Source: Archaeoglobaceae archaeon
GTDB taxonomy: Archaea > Halobacteriota > Archaeoglobi > Archaeoglobales > Archaeoglobaceae
Length of the DNA stretch: 29,954 nucleotides
Direction: 5' to 3'
NCBI GenBank assembly: GCA_038893835.1
Contig: JAWAQR010000015.1
Coordinates: 1 to 29,954 of the forward strand
Shown here: positions 1 to 29,954 of the stretch, piece after piece
Layout: every line of letters starts with the position of its first letter
Numbering within the stretch: the first letter of the stretch is position 1
The notes under the pieces: model-generated
The model's input: only the letters and a program-made list of their open reading frames with translations
What the model was told of the DNA's origin: nothing
The model's database searches: none
Translations under genes and position numbers: made by a program

Positions 1-1071
1 GATGGAAAATACAAGGTAGATGAAGACAACATAAAACTCGAAAAACGCTATGGAGGTAGCGTTAAAGATACACAGCTTGTAGAGGGTATTGTCATCGATA
101 AAGAAGTCGTTCATCCCGGAATGCCAAAGAGAATAAAGAATGCAAAGATCGCAGTTCTAAAGGCGTCTCTAGAAGTTAAAGAAACTGAAACTGACGCTGA
201 AATAAGAATAACTGATCCAGAACAGTTGCAGAAGTTCATAGAACAGGAGGAAAGAATGCTAAAGGACATGGTAGATAGAATAGTAAAAGCTGGAGCAAAT
301 GTTGTCTTTTGCCAGAAGGGAATCGATGATCTTGCACAGTACTACTTGGCAAAGGCTGGAGTTCTTGCGGTAAGAAGAGTTAAACAGAGCGACATTGAAA
401 AGTTGGCAAAAGCTACTGGAGCAAAGATCTTGACAGATCTCAGAGAAATAAGCCCATCTGACCTTGGAGAGGCTGAACTTGTTGAAGAAAGAAAGGTTGG
501 AGATGAAAAGATGGTATTCGTTGAAGGTTGCAAGAATCCAAGGGCTGTTACAATACTAGTCCGCGGAGGGAGCGAGCACGTGGTTGATGAAGTTGCGAGG
601 GGAATTGAGGATGCTATAAGAGTCGTTGCATGTGCTATAGAAGATGGAAAAGTTGTTGCTGGAGCAGGAGCTCCAGAAATGGAGCTAAGCCTTAAGCTTA
701 AGCAATGGGCACCAAGCATCGGCGGTAGAGAACAGCTGGCAATCGAAGCCTTTGCAGAGGCGCTCGAGATAATTCCGAGAACTCTTGCCGAGAACGCCGG
801 TATAGATCCAATAGACGTCATCGTTAACCTGAGATCAGCTCATGAAAAAGGTCAGAAGTATGCTGGAGTCGATGTTGACACTGGAAAAGTCGTTGACATG
901 AAGGAGAGAGGAGTTATTGAACCTCTAAGGGTAAAAACACAGGCAATACAGTCTGCCACAGAAGTTGCCGTGATGATATTGAGAGTTGATGACGTGATAG
1001 CAGCCAAAGGACTTGAGAAAGAAAAGGAGAAGGAGAAGAAAGAAGAGAAAACGGAAATGCCTGAATTTTAA
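1..1071 (+). CDS. Thermosome (group II chaperonin) subunit, 5'-truncated by the window edge
   Basis: Frame is open from base 1 ([15 protein letters not shown]...[15 protein letters not shown]). Group II chaperonin motifs include [24 protein letters not shown] and ILRVDDVI. Charged C-terminal tail. Alpha versus beta subunit not resolved. Confidence 0.97.
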
Positions 1072-1075
1072 TCAA

Positions 1076-1092
1076 TTTTTTAAATCGTTTTT
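1076..1092 (+). terminator. Probable archaeal oligo-T terminator after the thermosome gene
   Basis: T tracts immediately after the stop codon. Confidence 0.35.
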
Positions 1093-1110
1093 GGGTAAAA
1101 TTTAATTACC

Positions 1111-3420
1111 GTGGCATACATTATGCCAATGAAGGAGCTTTTTCGTGAAGTAGAAAATGCTATCGAAACAGCAATTAAAAATAAGCATCGTTTTCTAGTC
1201 TTTTTATGCTCAAGTAGTTTAAAGGGAGCTCTCAAAGTTTGTGAAAAGATAATTGAAAGGAGTAAGGAGAAGACCGGTAAGAGCGATTTGTTGATAGTTG
1301 GAAGGGAAAATTTTCTGGAAATAGCAAAGCATTTTGAAGGAGTTCTCATACATTGGAAAGATTCCGCCCAAGTGCTTGGAAGAACTTTCTCTTCTTTAAT
1401 AATGGACTTCTCTGAAGGTTTTCATCCAAACGATCTTGGCATTGTTGTGGAAACTGTTGAGGAAGGGGGGGCAATAGTTGCTATCTCTCCACCATTGGAA
1501 ACTTGGTTTGATATGAAGAGCAGATGGCATGAAGACATAGTGAGCGAACCTTATACAATAGAAGATGTTGTTGGCAGATTTTATCGCAGATTTATAGAAA
1601 AAACACTTGAAGCGGAAGGAATAATTGTATATGATGTGGACAAGGATTTGCTGGTAAAAAAATACGAATTTAGGTCAGAAGTTCCTCCTAGGGAAGAAAT
1701 AACGATACCGGAGTCTACAAAGATAAAGAAGAAGCTGTATAAACTCTGCGCAACACAGGATCAGGTCAGAGTTCTTACAATTTTCGAGAACTTCTTTGAA
1801 AGAAAAAAGGAAAGAAAGGCTATTGTAATAACTGCCGATAGGGGAAGAGGTAAGACAGCAATCCTCGGAATAGCAACTCCTCCACTGATTTCAAGATTAC
1901 AAAGATTGCTGAAAAGACCAGTAAGGGTTATGGTTGTAGCTCCAACACCTCAAGCAGTTCAGACGTATTTTAAATTTTTAATTAAGGCGATGAAGAGGCA
2001 GGGAATGAGAGAATTTTTTGTGAAAAAGAGCGAGGAAATGATCACGGTTGTTAACAGCAAGTATGCGAGAGTGGAATATGTAGTTCCAAGGAGAGCAATT
2101 GAAGAGAAGGATTTTGCAGATATCCTAGTAATCGATGAGGCTGCAGGAATAGAGGCTCCTGTTTTGCTAAAAATAACTGAGAATGCAAGACACATGATTT
2201 TCTCGACCACAGTACATGGTTATGAAGGTACTGGAAGGAGTTTCAACATTCGTTTTCTGAAGAGACTTGAAAGTGATGAAAGTGTTGAAGTTGAGAAAAT
2301 TCACATGTCGGAGCCGATAAGATATGGAAGTGGGGATCCGATAGAAAAGTGGCTTTATGATGTCTTACTTTTAAATGCACAACCAGCGGAAATTGATGAG
2401 AAGGACCTTGAAAAGATAAAGAATATGGAGCTTGAATTCAAAATGCTCGACAAGGATGAACTTGTTAAAAACGACAAACTTCTTAGAGAGTTTTTCGGAA
2501 TCTATGTTTTAGCCCACTATCGCAATCGTCCATCAGATCTTGCAATATTGCTTGATACACCAAACCATATCCCTTTTGCAGTCTTTGTCAATGGAAAGGT
2601 GGTTTGTTCCCTTCACGTTGCAATCGAGGGAGGTCTTGATGATGAAGTTATAGAAAAGATCAAAGGAGGGTATAAGCCAAAGGGGCAGATAATTCCTGAT
2701 CTTGCTCTTAAACATTTCTGGAATTATGAATTTGCGAAACAGAAAGGGATTAGGATTGTAAGAATTGCCACACATCCAAGTGTGATGAACTTGGGAATAG
2801 GTAGTTTTGCTTTAAAGAATATAATAAAATTTGCAGAGGAAAATTATTTAAACTGGGTTGGATCAGGATTTGGAATTTCCAATGAATTGCTCCGCTTCTG
2901 GCTCAAAAATGGGTTTATACCAATTCACATAACCCCACAAAGAAATGAAGTGAGTGGAGAATATACTGCAATCGTTTTGAAGCCAATAGGGGATAGGAGA
3001 AATGTAGAAAAGATGAACTCAGAATTCATAAGGAGATTCATCGAGTATCTCGGTGATGAACTCAGCGATTTAGAAGTTAAAACGGCGATAATGGTACTAA
3101 AAACGCTTAAAAGTGAAATAGATGCATGTATTCCAAAGTTCGGATACGTTGAAGTTGAAAGGCTTCAGAAATACTTCGAGGGACTTGGGTTCTACGAATA
3201 CATCTCCGACCTTGCAAGACCTCTTGTGAGATTTTACTATTCAAAACTCGGTGATGCCAAGCTCGATGAAATAGAGGAAGAGATTCTGGTTGCGAAATGT
3301 CTGCAACTCTTACCATGGCGAGACATTGCTGTGGAAGGGAAATATAGAATTCTTCTAAACGCGCTGAAGAAAGTCTGGGATTGGTTTATAAACAGGCAAA
3401 ATTTATTAATATCTCAGTAA
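1111..3420 (+). CDS. tmcA: tRNA/rRNA cytidine N4-acetyltransferase (TmcA/Nat10 family)
   Basis: Helicase-like motifs TADRGRGKT, DEAA and STTVHGYEGTGR; AHYRNRPSDL; GNAT motif IVRIATHP...GIGS. The start may instead be ATG 1123 or 1129. Confidence 0.95.
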   Translation: MAYIMPMKELFREVENAIETAIKNKHRFLVFLCSSSLKGALKVCEKIIERSKEKTGKSDLLIVGRENFLEIAKHFEGVLIHWKDSAQVLGRTFSSLIMDFSEGFHPNDLGIVVETVEEGGAIVAISPPLETWFDMKSRWHEDIVSEPYTIEDVVGRFYRRFIEKTLEAEGIIVYDVDKDLLVKKYEFRSEVPPREEITIPESTKIKKKLYKLCATQDQVRVLTIFENFFERKKERKAIVITADRGRGKTAILGIATPPLISRLQRLLKRPVRVMVVAPTPQAVQTYFKFLIKAMKRQGMREFFVKKSEEMITVVNSKYARVEYVVPRRAIEEKDFADILVIDEAAGIEAPVLLKITENARHMIFSTTVHGYEGTGRSFNIRFLKRLESDESVEVEKIHMSEPIRYGSGDPIEKWLYDVLLLNAQPAEIDEKDLEKIKNMELEFKMLDKDELVKNDKLLREFFGIYVLAHYRNRPSDLAILLDTPNHIPFAVFVNGKVVCSLHVAIEGGLDDEVIEKIKGGYKPKGQIIPDLALKHFWNYEFAKQKGIRIVRIATHPSVMNLGIGSFALKNIIKFAEENYLNWVGSGFGISNELLRFWLKNGFIPIHITPQRNEVSGEYTAIVLKPIGDRRNVEKMNSEFIRRFIEYLGDELSDLEVKTAIMVLKTLKSEIDACIPKFGYVEVERLQKYFEGLGFYEYISDLARPLVRFYYSKLGDAKLDEIEEEILVAKCLQLLPWRDIAVEGKYRILLNALKKVWDWFINRQNLLISQ

Positions 3421-3422
3421 TT

Positions 3423-3665
3423 ATGAGAGTCATGGAGCTGAAGGAGAAAGTCATCGAAATCGTTGAGAAAGAGATAAAACCACTCCTTTTAAGAGATGGA
3501 GGGAGTGTTGAAGTTGTGAGCGTTGATGAGAGAAGTGGGACTGTTCAAGTAAAGCTTCTTGGTGCATGTGGGACGTGTCCGATGTCTATGATAACGCTCA
3601 CAGCATTCGTTGAGCGAATAATAAGAAATAGAATACCTGAAATAAAGAGGGTTGTTCCAGTTTAG
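3423..3665 (+). CDS. NifU/Nfu C-terminal domain Fe-S carrier protein
   Basis: IKPLLLRDGGSVE...LLGACGTCPMS (CxxC) Nfu signature. Likely start is ATG 3423 or 3432. Confidence 0.9.
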   Translation: MRVMELKEKVIEIVEKEIKPLLLRDGGSVEVVSVDERSGTVQVKLLGACGTCPMSMITLTAFVERIIRNRIPEIKRVVPV

Positions 3666-3667
3666 AT

Positions 3668-4102
3668 ATGATTTACTTGCTGGAACCGATAAAGAAAGTT
3701 GTGATCGAGGATATAGCCTATTCTGGTGAAGAGGTAAAGGAAAAATTTTTTGGAGGTTTTTGTGATTGTGGAGGAATAATGCTTCAAAAGATCTGGCTGA
3801 ACGTCGAGAATTTAAGGATTTTAATTTCGGAATGTGAGAAGTGCTGGAAAAACAGCGCATATTTCTTCAACTCGAGAAAGTTCATAAAAAAAGAGGAGGT
3901 TAAAGTAGTTGGAAGAGGAGAATTCGTGGAATATCTGAAAAACTATCTCAGCGATCTTGAGATAGAGGCGATAATAGAAAAGGCAAAAGGTAAACCTTAT
4001 AGACCCTCTGATCTTTCGAGGGCTAAAAAGAAGTTGAATGACATGAACATTTCTTTGGAAGAAGTGATTGAGACCATAAAATGGTTCCAAAAGATAGGTT
4101 AA
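3668..4102 (+). CDS. Hypothetical protein with four-Cys metal-binding motif
   Basis: 144-aa ORF tightly packed in the operon; CDCGG...CEKC motif; helical C-terminus. Confidence 0.75.
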   Translation: MIYLLEPIKKVVIEDIAYSGEEVKEKFFGGFCDCGGIMLQKIWLNVENLRILISECEKCWKNSAYFFNSRKFIKKEEVKVVGRGEFVEYLKNYLSDLEIEAIIEKAKGKPYRPSDLSRAKKKLNDMNISLEEVIETIKWFQKIG

Positions 4103-4662
4103 AAACTTATCTACATCTCACGGATGCTGCATCGATATCTAGGAGGTATTTTATAATAGGATTTTTCGATGGAATCCTTACAATGGCTGGAATGATAGTT
4201 GGCGCCTTCATTTCGGGTCACAACGATTCTAGGCTGATAATAACAGTTGGTGTTGCAACAGCTTTGGCAATCGGAATTTCGAGTGCTTGGGGTGCATTTG
4301 AAGCTGAGAGAATAGAGCAAAAGACTGTAAAACGTAGGAGAGAAAAGCACATGCTCTCAAAATTTGGAAGAAATAACATAATAGATGATGCGCATAAATT
4401 TGCAGTCTTTGTAACATCCTTAATACACGGAATTGCGCCAATATTTGGTTCCTTCATCCTGATAATTCCATATCTCATTTTTCCACCTTTCGAGGCTTTT
4501 GAAACTTCGATTGTGATCTGTTGCACTAGTCTTTTCATTCTTGGAGCAGTAATGGGTCGAATGATTGAAGAAAATGTGTTTTTAAACGGATTGAGAATGC
4601 TGCTGTTTGGGACCCTTGTAATGCTCCTAGTCTTAATCCTAAATCCCACTCACGTAATATGA
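4081..4662 (+). CDS. VIT1/CCC1-family membrane protein (putative Fe/Mn transporter)
   Basis: RRYFIIGFFDGILT, ISSAWGAFEAERIE and several hydrophobic helices. Confidence 0.85.
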   Translation: MVPKDRLKTYLHLTDAASISRRYFIIGFFDGILTMAGMIVGAFISGHNDSRLIITVGVATALAIGISSAWGAFEAERIEQKTVKRRREKHMLSKFGRNNIIDDAHKFAVFVTSLIHGIAPIFGSFILIIPYLIFPPFEAFETSIVICCTSLFILGAVMGRMIEENVFLNGLRMLLFGTLVMLLVLILNPTHVI

Positions 4663-4670
4663 TTTTTAAA
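4663..4670 (+). promoter_or_regulatory. TATA box for leuD-type operon (leaderless spacing)
   Basis: TTTTTAAA about 27 nt upstream of ATG 4691; no Shine-Dalgarno motif seen. Confidence 0.5.
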
Positions 4671-4690
4671 CTCTCATAAGAACTTCATTT

Positions 4691-5170
4691 ATGGGAAGAG
4701 CTTGGAAATTTGGTGATGACGTTGATACAGATGTGATAATTCCGGGGAAATATCTGATTTACAACGAACCAGAAGAGCTTGCCAAACATGCATTTGAAAA
4801 TGTGAGAAAGGATTTTGCCATTAAAGTTAAAAAAGGGGATTTTATAGTTGCTGGAAGAAATTTTGGCTGTGGGAGTAGTAGAGAACATGCAGTTCTAGCG
4901 CTTAAAGGTACAGGAATTTCTGCTGTTATAGCAAAATCCTTTGCAAGGATATTCTTCAGAAATGCGATAAATACCGGACTGATGCTCCTAGAATGCCCTG
5001 AGACGGATAGAATAGATGATGGAGATGAAATTCAAGTAGACTTTGAAGCTGGGGAAATAGTGAACTTAACGAAGTGTGAAAGATATAAGATAAAGCCGAT
5101 GCCAAGCTTTTTAATGGAAATAGCTAGGATAGGGCTTATAAACTACTGTAGGGAGAGGATGATGAAATGA
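4691..5170 (+). CDS. leuD: 3-isopropylmalate dehydratase small subunit (LeuD/HacB family)
   Basis: [35 protein letters not shown]; adjacent to a leuB-type gene. Confidence 0.92.
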
Positions 5171-6153
5171 GAATTGCAGTAATTCCTGGAGATGGTATAG
5201 GGAAGGAAGTTATGGATTCTGCAATCGCCGTTTTGGAGGAGCTTGACTTAAAACTTAAATTTGAATTTTACGAAGCTGGAGATGAAGCTTTGAAAAAGTA
5301 CGGAAAAGCCTTGCCAGATGAAACGCTTGAAGCTTGTAAAAGAAGCGATGCTGTGCTTTTTGGTGCAGCTGGAGAAACGGCGGCAGATGTAATTGTGAAA
5401 CTCAGGCAGGAGTTAGATACATATGCAAACGTTCGTCCAGCAAAGGCGATAAAGGGTGTTAAGTGTCTTTATCCAGGATTGGATATAGTGGTTGTGAGGG
5501 AGAACACAGAATGCCTTTATAAGGGCTGGGAGTTTGAGGTTAATGGTTCAGCATTTGCGATCCGATTGATCACTAAGAAAGCTTCGGAAAGAATAGCGAG
5601 ATTTGCATTTGAACTAGCTAGAAAGGAGGGTAGAAAAAAGGTTACAGCTATACACAAGGCGAATGTGATGAAGAGGACTTGTGGAATCTTTAGGGATACG
5701 TGCAGAAGAATTGCTAAAGAATATAGTGAAATTCAATTTAACGAATACTACATCGATGCCGCTTGCATGTATTTGGTCATGGATCCATTCAGGTTCGACG
5801 TCATAGTGACTACGAACATGTTTGGAGACATAATCAGTGACCTTGCCGCAGGTCTCGTTGGCGGCCTAGGATTGGCTCCTTCTGCGAATATTGGGGATAA
5901 AGTAAGCATTTTCGAACCTGTTCATGGAGCAGCGTTTGATATAGCTGGAAAGGGGATCGCGAATCCAACTGCCATGATTCTAACTTCTTCCATGATGTTA
6001 AAACATCTTGGATTTTTTGAAGAGGCGAGGAAAATTGAATTTGCAGTGGAAAAAACGATTTTAGAAGGAAAGAAAACCCCAGACATTGGTGGGAACCTGA
6101 AGACTGTTGAGTTCACAAGAGAAGTAATAAGAAACTTGAAAGAGCTGAAATGA
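5167..6153 (+). CDS. leuB: 3-isopropylmalate dehydrogenase (isocitrate/isopropylmalate dehydrogenase family)
   Basis: [45 protein letters not shown]; 4-nt overlap with leuD. Confidence 0.92.
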
Positions 6154-7061
6154 GGCTTTTGACAATAGGTATTGGCCTTAGAGGAGCTAGGATAGTTGAA
6201 AAACTTTACAAAAAAGGGGTTAAAGTAAACAGGGCTCCCCTTTTCAAATGCTTCGCTGTTCTGGGTAATGAGAATCAGATAAAAACGATAGCGATAAAGG
6301 ATGAGAGAAAATTCTATGCTATAAGCAGAAAAAGCGTTCCAGGAATAATAAACTCGATTACCAAGATTTACGAACTTTGGGAGGGGGGTTTAACGATTTT
6401 CTCTCTTGAAGACGATTACGCTTTTGAAGTTGCAGTTGAGCTGAACGAGAAGATAAAAGAAATATTTGAAGATCCTGTGATAAGCCTTGTCTTGACTCCA
6501 ACTCTTGGAAATATGGATTTAGCTGAGTTGAAAAGAAAGATGATAGAGATTAGGAAAAAGTCAGACATCTTACTCCTTTTCGAAGGAAAACCTGATGTTG
6601 AGGAGAAGATTTTGAGCTCAATGAATTTACTGGCATTGGCCGGGGAATTTGATCTTAAAAAGAAGGTTGCGGGAGAAGTTGTTATCGATACCTCCGACAT
6701 CTTCAATGCCCTCAAATCGGAAGGATTCTCGATAATTGGTTTTGCTGAGAAGAAAATATCTTTTGAGATTTTCAGAAAAAAGAGCGAGTTAAAGGCAATG
6801 AGGACTAAAAGGATGTTGGAGCTATACGATCTCGCCTTGCAAAATCTCAGCATTTCAGGAAGACTTGAGGAGGCGAAGTCTTCTCTAATTCTTTTTGCCG
6901 GACCAAAGGAGGAAATAACGATGGAGGGACTTTTCGAAGTGATCGAAAGAGTTGAAAGAATAAACAGTTCTATTGAAATAAGATATGGCGATTGTCCATT
7001 GCAGGGTAGGAAAGTTTCTTTAATCTTGCTTTTCTCTGGAATCAAGAGTATCAAGTTCTAG
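6150..7061 (+). CDS. Divergent tubulin/FtsZ-superfamily (CetZ-like) protein lacking the GGGTG(S/T)G motif
   Basis: N-terminal [16 protein letters not shown] (T1-like), GEVVIDTSDIFNAL (T7-like), C-terminal IRYGDCP...LLFSG resembling CetZ. Confidence 0.7.
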   Translation: MRLLTIGIGLRGARIVEKLYKKGVKVNRAPLFKCFAVLGNENQIKTIAIKDERKFYAISRKSVPGIINSITKIYELWEGGLTIFSLEDDYAFEVAVELNEKIKEIFEDPVISLVLTPTLGNMDLAELKRKMIEIRKKSDILLLFEGKPDVEEKILSSMNLLALAGEFDLKKKVAGEVVIDTSDIFNALKSEGFSIIGFAEKKISFEIFRKKSELKAMRTKRMLELYDLALQNLSISGRLEEAKSSLILFAGPKEEITMEGLFEVIERVERINSSIEIRYGDCPLQGRKVSLILLFSGIKSIKF

Positions 7062-7811
7062 GGATAAAATTCTGTAGATAGTTCCGTGATGGACCATTCT
7101 TTTCTTTATTCTGAGTTTAAGTAATTTGAGACAAACTTCGTCAACTTCGAATTCAAAATCATATTTTACATCCTTTAACAGCAAACCCTCTGCTGGGGAA
7201 GGTGGAACGCGAAATTTGAACTTTTCAGGCTGCAACATTTTTTCAAACCATTCAATCTCTTTTCCCTTTCCAACCAATTTCAGCGCAGTTACGATGCACC
7301 TCACCATGTTCCAAGTGAAGGCATTTCCCTCGATTTCGAAGATAAAAAAGTTTCCTTCCTTAGTCAGCTTCACGTCGAATATTTCTCTTTTCCCACCTTT
7401 CCAGCCTCTTGTGAAATTTGAAAAATCGTGGACACCTTTAAGAAGTTCTGCGGCTTTAAGCATTCTTTCAAAATCGTAATCTTCGTTGAAAAAAACGTAG
7501 GTGTAAATTCTGCTTTTTGCCTTTCTTGGGTTGAAGTTTTCTTCAACTTCCTTATAAGCCCAGGCGATTATGTCAGAAGGTAAAGCCGAGTTCAAAATCC
7601 TTGGATTAATTTTCTTTTCACATTCAAATGCCACTACCTGTCCAAGTGCACTTACACCAGCATCAGTTCTTCCGGCAAATTTAGGTTTTGAAAATATCCC
7701 AATTTCCTGAAGAGCTTTTCTTAATTCCCCTTCAACAGTTCTCAAATTTGGCTGATATTGGCTACCAAAAAAATTTTCACCAAAATAAGCTATCTTGAAT
7801 GCATACTTCAT
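7020..7811 (-). CDS. truA: tRNA pseudouridine(38-40) synthase
   Basis: AYFG..F.GSQYQP, AGRTDAGVSALGQ (catalytic Asp), GVHDFSNF, GNAFTWNMVR. Confidence 0.95.
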   Translation of the reverse strand: MKYAFKIAYFGENFFGSQYQPNLRTVEGELRKALQEIGIFSKPKFAGRTDAGVSALGQVVAFECEKKINPRILNSALPSDIIAWAYKEVEENFNPRKAKSRIYTYVFFNEDYDFERMLKAAELLKGVHDFSNFTRGWKGGKREIFDVKLTKEGNFFIFEIEGNAFTWNMVRCIVTALKLVGKGKEIEWFEKMLQPEKFKFRVPPSPAEGLLLKDVKYDFEFEVDEVCLKLLKLRIKKRMVHHGTIYRILSLELDTLDSREKQD

Positions 7812-8104
7812 TTTTTGAGTATTGCATTGACAAACTGGTTTACAGTTGCGAGTTTTCTAAGTATGACGTTTTTCACGTTCATCTGCCCTTGATAATATCC
7901 AACTGCAGCTCCGACGAGGAATAAGAACTCTATGTCGTCCAACTTGTATTTCTCTTTTAATTGCATAAGCTCATTAACCTTCGTTTCCGGTAAAACATCT
8001 GCCTTCTCTTCCTTTGTCATCAAGGTATTCTCATCTATTTCCCATTTCTTCTTCAATTCCTCAAATGCATCCATCAATATAGAAGTTCTTGTCTCGATGT
8101 CCAT
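7808..8104 (-). CDS. Hypothetical protein
   Basis: 98 aa from ATG 8104; stop overlaps the truA start by 4 nt. Confidence 0.75.
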   Translation of the reverse strand: MDIETRTSILMDAFEELKKKWEIDENTLMTKEEKADVLPETKVNELMQLKEKYKLDDIEFLFLVGAAVGYYQGQMNVKNVILRKLATVNQFVNAILKK

Positions 8105-8139
8105 GTTACATCGATTACGTATCACTTAAAAACTTTTCC

Positions 8140-9279
8140 CTAATCGTTTATGCAGAGCATGTGGCCGAGTTTATCCCTCTTTGTTCTAAGATAGGCGAGA
8201 TTTTCTTCAGTAGGCTTAACTTCTATAGCCTCTCTTTTTACTTTGAAACCATATTTTGCCAGTTCTTCAATTTTCAATGGGTTGTTTGTAAGAAGCCTTA
8301 TGCTTTTAACTCCAAGATCCATTAGAATTTGGGCGGAAATACCATAGCTTCTCATATCTGGTGGAAATCCAATTTTTATGTTCGCATCAACGGTATCTAC
8401 TCCATTTTCTTGAAGCTTGTATGTGATGAGCTTGTTTATCAGACCAATCCCTCTCCCCTCGTGTCCTCTCATGTATATTAGCACACCTTTCCCTTCTCTG
8501 TCTATCATCTTTAAAGCGCTCTCCAACTGCTCTCCGCAATCGCAGCGAAGAGAGTGGAGAACGTCTCCAGTAAGACATTCCGAATGAATCCTTACGAGAA
8601 CATCTTCGGAATTCACGTTCCCCTTCACCAAAACCAATATTTCTCCAATTGGGCTTTTGTAGCCTATTGCTTTGAATGTTCCATAAAACTTCGTAGGTAA
8701 CGTTGCTTCAACAACTCTTTCGACTATCTTTTCATTTTTCAACCTGAATTCTATCAGTTCCCTTATGCTTATTATTGGAATTCTATTCTCAGCAGCAAAT
8801 TTTTCCGTATAATCCCTACCAGCAACCTCTCCTTTTGGATTGAAAAGGGGAGCATATACTGCAATGGCTTTAAAACCGGAAAGTCTTGCAAGATCTGAGC
8901 AAGCTTCAGCTATTCCTGGTCTTTCGAGAACACCCATTTCCTTGGTTTCTTCCACGAATATCCTTCCAGGAACCTTTATTTCTGCTGGGGACAATTCTGA
9001 GTGCACTATCCTCCTTATGAATTCCGCCCTGTCCTCAGCGGATATCTTGTCTTTCTTTGGATCTATCGGAATTTGGTTTCCGTTAAAGTAGTAAAACTTG
9101 TTTAATCCTAATGAAGAAATCTTTGTCCAAGGCAAAGATATTCTGATCTCATCGCAATTTCTCATGATGAAATTGATCTTCTCCGCCGTGACAAGCTCGG
9201 CGGGAATGCATAGAAAACTTGCATCATCTTGAACGATGACGAATTTTCCTTTTTTTAACTGAGAAATTAAGTCCTCCAT
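8140..9279 (-). CDS. ribA: RibBA-type fusion: degenerate DHBP-synthase-like domain plus intact GTP cyclohydrolase II
   Basis: RIHSECLTGD...RCDC, EGRGIGL, LLTNNP in the C-terminal half; N-terminal half has RibB-like pattern. Start set at ATG 9279 (MEDLISQLKKG). Confidence 0.9.
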   Translation of the reverse strand: MEDLISQLKKGKFVIVQDDASFLCIPAELVTAEKINFIMRNCDEIRISLPWTKISSLGLNKFYYFNGNQIPIDPKKDKISAEDRAEFIRRIVHSELSPAEIKVPGRIFVEETKEMGVLERPGIAEACSDLARLSGFKAIAVYAPLFNPKGEVAGRDYTEKFAAENRIPIISIRELIEFRLKNEKIVERVVEATLPTKFYGTFKAIGYKSPIGEILVLVKGNVNSEDVLVRIHSECLTGDVLHSLRCDCGEQLESALKMIDREGKGVLIYMRGHEGRGIGLINKLITYKLQENGVDTVDANIKIGFPPDMRSYGISAQILMDLGVKSIRLLTNNPLKIEELAKYGFKVKREAIEVKPTEENLAYLRTKRDKLGHMLCIND

Positions 9280-9341
9280 GGTTTTAAGGAATCGATTGGC
9301 AATATAAATATTCTTATACTCAACAGTCCATCGTTTCACAA

Positions 9342-11099
9342 ATGCGAATCGCTGTGGTGGATAAGGATAGATGTCAACCGAAAAAGTGTGGGCAGGAGTG
9401 TTTGAAGTACTGTCCAAAAGTTAGAACTGGAGATGAGACTGTTGTGATTACGGAGAAAGCAGTAATTGCAGAGGAGCTATGTGTTGGATGTGGAATATGC
9501 GTTAAAAAGTGTCCAATGAAAGCGATAAACATCGTTGGTTTGCCGAGAAGACTTGAGGGAATGGAGGTGCATCGATACGGAAGAAATGGCTTCATCCTTT
9601 ATAACCTCCCAGTTCCAAGAGTTGGTGCTGTGGTTGGGATTGTTGGAGCGAATGGGACTGGAAAGAGCACCGCAGTAAAAATACTTTCTGGACAGCTTAA
9701 ACCAAATCTTGGAAAGGATTATGCTGACTGGGATGAAATTCTTGAAAGATTTTCCGGAACTGAACTCATGGAATATCTGAAAAAGCTGAGGGATGGTAAA
9801 ATAAAGGCCAGCATTAAGCCGCAGTACATCGAAACAATTCCGAAGGTATTTAGAGGGAAGACAAGAGATTTGTTGGAGAAGTTTGATGAAAGAGATGTTT
9901 TTGATCTAGCCGTTGAAAGGCTAAATCTTAAAAATTCTTTAGATAGAAACCTTTCTGATTTAAGCGGTGGAGAACTGCAGAGGGTTGCAATTGCCGTTTG
10001 TTATATGAGAAATGCGGATTTTTACTTCTTCGACGAAATTACTCCGTATCTCGATATATATCAAAGGATTGCAGTTGCAAAAGTGATAAAAGAGCTTGCG
10101 AAAGAAAGACCTGTGATGATAGTTGAACACGACCTCGCGATCTTGGATATGCTTGCAGATTACGTTCACTTAACCTACGGTATTCCCGGAGTTTATGGTG
10201 TGTTCACAAATCCAAAATCTGCAAGAGTTGGAATAAATCAGTACCTTTCTGGTTATTTGGTTGAAGAGAACATTAGAATAAGAGAAAAGAGAATCGAATT
10301 TGAGGTTTTAAGACCAAGAGAAAGTGTTTCGGAAAAAGTGCTCGTTTATTATCCATCCTTTACAAAATCTTTTGACGGATTCAGGCTGTTTGTTGAGGGA
10401 GGAGATATAAGGGTTGGGGAGATACTTGGAATTGTAGGGGCAAACGCGATTGGAAAGTCCACTTTTGTAAAAGTGCTCGCTGGAGTTCTTGAGGATGATG
10501 AGAAAAAGTTAAAGCTGAATTTGAAGGTTAGCTACAAACCGCAATATCTGAAAGGGGACATTGAAGAGATTGTTGAGAATTTTCTCAGAAAGATAAATCC
10601 GGCTATAAACTCCTCTTATATAAAAACGGAGTTTTTAAAACCGATGGAAATAGAGGGATTGATGGACAGGAACATCTCTGATTTAAGCGGTGGAGAACTG
10701 CAGAGGGTTGCAATAGTTGCATGTCTTTTAAGGGAAGCGGATCTTTACTTACTAGACGAGCCTACAGCACATTTGGATGTTGAGCAAAGAAATGAGGCTG
10801 CCAGAGTGATAAGGAGATTTGCTCTTAACAATTCGAAGAGCGTTTTGGTCGTGGATCATGATATATACTTCATCGACATGGTCAGCGATAGAATAATGCT
10901 CTTCGACGGCATTCCAGGAAAGGAGGGGATTGCTAGAAAGGCTTTGGGAATGAGAGAAGGTATGAACGCATTTCTCTCCAAGCTTGGAATCACTTTCAGA
11001 AGAGATGAAGAGACAAAAAGGCCTAGGGTTAATAAATTCGACTCCAGACTTGACAGAGAGCAGAAGGCAGTTGGAGAGTATTATTATTACCGCCTGTGA
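9342..11099 (+). CDS. Ribosome recycling ATPase ABCE1 (RLI1)
   Basis: N-terminal two-cluster Fe-S domain (CQPKKC...C...CP; CVGCGIC...CP), two NBDs (GANGTGKS, GANAIGKS, two LSGGELQR), TFRRD...RPRVNK hinge. Confidence 0.98.
   Translation: MRIAVVDKDRCQPKKCGQECLKYCPKVRTGDETVVITEKAVIAEELCVGCGICVKKCPMKAINIVGLPRRLEGMEVHRYGRNGFILYNLPVPRVGAVVGIVGANGTGKSTAVKILSGQLKPNLGKDYADWDEILERFSGTELMEYLKKLRDGKIKASIKPQYIETIPKVFRGKTRDLLEKFDERDVFDLAVERLNLKNSLDRNLSDLSGGELQRVAIAVCYMRNADFYFFDEITPYLDIYQRIAVAKVIKELAKERPVMIVEHDLAILDMLADYVHLTYGIPGVYGVFTNPKSARVGINQYLSGYLVEENIRIREKRIEFEVLRPRESVSEKVLVYYPSFTKSFDGFRLFVEGGDIRVGEILGIVGANAIGKSTFVKVLAGVLEDDEKKLKLNLKVSYKPQYLKGDIEEIVENFLRKINPAINSSYIKTEFLKPMEIEGLMDRNISDLSGGELQRVAIVACLLREADLYLLDEPTAHLDVEQRNEAARVIRRFALNNSKSVLVVDHDIYFIDMVSDRIMLFDGIPGKEGIARKALGMREGMNAFLSKLGITFRRDEETKRPRVNKFDSRLDREQKAVGEYYYYRL
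9954..9991 (+). repeat. 38-nt exact direct repeat, copy 1 (ABCE1 NBD1 signature)
   Basis: tctgatttaagcggtggagaactgcagagggttgcaat, identical to 10677-10714. Confidence 0.95.
10677..10714 (+). repeat. 38-nt exact direct repeat, copy 2 (ABCE1 NBD2 signature)
   Basis: Identical to 9954-9991. Confidence 0.95.
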
Positions 11100-11764
11100 T
11101 TCTCTATAATTCTTGCATTTCTCTCACTTCCAACTATTACCGCATCTATCAACTTGGATGGAAAAAGCCCAGTCTCTATGACTCCGGGAATAGATTTTAT
11201 TTTCCTATCAACTTCCTCTGGATCCAATATGACTCCGAAATCGCAGTCAACGATGAAATTTCCGTTGTCAGTTATTATTGGCCCAACTTTTCCCTTTCCT
11301 TCTCTTAACTTCGGTTTGCAGAATTCTGAAAGTCTTCGAAAAACGAAACCATAGGCGAAGGGTAAAACTTCAACAGGAATGCTCATTGTCAGCTTTTCTG
11401 ATAGTTTTGATTCATCCACAAGGATAACAACTTTTTTGCTGGCAGACGCAACTATTTTCTCCCTAGTCATTGCACCACCGCCACCTTTGATACAATTTAG
11501 CCGAGAATCAACTTGATCTGCCCCATCTATGCATATTTCTGGCTCCTTTTCTATGAGATCAACGATTTCGATACCATTTCTGGCTGCAGAAAGCATGGAC
11601 TGATAGCTGCTTGGCACACCATAAATCTTTAGTCCCTCTTTCTTTATCTTTTCTCCAAGTAAGTTCAAGAAGACTTCAACTGTGCTTCCTGAGCCTATGC
11701 CTATTGTCATTCCATCTACGATCAATTCTAGGGCTAGCTTAGAGGCGTTGAGCTTCCCATTCAT
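11087..11764 (-). CDS. rpiA: Ribose-5-phosphate isomerase A
   Basis: GIGSGST, IDGADQVD, IKGGGGAMTREK, VEVLPF, ITDNGNFIVD. Confidence 0.96.
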   Translation of the reverse strand: MNGKLNASKLALELIVDGMTIGIGSGSTVEVFLNLLGEKIKKEGLKIYGVPSSYQSMLSAARNGIEIVDLIEKEPEICIDGADQVDSRLNCIKGGGGAMTREKIVASASKKVVILVDESKLSEKLTMSIPVEVLPFAYGFVFRRLSEFCKPKLREGKGKVGPIITDNGNFIVDCDFGVILDPEEVDRKIKSIPGVIETGLFPSKLIDAVIVGSERNARIIENHRR

Positions 11765-12515
11765 CTTCCCATCCTTCTAGGGTTTTTGAAGATGTTACAT
11801 CCAAAGAAATTGGGGTGATTGAAACAAAACCCTTTCTGAGCGCATCAAGATCGCTCCCCTCTTCAGCCCTTTCTATTTCTATTCCATGGATCCAGTAGTA
11901 TTCCCTCCCTCTGGGGTCAAGCCTTTTTTCAACACTCGTCTTATACATTTTCCTTGCAAGCCTGGTTATCTTTATTTTACCATTGAAGTTCTTGGGTACG
12001 TTTACGTTTAGAACATCCACTCCTTCTGGTAAACCATCTCTGAGCACCTTTCTCGCAACCCATTTCAAAACCTTCTTTGCATTTTCAAAGTCTCCCTCAA
12101 ATGTTGGCTCAAATTTTTCTCTGTCATTCATCTCCATTGAAATCGCTATCGCTTTACTTCCCTGTGTTGCAGCTTCAAGTGCTGAGCAGACAGTTCCTGA
12201 AGTTGTCACAGCTTCTGTTGACAAGTTTTCTCCCAAATTTATTCCGCAAACGGTGAGTTCTGGAATTCTGCCCATTATCGCATAAATGCCCAAGATCACA
12301 GCATCTGTAGGCGTGCCATCGATGGCATAAGCCTTTATTCCATCTATCTTCATTTCGTAAATTCTAACAGGACGCATTATTGAAATACTCCTACCTACTG
12401 CACTCATTTGCGCGATTGGGGCTACTATTACAACTTCATCCAACTCGACCAGAGTTTCATAAGCTGCCTTCAATCCAGCAGAATGAATTCCGTCATCGTT
12501 TGTAAGAAGAATCAT
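11739..12515 (-). CDS. surE: 5'/3'-nucleotidase SurE
   Basis: ILLTNDDG, GTPTD, GINLGEN, SGTV, DPRGREYYW, VSITP. Confidence 0.96.
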   Translation of the reverse strand: MILLTNDDGIHSAGLKAAYETLVELDEVVIVAPIAQMSAVGRSISIMRPVRIYEMKIDGIKAYAIDGTPTDAVILGIYAIMGRIPELTVCGINLGENLSTEAVTTSGTVCSALEAATQGSKAIAISMEMNDREKFEPTFEGDFENAKKVLKWVARKVLRDGLPEGVDVLNVNVPKNFNGKIKITRLARKMYKTSVEKRLDPRGREYYWIHGIEIERAEEGSDLDALRKGFVSITPISLDVTSSKTLEGWEDEWEAQRL

Positions 12516-12883
12516 ATTTCCCTCTCTTTCCTTTCTATCATCATCGCTATCTCATTTACATCTTCAGCCCTTATCTTTATCACCGCTTTAATCCCCTTTT
12601 CATCTGCGAGTTTTTTCAACCTTTCGGAATGTATTAAAAGCTGGGAAACGACATAGCTTTTAAGCAAAAAGAAGTTTCTTCTTGCAAAATCCTCGCCAAT
12701 TTCTCCTTTATGAAATGATTCGATTATTCTTTCACAATCTCTCTCGAAAAGTCTTCTAACGTTCTCGTAATCCAGCAATTCCGGAATCAGAGAGTACTCA
12801 CCTTTTAGAACTCTACCTATCATGTCCAAATAGGAGTTGACAAACATCTGCTTCACCATGGTTGATTTGTCATTCTGATTCAA
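12512..12883 (-). CDS. Hypothetical protein
   Basis: ORF fills the gap in a co-oriented run and its stop overlaps the surE start. Start is TTG 12883 or ATG 12859. Confidence 0.75.
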   Translation of the reverse strand: MNQNDKSTMVKQMFVNSYLDMIGRVLKGEYSLIPELLDYENVRRLFERDCERIIESFHKGEIGEDFARRNFFLLKSYVVSQLLIHSERLKKLADEKGIKAVIKIRAEDVNEIAMMIERKEREI

Positions 12884-12886
12884 AAG

Positions 12887-13699
12887 CTATTCGGAGAACT
12901 GCATTATTGTCCCCTTTTTTCTTGCTCTATCTAATGCCCATAGGTAAAGTAAGAAGAGGGAAATTATGGCTAAAAAGCTTAGGGAGTATCCAATTGCCAG
13001 AGGATTTTGGAAAGTTGTTTCAAAGCCATAGAAACTTCTGTAATACTCTAGGAAATGGGTCAGGGGTATGATGTAGGAGAAAATTCTGAAAAATTCTGGA
13101 AGCAAAGAAATTGGATAATAAATCCCGCACAAGAGCATGAAGATGGCAGAGAGAGTCCATGCAAATATTTCAGCTCTGTAGCCAAATATCAGGAGTAGGG
13201 AACAGGTTATCATACCAATTATCTTAGCCGAAATGAAAACACCAAAAAGGAAAAGGATGAGACTAGGAAGTGGTATTAGGAGATCGACGTTAAAAAGAAT
13301 TCTACTAGCGATGAAAAGAATCATGAAAGTTATTACTCCTCTTGAAATTCCGAAAAGCCAAGAACCGAGGAGCATGTTCCAGCTGCTTATCGGAGAAACA
13401 AAAGTATATCTGAGACTTTTGCTCCAGATGTCAAAGAGTAAAACATAAGCAACATCGAGCTGCGATACTTGTAAAATGCTGAAAGTCACGGCCCCTATCA
13501 AAATGAAGGCAAAGTATTCTTTGCTGAGATTTATATAAGTGCCCATAAGCCCTACTGATATTAGCCCGATGACTGGCCAGAATAAGGTTTCAAAGATCGT
13601 GAAGAAGTTTCTCCTCGTTATTATAAAGTTTCTGTAAGCGAAGCCGAGAGTTTTGTAAACCTCACTTCGCAAGCTTGTTGAAAACGTCTTCAAGGTCAA
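12887..13699 (-). CDS. ABC-2 type exporter permease
   Basis: About six hydrophobic segments; GIYYPISLLP...IPLTHFLE motif. Confidence 0.9.
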   Translation of the reverse strand: MTLKTFSTSLRSEVYKTLGFAYRNFIITRRNFFTIFETLFWPVIGLISVGLMGTYINLSKEYFAFILIGAVTFSILQVSQLDVAYVLLFDIWSKSLRYTFVSPISSWNMLLGSWLFGISRGVITFMILFIASRILFNVDLLIPLPSLILFLFGVFISAKIIGMITCSLLLIFGYRAEIFAWTLSAIFMLLCGIYYPISLLPEFFRIFSYIIPLTHFLEYYRSFYGFETTFQNPLAIGYSLSFLAIISLFLLYLWALDRARKKGTIMQFSE

Positions 13700-14579
13700 C
13701 TTCCTTCACCACCATGTTTTTAATCTTTCCAAAATATGAAATTTCTTTTAGAACATCCCAAAGTCTTTTTTCAATGCTGTCGACGTAAATTGAATAAATG
13801 TTTTCATTTTTTTCAACCAAATACACTCCCTCTATCGCTTTCAGTCTTTCCTCTGGAACTTCTGCATCAAGTTCAACCGTTATCTTATCTCTCATCTTAA
13901 GCATTTCCTTAAGATCCTCCTTCGTCCCATTTGCAACTATTTCTCCATTGTTTATGAACGCAATCCTCTTACACAACATTTCAGCCTCGCTCATGTAGTG
14001 TGTGGTTAAAACAACTGTTATTCCAAGATCTCTCTGCATCGTAAGAATCTTCTCTCTCAACCTACGTGCGATTGGTGGATCCAAGCCTTTTGTTGGCTCA
14101 TCGAGAAAAACAAGTTCAGGATTGTTTACAAAAGCTCTTGCAAGTATCAGTTTTTGCTTGTTTCCTGTTGAGAGCTTGTTGAATTCAACGTTTCTAAACT
14201 CTTCAAGTTCAAACTCTTTGATCAAATTTTCAACAACCCTTCTATCTCTAATTCCATAAAGCATGGCATAATAGCGCAGATTCTCATAAACCGTTAAACT
14301 CCAAATTAGATTCGGATTCCCGCTGGCAATATTTATTCTCTTCCTTATCTCCCTAGCATCCCTGATCGAGTCAAATCCAAGAACTTCAACTCTTCCTTTA
14401 GTTTGCTTTAGTAAAGTCGCCATTATTGAAACTAGCGTAGTCTTTCCAGCTCCATTTGGACCGAGAAGACCAAAGATTTTACCCTTTGGTATTCGGAGAT
14501 TGATGTCCTTTAGAGCAACTTTTTCAGAGAACAATGAACGGTATATCATCCAAACATTCTCACAGATTATGGCATCCAC
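13662..14579 (-). CDS. ABC transporter ATP-binding protein (DrrA-like exporter type)
   Basis: GPNGAGKT, LSTGNKQK, FLDEPT, TTHYM. Confidence 0.95.
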   Translation of the reverse strand: MDAIICENVWMIYRSLFSEKVALKDINLRIPKGKIFGLLGPNGAGKTTLVSIMATLLKQTKGRVEVLGFDSIRDAREIRKRINIASGNPNLIWSLTVYENLRYYAMLYGIRDRRVVENLIKEFELEEFRNVEFNKLSTGNKQKLILARAFVNNPELVFLDEPTKGLDPPIARRLREKILTMQRDLGITVVLTTHYMSEAEMLCKRIAFINNGEIVANGTKEDLKEMLKMRDKITVELDAEVPEERLKAIEGVYLVEKNENIYSIYVDSIEKRLWDVLKEISYFGKIKNMVVKEVDLEDVFNKLAK

Positions 14580-14581
14580 AT

Positions 14582-15346
14582 TTAGCGTTGATCTTGTGTT
14601 TTAAAATTTCTTTCCAAATAGTCCTTTGCAAGCATTGCAGCACCTTTTGCAACAGCAAAATCATCCTTTATGACTTTAAACTCAGGTTTGAAGACTTCGG
14701 GAATCAATTTGGAAATTTCGGAGCTCAAAATTCTTTCATCTAGCCTTCCTCCTATTCTACCCCCAAAAGTAACGATTTCGGGATTCAAAAGCATTATAGC
14801 AGTTGCAACGCCATTGCAGAAAAATCTAAAGCCCTTACTCTCATATATACTCCTATCCTCAACTCTCTTTCTAACATCTCTAATTGCCCAACCACCAAAA
14901 TAACACTCCAGATGTCCATAACCACCGCATCTGCACTTTCTTCTTCCACCAACAAAGGTATGTCCAAGTTCTCCGGCAAGTCCATCGCCTTTGTAAAGCT
15001 TCCCATCTATCACAATTCCCGTTCCAATTCCAGTTCCAACTGTAAATGCGAGCACGTTCTTCTTTCCAGTCATTTTTGATGAATAATATGCAAAGCACTT
15101 CGCATCGTTTTCTACGATTTTTGGTTTATCTGTCTCTATCGATGGGATTCTTTTGAGATTTGGAGCATGGACTATCTTTCCTTTTTTGAACCATGCTGCA
15201 ATACTAACTCCAATCATCTCATAATCAACTTCTATTTTTTTTAAATCGAATTCTTCAGTTCTAAAGCTTCCTATAATTTCAAATTCTCCATCTCTGAGTA
15301 TGACTACATCTGTATTTGTCCCACCTATGTCTAAACCCAAGATCAT
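14582..15346 (-). CDS. ROK-family sugar kinase (glucokinase-like)
   Basis: LDIGGT, ENDA, VGTGIGTG, GELGH...CRCG..GHLE; start ATG 15346. Confidence 0.9.
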   Translation of the reverse strand: MILGLDIGGTNTDVVILRDGEFEIIGSFRTEEFDLKKIEVDYEMIGVSIAAWFKKGKIVHAPNLKRIPSIETDKPKIVENDAKCFAYYSSKMTGKKNVLAFTVGTGIGTGIVIDGKLYKGDGLAGELGHTFVGGRRKCRCGGYGHLECYFGGWAIRDVRKRVEDRSIYESKGFRFFCNGVATAIMLLNPEIVTFGGRIGGRLDERILSSEISKLIPEVFKPEFKVIKDDFAVAKGAAMLAKDYLERNFKTQDQR

Positions 15347-15360
15347 GAAAATAGGAAGCG

Positions 15361-15373
15361 TTATTAAATATAA
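15361..15373. promoter_or_regulatory. Overlapping bidirectional TATA element
   Basis: TTATTAAATATAA in a 41-nt divergent intergenic region, with box starts about 27 nt from each ATG. Confidence 0.55.
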
Positions 15374-15387
15374 TCGCAACTCGAATT

Positions 15388-15993
15388 ATGAGACTTAGTT
15401 TGAAGGAAGGTGAGAAGGCAGTAAAGCTTGCAAGAAAGGCGATTGAAGAATACTTGGAAACTAGAAAGGTGATAAAGGATAGACTTGAAGGGGTTTTTTC
15501 AGAAAAAAGGGGTGTTTTTACCACTTTGATCAAGCATGGTGAGTTAAGGGGATGTATAGGTTTTCCCTATCCCATAAAAAGGCTGGATGAGGCTATAATT
15601 GAATCGGCAATAGCTGCTGCTGTGGACGATCCAAGATTTGAACCTGTTCGAAGGTCTGAGATGGAGGAAATAATCGTGGAAGTCACGGTATTAACTGAAC
15701 CGGAAAAAATAAACGCAAAACCAAAGGATTTACCAAAATTCGTGGAAATCGGGAGACATGGGCTGATGGTTAGAAAAGGTCTCTTTTCAGGTCTTTTGCT
15801 TCCCCAAGTTGCAGTAGAATATGGCTTCGATGCAGAGGAATTTTTAACCCAAACTTGCATAAAAGCAGGTCTACCACCGGATTGTTGGCTTACAGGGGCT
15901 GAAGTATACAGGTTTGAAGGTCAGATATTTAAGGAAGTTGAGCCTAAAGGGGATGTTGTGGAAGTTGACATAAAAAGTTGTGCAAGTCCTTAA
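15388..15993 (+). CDS. AMMECR1-domain protein
   Basis: GVFTTL...[28 protein letters not shown]. Confidence 0.95.
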
Positions 15994-16895
15994 AGAGAAA
16001 TCAAGCCCAATTTGAACATTTCATTACTCGTAAAAATCTTTAGACCAGATTTTCTGAGAGCTTCAACAGTTCTAAGCGTATCTTCGATGAGTCTAAGCAT
16101 TTCATCCTTTTCTTCAGGAATTCTGCCATGGACTCCAGTAAAGACAACACCGCGATCCGTAAATAGATAATTTGATACGTGGTCGCATGTGAAGTATGTC
16201 TCCACTTTTATTCCCTCTATTAATTTTCCAAGCTCTTTCAGCTGCTCTTCAGCGGTTAAAGGCTTAACAAGACTTTCCATTTCAGGATTCGTCATTGTGA
16301 GGTTTCTTATCCTTACAAAAGTAGGTCTGGCCTCGTTTATAACTTTTGCGGTATTCTTTGCATGTTCTTCACTTCTTTCCCTACCACCAAGTCCGGTTAT
16401 TACGTAATAAGTTGTTTCAAAGTATTTTCTAGCCTTTTTCCCAGCTTTTATTGCATCTTCAGCTCTTATTCCTTTTTTAACCATTTTCAGGACTTCATCG
16501 TCACCACTTTCAAGACCCATATGAAGTCTCGTTAATCCAGCCTGCTTTAATTCCTTGAGTCTTTCTTCAGGTAAGTTTGCGATCGTTTTTATTCTTGCAT
16601 ATGCTGTGATTCTCTCAATTTCCGGTCTCTTGGCTTTTAAATATCTGATTATTTCCACGATGTCTTTATGTATGAGCGGATTTGAATCGCCGAGAAAAGC
16701 GCTTTTCTTTTTTGAAAAATACTTCGGAATCTCGTCTATATCCCTCATTATCTCATCCTTTAACCTCTGTTCAAACTTCATGTTCTTGTACATCGAGCAA
16801 AATGCACACTTATTCCAGTTGCATCCCCTTACAACGCGAATGAGGTAACTGAATGCCTCGCTTGGTGGACGATAAGGCGGAAGTTCCATATTCAC
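15990..16895 (-). CDS. Radical SAM protein of unknown function
   Basis: YRPPSEA...[13 protein letters not shown] (Cx4Cx2C), GLESG, DHVSN. Confidence 0.9.
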
Positions 16896-17200
16896 CGCCT
16901 CAGGCTAAATCTTTTGAAATGTAAATTTGCCAGAGCTTTTAACCACATTTCCGCTTCATAGCTAACTTCTTCACTTAGTTTAACTACTCTATCGTCAACG
17001 TATCCATGGAACTCCTCATCTACGTAGAACTCGATTCTATCCTTCCCTATTACCACTTTGATCGGGTCATCGTATATCACGAGTTTCTCTCCTTCATTTT
17101 CGAGTATTTTGCTTAAACTTTCAAATGAGGCGAAGATTTTTTTGGCATAATCTGTTAGCATGATCAAAGTGTTCAAAAACATAAAAAATCTTTTCCTCAA
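16892..17200 (-). CDS. Hypothetical protein
   Basis: ORF overlapping both neighbours by 4 nt; start uncertain. Confidence 0.7.
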   Translation of the reverse strand: MRKRFFMFLNTLIMLTDYAKKIFASFESLSKILENEGEKLVIYDDPIKVVIGKDRIEFYVDEEFHGYVDDRVVKLSEEVSYEAEMWLKALANLHFKRFSLRR

Positions 17201-17544
17201 ATCGCATCTTTTAATCTTTCCAGATCTTTTATTGCCTCGTCAAGTATTTCCTTTTCCACAATTTTCTCTAATTCCTCTCTTCCCATTTCTTCAAGAATTC
17301 GGATATACCTTTTGAAGTCTGAAATTATCGCAATGGCAGAGTTTGGGTCTTTTATCGCATAACTCATCCCCACAATTCTGCCAAGTAAATAAGAGGCAAA
17401 TACCAGCTCTAAATTTGAAAACCTCTGAGTAAGCATTTTTAACATATCATCATCTTTCAGCCTGTTCTTTATCATCCACACGATTTCAGCAAAGATCTTC
17501 GCAGCACTCTTTGCAGAGATGCCAATGGATTTGTACAAAGCCAT
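17197..17544 (-). CDS. Hypothetical protein
   Basis: 115-aa ATG-started helical ORF at the head of a co-oriented run. Confidence 0.75.
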   Translation of the reverse strand: MALYKSIGISAKSAAKIFAEIVWMIKNRLKDDDMLKMLTQRFSNLELVFASYLLGRIVGMSYAIKDPNSAIAIISDFKRYIRILEEMGREELEKIVEKEILDEAIKDLERLKDAI

Positions 17545-17601
17545 GGATCATTTTCTTCTTCTACAAAAAACTTTTTTCCCACGAAAGGTGATGTATTAAA
17601 A

Positions 17602-18006
17602 ATGGTTGAAGAAATTAAATGGCAAGATTTTGAAATAGAAGTTAGAAAGATTTGTGAAGAGCATGGATTTAGGACATCCTTCAGAGAAATATTTAGGGAT
17701 GAAATTGGAAAGGCTGAAATCGACGTGATAGCTGAGAGAGGAAAAATTCTACTATGCATAGATGCAAAAATGTATTCGAAGCATCGTTATAGAGTTTCAC
17801 AGCTTAAAAGAGAAGCAAAGAAACATGTGGAGCGTTGTAGGAGATTCTCAAAGATAAAGGGAAAGAAAGCCATCCCGGTTATAATAACGTTTATAGATGA
17901 TTTTGTTTATTATTATGAGGGTTGTATAATTGTCCCTTTTAATTCTTTTAACCATTTTCTTACTGAAATATACTATTATTTATCTGAATTTGGTTATTTT
18001 CCATAA
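17602..18006 (+). CDS. PD-(D/E)xK restriction-endonuclease-like protein
   Basis: WQDFE...GF...EIDVIA...IDAK pattern; GGTGAT Shine-Dalgarno upstream. Confidence 0.8.
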   Translation: MVEEIKWQDFEIEVRKICEEHGFRTSFREIFRDEIGKAEIDVIAERGKILLCIDAKMYSKHRYRVSQLKREAKKHVERCRRFSKIKGKKAIPVIITFIDDFVYYYEGCIIVPFNSFNHFLTEIYYYLSEFGYFP

Positions 18007-18623
18007 AACTCATTTTTTAATCCTTCGAAAACGAATTCGACCCCTATTGCTGCTAGAAAAATTGCTAGGACTTTTGCAATTATATCTGCGCCACTTTTTC
18101 CAAGCAACTTTATTATCGGTTCCGTATACAAATGACTGAGCCTTACAAAGATGTAAACGAGAACTGCGCTGAAAATTACAAGGGATTTTGAAATGACATC
18201 TTCAGCCTGGGAGAACATAACTATTCCAGCCGTTATTGCCCCAGGTCCGGTATAGAGAGGGAGAGCTAGAGGAAATACGGCTACGGAATCAACATCTGCA
18301 CTCTCCTTGGCCCTTCTTTTATACCTCTCTCTCCCCATTCTGCCCAGAAGAATGTCGACGGAAATTATGAAAAGCAGAACTCCTCCAGCAACTCTCAAGC
18401 TGTTTATGGAAACGTGAAAGAGTGTCAAAATTTTTTCGCCGAATATTGTTGTGAAAAGTAGAATTAGGAGAGCGATGAGAGTTGCTCTCTTGGATATCTT
18501 TTGCCTCATCTCCTCATCAAACTTATCCGTGAGCGCTACGAAGAAGGGCAAATTTCCTGGAGGGTCTATGATGATGAAAAAAGTTATGAAGCATTTTAGG
18601 AAAAAGATCAGATAGTGTTCCAT
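17994..18623 (-). CDS. MarC-family membrane protein
   Basis: IIDPPGNLP, SLRVAGG, FPLALPLYTGPGAI. Confidence 0.93.
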   Translation of the reverse strand: MEHYLIFFLKCFITFFIIIDPPGNLPFFVALTDKFDEEMRQKISKRATLIALLILLFTTIFGEKILTLFHVSINSLRVAGGVLLFIISVDILLGRMGRERYKRRAKESADVDSVAVFPLALPLYTGPGAITAGIVMFSQAEDVISKSLVIFSAVLVYIFVRLSHLYTEPIIKLLGKSGADIIAKVLAIFLAAIGVEFVFEGLKNEFYGK

Positions 18624-19558
18624 ATTTCTTTCGCCTTTCTTATATTTTCCAGTAATTTCAAAGCTACTTTTTGTGATGGGAAAGAGAACATTCCACAGTC
18701 TGGGCCAATGTATTTAACTAAATCCCCAAATTTCTCAATCGAAACTCTTATCCTTCCGGCAATCCTTTCAGCAGATTCAAGTTCGTTTATGGCAAGTTCT
18801 AGAAGTTCTTCCCCCTTCCAAGCATTTACGCTGTATTTTTCATTGAATTCATTTACGATGCAGTCTATATCTGTTCTAGCAACTCCAATTCTCAATCCTT
18901 TTTCTGCAGAAAGAAGGAGCTCTTTATCGAGCAATGCAAGCTTTTCTGGATTTTTGGCACTCTCAACACCTATGATATCTATTTTCGTTTCCATAAACTT
19001 ATCGTAAAAAACAGGTTCATGTAAGTGAACCTGAACATCAACTCCAAGTTCCTTGCTGTAAACTCTTTCAATAAGTTCTTTCTCTGGCTGTAAATCAGGC
19101 GCGATACCAAGACTTGGCTCATCGAAACTTATGCACTTTACATTTTCATATTTAAGTGCGTTCTCAGCAAAACGATAAATCGATTCGGCGATGTTCAACA
19201 GAACATCTTCATATATTTTTCCACCAAATTCTCTGTAATAGAGTTCAAAAGCCCCCGTTATGCACACTCTAACCTTTTCAACCTTCATTTTTTCAACGTA
19301 TTCTAGCTCAGGAATTATGGCATGTTTTTTTGAAATCAGATAGGCATCCTCCTGAAATTCAGCATTCCTAATCGGTTGCATGAACATTTCTACCATGTCT
19401 CTAAATTGAGGATAATTCGGGATTTCAAGAAATTTCGACTTCATCAGAAATGTCCTCTGAACCATTTCTTCGTATTCCTTTGTCCTGTAATTACTTTCAA
19501 CCCATTCTCTAGTAATTCCACTTGGCAATGGAAAGCTTCCTATGTCGTCGATGAGCAT
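18608..19558 (-). CDS. Single-domain (core) cobalamin-independent methionine synthase, probably MesC-like
   Basis: DIGSFP, ITGAFEL, FDEP, VHLH, GVES, GPDCG; only the C-terminal MetE barrel is present. Confidence 0.8.
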   Translation of the reverse strand: MLIDDIGSFPLPSGITREWVESNYRTKEYEEMVQRTFLMKSKFLEIPNYPQFRDMVEMFMQPIRNAEFQEDAYLISKKHAIIPELEYVEKMKVEKVRVCITGAFELYYREFGGKIYEDVLLNIAESIYRFAENALKYENVKCISFDEPSLGIAPDLQPEKELIERVYSKELGVDVQVHLHEPVFYDKFMETKIDIIGVESAKNPEKLALLDKELLLSAEKGLRIGVARTDIDCIVNEFNEKYSVNAWKGEELLELAINELESAERIAGRIRVSIEKFGDLVKYIGPDCGMFSFPSQKVALKLLENIRKAKEIWNTI

Positions 19559-19572
19559 GTAAGGGATACATC

Positions 19573-20676
19573 TTAAGGTTTAAAAATATAGCAGCTCGGA
19601 TCCCAGCCCCAAAGATTTCCATAACGTAGCGCCCTAACTCTGAATCCCCCACATACGGATTTAAACTTACACGCACCACATATATCCTGCAAGTACTTCT
19701 CTTTCTTCCTTAGCATGTTAAAAAGTGGATCCTTTAGCCATAGATTTTTGAAGCCATGAATTAAAATGTTTCCTGCAGTATAATCGAACCAGAACTGGTT
19801 TGGATGCAAATTTCCTAACTCATCTATACAGACCAGCCTTACGCCACTATTATCTCCACCCCTGAACTTTAGAAATTCGAGTATCTCCTCGTTTCTTGTT
19901 TCCAGATATACGTAGACACCATCCGCTGGATTATCAACAGTCAAGATCTCTATCTCATCCTCCCTCATCGCAGCCTTAATTAAAAAATCTATTATTCTTT
20001 TTCTAGTTGCGTTATCAACGTCATCTTCAAAAGAGGCCTTTCCAGCTGGAACTAGATGGTAAACACACAGTCTTGGGATTTCGAGCTCTTTTGCTAATTT
20101 TAAAACCTCTGAAATTTCGAGAAAATTGTATTTAGTCAGAGTAAACCTTATACCAGTTAAAGTTACTTCTCTAGCAATTTCCAATCCCTTCAAAGCTCTC
20201 TCAAACGAACCCTCTACTCCGCGAAACTTTTCATGAGCTTTAATGCCATCGAGACTTATACCAACATAGTCGAAAACCTTCAAATCGTTTACAATCTTCT
20301 CATCAATCAAAGTGCCGTTTGTGGAAAGAACAACTTTAATTCCCCTCTTCTTCGCGTGATCAGCAAGCTCGAAGATGTCTTTCCTCATCAACGGCTCTCC
20401 ACCGCTGAAAATGATTAGAGGAACGCCGAAACCAGCGATCTCGTTTATGATTTTCTTGCAATCATCAGTTGAAAGTTCAACTTTTCTCGTATTGGCTTTT
20501 GCGTAACAGTGGATGCAGTTGAGATTGCATCTGTTTGTGATGTTCCAGACAACGATTGGAACTTGTTTCGAAGCAAAATCTTTCAATTTTTTTGGAATGA
20601 ATCCGTCATCTTTCTCATAAATTAGTTCCTTCGAAACCGTTGCAGTTCCAGAAAGCATCTTACTCAGACTTATCAC
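19573..20676 (-). CDS. ahbC: Radical SAM/SPASM heme biosynthesis protein, 12,18-didecarboxysiroheme deacetylase-like
   Basis: MISLSK N-terminus, VVWNITNRCNLNCIHCY, FSGGEP, YHLVP, LTVDNPADG, C-terminal Cys cluster ...WGWDPSCY; hemA/hemB nearby. Confidence 0.8.
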   Translation of the reverse strand: MISLSKMLSGTATVSKELIYEKDDGFIPKKLKDFASKQVPIVVWNITNRCNLNCIHCYAKANTRKVELSTDDCKKIINEIAGFGVPLIIFSGGEPLMRKDIFELADHAKKRGIKVVLSTNGTLIDEKIVNDLKVFDYVGISLDGIKAHEKFRGVEGSFERALKGLEIAREVTLTGIRFTLTKYNFLEISEVLKLAKELEIPRLCVYHLVPAGKASFEDDVDNATRKRIIDFLIKAAMREDEIEILTVDNPADGVYVYLETRNEEILEFLKFRGGDNSGVRLVCIDELGNLHPNQFWFDYTAGNILIHGFKNLWLKDPLFNMLRKKEKYLQDICGACKFKSVCGGFRVRALRYGNLWGWDPSCYIFKP

Positions 20677-20704
20677 AGTGTTAGTTGTAAAAAGAATTAA
20701 AAAA

Positions 20705-22192
20705 TTATCTCAACCTTCTACCTATTTTGCTAAACACGAAGTAACAAAGTCCACAGCCAAGAAAAGTTGCCCACCACCAGTATCCCCAGCCCCACTGGGC
20801 CACTGTGTAAACGTAGTAACCACCGAGCGCCGTCATCGCAAAGCCATAAAGCATGCATGCGATGGCTCCTAGCTTGTGTGCTCCTTTCCAGAAAAGGGAT
20901 AACGCCAAGGTGTAAAAGAATATACATCCCAACCCTACCGCAGCTCCTGCCATGAGATATGCGAGCAAGTCTGGTGGGCGCAGAATGACCCAGGTTATTG
21001 GGATTAGGCTGAAGAATACGGTTAATATTCTGGCAATTCTCAGAAGAGCTTTATCGCTGAGATTTGGTTTTAAAATCTGTATTACATCTCTAGTCAGACT
21101 TCCAGACATTACTAAAACCATTCCTGCGAGCGTAGATATTGCAGCAGCGAACACTGCGGCGACGTAAAATCCGGAAATTGGAGCTCCTAGGACTAATGCA
21201 ACCATCGGTCCAGCGGAATCTTGTCTAGCTACTGGAACGTTGAACAGCTCTGTTTGGAACAAAGCTCTTGCCGTGAGCCCTGTGAGTAAGTTGAACCATG
21301 GAACTGATGCCGTAATAAAGACTACAAGAGTCATTATCACCAGATCTCTCTTTGTTATCTTCCTCAATCCGATGAATCTGGCCACATTGTGCGGAAAACC
21401 TACTGCCATTGTAACGAAGAGTCCAAGAGTTGCTGTTAGTCCGATGATGTCCGCGGCGAATTGTAGATTTGGTTTAGACAAATCCGGTCTGAGGGGTTCT
21501 ATTAGTTTTGGATCTTGATTTGCAAGAGCAGTATTTAGCCCCTCTGGCCCACCAACCAATGCGAGTGCCATGATGCTGAGAAGTGTGCATGTAAAGACTA
21601 TGAAGAGCCCTTGAATTGCAAGTGCCCACTGCGTTCCTGTGTAACCACCAACGACCATGTAGGTGGCCATTATGATCGCTGAAATGAATATCGAGATCTC
21701 CCAGGGAGTTCCGGTGACAACATGCCAGGCAGTTGCGGCGGCTTTGTATTGTCCAACTGAATAAACGAGCATTAAAATTACGTAAATGATACAAGCCAGC
21801 GCTGCAACGCCTTTGCTACCATAGATTGCACCAACGAGCTGCGGTACTGTGTTTGCCTTCATCTGTTCAAATCTATTTCTGAGCTTTGGTCCGAAGATTG
21901 CAACTGTTGGAATTATTCCAACGAGTGTCCAGACTCCAGCCAACCACATTCCCGACCAGCCAAAGGAATAAACTATGCCCATTAGCCCAAGACATGCCCA
22001 TCCGCTGAGCCAAGTGGCTGTTAGAGCTAGTCCAGTGATAACGGGTCCAAAATTCCTGCTACCAACGAGCCAAGCGTTAAAGGTTTCACTCTTCTTTTTT
22101 GACAGAAAACCCACGAAGACGCTCAATCCGAGCAGCAAAGCTAGGAAGATTGCTGAAGATAATAAATCCATCAAAGTCGGTTTTGGCAGCAT
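20705..22192 (-). CDS. Sodium:solute symporter (SSS family)
   Basis: Many hydrophobic helices; ATWLSGW..LGLMG, GFPHNVARF, AAAIST. Confidence 0.92.
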   Translation of the reverse strand: MLPKPTLMDLLSSAIFLALLLGLSVFVGFLSKKKSETFNAWLVGSRNFGPVITGLALTATWLSGWACLGLMGIVYSFGWSGMWLAGVWTLVGIIPTVAIFGPKLRNRFEQMKANTVPQLVGAIYGSKGVAALACIIYVILMLVYSVGQYKAAATAWHVVTGTPWEISIFISAIIMATYMVVGGYTGTQWALAIQGLFIVFTCTLLSIMALALVGGPEGLNTALANQDPKLIEPLRPDLSKPNLQFAADIIGLTATLGLFVTMAVGFPHNVARFIGLRKITKRDLVIMTLVVFITASVPWFNLLTGLTARALFQTELFNVPVARQDSAGPMVALVLGAPISGFYVAAVFAAAISTLAGMVLVMSGSLTRDVIQILKPNLSDKALLRIARILTVFFSLIPITWVILRPPDLLAYLMAGAAVGLGCIFFYTLALSLFWKGAHKLGAIACMLYGFAMTALGGYYVYTVAQWGWGYWWWATFLGCGLCYFVFSKIGRRLR

Positions 22193-22193
22193 T

Positions 22194-22286
22194 TTACCCC
22201 TCCGGCTTACTAAGGGCTAAGCTAAGAACTGCTACAATTACACTCAGCAGTATGGCTAGTAAAAAACATATCCAAGCATCTAACAT
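22194..22286 (-). CDS. 30-aa single-helix membrane protein, putative symporter accessory subunit (not in the ORF track)
   Basis: Own translation: MLDAWICFLLAILLSVIVAVLSLALSKPEG*. Stop lies 1 nt before the symporter ATG; TATA box upstream. Confidence 0.75.
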   Translation of the reverse strand: MLDAWICFLLAILLSVIVAVLSLALSKPEG

Positions 22287-22307
22287 GTGCTCATCGAAAT
22301 CCCAAGA

Positions 22308-22322
22308 AATTTAAACTTTATG
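22308..22322 (-). promoter_or_regulatory. BRE/TATA promoter for the micro-ORF and symporter
   Basis: Minus strand CATAAAG-TTTAAATT; box begins about 29 nt upstream of ATG 22286. Confidence 0.55.
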
Positions 22323-22355
22323 TTATAATATAGCTAATCAAAAGCATATTAAAGA

Positions 22356-22937
22356 TTAAAGATTTAAGAAGTATTCGTGAATTCTCGTAGTCGTGAGTTC
22401 TGGATGAAATGCTAGCCCCAGAATTTTACCCTGCTGAACTGCAACTATTTTATTTTCTAACTTTGCCAGAATTTCTACTCCTTCCCCGACTTCCTCGATT
22501 ATCGGAGCTCTTATGAAAATCGCTTCAACTTCACCAATTCCCTTCATCTGTAACCTTGTTTGAAAACTCTCCTTTTGCCTTCCGAATGCATTTCTTTTGA
22601 TCTTGACATTGAGCAAACCTAGAAGTTTTGTTTTTGTTCTTTCCACCTGCTCGTCTCCAAATTTTGAAAGAATTATCAATCCAGCGCAGGTACCCATTAT
22701 TGGCTTTCCTTCCTTGGCTAGCTGGAGTATTTCGTCAGCAATACCGTCTCGGAATATTAACTTACTGATCGTCGTACTCTCTCCGCCAGGAATTATTACA
22801 GCGTCGCTTTTCGAAACCATTCCAGCCTTTCTAACAGCTATCACTTCTCCATCGATTCCAAGATTCTCCATTGCTCTCTTCGCAGCTATTACGTGTTCTT
22901 CAACGTCTCCTTGAACCCCAACTACTGCCACTCTCAT
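22356..22937 (-). CDS. pdxT: Pyridoxal 5'-phosphate synthase glutaminase subunit
   Basis: [39 protein letters not shown]. Confidence 0.97.
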
Positions 22938-23932
22938 GTCCCCCTAGACTGTAACAACTCTCCAAGTTTTGAAATCTCCTGTCCTCTCATGGGCTCTCCT
23001 AGGTCTTTTGAAACTTCAGCAACTACTTCCGGATCATCATAATGCTGAACAGCCTCCACAATTGCCCTTGCAAACTTCTCTGGATTCGAAGACTTGAATA
23101 TCCCGGAGCCGACAAAAACGCCGTCAGCGCCTAATTGCATCATCAACGCGGCATCCGCTGGAGTGGCAATTCCGCCTGCTGCGAAGTTTACAACTGGAAG
23201 TCTACCAAGCTTTCTAATTTCTAGCAAAACTTCATAAATTCCCTCGACTATCTCATCAAATGTAAAGTTCTCGTAAACTATCTCCCTTTCAACGGAAATT
23301 CCAACGTCTTCCTTTACCATTTTTGAAAGTTCTAGATACTTTGAGGCGAATTTTTCCGCTACTGAATATAATTTCTCCTCACTTGAATTATGCACCAAGT
23401 AAATTCCGTGATTTATTATCCTCATATGCCTGACAGCTTCGACAACATTTCCAGTCCCAGCTTCTCCTTTTGTCCTTATCATTGCAGCACCCTCCCATAT
23501 CCTTCTAACAGCCTCACCTAAATTTCTGGCTCCGCAAACGAATGGGACTGTGAATTTTTTCTTGTATATATGGAAGAATGTATCTGCCGGAGTTAATACT
23601 TCACTTTCATCGATCATATCAACTCCAATTGCTTCTAGAGCTCTAGCTTCTGCAATATGACCAATTCTACACTTTGCCATCACAGGAATTGTTACAGCAT
23701 CCATTATTTCTTCGATCTTTTTCGGATCAGCCATCCTAGCAACTCCACCGCTTGCCCTTATATCTGCAGGAACCTTATGTAATGCCATTACTGCAACAGC
23801 ACCAGCTTCCTCAGCTATGATCGCCTGTTCAGCATTTGTTACATCCATTATAACTCCTCCCTTTTGCATTTTTGCAAATCCTCGTTTCACGAGTTCAGTG
23901 CCAAATCTGAGCTTCTCTATTTCGATCTTCAT
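22934..23932 (-). CDS. pdxS: Pyridoxal 5'-phosphate synthase lyase subunit
   Basis: [47 protein letters not shown]. Confidence 0.98.
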
Positions 23933-23962
23933 GCAAAAAACTGCCTCTTTAGGAATATAAAA

Positions 23963-24928
23963 CTAGCTTCTGAGATACTCAACAACTTCTTTCGCATGGT
24001 AAGTTATTACGAGATCAGCACCAGCACGCTTTATTGCTGTCAATATTTCGTAAATGATCTCTTTCCCAAGCCAGCCTTTTTCAATGGCAGCTTTAACCAT
24101 TGCATATTCACCGCTGACATTAAAGGCTGCAAGGGGAACGTAAAAGGTTTCCTTTACTCTCCTTATCACATCCAAATACGCTAGGGCTGGTTTAACCATG
24201 ACTATATCAGCACCCTCCGCTATGTCCAGTTCAATTTCTCTTAGCGCTTCATCGCTGTTGTGGAAGTCCATCTGGTAGCTCTTTCTATCTCCGAATTTAT
24301 AACCGCTTTCAGCAGCTTCTCTGAATGGTGAATAAAAGTTTGAAGCGTATTTGGCTGAGTAACTCATTATTGCAACCTCGTAAAATCCTTCTCTATCCAA
24401 TGAATCCCTTATAGCCTTTACCATTCCATCCATCATTCCTGAGGGTGCTACAATGTCAGCTCCAGCTTTTGCATGGCTTACAGCTATTTTTCCCAGTATA
24501 GATAGAGTTTCATCGTTGAGAATTCTACCATTCTTTACAATTCCGCAATGGCCATGGCTTGTATATTGACATAGACAAACATCCGTTATTATCACGGCAT
24601 CTGGGTATTCTTTCTTAATAGATTTAACAGCTTTCTGAACAACTCCATCGTCATTAAAGGCTTCGCTACCGATCTCATCCTTCCTTTTTGGAATTCCAAA
24701 CAATATGAAAGCCTTTAATCCCAGATCCAAGCAATCGCCAACTTCTTTAGCAACTTCACTTAGAGGTATGCGAAAGTAGTTTGGCATCGACGGTATTTCT
24801 TTCTTCTGTTTTGAAACTTCATCTACAAAAATTGGAACAACTAGATCTTCAATTCTGAGCTTCGATTCCCGAAAAAGATTTCTTAAATTCTCCCTTCTTA
24901 ATCTTCTCATTCTCACGGTTGGAAACAT
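23963..24928 (-). CDS. hemB: Porphobilinogen synthase
   Basis: [20 protein letters not shown] (Zn site), [20 protein letters not shown]; start ATG 24928 after GGTGG. Confidence 0.97.
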
Positions 24929-26141
24929 TTTTACCACCAAAGAGATCCATAACAGTTTCTACAACTTCTAGATTTCCATTTCTTGCGGCAAGCTTCAGTT
25001 TTTCAGTTGGCTCGCTCAAGAATTTTTTTATGAACGAAATTGCAAAAGCCCTAAAAATTGGTTTTAAATTTCCATCTATTCCATATTTCTCCAGCTTTTT
25101 GCACAGCTCTTCTATTTCCTCATCCAAAAATTTACCGGCAAGTGAATACATCGCATTTATAGCCTTTCTAGCTTCTAATTCTCTAAGATAATTCCTGAAT
25201 TGTGCTAATTCTTTCTCTATTATCTCCTCAGCCTTCTTAACTTCACACAATCTCTGCTGAAGATTTCTTTCACTTATTTCCCTAAGATCGTCGATTGTGA
25301 AAAGCTCAACGTTCGGAATGAATTTGACCGAATCCTCAACATCCCTAGGCAGGGCTATATCGATGATCACTAGCTTTTTATCCCTTTCCTTCATAGCCTC
25401 TTCAACGCTTTCTCTTGTTATTACGATGTGTGGCGCGGAAGTTGCGGAAATTACAACATCGCATACTTTTAGAAATTCTGGGAGTTTATCGAATTTCACA
25501 GCAATTCCATTCAACTTCTTTGCCAGAATTTCGGCCTTATAAAAGGTTCTATTTGCGATAAAAATCGTCTCAGCATCCTTTCTTATAGCTCTTGCAACTA
25601 GTTCTCCCATTTCTCCAGCCCCTACTATGAGAACTTTTTTCCCCTTCAGAGAGCCTAGGACTTTTTCGGCAAGTTCAACCGCAGCAGAGCCTATGCTTAA
25701 TGCCTTTCTAGATATTGCTGTCTCTCTCCTGACCTTACTACCAACTTGAATCGCTTTCGAGAATATCCTTTTCAGATTTTCTCCAACTGTTCCTAAATCT
25801 TCGCATTTGGCTAGACATTTCTTTACTTGTCCAAGTATTTCATTTTCTCCGACTATCATTGACTCTATACCAGAACAAACTCGCATCAGATGTTTAAGGC
25901 AATCCTCACCGTAATATATTTCCGCATTCTCTATTCCAAGCTCTCTGGCAAGTCTTTCAAGTCTTTCTCTGACGTTGTTACAATATACGTAAACTTCAAA
26001 TCTATTGCAAGTCGTCAGGTAGACGAGTTCTGTAAATGAATAGGAGCGGAGAATTTGGTAAAGTTCGGGATTTTTTATGACTTTCTCTATTTCTTCAATT
26101 CTAGCTTTCTTGTGAGACAAAGAAAGACAGCCAAGTTCCAC
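24849..26141 (-). CDS. hemA: Glutamyl-tRNA reductase
   Basis: [40 protein letters not shown]; GTG start. Confidence 0.97.
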
Positions 26142-26205
26142 GTAGAAATTAATGTTTCAGTTTTTTAACCTTTTGTATACATAACAGGTGGTTGAATGAA
26201 AATTT

Positions 26206-26222
26206 AAAAAAATATTTATAAA
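26206..26222 (+). promoter_or_regulatory. BRE/TATA promoter of the acyl-CoA ligase gene
   Basis: A-run followed by TTTATAAA beginning 30 nt before ATG 26245. Confidence 0.55.
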
Positions 26223-26244
26223 CATATCCGTTTGGATTTCTAGC

Positions 26245-27951
26245 ATGCTAGGGGTTGAAGGAAAAACACTCATGGAAGTAAGACCTGAAGAGATCAAAAG
26301 GATCTGGGTAAAACACTATGATAAGGGAGTTAGAGATCACATAGATTACCCCGAGATACCGCTATACTGCCTGCTTGAGGAAAGCGCAAAGAAGAACCCA
26401 AATAAAACTGCCCTGATTTTCTATGGTAAGAAGCTCAGTTACAGAGAAGTTGATGAATTGAGCGATAGAGTTGCGGGTTATCTGTACAGCATTGGAATTA
26501 GAAAGGGAAGCAAAGTTGTTTTAGATCTACCAAACACTCCACATTACGTAATAGCATACTATGGAATCCTGAAAACTGGGGCAACAGTAGTTCAGTGCAA
26601 TCCTCTTTACACTGAGAGGGAGATAAGGTATATAGTTGAAAATAGTGAAGCTGAGGCAGGCTTCTTCATAGAAATGGTTTATCCGAGGATTGAGAAAATC
26701 TTGAACGAAGGAAAGCTTAAGAGGGCGATAATATGCAAGATTGAGGACTTTCTCCCCTTCCCGCTTAACTTATTATATCCACTTAAAAAGCAGAAGGTGA
26801 AAATCGAGAAAAGAGGGGATGTGACATTCTGGAATGAAGTTGTAAAACATCCGCCATCTAAAGATAGACCAAAGATAGATCCAAAAGAAGACGTTGCAGT
26901 TTTCCTATACACAGGTGGAACCACTGGGGTTCCCAAGGCAGTTATGAGCACACATTACAATCTGGTGGCCAACACGTATCAAGTTCTTGAATGGCTTCCA
27001 GATAAAAATCCTGAGAGCGATGTTTTCATAGCTGTACTTCCATATTTCCATAGCTATGGAATGACAACTTCGCTAAACGTTCCAATAGCTTTTGGTGCAA
27101 CGATAGTTCTAATCCCAGATCCGAGGGATATAAAGACGATTTTAAAGTCTATAGAAAAGTACAAAGTCTCGATTTTCTGTGGAGTTCCAACGATGTACAC
27201 AGCAGTCTTGAACTATCCTGAAAGAAACAAGTACGACTTATCATCCATAAAGGCCTGCATAAGCGGTGCAGCACCTTTGCCAGTTGAGCTAAAAAGAAAC
27301 TTTGAAAGTGCAACTGGAGGAAAGCTTGTTGAAGGCTATGGATTGAGCGAGACTTCTCCAGTTACGCATGCAAATCCACTTTACGGATTGAACAAGGAAG
27401 GGAGCATAGGAATTCCGCTGCCGGATACGCTTGCTGTAGTTGTGGATGACGAGGGTAACATTCTCCCACCGGGACAGGTTGGGGAGCTTGCAATCTATGG
27501 ACCGCAGGTGATGAAGGGATACTGGAAGATGGAGAGCGAGACAGCGAAGGTATTGATAAATGGATGGCTTTTGACTGGAGACCTTGCAAAGATGGATGAG
27601 GATGGATACTTCTACATAGTTGACAGGAAGAAGGATTTGATAATCGCTGGTGGCTACAACATATATCCAAGGGAAGTTGAGGAAGTCCTCTACGAACATC
27701 CCGCCGTGCTCGAGGCAGCAGTTATAGGAGTTCCGGATCCATACAGGGGAGAAACTGTGAAGGCCTTCATAGTTCTGAAGCCAGAGTACAGGGGAAAGGT
27801 TACAGAGGAGGAAATAATAAAGTTCTGTAAGGAGAGACTCGCAGCTTATAAGGTTCCAAAGATAATAGAGTTCCGGAATGAGCTTCCTAAGTCTGCGGTT
27901 GGAAAGATACTGAGAAGAGTTTTGAAAGAGGAGGAGGCGAAGAAGAAATAA
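26245..27951 (+). CDS. fadD: Long-chain-fatty-acid--CoA ligase (FadD-like)
   Basis: YTGGTTGVPK, EGYGLSE, TGD, RKKDLII.GG.N.YP.EVE, LPKSAVGKILR. Confidence 0.93.
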   Translation: MLGVEGKTLMEVRPEEIKRIWVKHYDKGVRDHIDYPEIPLYCLLEESAKKNPNKTALIFYGKKLSYREVDELSDRVAGYLYSIGIRKGSKVVLDLPNTPHYVIAYYGILKTGATVVQCNPLYTEREIRYIVENSEAEAGFFIEMVYPRIEKILNEGKLKRAIICKIEDFLPFPLNLLYPLKKQKVKIEKRGDVTFWNEVVKHPPSKDRPKIDPKEDVAVFLYTGGTTGVPKAVMSTHYNLVANTYQVLEWLPDKNPESDVFIAVLPYFHSYGMTTSLNVPIAFGATIVLIPDPRDIKTILKSIEKYKVSIFCGVPTMYTAVLNYPERNKYDLSSIKACISGAAPLPVELKRNFESATGGKLVEGYGLSETSPVTHANPLYGLNKEGSIGIPLPDTLAVVVDDEGNILPPGQVGELAIYGPQVMKGYWKMESETAKVLINGWLLTGDLAKMDEDGYFYIVDRKKDLIIAGGYNIYPREVEEVLYEHPAVLEAAVIGVPDPYRGETVKAFIVLKPEYRGKVTEEEIIKFCKERLAAYKVPKIIEFRNELPKSAVGKILRRVLKEEEAKKK

Positions 27952-27965
27952 TTTTTTATTTTTAT
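27952..27965 (+). terminator. Oligo-T terminator after fadD
   Basis: TTTTTTATTTTTAT directly after the stop codon. Confidence 0.5.
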
Positions 27966-28216
27966 GGGGGAGTGGTGGTAATAAGCCCCCTTCTGTTCCG
28001 GCGGCATCGGTCTTAGCGGCCTTAAGCCTTGCACCCAGTGGTGGGCGGATTTTTCAACCAGCAGAGGTGATCTCGGCTTTTCAGCTTCATCGCATTTCCC
28101 CCTGCCGGGGTTTTTCTGTTCCGCCCAATCCCCTCTCGGGGATGCTCCTTGCGGAGCCCACTTTTTGGGTGGGGGGACTTTCCTCCTCTCGGTCAGCCGC
28201 CCACCACCGCTCCCCC
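27966..28216 (-). ncRNA. rnpB: RNase P RNA (archaeal, type-M-like)
   Basis: GC-rich island. Minus strand has GAGGAAAGTCCCCC and AACAGAAGGGGGCTTA (P4 halves), ACAGAAA, TGAAA, GGTGCAAG, and complementary ends GGGGGAGCGGTGGTGG/TTACCACCACTCCCCC (P1). Confidence 0.96.
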
Positions 28217-28280
28217 TTGGAAGTTATCTTCAATGCATAAAATCTTTAAGGCGTACCTTATACAAGGATTAGGTGGGTTT

Positions 28281-28688
28281 ATGATATTCCAGGGGAGAAG
28301 TAGAAGAAAGCCTACAGGGGGTCTTTATAGGCCGCATAGAAAGAAAAGGAAATACGAGTTGGGTGGAGAGCAGGTAATGACAACAATTGGAGAAAGGAAA
28401 GTGAAGAAAGATAGAATGATGGGAGGAAACTACAAATTGAGACTTTTTGCTGACAAATTTGCAAATGTTTACGATCCTGAATCTAAGAAGGTTGTTAGGG
28501 CGGAGATAAAGGCTGTCCTCGAAAATCCTGCAAACGTTCACTATGTTAGACATGGGGTGATAACAAAGGGGGCAATCATAGCTACTTCAATCGGGAAAGC
28601 TAAGGTTACGAACAGACCTAGCCAGGAAGGGATAATAAATGCAATTCTAATTGAGAAGCAAATCGAGGGGGCGCCAAAAGTGTCATAG
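28281..28688 (+). CDS. rps8e: 30S ribosomal protein S8e
   Basis: MIFQGRSRRKPTGG...RKKRKYELG, ENPAN, ITKG, VTNRPSQEG. True start is ATG 28281 after AGGTGG. Confidence 0.97.
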   Translation: MIFQGRSRRKPTGGLYRPHRKKRKYELGGEQVMTTIGERKVKKDRMMGGNYKLRLFADKFANVYDPESKKVVRAEIKAVLENPANVHYVRHGVITKGAIIATSIGKAKVTNRPSQEGIINAILIEKQIEGAPKVS

Positions 28689-28736
28689 ATGCATCGGCGG
28701 CGGGACAGAGACCAACATTATCTATGGCGCCCCTTT
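28666..28736 (-). ncRNA. Candidate small structured RNA (~70-nt hairpin), family unknown
   Basis: GGGGCGCCA/TGGCGCCCC 9-bp inverted repeat enclosing a further stem; upstream BRE/TATA at the right spacing. Confidence 0.55.
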
Positions 28737-28755
28737 AAAAGTTAGCACAGAGATG

Positions 28756-28770
28756 TTAATAAAATTTTCG
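28756..28770 (-). promoter_or_regulatory. BRE/TATA promoter pointing at the hairpin
   Basis: Minus strand CGAAAAT-TTTATTAA; box begins about 30 nt upstream of GGGGCGCC (28733). Confidence 0.6.
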
Positions 28771-28782
28771 TGATATAGATTG

Positions 28783-29370
28783 TCAAGCTCGACTTCTGTC
28801 GAGTTCATAGTGGATGATGGTTATACACTGCTCTGCCATCAAAGAAAGCTTAGACACACTCAAAATTTTCTCGGCAAACTCGAGGATGACATCTTCCTCC
28901 TCTTTTTTAACACCAAGATGGTCTCCAAGAATAAAAAGGGGATTTTTTATCGATGCAATCTCTTCTCTTATATCCTTTCCGTCCTCTCTCAAGTAATAAA
29001 TCTTAAACTTTTCAGAAAGTTCTTCAAGCAGTTCCTTTATGTTCTTCTTCGCTATAAAAATTCCGGAATTTGTTTCTGTCCAATTCTTGGAAACTTTAAA
29101 GCCGATAGCTTTTCTTATATGTCCAGCAATGTTTCTCTCATCTGGAGACATTCTTTTTAACTCGTTACTCGAAATTTTTAAAACCTTTGGCGGATCAGGT
29201 TTTCCTAGAAGAAGCAAATAAACTTCCACATCCTTTCTTATTGAATGTGAAAGGAAAAGAGCTTGAGAGACACACCTGCATAGTATATCCATTCTTCCAG
29301 CGCCGGGAATGTCGTTTAGGTTAAATGGCTCGGTTACGGCTTCATTTCCAATCACTAAAAAACCCCTCAT
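28783..29370 (-). CDS. trmY: tRNA (pseudouridine54-N1)-methyltransferase
   Basis: FNLNDIPGAGRMDILCRC, SHSIRKD, PDERN, LGDHLG (SPOUT fold), IHYELD. Confidence 0.93.
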   Translation of the reverse strand: MRGFLVIGNEAVTEPFNLNDIPGAGRMDILCRCVSQALFLSHSIRKDVEVYLLLLGKPDPPKVLKISSNELKRMSPDERNIAGHIRKAIGFKVSKNWTETNSGIFIAKKNIKELLEELSEKFKIYYLREDGKDIREEIASIKNPLFILGDHLGVKKEEEDVILEFAEKILSVSKLSLMAEQCITIIHYELDRSRA

Positions 29371-29939
29371 ACGAATTCACCTTTCAGAAGCTTGATCGCA
29401 AAATCTCTATTTTTCGCGAGATCGATCGAGTAATTGTCCCAGAAAACACAGGTTCCAAGGACAAGAACGTTGTCTTTAACTGCACCAAAAATTCCCTTAC
29501 CTATTACAAAGCTTTTCCCCCCACTCACAGATGCCGAGCATGGCATAACAACTTCCAGTTCTCCACATCTTGCAATCGGGAACATGGGATCACCAGCATT
29601 TTTTTCTTCATCCGTTATTAGATCATAGTTTATTTTTAATCCAAAATGTCTTGCAACTCTATTCACGTTCTCCGAAACTTTATCCACGTTGGAGTAATAG
29701 CCAGTAAGGATTATCTTTTTACCCTTTTTGGTCCACTTCTTTATCTTCGCTATATCACTTGCGCTGAACTTTATCTCTGGATAGTTGAAGACTATAAGAT
29801 CATATTCGCCCAGTTTCCCAAATATCTTCTCCTCCTCCATCTGCAAGCCAAACTTCTCAGCAATTCTTGTCAGCTTGGAAAAATAGTAATAATCTCCAAT
29901 GCTGAACTCACCCCTACTCGCACTCCAGACTATGCGCAT
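29367..29939 (-). CDS. Hypothetical protein, possibly class I glutamine-amidotransferase-like fold
   Basis: S.GEF...YFSKL, YDLIVFNYPE..FS, FWDNYSI..A.N pattern; overlaps the trmY start by 4 nt. Confidence 0.7.
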   Translation of the reverse strand: MRIVWSASRGEFSIGDYYYFSKLTRIAEKFGLQMEEEKIFGKLGEYDLIVFNYPEIKFSASDIAKIKKWTKKGKKIILTGYYSNVDKVSENVNRVARHFGLKINYDLITDEEKNAGDPMFPIARCGELEVVMPCSASVSGGKSFVIGKGIFGAVKDNVLVLGTCVFWDNYSIDLAKNRDFAIKLLKGEFV

Positions 29940-29954
29940 GTTTTGAGTAGCTAC

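Follow-up and report, generated by a model that had tools for sequence, protein, structure and literature searches.

Why should a hairpin rich in G+C lie opposite the end of a ribosomal protein gene in an A+T-rich archaeal genome, and does it belong to a gene of its own? The question is raised by the minus strand near the end of a stretch of Archaeoglobaceae DNA of 29,954 nucleotides, the whole of which is called the window here. A preliminary description of the window, made from its letters, had proposed that an unannotated, ~70-nt RNA is made there from a promoter of its own, and our comparison upholds that proposal, with a BRE/TATA-like block found at a fixed distance from the hairpin in 54 loci. 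We consider it highly probable that the minus-strand segment in the first row of Table 1 is an independent RNA gene. Towards the full explanation that we prefer, namely a single-copy, family-specific RNA gene of ~66-70 nt that works by the mechanism proposed below, we lean with restraint.

The hairpin and its surroundings

On the minus strand the letters between 28666 and 28736 agree with those given in the preliminary description, and RNAfold returned a closing stem of nine pairs (GGGGCGCCA/UGGCGCCCC), a 3'-side bulge of 9 nt, a stem of five pairs (UAGAU/AUCUA) and a 6-pair stem (UGUUGG/CCGAUG) that includes three G.U pairs and closes a C-rich loop of 14 nt. The bulge and the two inner stems are the same as those first described, whereas the closing stem, which had been called all G-C, keeps its nine pairs but is made of eight G-C pairs and one A-U. 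The closing helix is referred to below as P1 and the helix next to the loop as P2. Taken by itself, the predicted fold energy is only modestly better than chance, being -26.6 kcal/mol for the minus strand (z = -2.69, equalled by 4 of 200 shuffles) and -25.5 kcal/mol for the plus strand (z = -1.98, equalled by 7 of 200). The element stands above chance because its structure is conserved with covariation, and not because of its fold energy.

Table 1. Features at the locus, with positions counted from the first letter of the window.
Feature	Position	Strand	Basis and remarks
Proposed small non-coding RNA gene	28665..28734	minus	Covariance-model match and X1 contig; transcription start predicted from the TATA position
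Predicted BRE/TATA-like promoter, CGAAAA + TTTTATTAA	28756..28770	minus	Sequence and consensus of 54 loci
P1 5' arm GGGGCGCC	28726..28733	minus	RNAfold and alignment pair counts
P1 3' arm GGCGCCCC	28668..28675	minus	RNAfold and alignment; inside the last rps8e codons, on the opposite strand
P2 5' strand UGUUGG	28712..28717	minus	RNAfold; compensatory changes in relatives
P2 3' strand CCGAUG	28692..28697	minus	RNAfold; pair counts in relatives
Invariant loop core UCCCGCCG (plus strand CGGCGGGA)	28698..28705	minus	Column conservation and pairing probability
U tract directly before the P1 3' arm	28676..28679	minus	Homologue count; U4 here, up to U7 in relatives
rps8e	28281..28688	plus	Open reading frame; convergent with the RNA gene, which its last 7 codons overlap
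trmY (TrmY-type RNA methyltransferase)	28783..29370	minus	Pfam Methyltrn_RNA_2, E 4.6e-68; upstream of the RNA gene, same strand
RNase P RNA	27966..28216	minus	Rfam RNaseP_arch, 143.8 bits; reads of run X4 start and end at 27966 and 28216

The window's own genome is 1.17 Mb long with 40% G+C, and the small RNA forms a G+C-rich island in this A+T-rich background. It is tightly flanked: the end of trmY lies 13 nt from the BRE, and the rps8e frame ends within the 3' arm of the hairpin. The Pfam family Ribosomal_S8e matches the rps8e orthologues of two other loci (L084 and L099). Here rps8e has a C-terminal extension of eight residues, and since in several relatives its stop codon falls at or before the element, we regard the coding overlap in the window as a local accident.

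Conservation among the Archaeoglobaceae

How widely is the element distributed? The S8e protein provided 12 loci of relatives (80-90% identity) in Archaeoglobaceae, Archaeoglobales or Archaeoglobi, and of 29 relatives' loci examined 3' of rps8e, 19 hold the element and 10 lack it. Covariance model R1, built from 16 sequences, found one copy in each of 75 of the 92 Archaeoglobaceae genomes, covering 16 of 18 genera; model R2, built from 47 sequences, matched the window's own genome and 81 of the 91 others in the family, covering 17 of the 18 genera, with one match per genome in nearly all of the 83 genomes matched and two matches in G044 and G023. Complete genomes that carry the RNA include G041, G055, G066, G073 and G078. 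The copy in the window is a covariance-model match from 28668 to 28733 on the minus strand (71.4 bits, E 6.5e-12). Outside the family, R1 gave no match in 132 genomes from 25 other families of the phylum and R2 none in the two genomes of a third family, and because the unmatched genomes are in part incomplete and filtering was stricter in the large searches, the proper wording throughout is "not found" rather than "absent". In a sister family, f2, R2 matched one of two genomes marginally (E 0.03). There a promoter-like block stands at the expected distance, one pair of P1 has changed from G-C to U-A, the core reads UCCCGUCG and a U6 tract is present; judged on these letters, the sister-family copy is probably genuine. 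A dispersed repeat or miniature mobile element, against which the preliminary description had set a copy-number check, was rejected, the element being single-copy in its own genome and in nearly all of the matched genomes.

The preliminary description had also looked to relatives for conservation and covariation, and besides the wide distribution within the family there is covariation in both P1 and P2. From the model-based alignment of 47 sequences, RNAalifold predicted P1 as the only family-wide helix. (A solution from the first MAFFT alignment, in which the program paired the 5' arm with the loop core, was set aside, the G runs being out of register there.) Pair 5/80 of P1 is U-A in 24 and C-G in 23 of the 47 sequences with no exception, and over the 46 distinct sequences it is C-G in 23 and U-A in 23. 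P2 has compensatory changes at pair 20/52 (GC in 20, AU in 10 and GU in 7) and at pair 24/50 (GC in 23 and UA in 14). Over the distinct sequences 98.6% of P1 cells are paired, and over all pairs the figure is 90.9%, as against 41-50% once the partner columns have been shifted out of place by 1-3 positions, counts which come from an alignment that was fitted to the model and so favours the structure, and from relatives that are not mutually independent. The observed covariation score was reached by none of 500 shuffles. The middle stem (AUAGAU/AUCUAU), described earlier from the window copy, is not kept in relatives and is specific to the window's genome, and the 5' linker beside P1 is short and variable.

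The most conserved letters of the RNA are those of the loop core, U followed by CCCGCCG, each column of which is kept in 44-47 of the 47 sequences; the C-rich loop had been singled out from the window copy and is indeed the most conserved part. The UCCC portion of the core is predicted to be unpaired (pairing probability of at most 0.16). The distance from the first base to the start of the core is 25-34 nt in 52 of 53 distinct homologues, typically ~28-31, and the core continues as UCACCGC in most genera and as CCGAUGC in the window's subclade. A second motif is a tract of at least four U directly before the P1 3' arm, present in 48 of the 53 distinct homologues, with at least five U in 35 and the form A-U4-7-G in 16.

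Could the element nevertheless be an appendage of rps8e, either a terminator or stabiliser of its mRNA on the plus strand or a cis-antisense regulator on the minus strand? Such a role is suggested by its position, since in 17 of 32 loci, from several genera, the two genes are convergent and the RNA gene abuts or overlaps the rps8e stop codon; in addition, the complement often folds at least equally well, and a transcriptome contig (record 7 of run X1, 28631-28694) extends from rps8e into the element. However, 14 of the 32 loci have no rps8e within ~1.5 kb (L093 among them is cut by a contig end) and have unrelated genes as neighbours, and there too the promoter block, P1, the loop core and the U tract move as one set. 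The one remaining locus is a short contig on which trmY alone is visible. With no rps8e beside the gene in these 14 loci, the antisense overlap is best regarded as incidental, and the overlap with the rps8e end is a by-product of tight gene packing. Three further points speak against a role in cis: the terminator scan was negative at the site, a cis-antisense function needs no invariant loop, and in P1 the plus strand has C.A mismatches where the minus strand has G.U pairs (37 versus 5). We therefore regard a cis element of rps8e as quite improbable, and the narrower idea of an rps8e terminator or 3'-UTR hairpin was rejected on the empty terminator scan and the 14 loci that lack the gene.

The same 14 loci bear on the idea, drawn from the preliminary description, that the antisense position to rps8e or an RNA-processing neighbourhood (trmY, rnpB) defines the element, an idea that is not upheld, the neighbours there being others. 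Genes related to tRNA do occur beside the RNA gene elsewhere, tpt1/kptA in four loci (L090, L097, L098 and L101) and the gene for the CCA-adding enzyme (cca) in L105. These neighbours with functions in RNA metabolism differ among genera and may reflect inherited gene order alone. No partner gene conserved across the loci was found; tpt1, cca, AMMECR1 and a small protein recur in certain genera only, and this small protein, the sole recurring uncharacterised neighbour, has an apparent N-terminal signal peptide as judged by eye.

Promoter, strand and transcript

Where would transcription of such a gene begin, and on which strand? The consensus of the 50 nt upstream of the 54 loci is C-rich from -39 to -36, A-rich from -35 to -32 and T-rich from -31 to -24. 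This layout, at those distances, is that of an archaeal BRE and TATA box. When the RNA strand is read, 36 of 54 loci have a TATA-like pattern that starts between -36 and -26, compared with 3 of 52 for the other strand. In the window the TATA part ends 22 nt before G28733, the first G of the stem, and we predict from this block that the first transcribed base is either the first G in P1 or the base preceding it; the RNA would then run from G28733 or A28734 to about U28666 or C28665. What would be expected of an independent archaeal RNA gene, a conserved BRE/TATA at about -39 to -24, is found here at the level of sequence.

The argument that G-U pairs favour the minus strand, made originally from the window copy, is borne out by the homologues, in which P1 contains 37 G.U pairs (A.C mismatches on the complement) versus 5 of the reverse kind. 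The fold energies themselves point less clearly to one strand: only 19 of 52 homologues have a lower minimum free energy for the RNA strand than for its complement, and in several genera it is the opposite strand that gives the better-paired inner helix. As to the 3' end, the internal U5-U7 run would be expected to terminate archaeal transcription, yet the 3' arm of P1 is placed beyond it; a run of at least four T within 25 nt downstream was found in only 19 of 54 loci, and the terminator scan gave nothing at the site of the element.

Is there a discrete molecule? Four metatranscriptome runs were mapped to 27950-28950, X1 as assembled contigs and X2 to X4 as raw reads. Runs X2 and X3 have no reads over this interval, and those of X4 fall only on the RNase P RNA of a relative. 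In X1, record 8 (102 nt, depth 3.6) covers 28665-28733 with zero differences and ends at the base of the stem, so that the discrete molecule sought by the preliminary description is represented by one transcriptome contig, a contig that does not give the strand. Within this record, 28733 is joined back to 28665 with three letters in between (CTG on the plus strand, CAG on the RNA strand), and its length, 102 = 72 + 30, fits a cyclic assembly unit if an assembler word length of 31 is assumed. We read record 8 as a head-to-tail RNA of 72 nt that comprises exactly the hairpin and is most simply explained as circular, on the evidence of one contig from one run in which the strand is not given.

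These observations bear on the idea that the locus is a DNA-level feature without RNA function, whether palindrome, miniature mobile element or recombination site. The inverted repeat, 8-9 bp long with covarying arms, is strand-symmetric and would suit such a feature. But there is one copy per genome, the repeat is accompanied by a promoter block with an orientation, its wobble pairs are specific to one strand and a contig from an RNA library has its ends at the stem base, and together these make a mere DNA feature extremely unlikely.

Circular forms are known for stable archaeal RNAs, among them C/D-box RNAs as well as the RNA of RNase P, according to the accessible part of PMC7667871, which cites Danan et al. 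Like the circularised non-coding RNAs mentioned there, the RNA described here has a terminal helix that joins its ends and a head-to-tail junction, the latter on one contig with depth 3.6; it differs from them, as far as that part of the source describes them, in having no C/D boxes, no known ribozyme or guide function and three non-genomic letters at its junction. Could the circle be an excised bulge-helix-bulge intron, or arise from a processing stem? We rejected this, judging from the junction and the position of the promoter: the three junction letters are not in the window, and a promoter that sets the start at the stem base would leave no 5' flank to pair in a processing stem. On the RNA strand the joint reads ...CCCCC-U-C + CAG + GGGG, on a single contig, and allows two parsings, U-CCA with an additional G or a short tail of untemplated letters. 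Run X1 also contains a head-to-tail joint of RNase P RNA, with TGGA between its ends (UCCA on the RNase P strand), letters which come from a relative whose flanks vary and may encode them.

Well-known RNAs that end like a tRNA and carry a CCA tail are mascRNA, viral tRNA-like ends and the acceptor arm of tmRNA. Their resemblance to the present RNA lies in its tRNA-like size, G+C-rich terminal helix, short 3' overhang and possible CCA at the junction, and the difference lies in its want of a cloverleaf, T arm and D arm and in the putative nature of its CCA tail. The RNA might accordingly mimic the acceptor end of tRNA, its end helix and short 3' overhang receiving CCA from the CCA-adding enzyme, and might act as a decoy, regulator or cofactor for enzymes of tRNA maturation. 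The parsing of the junction as U-CCA plus G fits this, as do the frequent tRNA-related neighbours (trmY, RNase P RNA, tpt1/kptA and the CCA-adding enzyme) and the occurrence of the loop core as a 3' T-stem/acceptor string in several tRNAs of the same genome. Nevertheless, no more than two of the three letters at the junction have to be untemplated, and these on a single contig; the extra G demands a second assumption; the TGGA of the RNase P junction stems from a relative whose flanks possibly encode it; no cloverleaf or T arm was found; and the neighbours vary by genus, possibly through inherited gene order only. For these reasons we think an acceptor mimic unlikely. A broader form of the idea, a non-tRNA with an acceptor-like end helix that receives a CCA tail and is circularised, serving family-wide as a tRNA-end mimic that engages RNase P, the CCA-adding enzyme and Tpt1/KptA while the C-rich loop forms a second, independent surface, appears to us a shade less likely again.

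Identity and possible function

To which class, then, would an independent RNA gene at this locus belong? The earlier view that it is a novel RNA is supported by covariance-model searches with Rfam 15, in which the only match in the window at the gathering score was to RNase P RNA, elsewhere in the window; at E up to 10 nothing matched the element, with two noise matches beside it, and seven divergent homologues gave no match at E up to 1. It was rightly held not to be a tRNA, having no cloverleaf and no D, anticodon or T arms, with nothing from ARAGORN in the window and no tRNA family of Rfam matched at E up to 10. It was likewise rightly described as having no clear C/D boxes, since both the C box RUGAUGA and the D box CUGA occur in 0 of 53 homologues, and a C/D RNA was rejected on those counts. 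The H/ACA-like reading, by contrast, fails: ACA occurs in the 3' linker of 10 of 53 homologues, but none of 54 has it in the 6 nt that follow P1, and no Rfam H/ACA family matched. Nor was the K-turn or K-loop of an H/ACA upper stem, or a two-sided pseudouridylation pocket, recognised: no GA motifs or pairs of the K-turn type were seen by eye, and the linker 5' beside P1 is short and variable. A modification guide of either kind, or another described class of RNA, would fit the size of the element and its character as a G+C-rich island in a 40% G+C genome, and one alternative fold of the window copy, noted in the preliminary description, does place ACA after a stem; against this stand the missing boxes, the misplaced ACA, the empty Rfam searches and a complementarity to 23S rRNA that is not conserved (see below), and we consider this explanation very improbable.

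None of the papers listed for Archaeoglobus transcriptomes or transcription start sites concerned this family. We found no description of this small RNA in Rfam or in the papers searched, although the set of small RNAs cloned from A. fulgidus by Tang et al. (2002; cited in PMC3432209) may include a copy. As far as that set is described in the accessible part of PMC3432209, its members are trans-encoded and similarly short and non-coding, with their own promoters, and form G+C-rich islands in an A+T-rich thermophile; what sets the present RNA apart from that description is its single copy throughout the family, its covarying helices and its invariant loop, with the proviso that the clone list may already contain it. 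The RNA is a good candidate for a new RNA family, as a new small non-coding RNA specific to Archaeoglobaceae.

How might such an RNA work? In the mechanism that we propose, P1 would clamp both ends, giving protection against heat, would halt trimming from the 3' side at the stem base and so define the 3' end, and would set the ends where an RNA ligase could join them. P2 would present the C-rich loop as the working surface, and the loop could pair with a G-rich stretch of another RNA or bind a protein. The U tract would be a candidate landing site for Sm-like proteins.

That the small RNA acts by base-pairing through its loop is a possibility we hold tentatively, and the target searches bear on it. 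The exact complement of the core, GGTGACGGCGGGA, was found only in the gene itself in four of five complete genomes, and there was none for the fifth (G078) among the matches listed. With one or two mismatches allowed, complements of the core were as frequent as those of a reversed control. When the window's own genome was scanned for duplexes, thousands of scores were similar and none stood out, the best matches in trans falling in a run of glycine codons and in an uncharacterised stretch. An 11-mer, CGGCGGGACAG, is common to the window RNA and the 23S rRNA of its own genome, in a stretch which we take to be helix H79. As this stretch differs in three of five other genomes (G073, G078 and G041) while the core of the small RNA is kept in them, we regard the 11-mer as a coincidence and rejected 23S rRNA as target or model. 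The string AUCCCGCCG is also present in the T-arm/acceptor part (3' T-stem/acceptor) of five tRNA genes of the same genome; a relation to tRNA on these grounds was rejected, no other tRNA-like structure having been found. A pairing of 6-9 bp with the 5' strand of RNase P RNA was seen by eye, which is rich in G.U and not significant.

Might the loop bind protein instead? The RNA could be a scaffold whose loop and U tract are bound by the proteins of a family-specific ribonucleoprotein, with no pairing to other RNA. Short invariant motifs at a fixed distance from the 5' end of an otherwise variable RNA would be consistent with this, and no conserved complementary target was found. Sm-like proteins exist in A. 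fulgidus and co-precipitate RNase P RNA, according to the accessible part of PMC3710371, and a title in its reference list indicates that such proteins prefer oligo-U, a preference that the U tract resembles. Yet no candidate partner gene accompanies the RNA gene, whose neighbours vary, the lone uncharacterised neighbour that recurs is the small protein with the apparent signal peptide, and K-turn-type GA motifs were not seen. On balance we look on a protein scaffold as a doubtful, though not far-fetched, alternative.

The U tract as a binding site for Sm-like proteins is plausible from its letters and position, and can be compared with known RNAs. Sm-site RNAs and Y RNAs have their two ends paired in a terminal helix and a U-rich, single-stranded tract next to a helix. 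The present RNA likewise has an end-to-end helix with an adjoining U-rich tract, and 16 of 53 homologues fit the form A-U4-7-G, but here the tract is enclosed by the clamp instead of forming part of a tail, and Sm binding is putative.

What would such a family mean for the biology of archaea? To our knowledge, conservation beyond a genus, or a structure supported by covariation, is found in few small RNAs of archaea. The gene described here is notable for an unusually clear comparative signature, and two of its features, the letters at the junction and the internal U tract, are unexplained. It is directly testable, being single-copy, equipped with a consensus-like promoter and kept by 17 of the 18 genera in a family with cultured model thermophiles among its members, and the catalogues would gain a new RNA family from it. 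If the CCA and the circular form are both true, it would represent a new class of substrate for the archaeal enzymes that modify or ligate RNA ends, and if the loop does pair with a target, it would count among the rare conserved riboregulators of archaea, perhaps as one with an Sm-type site. A smaller consequence concerns annotation, which should be corrected to record that the 3' end of rps8e in the window runs into the RNA gene.

The 3′ end of rps8e and the small RNA gene

The rps8e gene converges on the predicted ~70-nt small RNA gene, and its C-terminus is here eight residues longer than in most relatives (IEGAPKVS following ...LIEKQ), with the extension crossing the antisense of the 3′ arm of the small RNA; the rps8e stop codon of relatives lies at or before the small RNA element. 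On the plus strand, the small RNA's promoter block contains a T4 run 32 nt past the hairpin, and the rps8e transcript may end at this run. If it does, its 3′ UTR would have full complementarity to the small RNA. Eleven nucleotides of the element's plus strand, CGGCGGGACAG, recur identically in this genome's own 23S rRNA, and this 11-mer is missing from the 23S rRNA in three of five other genomes of the family.

Coordinates of features in and around the small RNA gene and its homologues
Feature	Position	Strand	Remark
Small RNA promoter block	window 28756-28770	trmY strand	13 nt past trmY stop
rps8e extension	window 28665-28688	plus	crosses antisense of small RNA 3′ arm
190-aa ORF	window 29367-29939	minus	stop overlaps trmY start
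23S rRNA 11-mer	G000:C2:16928 (L060, about position 1429)		same genome as element
Small protein gene	L090:1689-2120
Small protein gene	L097:1679-2086
Small protein gene	L098:1688-2104
Small protein gene	L103:956-1372
Small protein gene	L101:1123-1566

Neighbouring genes

The 190-aa ORF upstream of trmY matched the IFT52 GIFT domain only below threshold (E 7.8e-6, 25.6 bits; cut-off 27.2 bits). Among the loci of family relatives in which rps8e is not adjacent to the small RNA gene, an RNA 2′-phosphotransferase gene (tpt1/kptA) lies within about 1 kb of it at four (L090, L097, L098 and L101), and at another the CCA-adding enzyme gene directly adjoins it (L105:1592-2953). Five loci have a gene for a protein of ~135-145 aa next to the small RNA gene, mostly in divergent orientation; this small protein family had no Pfam match, and its members carry what looks, by eye, like an N-terminal signal peptide. 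AMMECR1 is found near the small RNA gene in L094 and L105.

RNase P RNA

In assembled contigs of metatranscriptome run X1, the RNase P RNA (window 27966-28216, minus strand) has a head-to-tail joint from 28215 back to 27967, with four letters inside it (TGGA on the plus strand) and a depth of 307.8, compared with thousands for the linear parts. Raw reads of run X4 start at position 27966 and stop at 28207 and 28216. This pattern looks like a circularised RNase P RNA that comes from a relative of this organism.
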